The notes beneath the pieces were generated by a model. The model was not told where the DNA came from, ran no database searches, and saw nothing but the letters and a program-made list of their open reading frames with translations. Below are positions 1-64,000 of a DNA stretch of 64,000 bases, piece after piece. Origin of the DNA: Escherichia coli (lineage in GTDB: Bacteria > Pseudomonadota > Gammaproteobacteria > Enterobacterales > Enterobacteriaceae); assembly GCF_003334255.1 (NCBI RefSeq), contig NZ_QOWU01000013.1; one strand, 5' to 3'. How positions within the stretch are numbered: position 1 is the first letter of the stretch; the number at the start of each line of letters is the position of its first letter. The position numbers and the translations under genes were made by a program.

Positions 1-76
1 ACGCGAGGCATCGTCTTAACGAGGCACCGAGGCGTCGCATTCTTCAGATGGTTCAACCCTTAAGTTAGCGCTTATG
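1..76. mobile_element. IS186 terminal segment (element continues beyond window start)
   Basis: Sequence ends ...GGTTCAACCCTTAAGTTAGCGCTTATG near 76, matching my recollection of the IS186 terminal inverted repeat; in K-12 an IS186 copy abuts the 3' side of dnaJ. Boundary is +/- a few bp; no transposase ORF lies inside the window. Confidence 0.55.
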
Positions 77-167
77 GGAGTGATCCCCGCCACTTTACAG
101 GTGCTCGCATATCTTCAACGCACCCTATTTTTACCCAGGCCTGCCCACGGGCAGGCTTTTGGGGAGG

Positions 168-1298
168 TTAGCGGGTCAGGTCGTCAAAAAACTTCTTCAC
201 ACCATCAAAGAAGCTCTTTGAGCGCGGGCTGTTGTGCTCGCCGGTTGGGCCACCGAAGCTTTCTTGCAGCTCTTGCAGCAGCTGTTTCTGCCTTTCGTTC
301 AGGCCTACCGGTGTTTCGACGACAACGCGGCACAGCAAATCACCCTGTGCGCCACCGCGGACAGACTTGACGCCTTTACCGCGCATACGGAATAGCTTAC
401 CGGTCTGGGTTTCGCCAGGCACTTTCAGTTTGACGCGACCATCAAGGGTCGGTACTTCGATTTCGCCACCCAGCGCCGCCATAGCGAAGTTGATCGGGAC
501 TTCGCAATACAGGTTGTTGCCTTCACGCTCGAAAATCGGGTGCTGTTTAACCTGAACCTGAACGTACAGATCGCCTGCCGGTGCGCCATGCTCGCCCGCT
601 TCACCTTCGCCCGCAAGACGGATGCGGTCTCCAGTGTCCACCCCTGCCGGGATTTTAACGGACAGCGTTTTGCTGCGCTCAACACGACCATGACCATGAC
701 ATTTGTTGCACGGATCTTTGATCAGCGTACCGCGGCCCTGACAGTGTGGACAGGTCTGCTGTACAGCGAAGAATCCCTGGCGCATCTGCACCTGACCAGA
801 ACCATGACAGGTCGGACAAGTCTGCGGCTGTGTACCTGGTTTTGCACCGCTACCGTGGCAAACGTCACACTCTTCCAGAGTCGGAATGCGGATCTCTTTG
901 GTCACGCCACGTACAGCTTCTTCGAGGGTGAGCTCCATGTTATAGCGTAAATCAGCACCGCGCGCCGCACGTTGACGACCACGTCCGCCGCCAAAAATAT
1001 CGCCGAAAACGTCACCAAAAATATCGCTGAAGTCTGCGCCGCCGCCAAAACCGCCGCCGCCCATGCCACCTTGCTCAAACGCAGCATGACCATACTGATC
1101 GTATGCCGCACGTTTTTGCGAGTCGGTCAGAACTTCATAAGCTTCCTTGATCTCTTTAAATTTCGCCTCGGCCTCTTTGTCACCCTGGTTACGGTCCGGG
1201 TGGTATTTCATGGCCAGGCGTTTGTAGGCCTTTCTGATTTCACGCTCTTCCGCTGTTTTGGAAACGCCTAAAATCTCGTAATAATCTTGCTTAGCCAT
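168..1298 (-). CDS. dnaJ: Chaperone DnaJ (Hsp40), 376 aa
   Basis: J-domain with HPD motif (KYHPDRN), Gly/Phe-rich linker, four CxxCxGxG zinc-finger repeats; start taken at [11 protein letters not shown] (ATG, window 1296-1298). ORF-track start at 1328 is an upstream GTG extension. Confidence 0.97.
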
Positions 1299-1386
1299 CT
1301 TTTTTAAATTGCCCCTAGATGAATGCACGGGCGGAGAGGAAATTCCCCTTCGCCCGTGTCAGTATAATTACCCGTTTATAGGGCGA

Positions 1387-3303
1387 TTATTTTTTGTCTT
1401 TGACTTCTTCAAATTCAGCGTCGACAACATCGTCATCTTTCGCGTTGTTTGCAGAAGCATCAGCACCGGCAGTCTGCTGCTGGGCATGTTGCTGCTGGGC
1501 GATTTCCATCAGTTTCTGGGAAACCTGTGCCAGTTCCTGCATTTTCGCTTCGATAGCGGCTTTGTCTTCACCTTTCAGAGCAGTTTCCAGTGCAGTCAGC
1601 GCAGACTCGATAGCAGTTTTGTCGTCAGCCGGCAGTTTGTCGCCTGCTTCTTCAACCTGCTTACGGGTGCTGTGCAGCAGATGGTCGCCCTGGTTGCGAG
1701 TCTGTACCAGCTCTTCAAACTTACGGTCAGCTTCGGCGTTAGCTTCTGCGTCGCGTACCATTTTCTGGATTTCATCTTCGTTCAGACCAGAAGAAGCCTT
1801 GATGGTGATCTTCTGCTCTTTACCGCTGTTTTTATCTTTCGCGGAAACGTGCAGGATACCGTCAGCATCGATATCGAAGGTAACTTCGATCTGCGGCATG
1901 CCGCGCGGTGCCGGGTTGATACCATCTAGGTTGAACTGACCCAGAGATTTGTTATCAGCCGCACGTTTACGTTCACCCTGCAGCACATGGATGGTTACCG
2001 CAGACTGGTTGTCTTCAGCGGTAGAGAACACCTGGCTGTGCTTGGTCGGGATAGTGGTGTTTTTCGCGATCAGCGTCGTCATCACACCGCCCATGGTTTC
2101 GATACCCAGAGACAGCGGGGTAACGTCCAGCAGCAGTACGTCTTTTACGTCACCAGTCAGAACACCACCCTGAACAGCAGCACCGATTGCTACAGCTTCG
2201 TCCGGGTTAACGTCTTTACGCGGCTCTTTACCAAAGAACTCAGCAACTTTCTTCTGAACCATTGGCATACGAGTCTGACCACCAACGAGGATAACGTCGT
2301 CGATATCAGATACGGACAGGCCAGCGTCCTGCAGTGCAACTTTCAGCGGCTCAATGGAACGGTTTACCAGATCTTCAACCAGGCTTTCCAGTTTCGCACG
2401 AGTCACTTTGATGTTCATGTGTTTCGGACCGGTCGCGTCTGCAGTGATGTATGGCAGGTTAACGTCGGTCTGCTGAGCGGAAGACAGTTCGATTTTCGCT
2501 TTTTCTGCCGCTTCTTTCAGGCGCTGCATTGCCAGCGGATCGTTGCGCAGGTCAATGCCCTGATCTTTCTTGAATTCTTCAACCAGATAGTTGATCAGAC
2601 GGCTGTCGAAGTCTTCACCCCCCAGGTGGGTATCACCGTTGGTTGCCAGAACTTCGAAGGTTTTTTCGCCGTCAACTTCGTCGATTTCGATAATAGAAAT
2701 ATCGAAAGTACCACCACCCAGGTCATAAACCGCGATAGTACGGTTGCCAGTGCCTTTGTCCAGACCGTAAGCCAGCGCAGCTGCGGTCGGTTCGTTGATG
2801 ATACGTTTTACTTCCAGACCAGCGATACGGCCTGCGTCTTTGGTTGCCTGACGCTGAGCATCGTTAAAGTATGCCGGTACGGTGATAACAGCTTCAGTTA
2901 CCGGTTCACCCAGGTAATCTTCAGCGGTTTTCTTCATTTTTTTCAGCACTTCAGCAGAAATCTGCGGCGGTGCCATTTTCTGGCCTTTAACTTCGACCCA
3001 TGCGTCGCCGTTATCAGCAGCAATAATTTTGAACGGCATGATGGAAACATCACGCTGTACTTCTTCGTCCTGGAAGCGGCGACCAATCAGGCGTTTAATC
3101 GCAAACAGAGTGTTTTGCGGGTTCGTCACTGCCTGACGTTTAGCCGGCTGACCAACTAGAGTTTCACCATCCTGGGTATAGGCAATGATAGAAGGCGTGG
3201 TGCGATCGCCTTCGGCGTTCTCCAGCACGCGAGGAGTGGTGCCATCCATAATCGCTACACAAGAGTTGGTAGTACCCAGGTCGATACCAATTATTTTACC
3301 CAT
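1387..3303 (-). CDS. dnaK: Chaperone DnaK (Hsp70), 638 aa
   Basis: Full-length [20 protein letters not shown] and IDLGGGTFD Hsp70 signatures; 88-bp spacer to dnaJ, typical dnaKJ operon. Confidence 0.98.
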
Positions 3304-3350
3304 CTAAACGTCTCCACTATATATTCGGTCATCATGTGGTTGTGAGTCTG

Positions 3351-3458
3351 TAATAGGGGCGAAACGTCTGGTTTCAACTGCCCAATTTCATTTTTTTGCA
3401 GACTCACTCACTGCGGTTGACTACTAAATGGGGTCGTAAACCACGTCATCAAGGGGGA
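3351..3458 (-). promoter_or_regulatory. dnaK heat-shock (sigma-32) promoters P1 and P2
   Basis: On the dnaK strand: P2 -35 TTGAAA (3372-3377) and -10 CCCCTATTA (3351-3359); P1 -35 CCCTTGA (about 3449-3456) and -10 CCCCATTTA (3425-3433). Both match the sigma-32 consensus CTTGAA / CCCCATnT. Confidence 0.75.
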
Positions 3459-3679
3459 GATGCAAAAATTTTTTGTGCTTTTGCGCAGAAATTTCGCGAT
3501 ATGGCAGGACAAGACGTAAAATTGACAGCAATTTTATTCATATAAAGAATGAATCGCAGCCAAGGCATTCATCAAAAAATTGTAATAAAAAGAAAAGATT
3601 ACGTGCCTGAATCTTCTCTTTATCAGCAGTAAACTAGTGGGTATTCATCCCCCTACCTCTTCCCACTAAGAGAATCCTT

Positions 3680-4084
3680 ATGAAATCCGTTTTTACGATT
3701 TCCGCCAGCCTGGCGATTAGCCTGATGCTGTGCTGCACGGCGCAGGCAAACGACCATAAACTCCTCGGCGCCATTGCAATGCCGCGTAACGAAACCAACG
3801 ATCTGGCGCTGAAACTTCCTGTTTGTCGCATTGTGAAACGCATACAACTCTCTGCCGACCATGGCGATTTACAGTTAAGCGGTGCATCGGTTTATTTCAA
3901 AGCCGCCCGTAGCGCCAGTCAGAGCCTGAATATTCCTTCAGAAATAAAAGAAGGGCAAACCACTGACTGGATCAACATTAACAGCGATAACGACAATAAA
4001 CGCTGCGTCTCAAAAATCACCTTTTCGGGTCATACGGTGAACTCATCGGATATGGCCACGCTGAAAATTATCGGCGACGACTAA
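3680..4084 (+). CDS. yaaI: Small secreted protein YaaI (DUF2541), 134 aa
   Basis: ORF with N-terminal signal peptide ([23 protein letters not shown]); position between dnaK and yaaW as in K-12. Confidence 0.85.
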
Positions 4085-4109
4085 CGCCAGAATATAGAAG
4101 CCACAAAAA

Positions 4110-4823
4110 ATGAATGTTAATTACCTGAATGATTCAGATCTGGATTTTCTTCAGCATTGTAGTGAGGAACAGTTGGCAAATTTCGCCCGATTGCTCACCC
4201 ATAATGAAAAAGGCAAAACTCGCCTCTCCAGCGTACTGATGCGCAACGAACTGTTTAAATCGATGGAAGGGCATCCCGAGCAACATCGCCGCAACTGGCA
4301 GCTGATTGCCGGAGAATTACAGCATTTTGGTGGCGATAGTATCGCCAACAAACTGCGCGGACACGGTAAATTGTATCGGGCCATTTTGCTCGATGTTTCA
4401 AAGCGATTGAAGCTGAAAGCCGACAAAGAGATGTCTACGTTTGAAATTGAGCAACAGTTACTGGAACAATTTCTGCGTAATACCTGGAAGAAAATGGACG
4501 AGGAACATAAGCAGGAGTTTCTGCACGCGGTCGATGCCAGGGTGAATGAGCTGGAAGAGCTGCTGCCGCTGCTGATGAAAGACAAATTATTGGCAAAAGG
4601 TGTGTCGCATTTGCTTTCCAGCCAACTGACCCGCATTTTACGCACCCACGCAGCAATGAGCGTACTTGGGCATGGTTTGCTGCGCGGCGCGGGGCTGGGA
4701 GGCCCTGTAGGTGCGGCACTAAATGGGGTTAAAGCGGTCAGCGGCAGCGCCTATCGCGTGACGATTCCAGCCGTACTGCAAATCGCCTGCCTGCGCCGGA
4801 TGGTTAGCGCCACTCAGGTCTGA
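4110..4823 (+). CDS. yaaW: UPF0174-family protein YaaW, 237 aa
   Basis: Full-length ORF at the expected locus; carries a long antisense ORF (see findings). Confidence 0.85.
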   Translation: MNVNYLNDSDLDFLQHCSEEQLANFARLLTHNEKGKTRLSSVLMRNELFKSMEGHPEQHRRNWQLIAGELQHFGGDSIANKLRGHGKLYRAILLDVSKRLKLKADKEMSTFEIEQQLLEQFLRNTWKKMDEEHKQEFLHAVDARVNELEELLPLLMKDKLLAKGVSHLLSSQLTRILRTHAAMSVLGHGLLRGAGLGGPVGAALNGVKAVSGSAYRVTIPAVLQIACLRRMVSATQV

Positions 4824-4971
4824 TACCGGAAACCGGGGAAAATTTTCATTTTCCCCTCAAAAGATCGTAGACACTGCCCCACTGGCTGATTATTATGCCG
4901 CGCCCTGAAAACACTACAGTTATTCAGGGAAATTATTTCACCATTCATTCGATGATGATTTTTGAGGAATT

Positions 4972-5538
4972 ATGGGCAACACTAAGTTGGCTAATCCGGC
5001 ACCGCTGGGCCTGATGGGCTTCGGCATGACCACCATTCTGCTTAACCTGCACAACGTGGGTTATTTCGCTCTGGACGGTATTATTCTTGCCATGGGCATT
5101 TTCTACGGCGGCATCGCGCAAATTTTTGCTGGTCTGCTGGAGTACAAAAAAGGCAACACTTTCGGTTTAACCGCATTCACCTCTTACGGTTCTTTCTGGC
5201 TGACGCTGGTTGCGATTCTGCTGATGCCGAAACTGGGTCTGACCGATGCGCCAAATGCACAGTTCCTTGGTGTCTACCTGGGTCTGTGGGGCGTATTTAC
5301 GCTGTTTATGTTCTTCGGCACGCTGAAAGGCGCACGCGTTCTGCAATTCGTTTTCTTTAGCCTGACCGTGCTGTTTGCCCTGCTGGCGATCGGTAACATT
5401 GCCGGTAACGCCGCAATCATCCACTTTGCCGGCTGGATTGGGCTGATCTGCGGTGCCAGCGCAATCTATCTGGCGATGGGTGAAGTACTGAACGAGCAGT
5501 TTGGTCGCACCGTTCTGCCGATTGGTGAATCCCACTAA
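4972..5538 (+). CDS. satP: Succinate-acetate/proton symporter SatP (YaaH), 188 aa
   Basis: Six-TM hydrophobic protein with NPAPLGL motif typical of the GPR1/FUN34/YaaH family. Confidence 0.9.
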   Translation: MGNTKLANPAPLGLMGFGMTTILLNLHNVGYFALDGIILAMGIFYGGIAQIFAGLLEYKKGNTFGLTAFTSYGSFWLTLVAILLMPKLGLTDAPNAQFLGVYLGLWGVFTLFMFFGTLKGARVLQFVFFSLTVLFALLAIGNIAGNAAIIHFAGWIGLICGASAIYLAMGEVLNEQFGRTVLPIGESH

Positions 5539-5550
5539 TTGTTTTGAGAT

Positions 5551-5575
5551 CCCCCCGCTCGGGGGGATTTTTTTA
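5551..5575 (+). terminator. Rho-independent terminator after satP
   Basis: CCCCCC-GCTC-GGGGGG hairpin (5551-5566) followed by a T-run (5568-5574). Confidence 0.65.
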
Positions 5576-6160
5576 TTCGCTAACGTCGCGTCTTGCACTC
5601 TTCGGTCTGAATGCTGCAACCACTTCCGGTGCCGTTTCAACGTATGGCCCTTCCAGCAACTGAATGCAGTACGGTACGCTGGCAAAAATACCGTGTACCA
5701 CAACGTTACCCTCAGCGTCCTTCACACCTTCCAGCGTCTCTTTAATAGACTTCGGCTGACCGGGTAAGTTAAGGATCAGCGCCTGTTTGCGAATCACGCC
5801 CACCTGACGCGAAAGGATCGCAGTTGGTACAAAATGCAGGCTGATCTGGCGCATCTGTTCACCAAAGCCAGGCATCTCGCGGTCCGCTACTGCCAGCGTC
5901 GCATCGGGCGTTACGTCACGACGCGCCGGGCCAGTTCCGCCCGTGGTGAGCACCAGATGGCAACTCATTTCATCCACCAGCTCACACAACGTTTGCTCGA
6001 TGATCGCCTGCTCATCGGGGATTAAGCGGGTTTCCAGTTCAAACGGCGTGGTTAGCGCCGATGTCAGCCATTCTTCCAGCGCAGGGATGCCTTTATCCTG
6101 ATAAACGCCGCTGGATGCGCGATCAGAGATGGAAACTAAGCCAATACGTAAAGTATTCAT
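5573..6160 (-). CDS. mog: Molybdopterin adenylyltransferase Mog, 195 aa
   Basis: MogA/MoaB-family sequence (MNTLRIGLVSISDRASSGVYQDKG...GGTG); start taken at the second Met of the ORF-track product. Confidence 0.93.
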   Translation of the reverse strand: MNTLRIGLVSISDRASSGVYQDKGIPALEEWLTSALTTPFELETRLIPDEQAIIEQTLCELVDEMSCHLVLTTGGTGPARRDVTPDATLAVADREMPGFGEQMRQISLHFVPTAILSRQVGVIRKQALILNLPGQPKSIKETLEGVKDAEGNVVVHGIFASVPYCIQLLEGPYVETAPEVVAAFRPKSARRDVSE

Positions 6161-6274
6161 CAAGATTTTTCCGTTTAAACAGTCTCGTTAAACAGAATGA
6201 TACACTGCGAAGGGAGTGACAGACAGGCTTCAGAAGAGGTAGCGTGACCGACTTCCCGGTCACGCTAAGAATGA

Positions 6275-7228
6275 TTACAGCAGATCGCCGATCATTTTTT
6301 CCAGTTTTTCCTGGTCAATAGCAAACTTACGGATACCTTCCGCCAGTTTATCTACTGCCATTGGATCCTGGTTGTGCTGCCACAGGAACTCGGACTCAGT
6401 GATACGCGCCGGACGCGCTTTCACTTCGCCGGTGTAAGACAGTTTACGTTCGATAGCCCCTTCGCTCTCCGCCAGCTCTTTCAGCAGTGCCGGTGCGATG
6501 GTCAGACGGTCGCAGCCTGCCAGTTCCAGAATTTCGCCGATGTTACGGAAGCTTGCGCCCATAACCACGGTTTCATAACCGTGCTCTTTGTAGTACTGGT
6601 AGATTTCAGATACAGAAACCACGCCCGGATCTTCTGCCGGAGCGTACTCTTTCTTATCGGTATTCGCTTTGTACCAGTCAAGAATACGGCCAACAAACGG
6701 CGAGATCAGGAACACGCCCGCTTCCGCACAAGCACGAGCCTGAGCGAAGGAGAACAGCAGGGTCAGGTTACAGTTGATGCCTTCTTTTTCCAGCTGTTCT
6801 GCAGCACGGATACCCTGCCAGGTAGAAGCCAGTTTGATCAGAATACGATCGTTGCTAATACCAGCATCGTTGTAGAGTTTGATCAGGCGTTTTGCTTTCG
6901 CAATTGACGCTTCGGTGTCATAGGAAAGACGCGCATCAACTTCAGTTGAGATACGGCCCGGAACCAGTTTCAGGATTTCCAGACCAATATTTACTGCCAG
7001 TTTGTCGGTCGCGTCCACGATCTGCTGCGCGCGATCGTTGCTCTGCTGTTTCGCCCAGGCGACAGCATCATCAATCAACTTACGGTATTCCGGAATCTGC
7101 GCTGCGTTAAGAATGAGAGAAGGGTTGGTTGTGGCATCCTGCGGTTGATACAGCTTCATTGCCGCGATGTCCCCAGTGTCGGCCACTACGGTGGTGTACT
7201 GACGAAGGGAGGTCAATTTGTCCGTCAT
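6275..7228 (-). CDS. talB: Transaldolase B, 317 aa
   Basis: [26 protein letters not shown]-terminus; ATG at 7226-7228. ORF-track start at 7291 is an upstream extension. Confidence 0.95.
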
Positions 7229-7506
7229 GATAGTATTTCTCTTTAAACAGCTTGTTAGGGGGATGTAACCGGTCTGCCCTGATGATATCACGACGCAACG
7301 TCAGCGCAACCGCCGACAAGACGGTTATCGCCAGGCGAGACTGTTTCGGATTTCTGACACTGCGTTGATATCGCCCGCCATTTTTATACAAAACCTCATG
7401 TATGCTACGCAGAAGTTATCAAGTACCTCGTAGCGTATATACTTCTTAAACAATTGGTAACGTTTACACAGGAAAGTCATCGCGACCGGCAATAAGAGGG
7501 ATATGC

Positions 7507-8937
7507 ATGCCAGATTTTTTCTCCTTCATTAACAGCGTCCTTTGGGGATCGGTAATGATTTACCTGCTCTTCGGCGCAGGTTGTTGGTTCACTTTTCGCA
7601 CCGGATTTGTGCAGTTTCGCTACATCCGCCAGTTTGGCAAAAGTCTTAAAAATAGCATTCATCCACAGCCAGGCGGTTTAACCTCATTTCAGTCATTGTG
7701 TACCAGTCTTGCGGCGCGCGTGGGTAGCGGCAACCTGGCCGGCGTTGCGCTGACTATTACCGCCGGTGGACCTGGAGCCGTCTTTTGGATGTGGGTTGCC
7801 GCGTTTATCGGCATGGCGACCTCGTTTGCCGAATGTTCTCTGGCACAACTTTATAAAGAACGTGACGTCAATGGGCAGTTTCGTGGCGGACCGGCATGGT
7901 ATATGGCGCGCGGGCTGGGGATGCGCTGGATGGGCGTTCTGTTCGCCGTCTTTTTGCTCATCGCCTATGGCATAATTTTCAGCGGAGTTCAAGCGAACGC
8001 CGTTGCCCGCGCCCTGAGTTTTTCTTTTGATTTTCCCCCGCTGGTGACAGGCATTATTCTCGCTGTCTTTACTCTGCTGGCAATCACTCGCGGTCTTCAT
8101 GGCGTCGCCCGGCTCATGCAGGGGTTTGTCCCGTTGATGGCGATAATCTGGGTACTGACCAGCCTGGTAATTTGCGTAATGAATATCGGGCAACTTCCCC
8201 ACGTCATTTGGTCTATTTTTGAGAGTGCTTTTGGCTGGCAGGAAGCGGCAGGCGGCGCGGCGGGATATACCTTAAGCCAGGCGATTACTAACGGTTTTCA
8301 GCGCAGTATGTTTTCCAATGAGGCGGGAATGGGTTCGACGCCAAACGCGGCAGCGGCAGCGGCGTCCTGGCCTCCGCATCCGGCAGCGCAAGGGATTGTC
8401 CAGATGATTGGCATTTTTATCGACACCCTGGTCATCTGTACGGCAAGCGCCATGCTGATATTACTGGCGGGTAACGGCACAACCTACATGCCGCTGGAAG
8501 GTATTCAGCTTATCCAGAAGGCGATGCGGGTGCTAATGGGTTCCTGGGGTGCTGAGTTTGTTACCCTTGTGGTTATTCTGTTTGCCTTCAGCTCCATCGT
8601 TGCCAACTACATTTATGCCGAAAACAATCTCTTCTTTTTACGCCTGAACAACCCTAAAGCGATCTGGTGTTTGCGGATCTGCACCTTCGCAACGGTCATC
8701 GGCGGCACCTTGCTAAGCCTTCCGCTGATGTGGCAACTGGCAGATATCATAATGGCCTGCATGGCTATTACCAATTTGACCGCCATTTTACTGCTCTCGC
8801 CTGTGGTTCATACCATTGCCAGTGATTATCTACGCCAGCGTAAACTCGGCGTGCGCCCGGTGTTTGATCCATTGCGTTATCCGGATATCGGTCGCCAGCT
8901 TTCTCCGGACGCGTGGGATGATGTTTCGCAGGAGTAA
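7507..8937 (+). CDS. yaaJ: Alanine/glycine:cation symporter (AGCS family) YaaJ, 476 aa
   Basis: Polytopic membrane protein of expected length, between talB and yaaA. Confidence 0.9.
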   Translation: MPDFFSFINSVLWGSVMIYLLFGAGCWFTFRTGFVQFRYIRQFGKSLKNSIHPQPGGLTSFQSLCTSLAARVGSGNLAGVALTITAGGPGAVFWMWVAAFIGMATSFAECSLAQLYKERDVNGQFRGGPAWYMARGLGMRWMGVLFAVFLLIAYGIIFSGVQANAVARALSFSFDFPPLVTGIILAVFTLLAITRGLHGVARLMQGFVPLMAIIWVLTSLVICVMNIGQLPHVIWSIFESAFGWQEAAGGAAGYTLSQAITNGFQRSMFSNEAGMGSTPNAAAAAASWPPHPAAQGIVQMIGIFIDTLVICTASAMLILLAGNGTTYMPLEGIQLIQKAMRVLMGSWGAEFVTLVVILFAFSSIVANYIYAENNLFFLRLNNPKAIWCLRICTFATVIGGTLLSLPLMWQLADIIMACMAITNLTAILLLSPVVHTIASDYLRQRKLGVRPVFDPLRYPDIGRQLSPDAWDDVSQE

Positions 8938-9006
8938 TCACAACTATCGATCAACTCATTCTCATTTTTTGCTAAAGTCGGCATAAATTTCCTGCAAGGA
9001 CTGGAT

Positions 9007-9783
9007 ATGCTGATTCTTATTTCACCTGCGAAAACGCTTGATTACCAAAGCCCGTTGACCACCACGCGCTATACGCTGCCGGAGCTGTTAGACAATTCCC
9101 AGCAGTTGATCCATGAGGCGCGGAAACTGACGCCTCCGCAGATTAGCACGCTGATGCGCATCAGCGACAAACTGGCGGGTATCAACGCCGCTCGCTTTCA
9201 TGACTGGCAGCCAGATTTCACGCCGGCGAATGCCCGCCAGGCGATTCTGGCGTTTAAAGGTGATGTCTACACCGGCTTGCAGGCCGAAACCTTCAGCGAA
9301 GACGATTTCGATTTTGCCCAACAGCATTTGCGAATGCTTTCCGGCTTGTATGGCGTACTCCGCCCGCTCGATTTAATGCAGCCTTATCGTCTGGAAATGG
9401 GGATCCGTCTTGAGAATGCCCGAGGGAAAGATCTGTATCAATTCTGGGGAGATATCATCACCAACAAGCTGAACGAGGCGCTCGCAGCACAAGGCGATAA
9501 TGTGGTGATTAATCTGGCGTCAGATGAGTATTTTAAATCGGTGAAGCCGAAGAAATTGAATGCCGAGATTATCAAGCCGGTGTTCCTCGATGAGAAGAAC
9601 GGCAAATTTAAGATCATCAGCTTCTACGCTAAGAAAGCACGCGGTCTGATGAGTCGTTTCATTATTGAAAATCGGCTGACCAAACCAGAGCAACTGACTG
9701 GTTTTAATAGCGAAGGTTACTTCTTTGATGAAGATTCCTCCAGCAATGGCGAACTGGTGTTTAAACGCTACGAGCAGCGTTAA
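9007..9783 (+). CDS. yaaA: Peroxide-stress protein YaaA (UPF0246), 258 aa
   Basis: Full-length ORF starting [16 protein letters not shown]. Confidence 0.9.
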
Positions 9784-9793
9784 GTTTGCAGTC

Positions 9794-9905
9794 AATGCCG
9801 GATGCGGCGTGAACGCCTTATCCTGCCTACAAAAGCATGCAGATTCAATATATTGCAGAATTAACGTAGGCCTGATAAGACGCGCCAGCGTCGCATCAGG
9901 CGCTG
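9794..9905. repeat. REP (repetitive extragenic palindrome) pair
   Basis: TGCCGGATGCGGCGTGAACGCCTTATCC...CTAC and GTAGGCCTGATAAGACGCGCCAGCGTCGCATCAGGCG motifs in opposite orientation between convergent yaaA and yaaX. Confidence 0.75.
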
Positions 9906-9935
9906 AATGCCGGATTGTTACCCGGCATTTGTCAT

Positions 9936-10232
9936 TTAGCGGTGATGTTTGCCTGGACCATGACCGCCGTGATGATCATGAGGAGCTTTCTTATGGTGGC
10001 GCGGCGGTGGCGGCGGTCCGTGTAGGTGCCAGCGATTGCCTCGCCATTCATAATGTTGTTTCCACCAGCCGTGGTCGCGCCAGTGACCTCCATCCCAGTA
10101 ATAGCCACGATTATCACGATCGCCTATCTGTAATTTTACTGACGGGACTAACGTAATTTCCGCAGCCTGTGCTGCCATGGGAGCGACCAGAACCAGGGAA
10201 AGTGCGAGTACGATAGATTGCATCTTTTTCAC
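9936..10232 (-). CDS. yaaX: Small secreted His/Trp/Gly-rich protein YaaX (DUF2502), 98 aa
   Basis: Signal peptide ([23 protein letters not shown]) followed by an H/W/R/G/P-rich low-complexity domain (...[30 protein letters not shown]). Confidence 0.8.
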
Positions 10233-10389
10233 AGGTTACTCCTTTTATCATTGCCCGTTATGGGTCGATATCCGGAGATTACTCGATGAGAACGGCGGTT
10301 GTTATTCTCCGCAATCCTAATCTCTAAGTTACCGCATTTATTGAGAATTTCTCCTTTTTCCCTGTCATTTTTCTCCATAATTTCTTCAT

Positions 10390-10423
10390 AAAAAAGCCGG
10401 GCTGCATAAAAGCAAACCCGGCC
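10390..10423 (-). terminator. thr operon terminator downstream of thrC
   Basis: On the thrC strand: GCCGGGTTTGC...GCAGCCCGGC hairpin followed by a T-run (A-run 10391-10395 on the + strand). Confidence 0.65.
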
Positions 10424-10445
10424 TGATTGAGATAATGAATAGATT

Positions 10446-11732
10446 TTACTGATGATTCATCATCAATTTACGCAACGCAGCAAAATCGGCGGGCAGATTA
10501 TGTGAAAGCAAGGGTAAATCAGCACGTTCTGCCAGCTCTTTTGGCAGATCCAACGTTTCACCGAGAATCGCTTCCACGCTCTCTTTAAATTTCGCCGGAT
10601 GCGCGGTGCCGAGGAACAAGCCATATTCGCCTGGATTCAACTGATCACGCAGCGCACGATAAGCTACGGCAGCGTGCGGCTCCGAAGTGTAGCCCAGTTC
10701 TTTTAACTCACGCATTGTCTGTTGCGTGGTTTCATCATCCACGGCTGCATAACCCAGCTCTTTCAGTTGCCAGATTTTGCGGCGGAACAACTCTTCCACA
10801 CGCGGCCAGTTGTTCGGCTGACTCACGTCCATCGCGTTGGATAACGTCGCCTGAGTCGCTTTGGGTGACCACTGACCGTCGTGCAGGAAACGTGGCACGG
10901 TATCGTTCACGTTGGTCGCAGCAATAAAACGTTTCACCGGCAGACCGAGTGACTTCGCCAGCAGACCCGCCGTCAAATCGCCGAAGTTTCCGCTTGGCAC
11001 CGAGACAACCAGCTGGTTGCGCGTCTCCTGCGGCAGCTGCGCAACAGCTTCAAAGTAGTAGCAAATCTGCGCCAGCAAACGGCTGATGTTAATCGAGTTA
11101 GCCGAGTTTAACCCTAGCGCCACTTTCAGTTCTTCATCATCAAACGCCTGCTTCACCAGCGCCTGACAGGCATCGAAATCGCCGTCGATGGCAACAGTTT
11201 CGATATTGCCGCCCAATGTACAGAACAGTTTTTCTTGCAGTGGACTGATTTTGCCTCGTGGATAGAGGATAACCACTTTCACATTCGGTAAACCGTAGAA
11301 AGCATGAGCCACTGCCGCTCCGGTATCACCGGAGGTCGCGGTCAGAATGGTCACTGGCTTATCACCCGCAATATGGGTCAGCATTTGTGCCATAAAGCGA
11401 CCGCCGAAATCTTTAAATGCCAGCGTTGGCCCGTGGAACAATTCCAGACAACCGACATCGCTTTCAACATTGGCGACCGGAGCCGGGAAGGCAAACGCCG
11501 CGCGCACGCGCTCTTCCAGGATTTCCTGTGGGATTTCATCACCAATAAACGCCGAGAGGATCTTCGCACTGCGGGTGACAAAATCCAGCTTCAGCATCTC
11601 ATCAATTTCAGTCAGGCTGAATTCCGGCAGGTCGTGCGGAAAAAACAGCCCCTGATTTTTGCCCAACCCCTGGGTTACGGCTTGCGCAAAGCTGACCTGC
11701 TCGTTGTGATCTTTCAGATTGTAGAGTTTCAT
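10446..11732 (-). CDS. thrC: Threonine synthase, 428 aa
   Basis: Full-length ORF (MKLYNLKDHNEQVSFAQAV...); last gene of thrLABC. Confidence 0.97.
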   Translation of the reverse strand: MKLYNLKDHNEQVSFAQAVTQGLGKNQGLFFPHDLPEFSLTEIDEMLKLDFVTRSAKILSAFIGDEIPQEILEERVRAAFAFPAPVANVESDVGCLELFHGPTLAFKDFGGRFMAQMLTHIAGDKPVTILTATSGDTGAAVAHAFYGLPNVKVVILYPRGKISPLQEKLFCTLGGNIETVAIDGDFDACQALVKQAFDDEELKVALGLNSANSINISRLLAQICYYFEAVAQLPQETRNQLVVSVPSGNFGDLTAGLLAKSLGLPVKRFIAATNVNDTVPRFLHDGQWSPKATQATLSNAMDVSQPNNWPRVEELFRRKIWQLKELGYAAVDDETTQQTMRELKELGYTSEPHAAVAYRALRDQLNPGEYGLFLGTAHPAKFKESVEAILGETLDLPKELAERADLPLLSHNLPADFAALRKLMMNHQ

Positions 11733-12665
11733 TTAGTTTTCCAGTACTCGTGCGCCCGCCGTATCCAGCCGGCAAATATGAACAAAACCTTCCTGATTTT
11801 GCAGGTAGTTCTTACCCAACCAGTCGGCAACGCGCTGGGCGGTTTCCGGCTTGTCACACAGAGCGAACAAGGTCGGGCCGGAGCCGGAGATACCGCTCGC
11901 TACCGCGCCGATTTCCGCGACCGCCTGCCGCGCCTGCCGGAAGCCTGGCAGTAACCGTTCACGGTAGGGTTCAGCGATAACATCTTTCATCAGCTTCGCG
12001 GCAAGCTCAGGCTGACGGGAATAGCAGGCGTGAATGAAGCCTGCCAGATGTCGCCCGTGCGCAATGCAATCCTGGCGGCGATACTGCGCCGGTAAAATAG
12101 CCCTGGCTTCTGCCGTCGAGACTTTAATCCCCGGATACGCCAGCACCCACAGCCACTCATCAAACCCTGGCACTTGCTGGCTGATGATGTCGTTTTCTTC
12201 GATCATCAACTGCATACCACCGAGAAAACACGGTGCCACGTTGTCGTAATGAATGCTGCCGGAGATACGGCCTTCCAGCTCGCCCATCAAAGCCAGCAAA
12301 CGAGTGTCATTAAGCGGCTTGCCGCAGTGTTCATTCATCGCCATCAGCGCCGCGACCACCGAACAGGCACTGGAGCCTAAGCCCGAACCGATCGGCATAT
12401 TCTTTTCCAGGGTCATCGCCACTGGAATTTGCTTACCCAGTTCCTGGCAAAAACGCTCCCAGCACTGATAAACGATATTTTCCCGTGGTTCTGACGGCAG
12501 CTTATCGGCAAAGCGTCCGAGGTTGTTGAGACTGAATGTCTCTGCCGCCTCAACCGTGACTACATCTCCGAGCAATGCACCATCAACAGGTGTCACCGCC
12601 GCCCCGAGCACATCAAACCCGACGCTCATATTGGCACTGGAAGCCGGGGCATAAACTTTAACCAT
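11733..12665 (-). CDS. thrB: Homoserine kinase, 310 aa
   Basis: GHMP-kinase motif [10 protein letters not shown]; stop/start adjacent to thrC (cat at 11730-11732). Confidence 0.97.
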
Positions 12666-12666
12666 G

Positions 12667-15129
12667 TCAGACTCCTAACTTCCATGAGAGGGTACGTAGC
12701 AGATCAGCAAAGACACCGGCAGCTGTAACGTCATTGCCCGCACCATATCCGCGCAGTACCAACGGCAGCGGCTGATAATAGTGGCTATAGAAGGCCAGGG
12801 CGTTTTCGCCATTTTTCACTTTGAACAGCGGATCATTACCATCCACTTCGGCAATCTTCACGCGGCAGACGCCATCTTCATCAATATTGCCAACATAGCG
12901 CAAAACTTTTCCTTCATCACGGGCCTTCGCCACGCGCGCGGCAAAGAGATCGTCGAGTTGTGACAGATTCGCCATAAAAGCGGCAACATCACCCTCGGCG
13001 TTAAACTCTGCGGGCAGCACAGGTTCAATTTCAATATCCGCCAGCTCCAGTTCACGTCCCGTTTCACGAGCGAGAATCAATAGTTTACGCGCCACATCCA
13101 TACCAGAAAGATCATCTCGCGGGTCCGGTTCGGTATAACCCATTTCCCGCGCCAGCGTGGTCGCCTCGGAGAAACTCATGCCTTCGTCTAACTTGCCGAA
13201 GATATAAGAAAGCGAACCAGAAAGAATGCCGGAGAACTTCATCAATTCATCACCTGCATTGAGCAGATTTTGCAGGTTCTCAATAACCGGTAATCCAGCC
13301 CCAACGTTGGTGTCATAGAGGAATTTACGCCGCGATTTTTCCGCCGCATAACGCAACTGATGGTAGTAATCCATCGACGAGGTGTTGGCCTTTTTGTTCG
13401 GCGTGACAACGTGGAAACCTTCGCGCAGGAAGTCGGCATATTGATCCGCCACTGCCTGGCTGGAAGTGCAGTCAACAATGACCGGGTTCAGCAGATGATA
13501 TTCTTTCACGAGGCGAATTAAGCGCCCGAGATTAAACGGCTCTTTGGCTTGCGCCAGTTCTTCCTGCCAGTTTTCCAGATTAAGGCCATGTACATTGGTG
13601 AGCAGAGCCTTCGAGTTGGCAACACCGCAGACACGTAAGTCGATATGTTTATTCTTCAGCCAGCTTTGCTGACGCTTCAGTTGCTCCAGCAGCGCACCGC
13701 CAACGCCACCGACGCCAATCACAAACACTTCGATAACCTGATCGGTATTGAACAGCATCTGATGAGTAACGCGCACGCCAGTGGTCGCATCATCGTTATT
13801 TACCACGACAGAGATTGAGCGTTCAGAAGATCCCTGAGCAATGGCGACAATGTTGATATTGGCGCGGGCCAGTGCGGCAAAGAATTTCGCCGAGATCCCA
13901 CGCAAGGTGCGCATACCATCACCTACCACCGAGATAATGGCCAGCCGTTCCGTCACTGCCAGCGGCTCCAGTAAGCCTTCTTTCAGTTCCAGGTAGAACT
14001 CTTCCTGCATTGCCCGTTCAGCTCGCACACAGTCGCTTTGTGGAACGCAGAAACTGATGCTGTATTCGGAAGATGATTGCGTAATCAGCACCACGGAAAT
14101 ACGGGCGCGTGACATCGCTGCAAAGACGCGCGCCGCCATGCCGACCATCCCTTTCATCCCCGGACCAGAAACGCTGAACATTGCCATGTTATTCAGATTG
14201 GAAATGCCCTTGACCGGTAATTCGTCTTCATCACGGCTGGCACCAATGAGCGTACCTGGTGCTTGAGGATTTCCGGTATTTTTAATCAGGCAAGGGATCT
14301 GGAACTGGGCGATGGGGGTAATGGTGCGGGGGTGAAGAACTTTAGCGCCGAAGTAGGAAAGCTCCATCGCTTCTTGGTAGGACATCGACTTCAACAACCT
14401 CGCATCGGGCACCTGACGCGGGTCGCAGGTATAGACCCCGTCAACGTCCGTCCAAATCTCGCAACAATCGGCGCGTAAACAGGCAGCCAGCACCGCAGCA
14501 GAGTAGTCGGAACCGTTGCGTCCAAGCACCACCAGTTCGCCTTTTTCATTACCGGCGGTGAAACCTGCCATCAGCACCATGTGATCAGCCGGAATGCGGC
14601 TTGCCGCAATACGGCGGGTGGACTCAGCAATATCGACGGTAGATTCGAGGTAATGCCCCACTGCCAGCAGTTTTTCGACCGGATCGATAACAGTAACGTT
14701 GTGACCGCGCGCTTCTAATACGCCGGCCATAATGGCGATCGACATTTTCTCGCCACGGCAAATCAGCGCAGCGTTGATGCTATCCGGGCACTGCCCCAAC
14801 AAACTAATGCCATGCAGGACATGTTTTATTTGGGCAAATTCCTGATCGACGAAAGTTTTCAATTGCGCCAGCGGGAACCCCGGCTGGGCGGCGGCGAGTC
14901 CCGTCAAAAGTTCGGCAAAAATACGTTCGGCATCGCTGATATTGGGTAAAGCATCCTGGCCGCTAATGGTTTTTTCAATCATCGCCACCAGGTGGTTGGT
15001 GATTTTGGCGGGGGCAGAGAGGACGGTGGCCACCTGCCCCTGCCTGGCATTGCTTTCCAGAATATCGGCAACACGCAGAAAACGTTCTGCATTTGCCACT
15101 GATGTACCGCCGAACTTCAACACTCGCAT
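12667..15129 (-). CDS. thrA: Bifunctional aspartokinase I / homoserine dehydrogenase I, 820 aa
   Basis: [17 protein letters not shown] aspartokinase N-terminus; 1 bp gap to thrB. Confidence 0.97.
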
Positions 15130-15155
15130 GGTTGTTACCTCGTTACCTTTGGTCG

Positions 15156-15192
15156 AAAAAAAAAGCCCGCACTGTCAGGTGCGGGCTTTTTT
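15156..15192 (-). terminator. thr attenuator (leader terminator)
   Basis: On the thr strand: GC-rich hairpin AAGCCCGCACCTGACAGTGCGGGCTT followed by T9, between thrL and thrA. Confidence 0.85.
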
Positions 15193-15210
15193 CTGTGTTT
15201 CCTGTACGCG

Positions 15211-15279
<69 letters not shown>

Positions 15280-15299
15280 TGTTGTGTACTCTGTAATTT

Positions 15300-15360
15300 T
15301 TATCTGTCTGTGCGCTATGCCTATATTGGTTAAAGTATTTAGTGACCTAAGTCAATAAAA
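15300..15360 (-). promoter_or_regulatory. thr operon promoter region
   Basis: -35 TTGACT (window 15350-15355 on the minus strand) upstream of thrL; -10 not pinned exactly. Confidence 0.5.
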
Positions 15361-15489
15361 TTTTAATTTACTCACGGCAGGTAACCAGTTCAGAAGCTGC
15401 TATCAGACACTCTTTTTTTAATCCACACAGAGACATATTGCCCGTTGCAGTCAGAATGAAAAGCTGAAAAATACTTACTAAGGCGTTTT

Positions 15490-16176
15490 TTATTTGGTGA
15501 TATTTTTTTCAATATCATGCAGCAAACGGTGCAACATTGCCGTGTCTCGTTGCTCTAAAAGCCCCAGGCGTTGTTGTAACCAGTCGACCAGTTTTATGTC
15601 ATCTGCCACTGCCAGAGTCGTCAGCAATGTCATGGCTCGTTCGCGTAAAGCTTGCAGTTGATGTTGGTCTGCCGTTGCATCACTTTTCGCCGGTTGTTGT
15701 ATTAATGTTGCTAATTGATAGCAATAGACCATCACCGCCTGCCCCAGATTGAGCGAAGGATAATCCGCCACCATCGGCACACCAGTAAGAACGTCAGCCA
15801 ACGCTAACTCTTCGTTAGTCAACCCGGAATCTTCGCGACCAAACACCAGCGCGGCATGGCTCATCCATGAAGATTTTTCCTCTAACAGCGGCACCAGTTC
15901 AACTGGCGTGGCGTAGTAATGATATTTCGCCCGACTGCGCGCAGTGGTGGCGACAGTGAAATCGACATCGTGTAACGATTCAGCCAATGTCGGGAAAACT
16001 TTAATATTATCAATAATATCACCAGATCCATGTGCGACCCAGCGGGTGGCTGGCTCCAGGTGTGCCTGACTATCGACAATCCGCAGATCGCTAAACCCCA
16101 TCGTTTTCATTGCCCGCGCCGCTGCCCCAATATTTTCTGCTCTGGCGGGTGCGACCAGAATAATCGTTATACGCAT
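15490..16176 (-). CDS. lasT: SpoU/TrmH-family RNA methyltransferase LasT (YjtD), 228 aa
   Basis: MRITIILVAPARAENIGAAARAMKTMGF N-terminus; ATG at 16174-16176. The ORF-track start is 7 codons upstream. Confidence 0.9.
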   Translation of the reverse strand: MRITIILVAPARAENIGAAARAMKTMGFSDLRIVDSQAHLEPATRWVAHGSGDIIDNIKVFPTLAESLHDVDFTVATTARSRAKYHYYATPVELVPLLEEKSSWMSHAALVFGREDSGLTNEELALADVLTGVPMVADYPSLNLGQAVMVYCYQLATLIQQPAKSDATADQHQLQALRERAMTLLTTLAVADDIKLVDWLQQRLGLLEQRDTAMLHRLLHDIEKNITK

Positions 16177-16575
16177 ATTGCCACTCTTCTTGATCAAATA
16201 ACCGCGAACCGGGTGATCACTGTCAACTTATTACGCGGTGCGAATTTACAAATTCTTAACGTAAGTCGCAGAAAAAGCCCTTTACTTAGCTTAAAAAAGG
16301 CTAAACTATTTCCTGACTGTACTAACGGTTGAGTTGTTAAAAAATGCTACATATCCTTCTGTTTACTTAGGATAATTTTATAAAAAATAAATCTCGACAA
16401 TTGGATTCACCACGTTTATTAGTTGTATGATGCAACTAGTTGGATTATTAAAATAATGTGACGAAAGCTAGCATTTAGATACGATGATTTCATCAAACTG
16501 TTAACGTGCTACAATTGAACTTGATATATGTCAACGAAGCGTAGTTTTATTGGGTGTCCGGCCCCTCTTAGCCTG

Positions 16576-16716
16576 TTATGTTGCTGTTAAAATGGTTAGG
16601 ATGACAGCCGTTTTTGACACTGTCGGGTCCTGAGGGAAAGTACCCACGACCAAGCTAATGATGTTGTTGACGTTGATGGAAAGTGCATCAAGAACGCAAT
16701 TACGTACTTTAGTCAT
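16576..16716 (-). CDS. yjjY: Small ORF YjjY, 46 aa (MTKVRNCVLDALSINVNNIISLVVGTFPQDPTVSKTAVILTILTAT)
   Basis: Translated by hand; corresponds to the annotated K-12 small ORF embedded antisense in the arcA upstream region. Evidence that it encodes a protein is weak. Confidence 0.4.
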   Translation of the reverse strand: MTKVRNCVLDALSINVNNIISLVVGTFPQDPTVSKTAVILTILTAT

Positions 16717-16811
16717 GTTACGCCGATCATGTTAATTTGCAGCATGCATCAGGCAGGTCAGGGACTTTTGTACTTCCTGTTTCGATTTAGTTGGCAATTT
16801 AGGTAGCAAAC

Positions 16812-17528
16812 ATGCAGACCCCGCACATTCTTATCGTTGAAGACGAGTTGGTAACACGCAACACGTTGAAAAGTATTTTCGAAGCGGAAGGCTATGATGT
16901 TTTCGAAGCGACAGATGGCGCGGAAATGCATCAGATCCTCTCTGAATATGACATCAACCTGGTGATCATGGATATCAATCTGCCGGGTAAGAACGGTCTT
17001 CTGTTAGCGCGTGAACTGCGCGAGCAGGCGAATGTTGCGTTGATGTTCCTGACTGGCCGTGACAACGAAGTCGATAAAATTCTCGGCCTCGAAATCGGTG
17101 CAGATGACTACATCACCAAACCGTTCAACCCGCGTGAACTGACGATTCGTGCACGCAACCTACTGTCCCGTACCATGAATCTGGGTACTGTCAGCGAAGA
17201 ACGTCGTAGCGTTGAAAGCTACAAGTTCAATGGTTGGGAACTGGACATCAACAGCCGTTCGTTGATCGGCCCTGATGGCGAGCAGTACAAGCTGCCGCGC
17301 AGCGAGTTCCGCGCCATGCTTCACTTCTGTGAAAACCCAGGCAAAATTCAGTCCCGTGCTGAACTGCTGAAGAAAATGACCGGCCGTGAGCTGAAACCGC
17401 ACGACCGTACTGTAGACGTGACGATCCGCCGTATTCGTAAACATTTCGAATCTACGCCGGATACGCCGGAAATCATCGCCACCATTCACGGTGAAGGTTA
17501 TCGCTTCTGCGGTGATCTGGAAGATTAA
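16812..17528 (+). CDS. arcA: Aerobic respiration control response regulator ArcA, 238 aa
   Basis: OmpR-family receiver (ILIVEDE...D54 region DINLPGKNG) plus winged-helix output domain. Confidence 0.97.
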
Positions 17529-17545
17529 TCGGCTTTACCACCGTC

Positions 17546-17577
17546 AAAAAAAACGGCGCTTTTTAGCGCCGTTTTTA
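17546..17577. terminator. Bidirectional rho-independent terminator between arcA and creD
   Basis: A8-CGGCGCT-TTTT-AGCGCCG-T5: a hairpin flanked by A-run and T-run, between convergent genes. Confidence 0.75.
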
Positions 17578-17587
17578 TTTTTCAACC

Positions 17588-18940
17588 TTATTTCCAGATA
17601 CGTAACTCATCGTCCGTTGTAACTTCTTTACTGGCTTTCATTTTCGGCAGTGAAAACGCATACCAGTCGATATTACGGGTCACAAACATCATGCCGGCCA
17701 GCGCCACCACCAGCACACTGGTTCCCAACAACAGCGCGCTATCGGCAGAGTTGAGCAGTCCCCACATCACACCATCCAGCAACAACAGCGCGAGGGTAAA
17801 CAACATGCTGTTGCACCAACCTTTCAATACCGCTTGCAAATAAATACCGTTCATTATCGCCCCAATCAGACTGGCGATTATCCATGCCACGGTAAAACCG
17901 GTATGTTCAGAAAGCGCCAGCAAGAGCAAATAAAACATCACCAATGAAAGCCCCACCAGCAAATATTGCATTGGGTGTAAACGTTGCGCGGTGAGCGTTT
18001 CAAAAACAAAGAACGCCATAAAAGTCAGTGCAATCAGCAGAATGGCGTACTTAGTCGCCCGGTCAGTTAATTGGTATTGATCGGCTGGCGTCGTTACTGC
18101 GACGCTAAACGCCGGGAAGTTTTCCCAGCCGGTATCATTGCCTGAAGCAAAACGCTCACCGAGATTATTAGCAAACCAGCTGCTTTGCCAGTGCGCCTGA
18201 AAACCTGACTCGCTAACTTCCCGTTTGGCTGGTAGAAAATCACCTAAAAAACTGGGATGCGGCCAGTTGCTGGTTAAGGTCATTTCGCTATTACGCCCGC
18301 CAGGCACCACAGAAAGATCGCCGGTACCGCTTAAATTCAGGGCCATATTCAGCTTCAGGTTCTGCTTCCGCCAGTCCCCTTCAGGTAAAGGGATATGCAC
18401 GCCCTGCCCGCCTTGCTCTAACCCGGTGCCGGGTTCAATGGTCAGCGCCGTTCCGTTAACTTCAGGCGCTTTCACCACACCAATACCACGCGCATCCCCG
18501 ACGCTAATCACAATAAATGGCTTGCCTAAGGTGATATTTGGCGCGTTGAGTTCGCTAAGACGCGAAACATCGAAATCGGCTTTTAACGTTAAATCACTGT
18601 GCCAGACCTGACCGGTATAAATCCCTATCTTGCGTTCTTCCACGTTCTGATTGCCATCAACCATCAATGACTCAGGTAACCAAAAATGGATAAAACTTCG
18701 TTTCCGCTCCACGGTTTTATCCTCTTCCTGCACCGTATAAAGCTCGGTCACAGGAATAGCGATGAGCGGCCCAACGAGTTTTTGCGGCCCGCTGGTACTT
18801 TGGCGAATCGCATCTTCCACATCGCTACGGTAATCAGCACGTTCGACAATCACCTGCCGAATCAGCATTATCGGAATCAACAACAGCAATACTGCACCAA
18901 ACAGGCTAGTCATTTTCCAGAACAGGGGGGATTTCAACAT
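17588..18940 (-). CDS. creD: Inner membrane protein CreD, 450 aa
   Basis: Full-length ORF with multiple TM segments; last gene of creABCD. Confidence 0.9.
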   Translation of the reverse strand: MLKSPLFWKMTSLFGAVLLLLIPIMLIRQVIVERADYRSDVEDAIRQSTSGPQKLVGPLIAIPVTELYTVQEEDKTVERKRSFIHFWLPESLMVDGNQNVEERKIGIYTGQVWHSDLTLKADFDVSRLSELNAPNITLGKPFIVISVGDARGIGVVKAPEVNGTALTIEPGTGLEQGGQGVHIPLPEGDWRKQNLKLNMALNLSGTGDLSVVPGGRNSEMTLTSNWPHPSFLGDFLPAKREVSESGFQAHWQSSWFANNLGERFASGNDTGWENFPAFSVAVTTPADQYQLTDRATKYAILLIALTFMAFFVFETLTAQRLHPMQYLLVGLSLVMFYLLLLALSEHTGFTVAWIIASLIGAIMNGIYLQAVLKGWCNSMLFTLALLLLDGVMWGLLNSADSALLLGTSVLVVALAGMMFVTRNIDWYAFSLPKMKASKEVTTDDELRIWK

Positions 18941-18997
18941 AGTCTTCTCCTTTGCAATGGCAGCAGGATACGAAGACTATGTGGGAAGAATTTGAAG

Positions 18998-20422
18998 CTA
19001 TGTGAAGTGACGGTGAAGTCGAAGCGAGGCCAGCACGCCACCTTCCTGCACGTTGCGCAGCGTGACTTCGCCGTTAAACAAACGGGCGACCTCACTGACG
19101 AACGCCAACCCCAGACCGCTGCTTTTTTGCCCATTTGCACGAGGCAAAGAGTAAAAGCGTTCAAAAATACGTGAAAGCGCGTAGTCAGGAATACCACTAC
19201 CGGTATCCAGCACCTTAAGCGTGACGTGTTCCTGATCCACTTCGGCGCTTAGCGTGATGCAACCGCTCTCGGGGGTAAAATCGATGGCGTTATCCAGTAA
19301 ATTTCCCAGCGCCTGCTCCAGTAACGCCGGTTCAGCAGCAACGTTAACCTCGGTGGGCGTAACATGCAGAGTGATTTTTTTTTCTGCCAACTGCACGGTG
19401 CGCGCTTCGCTGACGCGGCGGAATAATGCCGCCACATCAACAGCAGTCAGAACGACTTCCTGACGATTCTCCAGTCTTGCCTGGCGTAGTAACGTTTCTA
19501 CCAATGCCTGCATACGCGCATTTTGCGTCAGAATGTTGTCAGTAAAACGAGCCACCACTTCCGGCGGCGGACCTTCGCGTAAAATTTCCGCCGCTCCACG
19601 AATCGCCGCCAGTGGGCTTTTTAGCTCATGAGTTAATGCGTAAACATACTGCTCAATATAGTTTTTCCCTTCCAGCTTCACGCGCATACTTTCCAGCGCC
19701 TGCGCGAGTTTACGCAACTCGCTACTACCGAGATCGGGGAGAGGAACGGGCTTATTGTCAGTGACGGAATCAGCATAGCGAGTGAGCCGGGCAATAGAGC
19801 GGTTGATCCACCAAACCATGCCTGCGCCAATCACCAGTGCAATCCCCAACAAAATGGCGCTGGCCCATAAAATTCGCCGCTCGCTACGCTTAATGACCGG
19901 AGCCATCGCCGCGTTCGGTTTGCCTACGCTCAAAACGCCAATAAGCCGCGAGCCGTCCATAATCGGTGCGGCAACATACATCACAGAACTTTCGGGATCG
20001 GCAGGATTTTGCAACGTGCTGCGCGCACCATACTGACCACGCAACGTTAGCCAGACGTCATTCCAGCGCGAATAATCCTGTCCAACGGCTTTATTTGCCG
20101 AATCGAACAATACTTTGCCCTGCGCATCGGTCATATAGACATGATATTCATTGCGCACTTTGTTAATGCCACCGATATTGGCGCGAAACGGGCGATGTTG
20201 TAGCTGATTAAACGCCTGCGCCAGTTGCCCATGCGTTGGGTCCCCAGAGAGCAAATCGGGACGCGCCAGCTCCGCCAGCAACGTTGCGGTGTCGATCAAC
20301 GTCCCCTCCGTTGCTCTTCGCACGCCCGGTTTAACTTCTTTGACAAAAATGGCCAGTACGAACCAGGCTGCCACCGCCACCAGTAAAAAATAGCCCAGCA
20401 ACAACCGCATGCCGATACGCAT
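18998..20422 (-). CDS. creC: Sensor histidine kinase CreC, 474 aa
   Basis: Two TM segments, HAMP, H-box (LTHELKSPLAAIRG), G-box (DTGSGIP...GLGLAFV); ends with a TAG stop. Confidence 0.93.
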   Translation of the reverse strand: MRIGMRLLLGYFLLVAVAAWFVLAIFVKEVKPGVRRATEGTLIDTATLLAELARPDLLSGDPTHGQLAQAFNQLQHRPFRANIGGINKVRNEYHVYMTDAQGKVLFDSANKAVGQDYSRWNDVWLTLRGQYGARSTLQNPADPESSVMYVAAPIMDGSRLIGVLSVGKPNAAMAPVIKRSERRILWASAILLGIALVIGAGMVWWINRSIARLTRYADSVTDNKPVPLPDLGSSELRKLAQALESMRVKLEGKNYIEQYVYALTHELKSPLAAIRGAAEILREGPPPEVVARFTDNILTQNARMQALVETLLRQARLENRQEVVLTAVDVAALFRRVSEARTVQLAEKKITLHVTPTEVNVAAEPALLEQALGNLLDNAIDFTPESGCITLSAEVDQEHVTLKVLDTGSGIPDYALSRIFERFYSLPRANGQKSSGLGLAFVSEVARLFNGEVTLRNVQEGGVLASLRLHRHFT

Positions 20423-21111
20423 TACAGGCCCCTCAGGCTATATCCCATGCCGCGATGAGTATTAATCGGTGAAAGATCGGGGTTGATGGCGCGCAGCTTG
20501 GCACGCAGCGTTTTAATGTGGGTATCGACGGTGCGATCGTAGGTGTCCTGCGCATCTTCCCATACGCTATCCATCAGTTGCTGGCGGGACCAGACGCGGC
20601 CCGGTGACTTGAGTAACGTCTTCAACAATAAAAACTCATACCGAGTCAGCGCTAATGGCGTGTCAAACCAGCTGATCTGCGCCGCGGGTTCATTCAATTC
20701 AAAATGTCCAATACGGATGACGGGAGACGGCGTCGAGAACTTCTTCACCCGACGCAGTAAGGTGCGCACCCTGGCGCACACTTCGCGGGGTGAAAACGGT
20801 TTAGCCACGTAGTCGTCAGCACCAATTTCCAGCCCAAGCAGGCGATCGACCTCTTCACTTCGGGCCGTCAGGAACAGTACAGGTAACGCCGGATGGAGCG
20901 CCAGTAACTGGCGGCACAATTCAAAGCCGCTAATATCCGGCAGACCAACATCGAGAATCATGACGTCGGGTACCTGCTTGCGAGCTTTATCCAGCACCGG
21001 CAAGCCTCGCTCAAAGACCTCGACGGCAAAACCTTCCTGCTGCAACATGTAGACCAGCGTGTCGGCTATCCCTTGCTCATCTTCCACTAACCAGACCGTT
21101 TCCCGTTGCAT
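20422..21111 (-). CDS. creB: Response regulator CreB, 229 aa
   Basis: OmpR-family receiver and winged-helix domains; stop overlaps the creC start by 1 nt. Confidence 0.93.
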   Translation of the reverse strand: MQRETVWLVEDEQGIADTLVYMLQQEGFAVEVFERGLPVLDKARKQVPDVMILDVGLPDISGFELCRQLLALHPALPVLFLTARSEEVDRLLGLEIGADDYVAKPFSPREVCARVRTLLRRVKKFSTPSPVIRIGHFELNEPAAQISWFDTPLALTRYEFLLLKTLLKSPGRVWSRQQLMDSVWEDAQDTYDRTVDTHIKTLRAKLRAINPDLSPINTHRGMGYSLRGL

Positions 21112-21123
21112 AAATCGCCTCTG

Positions 21124-21597
21124 TTATTGCCGCCACGGCATGACAGGAACCGCGCTAATCGCGTTTTTCGGCGAACCTTCTACAACTTTGTCGGAGTAAG
21201 CCAGATAAGCGAGCGCGTTGCGTTTGGCATCATAAAAGCGCACGACCTGTAACGACTTAAAGACCAGGGACGTGCGTTTTTTGAATACTACCTCGCCCTG
21301 AGCTTTGCCGTTTTTAATACGATCCGACAGTTCAATCGGCCCGACTTGCTGACAAGAAATGGCCGCATCGGAGGTATCTTCCGCCAGACCCAATCCCCCT
21401 TTAATACCACCGGTTTTCGCCCGGCTCACATAACAGGTGACATTTTTCACATCGGGATCATCAAAGGCTTCCACAACAATTTTGTGATCCGGGCCGATCA
21501 TTTTAAATACGGTGTCGACCGAACCAATCTCTTCTGCATGAGCCAATGGCCCCAGCATTATCAGGCTTAAATACAGGATCAAATGCTTGTATTTCAT
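21124..21597 (-). CDS. creA: Periplasmic protein CreA, 157 aa
   Basis: Signal peptide ([21 protein letters not shown]); first gene of the cre operon. Confidence 0.85.
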
Positions 21598-21807
21598 ATT
21601 GTTACCATTTTTATCTATTACACGAGCAATTAGTTCGTCACGGTAAATAACATATTGATTAAGAACAAAATCTCAATACTTTTATTTCCGTCAAGCCCTA
21701 AAACATACTCTACTAAGAAAAAAACACTGAATGCTAAAACAGCAAAAAATGCTATTATCCAATTACCTGATGTCAGGTGCTCGTTGTTGAAAGGATGAGG
21801 ATATTTT

Positions 21808-33000: not shown

Positions 33001-34017
33001 ATGTCCACATTACGCCTGCTCATCTCTGACTCTTACGACCCGTGGTTTAACCTGGCGGTGGAAGAGTGTATTTTTCGCCAAATGCCCGCCACGCAGCGCG
33101 TTCTGTTTCTCTGGCGCAATGCCGACACGGTAGTAATTGGTCGCGCGCAGAACCCGTGGAAAGAGTGTAATACCCGGCGGATGGAAGAAGATAACGTCCG
33201 CCTGGCGCGGCGCAGTAGCGGTGGCGGCGCGGTGTTCCACGATCTCGGCAATACCTGCTTTACCTTTATGGCTGGCAAGCCGGAGTACGATAAAACTATC
33301 TCCACGTCGATTGTGCTCAATGCGCTGAACGCGCTCGGCGTCAGCGCCGAAGCGTCCGGACGTAACGATCTGGTGGTGAAAACCGTCGAAGGCGACCGCA
33401 AAGTCTCAGGCTCGGCCTATCGCGAAACCAAAGATCGCGGCTTCCACCACGGCACCTTGCTACTCAATGCCGACCTCAGCCGCCTGGCAAACTATCTCAA
33501 TCCGGATAAAAAGAAACTGGCGGCGAAAGGCATTACGTCGGTACGTTCCCGCGTGACCAACCTCACCGAGCTGTTGCCGGGGATCACCCATGAGCAGGTT
33601 TGCGAGGCCATAACCGAGGCCTTTTTCGCCCATTATGGCGAGCGCGTGGAAGCGGAAATCATCTCCCCGAACAAAACGCCAGACTTGCCAAACTTCGCCG
33701 AAACCTTTGCCCGCCAGAGTAGCTGGGAATGGAACTTCGGTCAGGCTCCGGCATTCTCGCATCTGCTGGATGAACGCTTTACCTGGGGCGGCGTGGAACT
33801 GCATTTCGACGTTGAAAAAGGCCATATCACCCGCGCCCAGGTGTTTACCGACAGCCTCAACCCCGCGCCGCTGGAAGCCCTCGCCGGACGACTGCAAGGC
33901 TGCCTGTACCGCGCAGATATGCTGCAACAGGAGTGCGAAGCGCTGTTGGTTGACTTCCCGGAACAGGAAAAAGAGCTACGGGAGTTATCGGCATGGATGG
34001 CGGGGGCTGTAAGGTAG
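33001..34017 (+). CDS. lplA: Lipoate-protein ligase A, 338 aa
   Basis: [25 protein letters not shown]... full-length LplA. Confidence 0.95.
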
Positions 34018-35349
34018 TTACCCGCCCATGCGGGCAACTTTCTCTTCGATTTGCCGGATTTTTTCCGGCATTTCTTGCGCAATGTGGCGAAACGCCTCGC
34101 TGATACGCGGATCTCTGGCGACCGTTTGCCAGAACTGCTGCGCCAGCGGGATCGCCGTTAACCAAGCGCTTTTACTGACGTTAAGATCAAACTTCACCTC
34201 AATGGCAGCATCACGCAGCATTCCAGCGCTGTTTGGTGCATAGACCATCGGCAGCATGTCGTAGACGGGCGTCAGCGCAAATGGCGGTTCAGATAAATAA
34301 AACGATAAATTACCTGCGTGCATATCGCTGTTGGCGATAAGTCGCCCAAATGCCCAGATCACTTCTGTTTGCGCCACGCTCTGGTGAGTGACAAGTTGTT
34401 GCTCACACAAACGGCGCATTGCCTGCGGCCACGATCCCGGAGAAGAGATAAACTCACTCTGCACCGCCTCCAGCGACACAATAGGCAAGCGACCATCGTT
34501 ACCTTTGCAGTCAAAGCGTTCCGCTTCGAGGAATACCTGCCTGTTACTTGTTACAAGCACCGTTGACTCGATGGCGTGGATCCCACCGTCACGCAGGATT
34601 TGCGCGGCAATAGATTCAGCAATTAGCAGGTCACCCCAACGTTGGCTGACCGCGGTTTGCTGTGGTACGGTGAATTTCACCAACACATGTTTATTGCCTG
34701 ACGGCGTTTGTGCATAGTAGGTAAATTTTGGCTGCTCGCCGCCCGCAGAAGAACCCACAATTTCTCCTGCCAGTGCATCACTTGCCAGCTGTTCGTAATG
34801 GGTGAGTTTTTGATCCAGAGGAATTTCCGCAGGGTGTTGTGCAGTAATCCATCGCTGATAATTCCCCTCCCCGACCAACCAACCGCCAGTATATTCACCG
34901 TTAAATACGGTCAGGGCGTAGAGCACATCTTCTTCCTGCCAGAGACGTATATCATCAGTCAGATTCAGTTGCGCGGCTAACTTCCTGCCCCACGCGCGCC
35001 CTAAAAAGCCCTGCGGTCGGAGATCGGTCAAATACCAGGGCAAACCATCAAACCACTGTTCGTCGCCATCTGCGCCTGTTACCAGACAACTTCCCTGCGG
35101 CCAGCACAACCGGATGTCGGCGAATTTATGCGCCTTTCCGGTATCGTCCACCCGCCAGACGGGAATACGCTCAATTCCGCGATAAGGACGCAGCAGTGCA
35201 TATCGCGTTGCCCGTGCTTTACCAAAGCGAATCACCCGATCTTCTCTGGCAACAAGGCGTGAGAACGTCGCCTGACTGATTGCCAGACGCTGGCGCAATT
35301 CCGGGGCAGAACGCGGCCCTTGCAGTAAAAGATCAGTCAGCTCGCTCAT
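34018..35349 (-). CDS. yjjJ: HipA-like Ser/Thr kinase with N-terminal HTH domain (YjjJ), 443 aa
   Basis: N-terminal HTH-like segment (SAPELRQRLAISQATFSRLVAR), HipA-like core with catalytic-loop-like DMHAGN motif; 3' end abuts the lplA 3' end. Confidence 0.85.
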   Translation of the reverse strand: MSELTDLLLQGPRSAPELRQRLAISQATFSRLVAREDRVIRFGKARATRYALLRPYRGIERIPVWRVDDTGKAHKFADIRLCWPQGSCLVTGADGDEQWFDGLPWYLTDLRPQGFLGRAWGRKLAAQLNLTDDIRLWQEEDVLYALTVFNGEYTGGWLVGEGNYQRWITAQHPAEIPLDQKLTHYEQLASDALAGEIVGSSAGGEQPKFTYYAQTPSGNKHVLVKFTVPQQTAVSQRWGDLLIAESIAAQILRDGGIHAIESTVLVTSNRQVFLEAERFDCKGNDGRLPIVSLEAVQSEFISSPGSWPQAMRRLCEQQLVTHQSVAQTEVIWAFGRLIANSDMHAGNLSFYLSEPPFALTPVYDMLPMVYAPNSAGMLRDAAIEVKFDLNVSKSAWLTAIPLAQQFWQTVARDPRISEAFRHIAQEMPEKIRQIEEKVARMGG

Positions 35350-35515
35350 TAATGAATAGATTCGTGAATAGATACTTGAATAGATTTATTAACACATTTC
35401 ACTGAAAAGTATAGCGAAAATATTCAAGCTGGAGAGAAAAATGAATAGATACTAAAAAGCCGGAGCAGTCTCCCGCTCCGGCTTCACAAGGCAATCGCCT
35501 TGCAGCGAAACACAA

Positions 35516-36235
35516 TTACTCTTTATCGCCCAGCAGAACGGATTCCAGTGCGATTTTGATCATGTCGTTGAAGGTAGTCTGACGCTCAGCGGCAGTGGTC
35601 TGCTCGTGAGTGCGGATGTGGTCAGATACGGTGCAGATGGTCAGGGCTTTCGCGCCAAATTCTGCAGCGACGCCGTAGATACCAGCCGCTTCCATTTCCA
35701 CGCCGAGAATGCCGTATTTTTCCATCACGTCGAACATTTCGCCGTCCGGAGAGTAGAACAGGTCAGCGGAGAACAGGTTACCCACGCGAGCATCAATACC
35801 CAGTGCTTTAGCTGCATCTACTGCGTTACGCACCATGTCGAAGTCAGCGATAGCGGCAAAGTCATGGTCTTTAAAACGGATGCGGTTAACTTTGGAATCG
35901 GTGCAGGCACCCATACCGATAACGACGTCGCGCAGTTTTACGTGCGGCAGAACTGCGCCACAGGAACCCACGCGGATAATTTTCTTCACGCCGAAATCGG
36001 TGATCAGTTCTTTGGTGTAGATGGAGCAGGACGGGATACCCATACCGTGACCCATTACGGAAATTTTGCGGCCTTTGTAAGTACCGGTGAAGCCCAGCAT
36101 ACCGCGAACGTTGTTCACTTCACGGGCATCTTCAAGGAAAGTTTCAGCAATATACTTCGCACGCAGCGGGTCGCCTGGCATCAAAACTACGTCAGCGAAA
36201 TCGCCCATTTCTGCATTAATGTGTGGGGTAGCCAT
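35516..36235 (-). CDS. deoD: Purine nucleoside phosphorylase DeoD, 239 aa
   Basis: [35 protein letters not shown]-terminus; ATG 36233-36235. Confidence 0.95.
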
Positions 36236-36291
36236 TGTTTTATCCTTTTTGTGACATAACAAAGGCGGAGTCAACGCTCCGCCCAAATCCA

Positions 36292-37536
<1,245 letters not shown>

Positions 37537-37566
37537 TCAAATTTAAATGATCAGATCAGTATACCG

Positions 37567-38889
37567 TTATTCGCTGATACGGCGATAGACAGTTGGTGTG
37601 CTTTCCGGTGCTTTATCGGCAAGTTTAATTGCCGCTTTCACCGCTTTCGCCGCTTCCTGCCAGTTGTTTTCGTCTTTCGCGTGGATAACCGCCAGCGGAC
37701 GCTGACCGTCTACCTGGTCGCCCAGACGCGCCATATCAGTAAAGCCGACGCTGTAATCGATGGTGTCAGATGCCTGACGGCGTCCGCCGCCCATTGCAAC
37801 CACTGCCATCCCCAGCGCGCGGGTATCCATTTCACTGACAAAACCTTCGGTATCAGCATAGACTGCTTTCGTCAGCATCGCTGTCGGCAGATACTTCGCG
37901 TAGTTCTCAACGAAGTCGGTCGGGCCTTTTTGTGCCGCTACCATACGACCAAAGACTTCTGCCGCTTTACCGTTGTCCAGCACCGCCTGCAATTTCGCGC
38001 GCGCTTCGGCGTCATCTTTCGCCAGTTTGCCGGAGATCAGCATCTCCACGCACAGCGCCATCGTGACATCAAACAGACGCGGGTTACGATATTCACCCGT
38101 CAGGAACTGCACCGCTTCACGAACTTCAACCGCGTTACCTGCACTGGAGGCCAGTACCTGATTCATGTCGGTGAGCAGCGCGGTGGTGCGCACGCCAGCG
38201 CCGTTAGCCACGCCAACAATCGCTTCGGCAAGGGCTTCAGAGAGTTCGTAGGTCGGCATAAACGCGCCGCTACCCACTTTCACGTCCATCACCAGCGCGT
38301 CCAGACCTTCCGCAAGTTTCTTCGCCAGAATAGAGGCGGTGATCAGCGGGATGGAGTCCACGGTTGCGGTAATATCACGGGTCGCGTAGAAACGTTTATC
38401 AGCCGGAGCCAGTGAACTGGTCTGACCGATAATCGCCACGCCGACGTCTTTAATAATTTCGCGGAAACGGTTGTCATCCGGGAAAATGTCGAAGCCAGGG
38501 ATGGATTCCAGTTTGTCGAGCGTACCGCCAGTATGACCGAGGCCGCGACCAGAGATCATCGGAATATAGCCGCCGCAGGCTGCGACCATCGGCCCCAACA
38601 TCAGCGAAGTCACATCGCCGACGCCACCGGTGGAGTGTTTATCAACAATCGGGCCATTCAGATGCAGGCTTTTCCAGTCGAGAACGGTTCCTGAATCTCG
38701 CATCGCCATGGTCAGCGAGACACGCTCAGGCATTGTCATATCGTGGAAGAAAATGGTCATCGCGAGGGCGGCAATCTGCCCTTCGGAGATAGTGTTGTCG
38801 CGAATACCGTTGATAAAGAAACGAATTTCTTCATCGCTCAGCGCATGACCATCACGTTTTTTACGAATAATTTCTTGTGCGAGAAACAA
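37567..38889 (-). CDS. deoA: Thymidine phosphorylase DeoA, 440 aa
   Basis: [29 protein letters not shown]...; TTG start codon in this sequence. Confidence 0.95.
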
Positions 38890-38917
38890 GGTAACCTCCC
38901 GAGGAAAAGAGTATGAG

Positions 38918-39003
38918 GCGGCTTTTGCCGGATGCGTCTACGCCTTATCCGGCCTACGGGTAGATACGTCTCGTAGGCCTGATAAGCGCAGCGCATCAGG
39001 CGT
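38918..39003. repeat. REP pair between deoC and deoA
   Basis: TGCCGGATGCGTCTACGCCTTATCCGGCCTAC and GTAGGCCTGATAAGCGCAGCGCATCAGGCG in inverted orientation. Confidence 0.7.
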
Positions 39004-39015
39004 AAAGCATCTTAC

Positions 39016-39795
39016 TTAGTAGCTGCTGGCGCTCTTACCGTCGCCGTGACCCAGCGCTTTCAGCAGGCTTGCCAGCAGGCTGGAAGCGCCAAAGCGGTAG
39101 TGACGCGCATCTGCCCAGTCAGCACCGAACAGTTCATCTGCAATGGCGAGATATTTCTGCGCATCTTCCGCAGTACGCACGCCGCCCGCCGGTTTGAAAC
39201 CAACGGTTTTTTCTACGCCCATATCACGGATCACTTCCATCATGATGCGCGCGCTTTCCGGCGTCGCGTTCACAGCCACTTTACCGGTAGAGGTTTTGAT
39301 GAAGTCCGCACCCGCTTTGATGGAGATTTCAGACGCTTTACGGATCAGCGCTTCGTCTTTCAGTTCGCCGGTTTCGATGATCACTTTCAGCAGTACATTC
39401 GCTGCCGCGCAAGCCTCTTTACAGGCTTTCACCAGGTCAAAACCAACCTGCTCGTTACCCGCCATCAGCGCGCGGTACGGGAACACAACGTCAACTTCAT
39501 CAGCACCGTAGGCGATTGCCGCACGGGTTTCTGCCAGCGCGATGTCGATGTCGTCGTTACCGTGTGGGAAGTTGGTTACCGTAGCGATACGGATTTCCGG
39601 GGTGCCCTGCTCTTTCAGAGTTTTGCGAGCAATCGGGATAAAGCGAGGATAGATACAGATAGCGGCGGTATTGCCGACCGGAGTTTTGGCCTGATGACAC
39701 AGGGCGATCACTTTCTCGTCGGTGTCGTCGTCATTCAGGGTGGTCAGGTCCATCAATTTCAGTGCACGCAGGCTGCTTGCTTTCAGATCAGTCAT
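39016..39795 (-). CDS. deoC: Deoxyribose-phosphate aldolase DeoC, 259 aa
   Basis: [33 protein letters not shown]...; ATG 39793-39795. The ORF-track start is 8 codons upstream. Confidence 0.95.
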
Positions 39796-39839
39796 TTCAT
39801 TCTCCTGGCTTGTCGCCAATAAAATTCACCTTGCGAGTT

Positions 39840-39941
39840 TGTTAGTATTCTAACATCTACTCCGCAACACACTTCGATACACATCACAATTAAGGAAATC
39901 TACTTACAAGTTTGCATCACTGTAATGCGATCTGGTTCAAA
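39840..39941 (-). promoter_or_regulatory. deoP2 region: DeoR operator O2 plus two CRP/CytR target sites
   Basis: O2 TGTTAGTATTCTAACA (39840-39855); CRP-like sites TGTGATGTGTATCGAAGTGTGTT (39866-39888) and TTTGAACCAGATCGCATTACAGTGA (about 39917-39941), both read on the deo strand. Confidence 0.75.
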
Positions 39942-40052
39942 TAATTCACTTTCAAATGAATGCGTCAGTGGTGGCAAACGCATCAGGATCAAAGTGAACA
40001 TCACGAAACTTCTTACAATGGCGCATCACCTTCGGCATAAAAGGAAAAGAAG

Positions 40053-41603
40053 ATGCCCACTTCTCATGAAAATGCACTGCAACAACGTTGCCAGCAAATT
40101 GTCACCAGCCCAGTGCTTAGCCCGGAGCAGAAGCGCCATTTTCTGGCACTGGAAGCAGAAAACAATCTGCCTTACCCACAGCTTCCTGCCGAAGCCCGCC
40201 GCGCGCTGGATGAAGGTGTAATCTGCGATATGTTTGAAGGTCATGCGCCGTACAAACCGCGCTATGTCTTACCCGATTACGCCCGTTTTCTGGCGAACGG
40301 TTCCGAATGGCTGGAGCTGGAAGGCGCGAAAGATCTTGATGACGCACTCTCTCTGCTGACCATTCTTTACCACCACGTACCGTCGGTCACATCGATGCCG
40401 GTCTACCTGGGGCAACTGGATGCGTTGTTGCAACCGTATGTTAGAATTCTAACACAAGACGAGATCGATGTTCGAATAAAACGTTTCTGGCGTTACCTCG
40501 ACAGAACCCTGCCAGACGCCTTTATGCACGCCAATATCGGCCCGTCTGATTCGCCCATTACCCGCGCGATCTTACGTGCAGATGCAGAGTTGAAGCAGGT
40601 TTCACCGAACCTGACCTTTATCTACGATCCTGAAATCACCCCTGATGACCTGCTGCTGGAAGTGGCGAAGAACATCTGTGAATGTAGCAAACCGCACATC
40701 GCCAACGGTCCGGTGCATGATAAAATTTTCACAAAAGGGGGCTACGGGATTGTGAGCTGTTACAACTCACTGCCGCTGGCGGGTGGTGGCAGCACGCTGG
40801 TACGCCTTAACCTGAAAGCCATTGCCGAGCGCAGCGAATCGCTGGATGACTTCTTTACGCGCACTCTACCGCACTACTGCCAGCAGCAGATCGCCATCAT
40901 CGATGCGCGGTGTGAATTCCTCTATCAACAATCACACTTCTTTGAGAATAGCTTCCTGGTGAAAGAAGGGCTGATTAACCCTGAACGTTTTGTGCCAATG
41001 TTTGGCATGTATGGGCTGGCGGAAGCGGTTAACTTGCTGTGTGAAAAAGAAGGGATTGCCGCGCGCTACGGTAAAGAAGCCGCCGCAAATGAAGTAGGTT
41101 ATCGCATCAGCGCGCAACTGGCGGAGTTTGTCGCCAATACCCCCGTGAAATATGGCTGGCAAAAACGCGCCATGTTACACGCACAGTCGGGGATCAGTTC
41201 CGATATCGGCACCACGCCGGGCGCGCGTTTGCCGTATGGCGATGAGCCAGATCCGATCACCCATCTGCAAACTGTCGCCCCGCATCATGCTTATTATTAT
41301 TCCGGCATCAGCGACATTCTGACGCTCGACGAAACCATCAAACGTAACCCGCAGGCACTGGTACAGCTTTGCCTCGGTGCCTTTAAAGCCGGAATGCGTG
41401 AATTTACCGCCAATGTCAGCGGTAACGATCTGGTTCGCGTTACCGGTTATATGGTGCGTTTGTCGGATTTAGAAAAATATCGCGCCGAAGGTTCACGCAC
41501 CAACACCACCTGGCTGGGCGAAGAAGCCGCACGCAACACTCGTATTCTGGAACGCCAGCCGCGCGTGATAAGCCATGAACAGCAGATGCGCTTTAGTCAG
41601 TAA
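40053..41603 (+). CDS. yjjI: Glycyl-radical-enzyme-like protein YjjI, 516 aa
   Basis: Full-length ORF; near the C-terminus a RVTGY motif resembling the glycyl-radical signature RV[ST]GY; followed by an overlapping activase gene. Confidence 0.85.
40439..40454. promoter_or_regulatory. DeoR operator O1 (deoP1) inside the yjjI coding sequence
   Basis: Perfect 16-bp palindrome TGTTAGAATTCTAACA, exactly 599 bp from O2. Confidence 0.7.
40718..40733. promoter_or_regulatory. Candidate distal DeoR operator OE
   Basis: TGATAAAATTTTCACA, 12/16 match to the operator palindrome, 279 bp beyond O1; tentative. Confidence 0.4.
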
Positions 41604-42438
41604 GATTATCCCCTTCTCCTGCGTTGACGGGCCAGGCAGTCGTCTGGCTCTGTTTTTGCAGGGCTGCAATCTGCGCTGCAAAAACTGTCACAATCCGTGG
41701 ACGATGGGACGTTGCAATGACTGTGGGGAGTGCGTGCCACAGTGTCCGCATCAGGCGTTGCAGATTGTTGACGGCAAAGTGGTGTGGAACGCTGTGGTTT
41801 GCGAGCAGTGTGATACCTGCCTGAAGAGGTGTCCGCAACATGCCACGCCCATGGCGCAATCCATGAGCGTGGACGAAGTGCTTAGCCATGTCCGCAAAGC
41901 AGTGCTGTTTATCGAAGGGATAACGGTGAGTGGCGGTGAAGCCACGACCCAGCTGCCGTTTGTGGTGGCGCTGTTTACTGCTATCAAAAACGATCCGCAA
42001 CTGCGCCATCTCACCTGTCTGGTGGACAGTAACGGCATGTTGAGCGAAACCGGCTGGGAAAAATTGCTCCCGGTGTGCGACGGCGCAATGCTCGATCTCA
42101 AAGCGTGGGGGAGCGAATGTCATCAACAACTCACCGGACGCGATAATCAGCAGATTAAGCGCAGCATCTATTTGCTGGCAGAGCGCGGCAAGCTGGCGGA
42201 ACTGCGTTTGCTGGTGATCCCTGGCCAGGTGGATTATTTGCAACACATCGAAGAACTGGCGGCGTTTATCAAGGGACTCGGCGATGTTCCGGTACGCCTG
42301 AACGCGTTTCATGCCCACGGCGTGTATGGCGAGGCGCAAAGCTGGGCGAGCGCCACGCCGGAAGACGTTGAGCCGTTGGCTGATGCGTTAAAGGTGCGCG
42401 GGGTGAGCCGGTTGATATTTCCGGCGCTCTATTTGTGA
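41575..42438 (+). CDS. yjjW: Glycyl-radical enzyme activating protein (radical SAM) YjjW, 287 aa
   Basis: Radical-SAM CxxxCxxC (CNLRCKNC) plus two ferredoxin-like Cys clusters ([24 protein letters not shown]); overlaps the yjjI 3' end by 29 bp. Confidence 0.85.
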
Positions 42439-42440
42439 CA

Positions 42441-42862
42441 TGCCGGATACGGCCTACGGTTCGGCACAGACTTGTAGGCCTGATAAGACGCGTCAAGCGT
42501 CGCATCAGGCATTGTGCGCCAACTGCCGGATGCGGCGCGAACGCCTTATCCGGCCTACGGTTCGGCACAAACCTGTAGGCATGATAAGACGCGACAAGCG
42601 TCGCATCAGGCATTATGCGCCGACTGCCGGATGCGGCGTGAACGCCTTATCCGGCCTACGGTTCGGCACAGACTTGTAGGCATGATAAGACGCGACAAGC
42701 GTCGCATCAGGCATTGTGCGCCAACTGCCGGATGCGGCGTGAACGCCTTATCCGGCCTACGGTTCGGCACAAACCTGTAGGCATGATAAGACGCGTTAAG
42801 CGTCGCATCAGGCATTGTGCGCCAACTGCCGGATGCGGCGTGAACGCCTTATCCGGCCTACG
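42441..42862. repeat. REP/BIME cluster: about four tandem 101-bp units
   Basis: Motif CTACGGTTCGGCACA recurs at 42455, 42556, 42657 and 42758 (period 101 bp); each unit holds two inverted REP palindromes. Confidence 0.9.
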
Positions 42863-43637
42863 GCACGTTAAACAACGTATACGTGTTATTAAGCAACGCT
42901 TGCGCAATCTCATCCGCCGGTTCCCGGCGCAACTCGCAAAGCACGGCAAACACACGGGCAGCCTGCTCCGGGCGGTTAGGCTGCCCCTGAAAACCGTTGA
43001 GCGGCATATCCGGCGCGTCGGTTTCCAGCAATAACGATGCCAGCGGTAATTTTGCGATGACATCGCGGGTTTTACTGGCGCGTGGATAGGTGATAGTACC
43101 GCCTACGCCAATTTTGTAGCCCAGCTGTACAAACCGTTCGGCCTGTTGCAGGCTGCCGGAAAAACCGTGAACCACGCCAGTGCGCGGTAAATCGTGGCGT
43201 TTAAGATGCATCGCCAGTTTGTCGTGCGTGCGCCGTGAATGCAGGATCACCGGCAGATCGTAGCGTTTCGCCAGTTTCAGTTGTTCGTCGAGTAACCACT
43301 GCTGCCTCTCAAATTGCGGATCGTCGCCAAAGAGATCCAGACCGATCTCCCCCACCGCCACCACCTTCGCCGGACGCCTTTCCAGCGCCTGCTGTAGCTG
43401 CTCAAGAGACACATCGCTATGTTTTTCCAACATACCAGGATGCAAGCCCAATGCGGCATACAGCGGTTGATAATTTTCCGCTAATGCCAACACACGGGCA
43501 AAATTTTCCGCCTCTGTTGCCGGAACAATGATCTTGCCTACGCCCGCTTGTGCCGCGCGTTGCAGGCTGGCCTCTTCATCGCCACTAAACGGCGGGAAAT
43601 CAAAATGGCAGTGGGTGTCGATAAAACGGCAAATCAA
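42858..43637 (-). CDS. yjjV: TatD-family metal-dependent hydrolase YjjV, 259 aa
   Basis: MICRFIDTHCHFDFPPF (HxH metal-binding start); the last codons and TAG stop lie inside the terminal REP unit. Confidence 0.88.
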   Translation of the reverse strand: MICRFIDTHCHFDFPPFSGDEEASLQRAAQAGVGKIIVPATEAENFARVLALAENYQPLYAALGLHPGMLEKHSDVSLEQLQQALERRPAKVVAVGEIGLDLFGDDPQFERQQWLLDEQLKLAKRYDLPVILHSRRTHDKLAMHLKRHDLPRTGVVHGFSGSLQQAERFVQLGYKIGVGGTITYPRASKTRDVIAKLPLASLLLETDAPDMPLNGFQGQPNRPEQAARVFAVLCELRREPADEIAQALLNNTYTLFNVP

Positions 43638-44707
43638 GCCAGATCCTCATTGTTAAATGTCGGGTCGTTCGCCTGCGGAGCGTCGCTCACTTCGGCAACC
43701 AGCGTATCGTTGGCGACTGGCGCAGGCGGAATGACAATCGATTCCGGCGTCACCACTGGCACCAGATGGCGGGTAAGCGGCGCTTTTTCAGTTAATAGCT
43801 TGCCAACCGTGGCGAGGAAATAACGACCGCATAAACGCCCAAGTTTATAGTCTTCACGCAGCGCCGGAATCCGACTGCCAAGCGCGATACTATGTAATGG
43901 CTTCGGCGGATAAATTTCGAATATCCGCAGCTTGCCCGGTGGTTTCTCAATAAATTGCTGAATGTCACGATAGCTGGTTTCATGATGCTGCACCAGATTG
44001 ACCAGCGGCTGCAGGCTACTGTCACCCAGCCAGCGTTCCATGCGTTTGAACCACTGCGGCGTGTAGTACATTTGTGACGGCACAGTGCGAATGACGACCA
44101 ACGTTTTAGCGCCCTGCCTTGCCGCCTCTTTAACCGGAATCGCATCACTGATCCCGCCATCCAGGTAGTTAATGCCTTCCAGCGACACTCCGCTACGATA
44201 AAAGCCAGGTATCGCACTGGAGGCGCGAATCACATCCAGCCAGTTTTGTTTGGTTGGTAAAAAGTAATTCGGCGCGTAGTCATCCTGACGACAGGCGCAC
44301 ATATAAAACGATTTGCCGCTGTCAAACAACCGCGCGGCGGTATCCATTTGCAACGGCATCTGGCTTGCAGTGGCCTCCACCAGCCAGTCGAGATCGATAA
44401 GATTTCCTCCACGGACAAAGCGCAATGGATCGAAAAATTCGCGTTTTGTGGTATAGCGCATGATGACTTTGCGCGCGTAACCGGGCTGATTGCAGATAAA
44501 CGCCGAGAGGTTCTGCGCCCCGGCAGATGTGCCGAGATAAAGATCGAAAGGATTAAACTGCGCGCGCATAAACTCATCCAGCACGCCAGCCGTGAAAATT
44601 CCACGCTGTCCGCCGCCTTCGCACACCAGAGCTATTCGTCCAGGCTGGAACGGCCTTAGCGACAACGGCGCAATATTACCAAGCGTTACAGGTATTCGCT
44701 GCCCCAC
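43634..44707 (-). CDS. yjjU: Patatin-like phospholipase YjjU, 357 aa
   Basis: Patatin motifs GGGQRG and GTSAGA; GTG start at 44705-44707. The ORF-track start is 12 codons upstream. Confidence 0.8.
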   Translation of the reverse strand: MGQRIPVTLGNIAPLSLRPFQPGRIALVCEGGGQRGIFTAGVLDEFMRAQFNPFDLYLGTSAGAQNLSAFICNQPGYARKVIMRYTTKREFFDPLRFVRGGNLIDLDWLVEATASQMPLQMDTAARLFDSGKSFYMCACRQDDYAPNYFLPTKQNWLDVIRASSAIPGFYRSGVSLEGINYLDGGISDAIPVKEAARQGAKTLVVIRTVPSQMYYTPQWFKRMERWLGDSSLQPLVNLVQHHETSYRDIQQFIEKPPGKLRIFEIYPPKPLHSIALGSRIPALREDYKLGRLCGRYFLATVGKLLTEKAPLTRHLVPVVTPESIVIPPAPVANDTLVAEVSDAPQANDPTFNNEDLA

Positions 44708-44828
44708 CTCTGCCTTCCTGTTTTTGTTGTGAAAGAATGACAAAGTAACGCAATTTATTATTCGCTAAAACCGCAAAAGCCAGTCCGCTGGACTGGCTTT
44801 GGATAAAATTTTCTTAATGGTCTGAAAT

Positions 44829-44990
44829 CTAGGGTCGTTTTCGGCCCATGAACAAACTCACCAGGAACAGAATAATCCCGACGACAAAGACAATTTTAGC
44901 TGCGCCTGCAGCGGTACCGGCCAGACCACCAAACCCAAGTGCGGCGGCGATTAACGCGATAACCAGAAATATGATGCCCCAACGAAACAT
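44829..44990 (-). CDS. ytjA: Small membrane protein YtjA (UPF0391), 53 aa
   Basis: [53 protein letters not shown], a single-TM small protein; ATG 44988-44990. Confidence 0.7.
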
Positions 44991-45116
44991 AAGCGTCTCC
45001 TTTACCATAGTTAATGTCACCGCTTGATATGAGCGTGAAAATCACTCAATGCGATATTTTTAGTGTGGTGCACATCGCGCCTCCCGACAAAGTTCGGGAG
45101 GACGAATTACGACGAA

Positions 45117-45722
45117 TTACTTAGTTTTCAGATCATTTTTAACGCTTTTCACACCATCTACCGCTTTGGCGATACTTTCAGCACGGTCACTTTGTGCCTG
45201 AGAATCGACGGTACCGGAGAGCTGAACCACGCCGTCGGTGGTTTCAACTTTCACATGACGGGAAGGGACGATATCGTCCGCCAGCAGTTTGGCTTTGATT
45301 TCACTGGTGGTGGCGGTGTCACCCGCGTAGCCCTTCACCGAGCCTTCTTTAGCGTCGCGAACGTGCAGTTTGTCGCTGACAGAGGTCACCCCTTCAACGC
45401 CTTTCGCCACTTTCACTGCCTCTTCGGCCTGGGCCTGGCTTTCAACGAAACCGCTCAGGGTCACGACTTTTTGATCGGTTTTTACAGAGATATCGGTGCT
45501 CTTGATGTTGTCATGATCCACCAGGGCCGCCTTCACTTTCGCGGTGATGGCGCTGTCATCCATGAAATTACCGACTTTATTCATAGAGCTATCGACTTTT
45601 TGCCCTGCGCTTTCATTGGTAGTCTGCGCGTTGTTTTCCGCGTAGGCAGAGCCGGTCGCGACGGCAGAGGTCAACATTACAGCCAGCAGAGTTTTCGAAA
45701 TCTTCAGTCTTGTCATAGTCAT
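45117..45722 (-). CDS. osmY: Osmotically inducible periplasmic protein OsmY, 201 aa
   Basis: Signal peptide ([28 protein letters not shown]) plus two BON domains; ATG 45720-45722. Confidence 0.92.
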
Positions 45723-46114
45723 CGATTTATTCCTGTATGTTTGCTCGTAATTTGAGCCTGGCAACACGAGGTTGCATTGCTGAATAGGGAGAGACTTCAC
45801 CCTCTACAGAAGTCAATGGTCGCCATCACAAAAGCGATGAGTGATGAATAACGACCATTACAGCCTCTGAATCAGTTATTAATATCGGTAGAATGACAAT
45901 CGACGGCTTTAGATACTGATATCTACGCATTGAACGGTATTTAACGCCGTCAGAAATGTCATCACTTTGTTAAATATAGATCACAATTTTGAAACCGCTC
46001 GGGATATCAGCGAAAACATAAGCAAAAGTGAATGTTTTAAGAACATTCCGTAAGCGGCTAATAAGGAAGGGAAATTGACAGGGCGCAGCGGCTACCGCGC
46101 CCTGGAGGCAAGAA

Positions 46115-47704
46115 TTAATGCTCGCGGGTCTGGTGGAACTGAACGTCCGGATAACGTTCCTGTGCCAGGCGCAGGTTGACCATGCTGGTAGCGATGTAAG
46201 CGAGGTTATCGCCGCCATCAAGCGCCAGTTGGCTTTCGTTCTTACGCTTGAACTCTTCGAATTTCTTCGCGTCTGCACATTCTACCCAGCGGGCAGTGGC
46301 AACGTTGACTGACTCATACACTGCTTCAACGTTGTATTCGCTCTTCAGGCGCGCTACCACCACATCAAACTGCAGCACACCAACTGCACCAACGATCAGA
46401 TCGTTGTTGGAGATTGGACGGAACACCTGCACCGCGCCCTCTTCGGAAAGCTGTACCAGCCCTTTGAGCAGCTGTTTTTGCTTCAGCGGATCTTTCAGGC
46501 GGATACGACGGAACAGTTCTGGTGCGAAGTTCGGAATACCGGTGAACTTCATCATCTCACCCTGGGTAAAGGTGTCGCCGATCTGAATGGTGCCGTGGTT
46601 GTGCAGGCCGAGGATATCGCCCGGATACGCTTCTTCAACGTGCGAACGGTCACCCGCCATAAAGGTCAGCGCGTCGGAGATCACCACATCTTTCGCAGTG
46701 CGCACCTGGCGCAGTTTCATGCCTTTTTCATATTTACCGGACACCACACGCATAAACGCCACGCGGTCGCGGTGTTTCGGGTCCATGTTGGCCTGAATTT
46801 TAAATACGAAGCCGGTAAATTTATCTTCGCTCGCTTCTACGGTACGGGTATCAGTCTGACGCGGCATCGGCGCAGGTGCCCACTCCACCAGGCCATCCAA
46901 CATATGATCGACGCCGAAGTTACCCAGCGCAGTACCGAAGAATACCGGAGTGATTTCGCCCGCAAGGAACAGCTCTTTGTCGAACTCGTTAGACGCGCCT
47001 TTCACCAGTTCCAGTTCGTCACGCAGCTGCTGTGCCAGATCTTCACCAACCGCAGCATCGAGATCCGGGTTATTCAGCCCTTTAACAATGCGGACTTCCT
47101 GAATGGTGTGGCCTTTACCGCTCTGATAGAGATAGGTTTCGTCTTTATAAAGGTGGTAAACGCCTTTAAACAGCTTGCCGCAGCCAATCGGCCAGGTGAT
47201 CGGCGCACAGCCGATTTTCAGCTCGTTCTCAACTTCATCGAGCAGCTCCATCGGGTCGCGGATATCACGGTCAAGTTTGTTCATAAAGGTGAGGATCGGC
47301 GTGTCGCGCAGACGGGTAACTTCCATCAGCTTACGGGTACGATCTTCAACACCTTTTGCGGCGTCGATAACCATCAGGCAGCAGTCCACCGCCGTCAGGG
47401 TACGATAGGTATCTTCCGAGAAGTCTTCGTGCCCCGGGGTGTCGAGCAGGTTAACCAGGCAATCGTGATACGGAAACTGCATCACAGACGTAGTAATGGA
47501 GATCCCACGCTGCTTTTCCATCTCCATCCAGTCCGACTTAGCGTGCTGGTTGGAACCACGGCCTTTTACTGTACCGGCGGTCTGAATGGCCTGTCCGAAC
47601 AGCAGCACCTTCTCGGTGATGGTAGTCTTACCGGCGTCCGGGTGAGAAATAATGGCAAAAGTGCGGCGCTTCGCCACCTCTTGCAAATAAGGAGACAACG
47701 TCAT
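46115..47704 (-). CDS. prfC: Peptide chain release factor RF3, 529 aa
   Basis: GTPase G1 motif [20 protein letters not shown]; start at [10 protein letters not shown] (ATG 47702-47704). Confidence 0.95.
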
Positions 47705-47794
47705 AATTCTTTCTTCTTGAGTAAGCGGCATCGCGCCGCGCTTGTTGAAAACGAAAAATTGCGGCTATTTTACCCATCAACGGGGGGGAGGCAA

Positions 47795-48472
47795 TCAGTG
47801 TTTACACAGGAGCTGCTCCAGTTCGTGCAACGAAGAAACGGTCCAGGTGGGCGCGATGCCTTCTGGTTGCTCGCGATGGTGTGCATTCAGCCAGCAGGTC
47901 GCAAGCCCGGCGTTGATGCCACCGAGAATATCGGACTCGGCAGTGTCGCCAACCATCAGCACGCGTGAACGGTCAGGATTGCCCGCCTGTTCCAGCGCAT
48001 AATCGAAAATTTTCTTATTCGGTTTGGCAACGCCAACTTCTTCGGAAATCACCAGCAAATCGAAGTAATCACGCAGGCCCGTGCGTTCCAGACGTACCTG
48101 TTGCAAGGCACTAAAGCCGTTGGTGATGATGCCGATTTTGGCGTTGCCACGAATGGCGTTAAGCAGAGAAACCGCGCCCGGCAGCGGCGTGCAGATTTCC
48201 GCCATCGCATTAATAAAGGCTTCGTTGAGTTTACCTGGCTCGACGTTCAGCCGTTCGGCCCAGCTCTCAAACCGCCCGTGCTGAAGCTGTAATGAAGTGA
48301 TCGCGCCGTTTTGATAATCCACCCACAGTGGCTTGTTAACGGCCTGATAGTCCTGAAAATCTTCAGCGGTAAAGGTGACGCTGTAATCAAGAAACATCCG
48401 CTGCAGGCCGGTGAATGAGTCAAAGGTAAACAGCGTTTCATCGGCATCAAAGAAAATCCAGTCCCACTTCAT
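47795..48472 (-). CDS. yjjG: HAD-superfamily pyrimidine 5'-nucleotidase YjjG, 225 aa
   Basis: HAD motif [10 protein letters not shown] near the N-terminus. Confidence 0.88.
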
Positions 48473-48486
48473 TATTCCACCTTGTA

Positions 48487-48933
48487 TTACATACTGATTG
48501 GCAACGCCATGATGATGGCGTCTTCGCGACCGTCCGTGGTGGGGTAGTAATTGCGGCGAATCGTCGCCTCGTTAAAGCCTAAACTTTCGTACAGGGCAAT
48601 GGCGGCAGCGTTTGAAGCACGGACTTCCAGCCATAGTGTCGCCACGCCGCGTTTTTCCAGTTCGTCGATCAGATGTTCCAGCAGCGCCCTTCCCAATCCC
48701 TGACGCTGATAGTCAGGATCGACCGCAATATTGAACAATGTAGCTTCATCCAGCACCACTTGCGTAATCGCAAACGCCGCCATTTTGCCGTTTTGCGTTA
48801 ACTGAAAGTTGAGATAACGCTCGCCCTGGTTGCTGGCAAACGTTTTTTCACTCCACGGAAAGGCGTGGGCGCGTTGTTCAATGTGGTAAGCCGCCGGTAA
48901 ATCAGTCGTTTCGAGGGAAGAAATCGTGTTCAT
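48487..48933 (-). CDS. rimI: Ribosomal-protein S18 alanine N-acetyltransferase RimI, 148 aa
   Basis: GNAT fold motif ([17 protein letters not shown]); 5' end overlaps the holD 3' end. Confidence 0.9.
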
Positions 48934-49315
48934 ATGTGCAAATTTGTTGCCATAACGCGGCGCGTGCCGTTGGGTTTGCCCGTAAATCGGTGAGCGCCGG
49001 TGATGCCACCTGAGCGCCTTCCAGTGATAGCGGTTCGTCAGTACCCAACCGCCAACTGTTGCAGTGACTGCCTTGCGGCAGCATCGCGATTTTTTCTGGC
49101 GTCAGTTGCAGCACCTGGTCGGGGCTGACGGTTAATGCGCGCAGAACATCGCTCACTAAAGGATCAGTCAGGGCGGGAAGATCGTTTGCCACCATCACCA
49201 GACGGACGTGTGCCGGGATCGCAATGGCAATCTCCCCCTGCAACGCGCCAGGGCGACGCAGCGACCACTGGGTAATGCCCAGTTGCTGTAACTGCCAGTC
49301 TCGTCGGGATGTCAT
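48902..49315 (-). CDS. holD: DNA polymerase III psi subunit HolD, 137 aa
   Basis: MTSRRDWQLQQLGITQWSLRRPGALQGE...; overlaps rimI by 32 bp (translational coupling). Confidence 0.9.
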   Translation of the reverse strand: MTSRRDWQLQQLGITQWSLRRPGALQGEIAIAIPAHVRLVMVANDLPALTDPLVSDVLRALTVSPDQVLQLTPEKIAMLPQGSHCNSWRLGTDEPLSLEGAQVASPALTDLRANPTARAALWQQICTYEHDFFPRND

Positions 49316-49417
49316 AGCGAATCGCTCCTGTTGTCAGGGGCGCAAATATAGCAAATTCGTCGATACCGCGCCAACATATGGCTATAATCGCCGCCAGTAT
49401 CAATTGAGGAGCATTCC

Positions 49418-50449
49418 ATGTCTGCATTTACCCCGGCAAGTGAAGTCTTGCTGCGTCACAGTGATGATTTCGAACAAAGCCGTATTCTGTTTGCCGGAGA
49501 CTTACAGGATGACCTGCCCGCGCGTTTAGATACCGCGGCCAGCCGTGCTCATACCCAGCAATTCCACCACTGGCAGGTATTAAGCCGCCAGATGGGGGAT
49601 AACGCCCGTTTCAGTCTGGTCGCCACGGCGGATGACGTCGCAGATTGCGATACGCTGATTTACTACTGGCCGAAGAACAAACCGGAAGCCCAGTTCCAGT
49701 TGATGAATTTACTTTCTCTGCTGCCAGTGGGGACAGATATTTTTGTCGTTGGCGAGAACCGCAGCGGCGTGCGCAGCGCCGAGCAGATGCTGGCAGATTA
49801 TGCGCCGTTGAATAAAGTCGACAGCGCTCGTCGCTGTGGCCTCTATTTTGGTCGTCTGGAAAAACAGCCGGTATTTGATGCGGAGAAATTCTGGGGCGAA
49901 TACAGCGTCGATGGCCTGACGGTCAAAACGCTGCCTGGCGTGTTTAGCCGCGACGGTCTGGATGTCGGTAGCCAGTTGCTGCTCTCGACGTTAACTCCGC
50001 ACACGAAAGGTAAAGTGCTGGATGTCGGCTGTGGCGCGGGCGTGCTTTCAGTTGCCTTTGCGCGCCATTCGCCGAAAATTCGTCTCACCTTGTGCGATGT
50101 CTCTGCCCCGGCGGTAGAAGCCAGCCGCGCAACACTTGCGGCCAACGGTGTTGAAGGTGAAGTCTTTGCCAGCAACGTCTTTTCCGAGGTGAAAGGTCGT
50201 TTTGATATGATCATCTCCAACCCGCCGTTCCACGATGGGATGCAAACCAGCCTGGATGCGGCGCAAACGCTGATTCGCGGTGCGGTGCGTCATCTTAATA
50301 GCGGCGGCGAGCTGCGAATTGTAGCGAACGCCTTCCTGCCTTATCCGGACGTGCTGGATGAGACATTTGGCTTCCACGAAGTGATCGCGCAAACAGGGCG
50401 CTTCAAGGTGTATCGCGCCATTATGACCCGCCAGGCGAAGAAAGGTTAA
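49418..50449 (+). CDS. rsmC: 16S rRNA (guanine1207-N2)-methyltransferase RsmC, 343 aa
   Basis: SAM-binding motif [11 protein letters not shown] and NPPFH catalytic motif. Confidence 0.92.
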
Positions 50450-50467
50450 TTATCTCGCCGAATACCG

Positions 50468-50560
<93 letters not shown>

Positions 50561-50647
50561 ATCTGCCCCCGCATGCATACCAAACCTGCACGCTAGTTTC
50601 CTGATGGACATTTTTCCAGCAATTACACCTCTGTCGATAATTAACTA

Positions 50648-50675
50648 TTGACGAAAAGCTGAAAACCACTAGAAT
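50648..50675 (+). promoter_or_regulatory. tRNA-Leu promoter (stringent type)
   Basis: -35 TTGACG (50648-50653), 16-bp spacer, -10 TAGAAT (50670-50675), then GC-rich discriminator GCGCCTCC, typical of stable-RNA promoters. Confidence 0.65.
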
Positions 50676-50716
50676 GCGCCTCCGTGGTAGCAATTCTTTT
50701 TAAGAATTGATGGTAT

Positions 50717-50803
50717 GCGAAGGTGGCGGAATTGGTAGACGCGCTAGCTTCAGGTGTTAGTGTCCTTACGGACGTGGGGGTTCAAGTCCCCCCCCTCGCA
50801 CCA
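50717..50803 (+). tRNA. leuQ/P/V: tRNA-Leu (anticodon CAG), 87 nt, single copy
   Basis: GCGAAGGTGGCGGAATTGGTAGACGCGCTAGCTTCAGGTGTTAGTGTCCTTACGGACGTGGGGGTTCAAGTCCCCCCCCTCGCACCA: cloverleaf with long variable arm, anticodon loop TTCAGGT, encoded CCA end. Confidence 0.96.
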
Positions 50804-50841
50804 ATTATCTTTACTTCCTTTCTTGTTTCTTCCTTGATTTT

Positions 50842-51078
50842 TCATCCCTGATTCAAATTCATTATCATCAGCATGATGCCAGCAATAAGTGCCAGGCACG
50901 ATGGTAGCAAAATGTAATGCCGCAACTGTTTGTGATACAGCATCATCGGCGTCAATACTAATCCCATCAGAATGACAATCCGCCACTGATCTGACGATAA
51001 ATCCGCATACATCAGCCCTGCAATCAGCAATCCCGGCAGCAACACTCCCCAGCCACTGCCCAGCGTACGTTGCAACAT
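50842..51078 (-). CDS. yjjZ: Small membrane protein YjjZ, 78 aa
   Basis: MLQRTLGSGWGVLLPGLLIAGLMYADL... hydrophobic small protein; the ORF-track product (115 aa) starts 37 codons upstream of the K-12 annotated start. Confidence 0.6.
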   Translation of the reverse strand: MLQRTLGSGWGVLLPGLLIAGLMYADLSSDQWRIVILMGLVLTPMMLYHKQLRHYILLPSCLALIAGIMLMIMNLNQG

Positions 51079-51096
51079 GATTTCATCTCTTTCATT

Positions 51097-51203
51097 GATA
51101 ATGATAACCAATATCATATGATAATTTTTATCATTTGCAAGCCAGATAAATCCCTTGCTATCGGGTAAACCTATCGCTAGGATTAGCAATCATTATCATT
51201 TAG
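51097..51203 (+). promoter_or_regulatory. Fur boxes in the fhuF promoter
   Basis: GATAATGATAACCAATATCATATGATAATTTTTATCATT (51097-51135) and GCAATCATTATCATTTAG (51186-51203) match the Fur consensus GATAATGATAATCATTATC. Confidence 0.7.
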
Positions 51204-51218
51204 ATTACTATCCCGATT

Positions 51219-52007
51219 ATGGCCTATCGTTCCGCACCGCTCTATGAAGATGTCATCTGGCGAACGCATCTCCAGCCGCAGGATCCCACGCTTGCGCAAG
51301 CCGTGCGGGCGACGATCGCAAAACATCGTGAACATTTGCTGGAGTTTATCCGCCTGGATGAACCTGCCCCACTTAACGCCATGACGCTGGCGCAATGGTC
51401 ATCACCGAATGTGCTAAGTTCTCTGCTGGCGGTCTATTCCGATCATATCTATCGCAACCAACCGATGATGATCCGCGAGAACAAACCGCTGATCTCACTA
51501 TGGGCACAATGGTATATCGGCCTGATGGTGCCACCATTAATGCTGGCGCTACTGACGCAGGAAAAGGCATTAGATGTGTCGCCGGAACATTTCCATGCTG
51601 AGTTTCACGAAACCGGACGCGTCGCCTGTTTCTGGGTCGATGTGTGTGAAGATAAAAACGCAACACCACATTCGCCGCAGCATCGAATGGAAACGTTAAT
51701 CAGCCAGGCGCTGGTTCCGGTTGTGCAAGCACTAGAAGCGACCGGAGAGATCAACGGCAAACTTATCTGGAGTAATACCGGTTATTTGATCAACTGGTAT
51801 CTCACTGAGATGAAGCAACTGCTCGGCGAGGCTACTGTTGAATCGCTGCGCCATGCCCTCTTTTTTGAGAAAACGCTCACGAACGGTGAAGATAATCCAC
51901 TCTGGCGTACCGTGGTACTGCGCGACGGCCTGCTGGTGCGCCGCACTTGCTGCCAGCGTTATCGCTTACCGGATGTGCAGCAATGTGGCGATTGTACGCT
52001 GAAATGA
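51219..52007 (+). CDS. fhuF: Ferric-siderophore reductase FhuF, 262 aa
   Basis: C-terminal C-C-x10-C-x2-C cluster (RRTCCQRYRLPDVQQCGDCTLK) typical of the FhuF 2Fe-2S site. Confidence 0.93.
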   Translation: MAYRSAPLYEDVIWRTHLQPQDPTLAQAVRATIAKHREHLLEFIRLDEPAPLNAMTLAQWSSPNVLSSLLAVYSDHIYRNQPMMIRENKPLISLWAQWYIGLMVPPLMLALLTQEKALDVSPEHFHAEFHETGRVACFWVDVCEDKNATPHSPQHRMETLISQALVPVVQALEATGEINGKLIWSNTGYLINWYLTEMKQLLGEATVESLRHALFFEKTLTNGEDNPLWRTVVLRDGLLVRRTCCQRYRLPDVQQCGDCTLK

Positions 52008-52044
52008 AAGCACTGCCGGGGAAGTAAACCCGGCATCATGCGGA

Positions 52045-52722
52045 TTAATAGGGATGCAACACATTACTTGTTTCGCAATGCCGCATACATAACAGAATAT
52101 CTGCGGCCTCCAACAACCCTGCGTCAGAACTGACGCCCAGTTTCGACATCACATTAAATTTATGTGCACGGATCGTTTTGATATTGCGTTTAAGCTGCTC
52201 GGCAATTTGTGTCATTGAGTAGCCACGCGACATAAAGCGCAATATTTCTCTCTCCGTCGGGCTTAACGTCCGGCTTTGGTTAATGTACCACTGATTGTTC
52301 AGTCGGTCGGTCGCCTGACGTACACCATTTAATGACAAAAAGAGTTCCTGATGAAAAATCTCCAGCGTTGACGCTTTACTTAATACACCGTCCAGCGGTG
52401 ATGGCGACAATGAACCAATCAGCCGAGCTTCAATATCATCATCCGCAATAACTAAACGCCGGGTACGCGGAAACTTAATCGCCAGTTCAGTCAGGCAAGA
52501 TAATCCCTCTCTGCGCTCACTTCTCATGGCAGAAAAAGAAAAAATGACCGCCGCAAACGAGATCCGCGACATGGCATCCTGAAATGACTCCTGACTGGTA
52601 TAGGTATGGAGCTTATAAGGGTTACCCGCAAACTTTCTGAATAAACTCTCAATACCGATACTACTCATGACGCATTTTTCTATGAGTGCGACATTTCTCT
52701 TCTTAATTCGGCTGTGTTCCAT
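52045..52722 (-). CDS. bglJ: LuxR-type transcriptional activator BglJ, 225 aa
   Basis: C-terminal LuxR/FixJ HTH ([36 protein letters not shown]). Confidence 0.88.
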
Positions 52723-53405
52723 TCTGCGGCATCTCCATAAACAGAAGGCAAGTTAAGTTCTCTTGCACCCTGCGCGCTATTTATCCATGCATACATTTCA
52801 GCGTTGCTGTGAATTGCCAGTCGACGCATCGCACTGTTTTTTTGGGCGCTGATAGTTTTATTACTTTTCTTAAGCAATGAAGCTATCTGGTTGATGCCCC
52901 ATCCTTTACCTAATAGCCGCAGTACCTTGCGCTCTGAAAGAGTGAGAATGACGGAGCGATAGCTAAAATCATGAGTTTCAGTCATTGCCGGGGAGGTCAG
53001 CATGGCGCTGATACGCTCTGCGTGCGTATTGCCGGAACGTACGGTCTTGACCAGATTCTCAATGGGTTCAACATCAGACAATAACGTCGCCGTAGGGCAC
53101 ATGAGCAGTTCTACTGCCTGGGAATACCAGGAGCGTGACACCATGAAAACCCAGTGAATTTCCCGATATTGTGAGATTAAAGAATAATAATGTTCACAAA
53201 CAGAACGTGGATCTTCACTTTCACCGGCTAAATCAGCAATGACTAATCCGGAACGACGTAATTGTAATAAGGTAAGGTCCTCCGCAGAGGCGCTGGATAT
53301 TATTTCATATTCAGGGAAGTGAGTCCTCATGACCTCTTTTAACCCTGCTTGCATAACAGGTATTTTACTGATAACAATTCCATTTTTGCAGCATCCTGGC
53401 AACAT
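52680..53405 (-). CDS. yjjQ: LuxR-type regulator YjjQ, 241 aa
   Basis: C-terminal LuxR HTH ([34 protein letters not shown]); overlaps the bglJ start (yjjQ-bglJ operon). Confidence 0.85.
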
Positions 53406-54023
53406 ATTTCCTCCACATCCACTGTCTAAAAATTATGATGGTTTATTCAGGATATTCATTCCTTAAATGTTTCCAGCAAATTAATAGATTAAGCGAATAA
53501 ATTATCCTTAGCATTCACTTTCATATCAGCATACTCCTGCTGCACAACAACTCCACTGCATGTGTCAGAAGGTTAGCATCAAATGATAACCTGGTGAAAT
53601 AGCCTGGAGACATTTAAAATATCTACATTAAGTTGTTAGGAATACTTAATGAAAAACAGAAATCACATTCATTTAATTTATAATTAAATGATATCCCTTC
53701 CCGCAGAATGCAAAATCACACAACCAATATTTATTCAATGAAATCTGATGGTTTTAGCTTGTTAACATTAAAAAACGTGCCCGGTTATCTATTATCCTGA
53801 TTCGTAAAGGCCAAACAATAAATTCATTATGATGATAATATTCATGTGATAGTTTGTTTGCGGCGAGAGATAATTCGCTTTTTATCACCGAGCTTCTCCC
53901 GATAACCAGGATTAATCAGCGCAATTTTGATCTTAACCTACCGCAAAACAACCGTGCTTCATGATACAAATGGATTCTCATTATCTGAACAATACGCAGC
54001 ACGTCTATGACAAAGGGCGAGTT

Positions 54024-54794
54024 ATGCAAACTGAGCAACAGCGAGCCGTAACACGGCTTTGTATCCAGTGTGGATTATTTCTTTTGCAACATGGTGCGGA
54101 AAGCGCGTTGGTTGATGAGCTTTCCTCACGACTGGGTCGGGCACTGGGAATGGACAGCGTCGAAAGTTCTATCTCTTCGAACGCCATAGTGCTGACAACT
54201 ATTAAAGATGGGCAATGCCTGACATCGACACGTAAAAATCACGATCGCGGCATTAATATGCATGTGGTGACTGAAGTCCAGCACATTGTGATTCTTGCGG
54301 AGCATCATCTGCTGGATTACAAAGGCGTAGAGAAACGATTTAGCCAAATTCAGCCATTACGTTACCCAAGATGGCTGGTAGCCTTAATGGTTGGCCTTTC
54401 TTGCGCCTGTTTCTGTAAACTCAATAACGGTGGCTGGGATGGTGCCGTCATCACCTTCTTTGCCAGTACGACCGCGATGTATATCCGCCAGCTGCTGGCA
54501 CAACGTCATCTTCATCCACAGATCAACTTTTGCCTTACCGCTTTCGCCGCCACCACCATTTCCGGATTGCTTTTGCAACTCCCCACTTTCAGCAATACCC
54601 CCACCATTGCGATGGCCGCCAGCGTTCTGCTGCTAGTGCCGGGCTTTCCGTTGATTAATGCCGTCGCCGATATGTTTAAAGGCCACATCAATACCGGACT
54701 GGCACGCTGGGCGATCGCCAGTCTGCTGACACTGGCTACCTGCGTCGGCGTAGTGATGGCACTGACGATTTGGGGGCTACGCGGATGGGTGTGA
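54024..54794 (+). CDS. yjjP: ThrE-family inner membrane protein YjjP, 256 aa
   Basis: Start taken at [12 protein letters not shown] (ATG 54024); the ORF-track start is 21 codons upstream. Confidence 0.8.
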
Positions 54795-55258
54795 TCGAAT
54801 TTCTGTTAGCGTTGGCGCAGGATATGATCCTCGCCGCCATTCCTGCGGTCGGCTTTGCGATGGTGTTCAACGTTCCCGTGCGGGCGTTACGCTGGTGTGC
54901 GCTGCTTGGCTCGATAGGTCATGGTTCCCGAATGATCTTGATGACCAGCGGGTTGAATATTGAGTGGTCAACCTTTATGGCTTCTATGCTGGTCGGTACC
55001 ATTGGTATTCAATGGTCGCGCTGGTATCTGGCGCATCCGAAAGTGTTTACCGTGGCGGCCGTTATCCCTATGTTCCCGGGCATATCGGCTTATACCGCAA
55101 TGATTTCGGCGGTAAAAATCAGCCAGTTAGGTTACAGCGAACCGTTGATGATTACCCTGTTAACCAACTTTCTTACAGCTTCATCGATTGTTGGTGCGTT
55201 ATCCATCGGTCTTTCCATTCCTGGATTATGGTTGTACCGCAAGCGCCCTCGCGTATAA
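54785..55258 (+). CDS. yjjB: Inner membrane protein YjjB (partner of YjjP), 157 aa
   Basis: Start [12 protein letters not shown] (ATG 54785) overlapping the yjjP 3' end by 10 bp; hydrophobic. Confidence 0.8.
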
Positions 55259-55364
55259 AATTGCCTCGCTTAAGCACACGGATGAGAGACAGCCTCCTCT
55301 CCTCCGTGTGTTACTATAAAAGTTATCTCCCTTCTCGTTCATCGTTCCATATTTGAGAAACAGT

Positions 55365-55904
55365 ATGTCTTCCAGAGTTTTGACCCCGGACGTCGTTGGT
55401 ATTGACGCCCTGGTACACGATCACCAAACCGTTCTGGCAAAAGCTGAAGGCGGTGTGGTTGCCGTATTTGCTAACAATGCCCCGGCGTTTTATGCCGTCA
55501 CGCCTGCACGCCTGGCTGAACTGCTGGCGCTGGAAGAAAAGCTGGCGCGTCCGGGAAGCGATGTCGCTCTGGACGATCAACTCTATCAGGAACCGCAAGC
55601 CGCTCCCGTTGCTGTACCCATGGGGAAATTCGCCATGTATCCGGACTGGCAACCCGATGCCGATTTTATCCGCCTGGCGGCGCTATGGGGCGTGGCGCTA
55701 AGAGAGCCGGTGACCACCGAAGAACTGGCCTCATTCATTGCCTACTGGCAGGCGGAAGGTAAAGTCTTTCACCATGTGCAGTGGCAACAAAAACTGGCGC
55801 GCAGCCTGCAAATCGGTCGTGCCAGCAACGGCGGACTGCCGAAACGAGATGTGAATACGGTCAGCGAACCTGACAGCCAAATTCCACCAGGATTCAGAGG
55901 GTAA
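55365..55904 (+). CDS. dnaT: Primosomal protein DnaT, 179 aa
   Basis: [30 protein letters not shown]...; ATG 55365; 2 bp gap to dnaC. Confidence 0.92.
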
Positions 55905-55906
55905 CG

Positions 55907-56644
55907 ATGAAAAACGTTGGCGACCTGATGCAACGCCTGCAAAAAATGATGCCTGCCCATATCAAACCCGCATTCAAAACGGGTGAAGAACTACTGGCCT
56001 GGCAAAAAGAACAAGGAGCGATCCGCTCCGCCGCTCTCGAACGTGAAAATCGGGCGATGAAAATGCAGCGCACCTTTAACCGCTCCGGTATTCGTCCACT
56101 GCATCAGAACTGTTCCTTTGAGAACTATCGCGTTGAGTGTGAAGGGCAGATGAATGCGTTAAGCAAAGCGCGCCAGTATGTCGAAGAGTTTGACGGCAAC
56201 ATCGCCAGCTTCATCTTTTCTGGTAAGCCAGGAACCGGCAAAAACCATCTGGCGGCGGCAATCTGCAACGAGCTGCTGCTACGCGGTAAATCCGTATTGA
56301 TCATCACCGTGGCCGATATTATGTCGGCGATGAAAGATACCTTCAGGAATAGCGGTACCAGCGAAGAACAACTGCTTAACGATCTGAGCAACGTTGATCT
56401 GCTGGTGATCGATGAGATCGGCGTGCAGACCGAATCGAAATACGAAAAAGTGATCATCAACCAGATCGTCGATCGCCGCTCTTCTTCCAAACGCCCAACC
56501 GGGATGCTGACCAACAGTAATATGGAAGAGATGACCAAGTTGCTGGGCGAACGCGTGATGGACCGTATGCGCCTGGGTAACAGTTTGTGGGTGATCTTCA
56601 ACTGGGATAGCTACCGTAGCCGGGTAACAGGTAAAGAGTATTAA
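55907..56644 (+). CDS. dnaC: Replicative helicase loader DnaC, 245 aa
   Basis: AAA+ Walker A (GKPGTGKNHLAAA) and Walker B (LLVIDEIG). Confidence 0.95.
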   Translation: MKNVGDLMQRLQKMMPAHIKPAFKTGEELLAWQKEQGAIRSAALERENRAMKMQRTFNRSGIRPLHQNCSFENYRVECEGQMNALSKARQYVEEFDGNIASFIFSGKPGTGKNHLAAAICNELLLRGKSVLIITVADIMSAMKDTFRNSGTSEEQLLNDLSNVDLLVIDEIGVQTESKYEKVIINQIVDRRSSSKRPTGMLTNSNMEEMTKLLGERVMDRMRLGNSLWVIFNWDSYRSRVTGKEY

Positions 56645-56689
56645 TCCCCGTTTCTGGCGGTATACTGCGACACAATTCCACCTTGAGTA

Positions 56690-57187
56690 ATGATGATGAA
56701 AACTGTTAAACATCTTCTGTGCTGTGCCATTGCCGCCAGCGCATTAATTTCCACCGGGGTGCATGCTGCGTCCTGGAAAGATGCGCTCTCCAGCGCCGCC
56801 AGCGAACTTGGCAACCAAAACAGCACGACACAGGAAGGCGGTTGGTCGCTCGCGTCATTAACTAACTTGCTTAGCAGCGGAAACCAGGCCTTAAGCGCAG
56901 ATAACATGAACAATGCCGCAGGCATTCTGCAATACTGCGCGAAGCAAAAGCTGGCGTCGGTAACCGATGCCGAAAACATCAAGAACCAGGTGCTGGAAAA
57001 GCTGGGCCTGAACAGTGAAGAGCAAAAAGAAGACACCAACTATCTGGACGGCATTCAGGGTTTGCTGAAAACCAAAGATGGTCAGCAACTCAATCTGGAT
57101 AACATCGGAACAACTCCGCTGGCAGAAAAGGTGAAAACCAAAGCCTGCGATCTGGTGTTAAAACAGGGGCTGAACTTCATTTCCTGA
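56690..57187 (+). CDS. yjjA: Periplasmic protein YjjA (DUF2501), about 164 aa
   Basis: Signal peptide (MMMKTVKHLLCCAIAASALISTGVHA); exact start among the three N-terminal Met codons is uncertain. Confidence 0.75.
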   Translation: MMMKTVKHLLCCAIAASALISTGVHAASWKDALSSAASELGNQNSTTQEGGWSLASLTNLLSSGNQALSADNMNNAAGILQYCAKQKLASVTDAENIKNQVLEKLGLNSEEQKEDTNYLDGIQGLLKTKDGQQLNLDNIGTTPLAEKVKTKACDLVLKQGLNFIS

Positions 57188-57440
57188 ACCGCGAAACGCC
57201 GCGTTTTAGCTGTTACCCGGCTGACGCGGCTCTCTCCTGCCCTTTTCCCTGCTCCTGGACGGTTTTACCCCTGTTACACGGGAAGTGACCGTAATCAAAA
57301 AAGTCTGTTTATAAACTAATTCCTAACAACATCGCATTTTTTTGACACTAGAATTGCAGCAATATGGCGACGCCATTACATTGTGCTTCTCAAAAAGCTT
57401 AAACGTTGGCTAAACGGCCCGGTTTAGTGAGGATCGCCCG

Positions 57441-59732
57441 TTGTCAGAACTACTCTCTTTCGCCCTTTTTCTCGCCTCTGTGCTGATTTACGCATGGAAA
57501 GCGGGACGTAACACCTGGTGGTTTGCAGCCACGTTAACGGTGCTGGGGCTATTTGTCGTTTTAAATATCACCCTGTTTGCCAGCGACTATTTTACTGGCG
57601 ATGGTATTAACGACGCGGTTCTCTATACCTTAACCAACAGCCTGACCGGTGCTGGCGTCAGCAAATACATTTTGCCGGGTATCGGCATTGTGCTGGGGCT
57701 GACAGCGGTGTTCGGTGCGCTGGGCTGGATCCTGCGCCGTCGTCGCCATCATCCGCACCATTTTGGTTACAGCCTGCTGGCGCTCTTACTGGCGCTGGGT
57801 TCGGTGGACGCCAGCCCGGCATTTCGTCAGATAACGGAACTGGTGAAATCCCAGTCACGCGACGGCGACCCGGACTTTGCGGCTTATTATAAAGAGCCGT
57901 CGAAAACTATCCCTGACCCGAAACTCAACCTGGTTTATATCTACGGCGAAAGTCTCGAGCGGACCTATTTTGATAACGAGGCTTTCCCGGATCTCACGCC
58001 TGAACTGGGCGCGTTGAAAAATGAAGGCCTGGATTTCAGCCACACGCAGCAGCTGCCGGGAACAGATTACACGATTGCGGGCATGGTGGCTTCTCAGTGC
58101 GGCATACCGCTGTTTGCCCCCTTTGAAGGCAACGCCTCCGCCTCTGTCTCCAGCTTCTTCCCGCAGAACATCTGTCTGGGAGATATCCTGAAAAACTCGG
58201 GTTATCAGAACTATTTCGTGCAGGGCGCGAATCTGCGTTTTGCCGGTAAAGATGTGTTCCTGAAGTCGCATGGCTTCGACCACTTATACGGCTCAGAAGA
58301 GCTGAAAAGCGTGGTAGCCGACCCGCACTATCGCAACGACTGGGGATTCTACGACGATACCGTTCTCGATGAAGCGTGGAAAAAGTTTGAAGAGCTTTCC
58401 CGCTCAGGTCAGCGATTCTCACTGTTTACCCTGACAGTCGATACCCATCACCCGGATGGTTTTATCTCTCGTACCTGTAACCGCAAAAAATATGATTTTG
58501 ACGGTAAACCGAATCAGTCATTCAGCGCGGTAAGTTGCAGCCAGGAGAACATCGCGACGTTTATCAACAAAATCAAAGCGTCACCGTGGTTTAAAGATAC
58601 CGTCATCGTCGTCTCTTCTGACCATTTAGCGATGAACAACACGGCGTGGAAATACCTCAATAAGCAGGATCGCAATAACCTGTTTTTTGTCATTCGTGGC
58701 GACAAGCCGCAGCAAGAGACGCTGGCAGTGAAGCGTAACACGATGGATAACGGCGCGACGGTGCTGGACATTCTCGGTGGCGATAACTATCTCGGACTTG
58801 GTCGTAGCAGTTTATCCGGGCAGTCGATGTCGGAAATCTTCCTCAATATCAAAGAGAAAACATTGGCGTGGAAGCCAGATATCATCCGCCTGTGGAAATT
58901 CCCTAAAGAGATGAAAGAGTTCACCATCGACCAGCAGAAAAACATGATTGCCTTCTCGGGTAGCCATTTCCGTTTGCCGCTGCTGTTGCGGGTTTCAGAC
59001 AAACGCGTGGAACCGCTGCCGGAAAGCGAATACTCAGCACCGCTGCGTTTCCAGCTGGCCGATTTCGCTCCACGCGACAATTTCGTCTGGGTTGACCGTT
59101 GCTACAAGATGGCACAACTCTGGGCTCCGGAACTGGCACTTTCCACCGACTGGTGTGTCTCGCAAGGGCAGCTTGGCGGTCAGCAAATTGTTCAGCATGT
59201 TGACAAAACAACATGGCAGGGCAAAACGGCATTTAAAGATACGGTCATCGACATGGCGCGTTACAAAGGCAATGTCGATACGCTGAAGATTGTTGATAAC
59301 GATATTCGCTACAAAGCCGACAGTTTCATCTTTAACGTCGCCGGTGCGCCAGAAGAGGTGAAACAGTTTAGCGGGATTTCCCGTCCGGAGTCGTGGGGCC
59401 GCTGGTCCAACGCGCAGCTGGGCGATGAAGTAAAAATCGAGTACAAGCATCCGCTGCCGAAGAAATTTGACCTGGTGATTACCGCCAAAGCATACGGCAA
59501 TAACGCCAGCCGTCCTATTCCGGTACGCGTAGGCAATGAAGAACAAACTCTTGTGCTGGGCAATGAAGTGACCACCACCACACTGCATTTCGATAACCCA
59601 ACCGATGCCGACACACTGGTAATTGTGCCGCCGGAACCTGTCTCAACCAACGAAGGGAATATCCTCGGACACTCGCCGCGTAAGCTCGGGATCGGCATGG
59701 TGGAAATTAAAGTGGTAGAACGTGAAGGGTAA
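57441..59732 (+). CDS. opgB: Phosphoglycerol transferase I OpgB (MdoB), 763 aa
   Basis: N-terminal TM segments plus sulfatase-like periplasmic domain; TTG start codon in this sequence. Confidence 0.93.
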
Positions 59733-59744
59733 TTCCTGACTGAT

Positions 59745-59773
59745 GTGTAGGTCGCATAGGGTGCGACCTACAC
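59745..59773. terminator. Hairpin between convergent opgB and lgoD (putative terminator or REP-like)
   Basis: 12-bp perfect stem GTGTAGGTCGCA / TGCGACCTACAC with a 5-nt loop; no clear T-tract, so the function is uncertain. Confidence 0.4.
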
Positions 59774-59869
59774 GCCTTCTACGGCTTACAACACATTATT
59801 AAGAAACAAAAAAAACAGCGCCCAACACTTCCCCGGACGCTGCATGGCAACTTTAATAATCTCGCCTTA

Positions 59870-60892
59870 TCAGAAAGTAATTACGCCTTTAATTAACTCA
59901 CGATTGTTAATCACATCGCGCTCGTAGGTTTCTGCCAGCGTGGCGAACGGATAGCGATGGGTTAACATCATGTCAGCAGTGATTTTTCCTTCCGCCATCA
60001 GTCGACCGACTTTAGCAAAATCTTCCGGCGTGGCGTTGCGGCTGCCCATCATCGTCGTTTCTTTTTTATGGAATTCCGGATCGGAGAACTGCAACTCACC
60101 TTTAAACAGGCCGACAAATACCACCGTGCCGCCGTGACGAATCAAATTCACGGTGTTATTCATCGCATGTTGATTACCTGTCGCGTCGATCACTTTCTGC
60201 GCCAGCGAACCACCAAACTGCGCCCGTAGCTGCGCGTCAAAATCTTCGGCTGACGGGTCCAGTAAAGGTAATTCCAGACGCGTTGCCACATGTTCACGGC
60301 GCGCCGGACTGGTATCCGCCACCACCACCTGTGCGCCATCGGCTTTAGCGATTGCCGCCGCGCCCAGACCGATTGGCCCCGCCCCGACCACCAGCACCTG
60401 CTCGCCGGGAGCAATGGCTGCGCGACGCACCGCATGAGCGCTAATAGCGAAAGGTTCAATCAATGCTGCCGCCTGCGGGTCAATACCGTCTGCGGGCAAA
60501 ATGTTCGCCACCGGCACGCTCAAATACTCACTAAAACCGCCATCCTGATGCACGCCAATGACTGAAATTTTTTCACAGCAATTGGTACGCCCGCTTTTAC
60601 ACGCCGGGCATTGCTGACAGGCAACATAAGGGATCACAGCAACTTGCTGACCATTTTTAAGATCAGCAATATTTTTACCCAGCCCAACAATCTCCCCACA
60701 TATTTCATGGCCTAAAACACGTGGATAACTAAAAAATGGTTGATTTCCACCCCAGGCATGAATATCGGTACCGCAAATCCCGACAGACTTAATTTTTATT
60801 AATGCTTCATTGTCACCCGGAATAGGTATCTCGCGTTGTTTCCAGACTAATTCTTTCGGCTGCTGGCAAATTAAAACATTCATCGTAGACAT
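59870..60892 (-). CDS. lgoD: L-galactonate 5-dehydrogenase LgoD (YjjN), 340 aa
   Basis: Zinc-dependent MDR alcohol dehydrogenase: GICGTDIH, GHEICGEI, GAGPIGLGA Rossmann motif; ATG 60890-60892. Confidence 0.88.
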   Translation of the reverse strand: MSTMNVLICQQPKELVWKQREIPIPGDNEALIKIKSVGICGTDIHAWGGNQPFFSYPRVLGHEICGEIVGLGKNIADLKNGQQVAVIPYVACQQCPACKSGRTNCCEKISVIGVHQDGGFSEYLSVPVANILPADGIDPQAAALIEPFAISAHAVRRAAIAPGEQVLVVGAGPIGLGAAAIAKADGAQVVVADTSPARREHVATRLELPLLDPSAEDFDAQLRAQFGGSLAQKVIDATGNQHAMNNTVNLIRHGGTVVFVGLFKGELQFSDPEFHKKETTMMGSRNATPEDFAKVGRLMAEGKITADMMLTHRYPFATLAETYERDVINNRELIKGVITF

Positions 60893-61030
60893 GATTCGGC
60901 TCTCCACTTTTTGTTGCCTTAGATATCAATGAAAATGAAAAATGGCAGCGGAACGGAAAATCTTTTTTGTGAAAACACACGCATAAAAATGTTTTAAATC
61001 GGGTTTTAATGGACTCACAAGGAGGAAAAT

Positions 61031-61945
61031 ATGAGTCGTTCACAAAATTTACGCCACAATGTGATTAACCAGGTCATTGATGATATGGCGCGGGGTCATA
61101 TCCCTTCCCCACTTCCATCGCAAAGTGCGCTGGCGGAAATGTACAACATCAGCCGCACCACAGTGCGTCATATTCTCAGCCACTTACGCGAATGCGGCGT
61201 CTTGACGCAGGTTGGAAACGACTATGTTATTGCGCGTAAACCTGACCATGATGACGGTTTCGCCTGTACTACCGCTTCAATGAGTGAACAAAACAAAGTG
61301 TTTGAGCAGGCTTTTTTCACGATGATAAACCAGCGCCAGTTACGCCCAGGGGAAACGTTTTCTGAACTGCAACTGGCTCGGGCCGCGGGTGTCAGCCCGG
61401 TTGTAGTAAGAGAATATCTTTTAAAATTCGGCCGTTATAATCTTATTCACAGCGAAAAGCGCGGCCAGTGGAGCATGAAGCAATTCGATCAATCCTACGC
61501 CGAGCAGCTGTTTGAGCTACGCGAAATGCTCGAAACACATTCACTTCAGCACTTTCTCAACCTGCCTGATCATGATCCCCGCTGGCTGCAGGCGAAAACC
61601 ATGCTCGAACGTCATCGGCTACTGCGTGACAACATCGGCAATAGCTTTCGCATGTTCTCGCAACTTGACAGAGATTTTCACTCCTTACTGCTTTCAGCTG
61701 CCGACAATATCTTTTTTGATCAATCGCTTGAGATCATCTCAGTCATCTTTCATTTTCACTATCAATGGGACGAAAGCGATCTTAAACAGCGCAATATCAT
61801 TGCCGTCGATGAGCATATGACCATTCTCAGCGCTCTGATTTGCCGCAGTGACCTTGATGCCACCCTTGCGCTCCGTAACCATTTGAATTCAGCTAAACAA
61901 TCAATGATTCGATCCATTAATGAGAACACGCGTTATGCTCATTAA
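61031..61945 (+). CDS. lgoR: GntR-family regulator LgoR (YjjM), 304 aa
   Basis: N-terminal GntR-type wHTH (LPSQSALAEMYNISRTTVRHIL); divergent from lgoD. Confidence 0.85.
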   Translation: MSRSQNLRHNVINQVIDDMARGHIPSPLPSQSALAEMYNISRTTVRHILSHLRECGVLTQVGNDYVIARKPDHDDGFACTTASMSEQNKVFEQAFFTMINQRQLRPGETFSELQLARAAGVSPVVVREYLLKFGRYNLIHSEKRGQWSMKQFDQSYAEQLFELREMLETHSLQHFLNLPDHDPRWLQAKTMLERHRLLRDNIGNSFRMFSQLDRDFHSLLLSAADNIFFDQSLEIISVIFHFHYQWDESDLKQRNIIAVDEHMTILSALICRSDLDATLALRNHLNSAKQSMIRSINENTRYAH

Positions 61946-62159
61946 GTACGGATTAAAAACAGCAAACTATTAGCGGGTGCACGGTTTTATCAAAAGATAA
62001 ATACCGGGAAATTCCCGCTTACCTATGCTCACAATCAGTCGACTAAAAATGTTTTTGTGAGCGGTAGTAAAGTCCTAAAACTTTAACCTGCCGTTAATGT
62101 CAACCTTGCGTAATGCACAATTACGTAAACAATTAAAATTATAAATACAGGAGTCCGGC

Positions 62160-63521
62160 GTGGAAAAAGAAAATATCACCATCGATCCGCGTTCTTCATT
62201 TACTCCATCTTCGTCGGCAGATATTCCCGTGCCACCAGATGGATTAGTTCAACGCAGTACCCGAATTAAACGCATTCAAACCACCGCCATGTTGTTATTA
62301 TTTTTTGCGGCGGTAATCAATTATCTCGACCGCAGTTCGCTGTCGGTAGCAAATTTAACGATTCGTGAAGAATTGGGATTAAGTGCCACCGAAATCGGCG
62401 CTTTGCTCTCCGTGTTTTCACTCGCTTACGGGATTGCGCAACTTCCTTGCGGCCCACTATTGGATCGTAAAGGCCCACGCCTGATGCTGGGACTGGGGAT
62501 GTTCTTCTGGTCACTGTTCCAGGCAATGTCTGGCATGGTGCACAACTTTACGCAGTTCGTGTTGGTGCGTATCGGTATGGGGATTGGTGAAGCGCCGATG
62601 AACCCATGCGGTGTAAAAGTCATTAACGACTGGTTCAACATCAAAGAGCGCGGACGCCCGATGGGCTTCTTCAACGCAGCTTCTACCATTGGCGTTGCCG
62701 TAAGCCCACCGATTCTGGCGGCGATGATGCTGGTGATGGGCTGGCGCGGGATGTTTATTACCATTGGTGTACTGGGGATTTTTCTCGCCATCGGCTGGTA
62801 TATGCTCTATCGCAACCGCGAGCACGTAGAACTGACTGCCGTTGAGCAAGCTTATCTCAATGCAGGTAGCGTCAATGCCCGCCGAGATCCGCTCAGTTTT
62901 GCCGAATGGCGCAGCCTGTTCCGTAACCGTACAATGTGGGGAATGATGCTCGGATTCAGTGGCATCAACTACACTGCGTGGCTGTATCTGGCCTGGCTTC
63001 CTGGTTACCTGCAAACAGCCTATAACCTGGATTTAAAAAGCACAGGGTTGATGGCGGCTATCCCTTTCCTGTTTGGGGCTGCCGGGATGCTGGTCAACGG
63101 TTACGTTACCGACTGGCTGGTCAAAGGGGGAATGGCTCCGATTAAAAGCCGTAAGATCTGCATTATTGCCGGGATGTTCTGTTCTGCCGCCTTTACGCTG
63201 ATAGTACCACAAGCGACAACATCCATGACGGCGGTTCTGCTGATTGGCATGGCACTGTTCTGTATTCACTTTGCCGGAACATCCTGCTGGGGCTTGATCC
63301 ACGTCGCAGTTGCTTCTCGCATGACTGCGTCGGTGGGCAGTATCCAGAACTTTGCCAGCTTCATCTGCGCCTCTTTTGCGCCGATCATTACTGGTTTTAT
63401 TGTTGATACCACCCACTCATTCCGTCTGGCACTAATCATCTGCGGTTGCGTCACCGCAGCGGGGGCACTGGCGTACATCTTCCTGGTTCGTCAGCCGATC
63501 AACGACCCACGTAAAGATTAA
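62160..63521 (+). CDS. lgoT: MFS L-galactonate:H+ symporter LgoT (YjjL), 453 aa
   Basis: 12-TM MFS architecture; GTG start with upstream AGGAG. Confidence 0.88.
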   Translation: MEKENITIDPRSSFTPSSSADIPVPPDGLVQRSTRIKRIQTTAMLLLFFAAVINYLDRSSLSVANLTIREELGLSATEIGALLSVFSLAYGIAQLPCGPLLDRKGPRLMLGLGMFFWSLFQAMSGMVHNFTQFVLVRIGMGIGEAPMNPCGVKVINDWFNIKERGRPMGFFNAASTIGVAVSPPILAAMMLVMGWRGMFITIGVLGIFLAIGWYMLYRNREHVELTAVEQAYLNAGSVNARRDPLSFAEWRSLFRNRTMWGMMLGFSGINYTAWLYLAWLPGYLQTAYNLDLKSTGLMAAIPFLFGAAGMLVNGYVTDWLVKGGMAPIKSRKICIIAGMFCSAAFTLIVPQATTSMTAVLLIGMALFCIHFAGTSCWGLIHVAVASRMTASVGSIQNFASFICASFAPIITGFIVDTTHSFRLALIICGCVTAAGALAYIFLVRQPINDPRKD

Positions 63522-63528
63522 TCTCCTT

Positions 63529-63560
63529 ATGCCCGATAACATTTTGCTTATCGGGCATTT
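63529..63560. terminator. Bidirectional terminator between lgoT and tsr
   Basis: ATGCCCGATAA...TTATCGGGCAT inverted repeat flanked by A/T-rich runs between convergent genes. Confidence 0.6.
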
Positions 63561-63569
63561 TCATGGCGA

Positions 63570-64000
63570 TTAAAATGTTTCCCAGTTCTCCTCGCTATCT
63601 GCCACGGCCATTTTACGCGGCGCAGCTGGCGTCACGGTTTTTACCACAGCCGATGTTTCACGCTGCTGTTGCTGAATCCGGAACACTGCCACTGCTTCGG
63701 TCAGGCGACTGGCCTGCTCTTCCAGCGCGGCGGCGGCAGCGGCAGACTCTTCCACCAGCGCGGCGTTCTGTTGAGTTACCCGGTCCATCTCAGCAACCGC
63801 TAAGCCAACCTGATCGATACCACGGCTCTGCTCATCAGAAGCAGAAGCAATTTCGCCCATAATGTCCGTCACGCGGGTCACGGCGCTGACAATCTCCGCC
63901 ATTGTTTCCCCGGCGCTTTCGACCAGCGTAGAGCCAACATCCACTTTCCCCACCGAGTCTTCAATCAGGCTTTTAATTTCACGAGCCGCCTGGGCGCTGC
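63570..64000 (-). CDS. tsr: Methyl-accepting chemotaxis protein Tsr, C-terminal part only (gene continues past window end)
   Basis: C-terminus ...[12 protein letters not shown] with the NWETF pentapeptide tether and MCP signalling-domain sequence; the frame stays open to position 64000. Confidence 0.9.

Follow-up and report, generated by a model that had tools for sequence, protein, structure and literature searches.

The fhuF locus of Escherichia coli: a strong Fur cluster beside yjjZ, a weak Fur cluster over the fhuF start, and a C-terminal cysteine motif

Results

Gene organization at the fhuF locus

The window analyzed here is a 64,000-nucleotide stretch of DNA from a K-12-like Escherichia coli, and positions refer to it unless stated otherwise. 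The region of interest contains rsmC (49418–50449, plus strand), a tRNA-Leu(CAG) gene (50717–50803, plus strand), yjjZ (50842–51078, minus strand), fhuF (51219–52007, plus strand), bglJ (52045–52722, minus strand), and yjjQ (52680–53405, minus strand), the same order as in E. coli K-12. The fhuF open reading frame encodes 262 residues plus a stop codon and is annotated in RefSeq, as is yjjZ, its divergent neighbor. The yjjZ product is a hydrophobic 78-residue DUF1435 protein and a core member of the Fur regulon; an NCBIfam search with it returned no match. Among 5426 complete E. coli genomes, every one had a match to the segment 50400–52100, and the yjjZ-fhuF spacer was found in 5425. The segment is 100% identical to that of strain LR-33 and 99.9% identical to that of K-12 BW25113, counted from the tRNA onward.

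The sole local difference from BW25113 is the tRNA-Leu copy number upstream of yjjZ, and fhuF and the spacer are unchanged. Between rsmC and yjjZ there is one copy of the tRNA-Leu(CAG) gene in the window, three tandem copies in BW25113, and two in LR-33. The flanks of the single copy are unaltered, with 268 nt to the rsmC stop codon and 39 nt to the yjjZ stop codon. The same one-copy layout occurs at 100% identity in the laboratory strains MC1061 and ME8067 and in the clinical strain N18-04097, so a genuine loss of copies by recombination within the array seems likelier than an assembly artifact.

A scan for intrinsic terminators returned none downstream of fhuF on the plus strand. It gave three matches on the minus strand, two within fhuF and one within yjjZ, against a chance expectation of 1.0. 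A 7-bp GC-rich hairpin (TGCCGGG/CCCGGCA with an 8-nt loop) lies at 52014–52035 in the gap where fhuF and bglJ converge; a T run is absent on both strands, and the terminator scan did not flag it. The spacer and the 5' untranslated region were considered as sites of a non-coding RNA, and this was rejected, as Rfam at the gathering threshold gave the tRNA only.

FhuF and its C-terminal cysteine motif

The product of the 51219–52007 open reading frame matches the Pfam FhuF domain (PF06276, E = 1.5e-26), and its residues 241–261 match FhuF_C over the entire model (PF11575, positions 1–21 of 21, E = 1.5e-6). The NCBIfam equivalog for siderophore-iron reductase FhuF, NF007932, aligns over residues 1–262 of 262 with 474.7 bits against a cut-off of 300, and TIGR03951 scores 230 bits against a cut-off of 63.85. 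Residues 18–262 are those of PDB entry 7QP5 apart from the engineered C143S of that construct, and RefSeq E. coli genomes label the equivalent open reading frame fhuF. On its domain, equivalog, and cysteine-motif matches, the protein is FhuF, a member of the ferric-siderophore reductase family. A preliminary description of this DNA, made by reading the sequence, had named the gene fhuF, and the Pfam, NCBIfam, PDB, and RefSeq comparisons agree. It had also called fhuF a known gene of low interest, correctly, as the gene, its control, its motif, and its structure are all published.

The protein ends in ...RRTCCQRYRLPDVQQCGDCTLK, which translation resolves as C244-C245-x10-C256-x2-C259. The codons for the four cysteines lie within 51948–51995 on the plus strand: C244 and C245 at 51948–51953, C256 at 51984–51986, and C259 at 51993–51995. 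In the 1.9 Å crystal structure of FhuF (PDB 7QP5; bioRxiv 10.1101/2023.07.04.547673), these four cysteines lie in one loop and ligate a 2Fe-2S cluster. Fe1 is held by C245 and C256 and Fe2 by C244 and C259, so that the adjacent cysteines bind different irons; native numbers are obtained by subtracting 24 from those of the structure paper (bioRxiv 10.1101/2023.07.04.547673). The same authors term the coordination unprecedented and the fold new. The C-C-x10-C-x2-C motif is the published defining feature of the ferric-siderophore reductase family (PMC8068687 among others). [quoted passage not shown] The cluster hands an electron to the Fe(III)-hydroxamate siderophore, and the iron is freed as Fe(II).

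The plant-type ferredoxins arrange their cluster ligands as C-x4-C-x2-C-x29-C. The statement that FhuF ends in a C-C-x10-C-x2-C motif spaced unlike these proteins holds in the translation. A "typical" spacing has been quoted as C-x2-C-x8-15-C-x2-C (PMC8068687). A Pfam search with FhuF gave no ferredoxin domain. Membership in the plant-type ferredoxins was considered and is ruled out by the ligand spacing, the missing ferredoxin domain, and the published fold. The spectroscopy of Cys-to-Ser variants that the preliminary description had proposed as a check is largely anticipated by the published crystal structure and spectroscopy of the cluster (PDB 7QP5; bioRxiv 10.1101/2023.07.04.547673).

A genome scan restricted to one genome per species yielded 12 fhuF loci, all from Enterobacteriaceae, making 13 sequences with the window. 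The C-terminal 22 residues of FhuF are identical across 11 intact orthologs, down to 65% overall identity. In the twelfth locus (L014, Citrobacter amalonaticus AUH_CA_2023_1, 1325–3287), fhuF is frameshifted, with a 787-nt match and a garbled C terminus, and the upstream gene for a GGDEF protein is likewise frameshifted and split over two frames. Assembly indel errors seem a more likely cause of these frameshifts than two independent pseudogenes.

Fur sites in the yjjZ-fhuF spacer

The window was scanned with a 19-mer Fur consensus and with the 7-1-7 Fur motif TGATAATNATTATCA. The first of two tandem boxes, GATAATGATAACCAATATC at 51097–51115, agrees with the 19-mer at 17 of 19 positions (2 mismatches). 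The second, at 51120–51138, has 4 mismatches to the 19-mer on its better strand and contains the 7-1-7 core TGATAATTTTTATCA (51119–51133) with 1 mismatch. The four 7-1-7 sites in the spacer begin at 51096 (2 mismatches), 51102 (2), 51119 (1), and 51184 (3); the first three overlap and make up the distal cluster. Shuffles of the window give an expectation of 0.01 for 19-mer matches with 3 or fewer mismatches. The 7-1-7 motif has seven matches with at most 3 mismatches in the window, four of them in this spacer, compared to 2.05 expected, and none of 100 shuffles reached seven. No sequence in the 64 kb matches the 19-mer better than the two tandem boxes, and the top three 7-1-7 matches are in the same cluster. 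The remaining 7-1-7 matches, at 16963–16977, 50853–50867, and 53830–53844, have 3 mismatches each and are probably chance occurrences, their number being at the shuffle level (2.05 expected).

Fur binding to this spacer has been studied by DNase I footprinting and gel shift, and two protected regions of high and low affinity were reported (Chen, Schneider et al. 2007; PMC2189734). Genome positions g of that study were converted to window positions w by w = 51219 + (4603686 − g), with the start codons of fhuF and yjjZ at 4603686 and 4603827. The two start codons are 141 nt apart both in PMC2189734 and in the window (51219 and 51078). The high-affinity footprint "fhuF1" at 4603763–4603815 converts to 51090–51142 and encloses both tandem boxes (PMC2189734). 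The strongest Fur site, 22.3 bits at 4603779 and −93 from the ATG (PMC2189734), converts to 51126, the center of the 7-1-7 match at 51119–51133, the core of the second box. The low-affinity footprint "fhuF2" at 4603680–4603733, with sites of 14.6 and 9.3 bits (PMC2189734), converts to the proximal cluster at 51172–51225. Our 7-1-7 scan recovers the same sites as PMC2189734, three strong and one weak. The tandem boxes of the preliminary description are real, with motif scores above chance and a published high-affinity footprint (PMC2189734) over them.

The weak site escaped the preliminary description. It is the 7-1-7 match TAGCAATCATTATCA at 51184–51198, with 3 mismatches, and it lies over the fhuF start as mapped in the Figure 5 legend of PMC2189734. 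The box spans 51184–51206 and includes the block AATCATTATCATTTAGATT (51188–51206), which is constant in all 13 sequences. The proximal cluster covers the fhuF −10 element, the transcription starts, and the start codon. The distal and proximal clusters are separated by about 30 bp edge to edge and about 82 bp center to center.

The in vivo data are published as well. The core regulon that Fur ChIP-exo defined over nine strains includes fhuF as well as yjjZ (PMC10164565), and fhuF is reported to be de-repressed in a fur deletion strain. The proposed comparison with Fur footprint or ChIP data is largely covered by the published footprint (PMC2189734) and ChIP-exo (PMC10164565). The general AT-richness of intergenic DNA, and nothing beyond it, speaks for the view that the Fur boxes are chance AT-rich sequence and the cysteine motif a coincidentally cysteine-rich tail. 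Shuffles expect 0.01 19-mer matches where two strand-matches are seen at one site, and 2.05 7-1-7 matches where seven are seen. DNase I footprints are published (PMC2189734), the four cysteines ligate the cluster (bioRxiv 10.1101/2023.07.04.547673), and the motif is invariant in the 11 intact orthologs even at 65% identity. Shuffles, footprints, structure, and conservation together refute a chance origin, to which we attach almost no probability.

Promoters and transcription starts

The fhuF transcripts start at 4603717 and 4603716 according to the Figure 5 legend of PMC2189734, which converts to two adenines, A51188 and A51189, on the plus strand. The core promoter that matches these starts has the −35 element TTGCTA (51155–51160), a 17-nt spacer, and the −10 element TAGGAT (51178–51183). 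It agrees with the consensus at 8 of 12 positions, under our scan threshold of 9 of 12. The CTTGC of the −35 region and the TA..AT of the −10 element are invariant in the 13 sequences, which represent four genera. Relative to the starts in that legend, the tandem boxes lie between about −50 and −91, with the −35 element of fhuF downstream of them. The preliminary description had placed one of them over the probable −10 region of fhuF, which does not fit starts at 51188/51189, given in that legend, that lie 50–91 bp downstream of the boxes. The Fur site over the fhuF core promoter and start is the weaker, less conspicuous proximal cluster (51172–51225), not the two tandem boxes.

The −10 element that was meant is probably TATGAT (51117–51122) or GATAAT (51120–51125). 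The tandem boxes do overlap a purely predicted upstream promoter that contains one or the other, TTGATA-16-TATGAT or TTGATA-19-GATAAT, with its −35 element at 51095–51100. An active fhuF promoter at this place would make the tandem boxes the fhuF operator proper, with Fur occluding the promoter inside them and a 5' untranslated region of about 90 nt. TTGATA-16-TATGAT is the best plus-strand sigma-70 match of the region at 10 of 12 positions, compared to the poor 8 of 12 of the proximal promoter, and within the spacer Fur binds most tightly to the distal cluster (PMC2189734). Shimada et al. list TTGATA-19-GATAAT as the predicted promoter for fhuF in an RpoD-holoenzyme binding peak. Against this, the starts in the Figure 5 legend of PMC2189734 are 60 nt downstream. 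Moreover, AT-rich Fur boxes resemble −10 and −35 elements, and consensus matches inside them are expected from composition alone. The comparison with related genomes, below, bears on the same point.

The distal cluster also contains a predicted sigma-70 promoter for yjjZ on the minus strand. Its −35 element is TTGCAA (51140..51135) and, after a 16-nt spacer, its −10 element is TATGAT (51118..51113), so that the predicted promoter (51113–51140) lies entirely within the cluster. Shimada et al. predict the same hexamers for yjjZ inside an RpoD-holoenzyme SELEX peak. Citrobacter and Salmonella keep them as CTGACA-17-TATGAT, and Klebsiella has ATGACA as the −35 element. These matches suggest that yjjZ is transcribed from 51113–51140. 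The strongest Fur operator of the window sits directly over this predicted promoter.

OxyR is described as a repressor of fhuF in published statements, including one in PMC8068687. The window was scanned with the OxyR consensus ATAG-N7-CTAT-N7-ATAG-N7-CTAT, and the best match among the roughly 64,000 positions, the single top score at 12 of 16, lies at 51160–51196. It extends over the promoter spacer, the −10 element, and the start of fhuF and overlaps the proximal Fur cluster. Fur and OxyR would therefore compete for or share the same DNA. The primary account of OxyR and of the fhuF start sites is reportedly that of Zheng et al. 2001.

Comparison with related genomes

The 12 related loci fall into two arrangements. 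Five are from Escherichia (E. albertii, E. whittamii, two further species of the genus, and a second E. coli) and have a divergent yjjZ and both Fur clusters. In the other seven, which are from Citrobacter, Salmonella enterica subsp. arizonae, and Klebsiella, the DNA just upstream of fhuF belongs to the 3' end of a gene read in the same direction, whose product of about 355 residues is a GGDEF diguanylate cyclase (TIGR00254, about 160 bits). This gene lies between yjjZ and fhuF in loci L007–L012 and L014 (for example at 1324–2388 of L008) and is missing from all Escherichia loci examined. Six of these seven loci are long enough to include yjjZ, and each has it on the upstream side of fhuF at a distance of about 1.4 kb. 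In the six, the tandem cluster GATAATGATAACCAATATCATATGATAA... lies 18 nt from the start codon of yjjZ, which likewise puts it about 1.4 kb away from fhuF. The fhuF gene has the proximal box only in 7 of 7 non-Escherichia loci, with the same −35 and −10 elements. Of the Fur-like sites upstream of fhuF, the proximal box AATCATTATCA alone is common to the 12 related loci.

The homology of the yjjZ side stops near 51141 of the window and that of the fhuF side starts near 51146. With this break at about 51141–51146, the 140-bp Escherichia spacer looks like two ends of a longer region that have been joined. Because Klebsiella, Salmonella, and Citrobacter all have the GGDEF gene, its loss in Escherichia appears to be the more parsimonious direction of change. 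The strong cluster stays beside yjjZ where the GGDEF gene intervenes. On this gene order, the two tandem boxes are therefore read as the yjjZ operator by descent, and the proximal cluster as the ancestral fhuF operator. In Citrobacter, S. arizonae, and Klebsiella, the strong cluster lies in the divergent region between yjjZ and the GGDEF gene, and the GGDEF cyclase may itself be iron-regulated.

These comparisons also count against an upstream fhuF promoter inside the tandem boxes. Its TTGATA element varies within Escherichia, being TCGATA in E. albertii and CTGATA in Escherichia sp. E1V33. In the other genera, the gene that the cluster faces is the GGDEF gene, with fhuF 1.4 kb away, and the proximal promoter is kept everywhere examined. 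Taken with the published starts, they leave the upstream promoter an improbable account of fhuF transcription.

Discussion

The explanation that we consider likely combines four elements: the known gene fhuF, a weak proximal Fur cluster over its start, a strong distal cluster that is the yjjZ operator, and a layer of control by OxyR. fhuF would be transcribed from the weak sigma-70 promoter TTGCTA-17-TAGGAT with its start at A51188/A51189. When iron is plentiful, Fur would silence fhuF through the two separate clusters in the 140-bp yjjZ-fhuF spacer. At the proximal cluster (51172–51225), the most likely action on fhuF is a direct block of RNA polymerase. At the distal cluster (51090–51142), iron-loaded Fur would occlude both predicted hexamers of the yjjZ promoter. 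OxyR would form a second layer of repression, with its predicted site over the same −10/+1 region as Fur.

How the distal cluster acts on fhuF in Escherichia admits two accounts. The absence of the GGDEF gene places the strong cluster about 46 bp from the fhuF start. As its concentration rises, Fur is known to spread from strong sites into the adjoining DNA, a behavior called "secondary footprinting" (PMC2189734). With only about 30 bp between the clusters in Escherichia, spreading from the strong distal cluster may aid the loading of Fur at the weak proximal site. We tentatively suggest that loss of the GGDEF gene fused the yjjZ operator to the fhuF promoter and gave rise either to Escherichia-specific cooperative repression from the two clusters or to an extra promoter in the distal cluster.

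Alternatively, the distal cluster serves yjjZ only, fhuF is controlled by the weak proximal box alone plus OxyR, and the closeness of the clusters is inconsequential. The strong cluster accompanies yjjZ and not fhuF in Citrobacter, Salmonella, and Klebsiella, and fhuF in these genera has only the proximal box. The fhuF::lacZ fusion, which we take to be the reporter of the Fur titration assay, would also fit a low-affinity operator. PMC2189734 lends weak support to that use of the fusion, and it is the source for Fur spreading from strong sites, which, with clusters only about 30 bp apart, weighs against a distal cluster without effect on fhuF. The 140-bp spacer is also very well conserved in E. 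coli, although at such low divergence this is uninformative. We regard a distal cluster devoted to yjjZ as possible, in about the same measure as the fusion of the two control regions. If the operators were indeed fused, the fhuF::lacZ Fur-titration reporter would be a lineage-specific composite operator, not a simple weak Fur site.

Earlier publications cover fhuF, its regulation by Fur and OxyR, both footprinted clusters, the cysteine motif, and the crystal structure. Only the synteny argument, which assigns the distal cluster to yjjZ and the proximal cluster to fhuF, is new here, and it offers a testable explanation for one strong and one weak cluster in the same spacer. The locus serves as a positive control, in that genuine Fur boxes and a metal-binding motif were recognizable from raw sequence. 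It also carries a caution: a promoter hexamer picked inside an AT-rich operator can implicate the wrong gene.

The locus can be set beside several known systems. PMC2189734 counts both clusters as the "fhuF promoter region," whereas by synteny the strong one belongs with yjjZ and the weak one with fhuF. The fhuF loci of Citrobacter, S. arizonae, and Klebsiella differ from those of Escherichia in that the GGDEF gene parts the strong cluster from fhuF. Their FhuF proteins are 65–80% identical to that of the window and have identical C-terminal 22 residues. FhuF shares four cysteine ligands and one-electron transfer with the plant-type and vertebrate-type [2Fe-2S] ferredoxins, but its first two ligands are adjacent residues on different irons, a single loop provides all four ligands, and the protein has a new fold. 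The closest comparison is FhuF of E. coli K-12 (b4367, PDB 7QP5), the archetype of the ferric-siderophore reductases, which is the same protein as that encoded in the window and has the same C-C-x10-C-x2-C motif.

Follow-up and report, generated by a model that had tools for sequence, protein, structure and literature searches.

The promoter regions closest in kind to the one analyzed here are those of the bgl operon and of leuO, where, as between yjjQ and yjjP, H-NS silences AT-rich upstream DNA, LeuO relieves the silencing and IS insertion brings about activation, according to three reports (PMC9678765; PMC9499468; PMC5025477). For bgl, one of these excerpts describes silencing through H-NS sites upstream and downstream that form a loop (PMC9678765). 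Between yjjQ and yjjP, unlike this arrangement of upstream and downstream sites, the silenced DNA lies between two divergent promoters. Both bgl and leuO, which are activated by LeuO or by BglJ-RcsB, belong to the same regulatory circuit as the yjjQ-bglJ operon. For that operon H-NS is the repressor and LeuO an activator; it stays OFF in the wild type, and its repression by H-NS is dominant under laboratory conditions (PMC5025477; PMC3950696; PMC4264507). For this regulation all three papers cite Stratmann, Madhusudan & Schnetz (2008, J Bacteriol 190:926), a study whose title names the divergent yjjP as H-NS- and LeuO-regulated too. The activating effect that LeuO has on the native yjjQ-bglJ operon is described as too weak to be of consequence under laboratory conditions (PMC5025477).

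We analyzed the intergenic region of this locus within a window of 64,000 nucleotides, the whole stretch of DNA available to us. The locus is that of an E. coli K-12-type chromosome, the window being 99.98% identical to strain ER1709 over its length. The yjjQ coding sequence (52680-53405, minus strand), supported by its open reading frame and the RefSeq annotation, is the first gene of the yjjQ-bglJ operon and encodes a LuxR/FixJ-type HTH regulator of 241 aa, with weak matches to the families of that type. Its 3′ end is overlapped by 43 bp by bglJ (52045-52722, minus strand, 225 aa), whose product passes the NCBIfam equivalog NF008548 with 383 bits against a cutoff of 176. Divergent from yjjQ, and taken from its RefSeq start, yjjP (54024-54794, plus strand) encodes a ThrE-family membrane protein of 256 aa and is followed on the plus strand by yjjB, dnaT and dnaC. 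The yjjPB pair is described as a succinate transporter, a finding of Fukui (2017) relayed in an excerpt of a later paper (via PMC12332998). The earlier note on this DNA had called yjjQ and bglJ a LuxR-type activator pair. They are indeed LuxR-type regulators, but the word activator is loose, because repression of flhDC is the role attributed to YjjQ (Wiebe, 2015, mentioned in PMC5493358); BglJ, for its part, activates only as a heteromer with RcsB (PMC3950696).

Three features of the neighboring DNA are recorded here as observations in their own right. Within yjjQ, frameshifts occur at a run of seven T at 52837-52844, which reads A7 on the sense strand of the gene: one base is missing from ER1709 at or adjoining the run, with the first mismatch at 52837, S1-ESP-02-A has an extra base, and the annotation marks yjjQ as frameshifted in both of these strains; in the window the gene is intact. 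Four strains that are otherwise divergent share an identical YjjQ protein (WP_000936635.1). At 50717-50803 the window carries a single tRNA-Leu(CAG) gene, as against three tandem copies in K-12 ER1709 and other strains; approximately 235 bp are absent relative to ER1709, probably as a result of recombination between the repeated tRNA genes. The gap between yjjV and yjjW (42450-42863, GC 0.60) is occupied by tandem repeats of approximately 101 bp, with copies 95-97% identical, which are probably REP/BIME elements.

Between the yjjQ ATG (53405, minus strand) and the RefSeq yjjP ATG (54024) lie 618 bp (53406-54023), a stretch that is annotated as gene-free in more than 5,400 E. coli genomes. Of 5,426 complete E. 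coli genomes, 5,425 were matched by an 831-bp query across the region, and the annotation beneath the match names yjjQ and yjjP. The interval had been put earlier at about 550 bp, which agrees with the 555 bp (53406-53960) that remain when an in-frame ATG further upstream, at 53961, is taken as the start of yjjP, giving 277 aa. The abstract of the 2008 study reportedly also gives the length of the region as 555 bp. This longer form of yjjP, extended by 63 nt (21 codons), was rejected: it is interrupted by stop codons in two Escherichia lineages, GTG replaces the ATG at 53961 in two others, and the extension is not conserved across genera, unlike the block at 54011-54026 that holds the Shine-Dalgarno sequence and ATG of the RefSeq start. 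Because the extension is broken in Escherichia lineages and unconserved beyond them, we prefer the figure of 618 bp. At this length the interval is the longest annotated gap in the window. The earlier ranking of it as the largest gene-free stretch apart from the arcA leader is fair, the gap between arcA and yjtD reaching 635 bp only if the 46-aa yjjY ORF is ignored. The statement that no ORF of at least 60 aa lies in the gap also held, the longest one wholly inside being 44 aa; an ORF of 45 aa at 53329-53466 starts within yjjQ and ends in the gap.

The gap is markedly AT-rich, as had been claimed, with a GC content of 0.345 relative to 0.520 for the window; only 0.29% of all 618-bp segments of the window are as low. 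The only other low-GC cluster in the window is found upstream of arcA, around yjjY (16157-16774), where GC reaches a minimum of 0.382; papers on evolution in the mouse gut also report mutations in the yjjY/yjtD spacer (PMC5094792; PMC4674774). Set against the other intergenic gaps of the window (0.437 ± 0.071), the GC of the yjjQ-yjjP gap is approximately 1.3 SD under their mean, and two shorter gaps are more AT-rich. What is unusual about the yjjQ-yjjP gap is its length combined with its AT-richness. The frequency of TpA in the gap is 0.09, approximately twice that of the window (0.041).

Helically phased A-tract curvature is often cited for H-NS-silenced regions, although it is not obligatory. 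The earlier note had seen phased A/T tracts in the gap, and this did not hold: neither the number of tracts nor their 10-11.5-bp periodicity was higher than in shuffled sequence. The gap contains 9 homopolymer A/T tracts of at least 4 nucleotides, compared to 10.8 ± 2.3 in dinucleotide-preserving shuffles, and its spectral power at 10-11.5 bp gave P = 0.10 for AA/TT and P = 0.54 and 0.55 for two other tract definitions. Curvature, which had been suggested as a check, was predicted by a wedge model, checked on synthetic phased and unphased A-tracts. The mean curvature of the gap was raised, though only moderately, at 28.5 degrees per 30 bp versus 23.3, which puts it among the highest 2.8% of segments, and two local peaks, at 53740-53766 and 53874-53916, exceeded the 99th percentile of the window. 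The high-affinity nucleation motif of H-NS has the consensus tCGWTWAATT. With this consensus, the gap gave 7 matches at two or fewer mismatches, compared to 4.8 ± 2.1 in composition-matched shuffles (P = 0.21). Because phasing is absent, motif matches are not significantly enriched beyond composition, and GC is low and TpA high, the sequence-level signature of H-NS in this gap is its composition, not the phasing of A-tracts.

The proposal of the earlier note that this is a silenced control region of the H-NS type is supported by the literature: later papers report H-NS repression and LeuO activation of yjjQ-bglJ, and the spacer between yjjP and yjjQ is listed as an H-NS target by genomic SELEX (PMC3946193). 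As a description of what the region controls, yjjQ-bglJ is right but incomplete; since the two units are divergent, yjjP is controlled as well. SELEX with RpoD lists the promoter hexamers ATGAAA-17-TTTAAT towards yjjP and CTGATA-17-GATAAT towards yjjQ (PMC3946193). A consensus scan of the gap returned 7 sigma-70-like sites relative to 3.7 ± 2.1 expected, one of which, the candidate sigma-70 promoter for yjjQ at 53501-53529 (minus strand), has hexamers equal to the published yjjQ entry; its –10 block is partly conserved across genera. In MarA ChIP-seq of ETEC H10407, a strong peak was reported between yjjP and yjjQ, with the site gcatcaaatgataac (PMC5684230). The window carries an identical MarA box at 53576-53590 (plus strand), and this box is invariant in the six E. 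coli alleles that we compared.

We read the 618 bp, with a probability of about 0.9, as an H-NS-silenced, LeuO-relieved regulatory region that is shared by the divergent units yjjQ-bglJ on the minus strand and yjjP-yjjB on the plus strand. In the mechanism that we propose, H-NS would coat the AT-rich spacer, mainly over a centre of 260 bp, and both promoter sets would thereby be kept off under laboratory conditions. LeuO, a LysR-type protein, would bind in the spacer and restructure the complex, partly relieving the silencing of yjjQ-bglJ, and MarA would also bind near the yjjQ side. The conserved flanks would hold the sequence-specific signals, i.e., promoters, Shine-Dalgarno sequences and transcription-factor sites. 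In the centre, constraint would act on length and base composition and leave the sequence itself free, so that it would be expected to drift fast. IS insertions could part the yjjP promoter from the silenced centre, so that yjjP expression would go up. The abstract of the 2008 study is said to describe H-NS as binding centrally in the region, at a distance from the promoters, with one LeuO site overlapping the yjjP promoter.

Diversity (π) was calculated from six alleles, i.e., the window and five E. coli alleles chosen across the range of identity, and it divides the spacer into three zones. The yjjQ-proximal zone (53406-53639, minus strand), with the 5′ UTR, the Shine-Dalgarno sequence, the candidate promoter and the marbox, is conserved (π = 0.008; 5 of 234 columns variable). 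So is the yjjP-proximal zone (53901-54023, plus strand), in which the yjjP core promoter and 5′ UTR are placed by inference (π = 0.005; 2 of 123 columns variable). Between them lies a fast-evolving centre (53640-53900), the most AT-rich part of the spacer with a GC of 0.318, where π is 0.076 and 49 of 263 columns are variable, with three further columns of indels. The contrast in variability between the centre and the flanks over the six alleles is significant (Fisher P = 6e-13). For scale, π at third-codon positions is 0.057 in yjjP and 0.017 in yjjQ. Over 5,403 genomes, the centre is at least 99% identical to that of the window in 626, 95-99% identical in 1,761 and 90-95% identical in 3,016 (56%). 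The corresponding counts for the yjjQ-proximal zone over 5,419 genomes are 4,757 (88%), 661 and 1, and those for a piece of the yjjP coding sequence of equal length are 1,362, 4,060 and 3. In comparisons with cryptic clades and other species of Escherichia (loci L011-L014), identity is 81-86% for the flanks (81-84% for the yjjQ-proximal zone) and 50-56% for the centre, and across Escherichia the centre keeps a GC of 0.30-0.34 and a length of 261-271 bp. One of these loci, that of the E. albertii type strain NBRC 107761 (L014), has a deletion of approximately 575 bp inside yjjP, equivalent to 54062-54635 of the window, with the spacer and yjjQ-bglJ retained. The pattern of conservation fits the silencing model, with signals in the flanks and a centre as expected for a reader of DNA shape and AT content.

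The length of the gap could also be explained by an unannotated gene for a small protein or small RNA. There are several ORFs of 20-45 aa in the gap, and one of 30 aa on the yjjQ strand (53613 to 53521) is open or nearly so in five Escherichia lineages. This ORF, however, lacks a Shine-Dalgarno sequence and has no counterpart outside Escherichia, and its peptide identity is 47-56% at a nucleotide identity of approximately 81%, so that its substitutions are not preferentially synonymous and it evolves like non-coding DNA; judged by its sequence, it is probably not a gene. Every ORF of the centre is broken in two to four of the five other E. coli alleles compared, while those of the flanks are intact only because the flank DNA is nearly invariant. 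A search of the gap against Rfam gave no match at E ≤ 1. We consider a hidden gene extremely improbable.

A long AT-rich spacer at this locus is not confined to E. coli. A survey with one genome for each species yielded 80 loci with YjjQ relatives across Enterobacteriaceae, and the divergent arrangement of yjjP and yjjQ-bglJ was present in 76 of the 80 loci fetched, the other four being too short upstream of yjjQ to tell. It occurs in Escherichia, Citrobacter, Salmonella, Enterobacter, Klebsiella, Kluyvera, Raoultella and other genera. Where yjjP and yjjQ are directly adjacent and divergent (53 loci), the spacer measures 387-709 bp (median 442) and has a GC of 0.32-0.44 (mean 0.368); relative to the DNA around it, the GC is lower by 0.147 on average. 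The distance from yjjP to yjjQ is approximately 2.6 kb in about 20 loci (Klebsiella, Kluyvera, Raoultella and some Citrobacter) and approximately 1.8 kb in three Pseudocitrobacter loci. In the one locus of the 2.6-kb set that was examined, from Klebsiella oxytoca (L036, 1145-3222), the DNA between the two genes encodes a 4-hydroxybenzoate-hydroxylase-like (pobA-like) monooxygenase of 394 aa and an AraC-type regulator of 289 aa, names given on visual inspection of the translated sequences. In the adjacent, 2.6-kb and 1.8-kb loci alike, GC is 0.29-0.40 over the 250 bp upstream of yjjQ. Conservation of sequence across genera is limited to a few blocks. On the yjjQ side they comprise 53401-53420, with the Shine-Dalgarno sequence and ATG, 53491-53510, with the –10 region of the candidate promoter, and 53571-53580, with part of the marbox. 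Further blocks lie at 53611-53650, at 53921-53970 and at the Shine-Dalgarno sequence and ATG of yjjP (54011-54023). The centre could not be aligned across genera.

This distribution bears on the idea that the AT-richness is a remnant of a recent horizontal acquisition of yjjQ-bglJ, as xenogeneic DNA that H-NS happens to bind. The two genes have a GC of 0.45, under the window mean of 0.52, and H-NS targets are often foreign DNA, as stated in an excerpt of one report (PMC2646131). Recent acquisition is nevertheless very improbable, given that the locus shows neither a patchy distribution nor broken synteny; since the arrangement is found across many genera of Enterobacteriaceae, any acquisition of yjjQ-bglJ would have been ancient. 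Moreover, the AT-rich spacer persists despite turnover of its sequence, which points to a composition that is maintained rather than left over from a foreign source.

Insertions of IS1, IS2 and IS5 at –111, –185 and –256 from yjjP recur during evolution in the mouse gut (PMC5094792; PMC4674774; PMC12332998), and they map to 53913, 53839 and 53768 of the window, respectively; the last two fall in the centre, which we propose as a landing zone for IS elements. In the clone with the IS1 insertion, yjjP expression was up 2-fold under aerobic conditions (PMC5094792). The IS1 site at 53913 marks the border of the yjjP-proximal zone and comes shortly before the conserved blocks at 53921-53970, on their upstream side. 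Because the IS1 of the clone with raised yjjP adjoins these blocks, we infer that the yjjP core promoter lies within approximately 110 bp of the ATG; this suggests that IS1 uncouples the promoter from the silenced centre. Among 5,426 E. coli genomes, the spacer has no contiguous match in about 25-32, and three of these were examined. In NZ_LR536430.1, the IS3-family element ISSen4 is inserted at approximately 53521, where it interrupts the candidate yjjQ promoter within its spacer. In NZ_OY754834.1, an IS1B-associated deletion takes the 5′ end of yjjQ and the intergenic DNA up to 53839, and its junction, 185 bp upstream of yjjP, is at the position of the IS2 insertion from the mouse. In NZ_CP180597.1, an IS1-associated deletion removes yjjQ, part of bglJ and the whole spacer. 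The ISSen4 or IS1 elements that lie in, or replace, the yjjP-yjjQ spacer of natural isolates occupy 1851-2971 in locus L090, 2288-2985 in L091 and 3292-3989 in L004.

These insertions, together with the comparison across genera, also help in judging whether the centre is neutral filler, AT-rich through mutation bias, with function confined to the promoter-proximal flanks. The π of the centre, which equals or exceeds the value for the third-codon positions of yjjP, and its failure to align across genera are what such filler would look like. On the other side stand the spacer length and GC, kept within the ranges given above in 53 genomes of many genera, and the 250 bp upstream of yjjQ, which stay at a GC of 0.29-0.40 even where pobA and pobR have been inserted; by comparison, the other intergenic gaps in the window average 0.437. 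In addition, the IS2 and IS5 insertions in the centre recur under selection, the rise in yjjP having been measured in the IS1 clone (53913). Neutral filler explains the divergence of the centre, but it explains neither the length and AT content kept across genera nor the selected effect of the insertions, and we regard it as unlikely. We infer that the centre of the H-NS-silenced region is a platform for the nucleation and spreading of H-NS. A stronger version of this reading, which we put forward tentatively and would ourselves bet against, is that the centre (53640-53900) is selected for length and composition only, as a sequence-free H-NS platform and an evolvable switch, with natural alleles that differ in silencing strength. 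If that were true, the switch, made evolvable by its rapid turnover, its varied alleles and its openness to IS elements, would tune succinate export through yjjPB, and YjjQ and BglJ, to the host niche.

The locus matters for what it controls, i.e., two LuxR-type regulators, of which BglJ with RcsB activates leuO, bgl and other loci and YjjQ represses flhDC, together with a succinate exporter that is repeatedly under selection in the mouse gut. The spacer also illustrates clearly how DNA flanked by two conserved promoter zones can diverge in sequence and yet hold its composition. A few natural isolates mirror experimental evolution, with one IS1 junction at the position of the mouse IS2 insertion.

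The H-NS-silenced, LeuO-activated region between yjjQ and yjjP is thus real, was correctly read except for the phasing, the activator label and the length, and is already known. The yjjQ-bglJ / yjjP region of Stratmann et al. (2008) is the same locus in the same organism, with the same claim of silencing by H-NS, antagonism by LeuO and divergent promoters, and because this was published in 2008 there is nothing new in the regulatory logic. Our analysis goes beyond that work in the patterns of conservation at population scale and across genera and in the IS elements of natural isolates, and it adds no new mechanism; the three-zone pattern and these IS elements are small additions, not a new kind of system. 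Two further regions of E. coli, uspC-flhDC and csgDEFG-csgBAC, resemble this one in being long, divergent, AT-rich spacers with many transcription-factor sites that are hot spots for IS elements (PMC11267920; PMC5493358). Together with yjjP-(yjjQ-bglJ), both have been used as variable, host-informative markers (PMC11267920; PMC5493358). They differ from it in that uspC-flhDC and csgDEFG-csgBAC integrate many well-mapped regulators, whereas the reports found for the yjjQ-yjjP region concern H-NS, LeuO and MarA.
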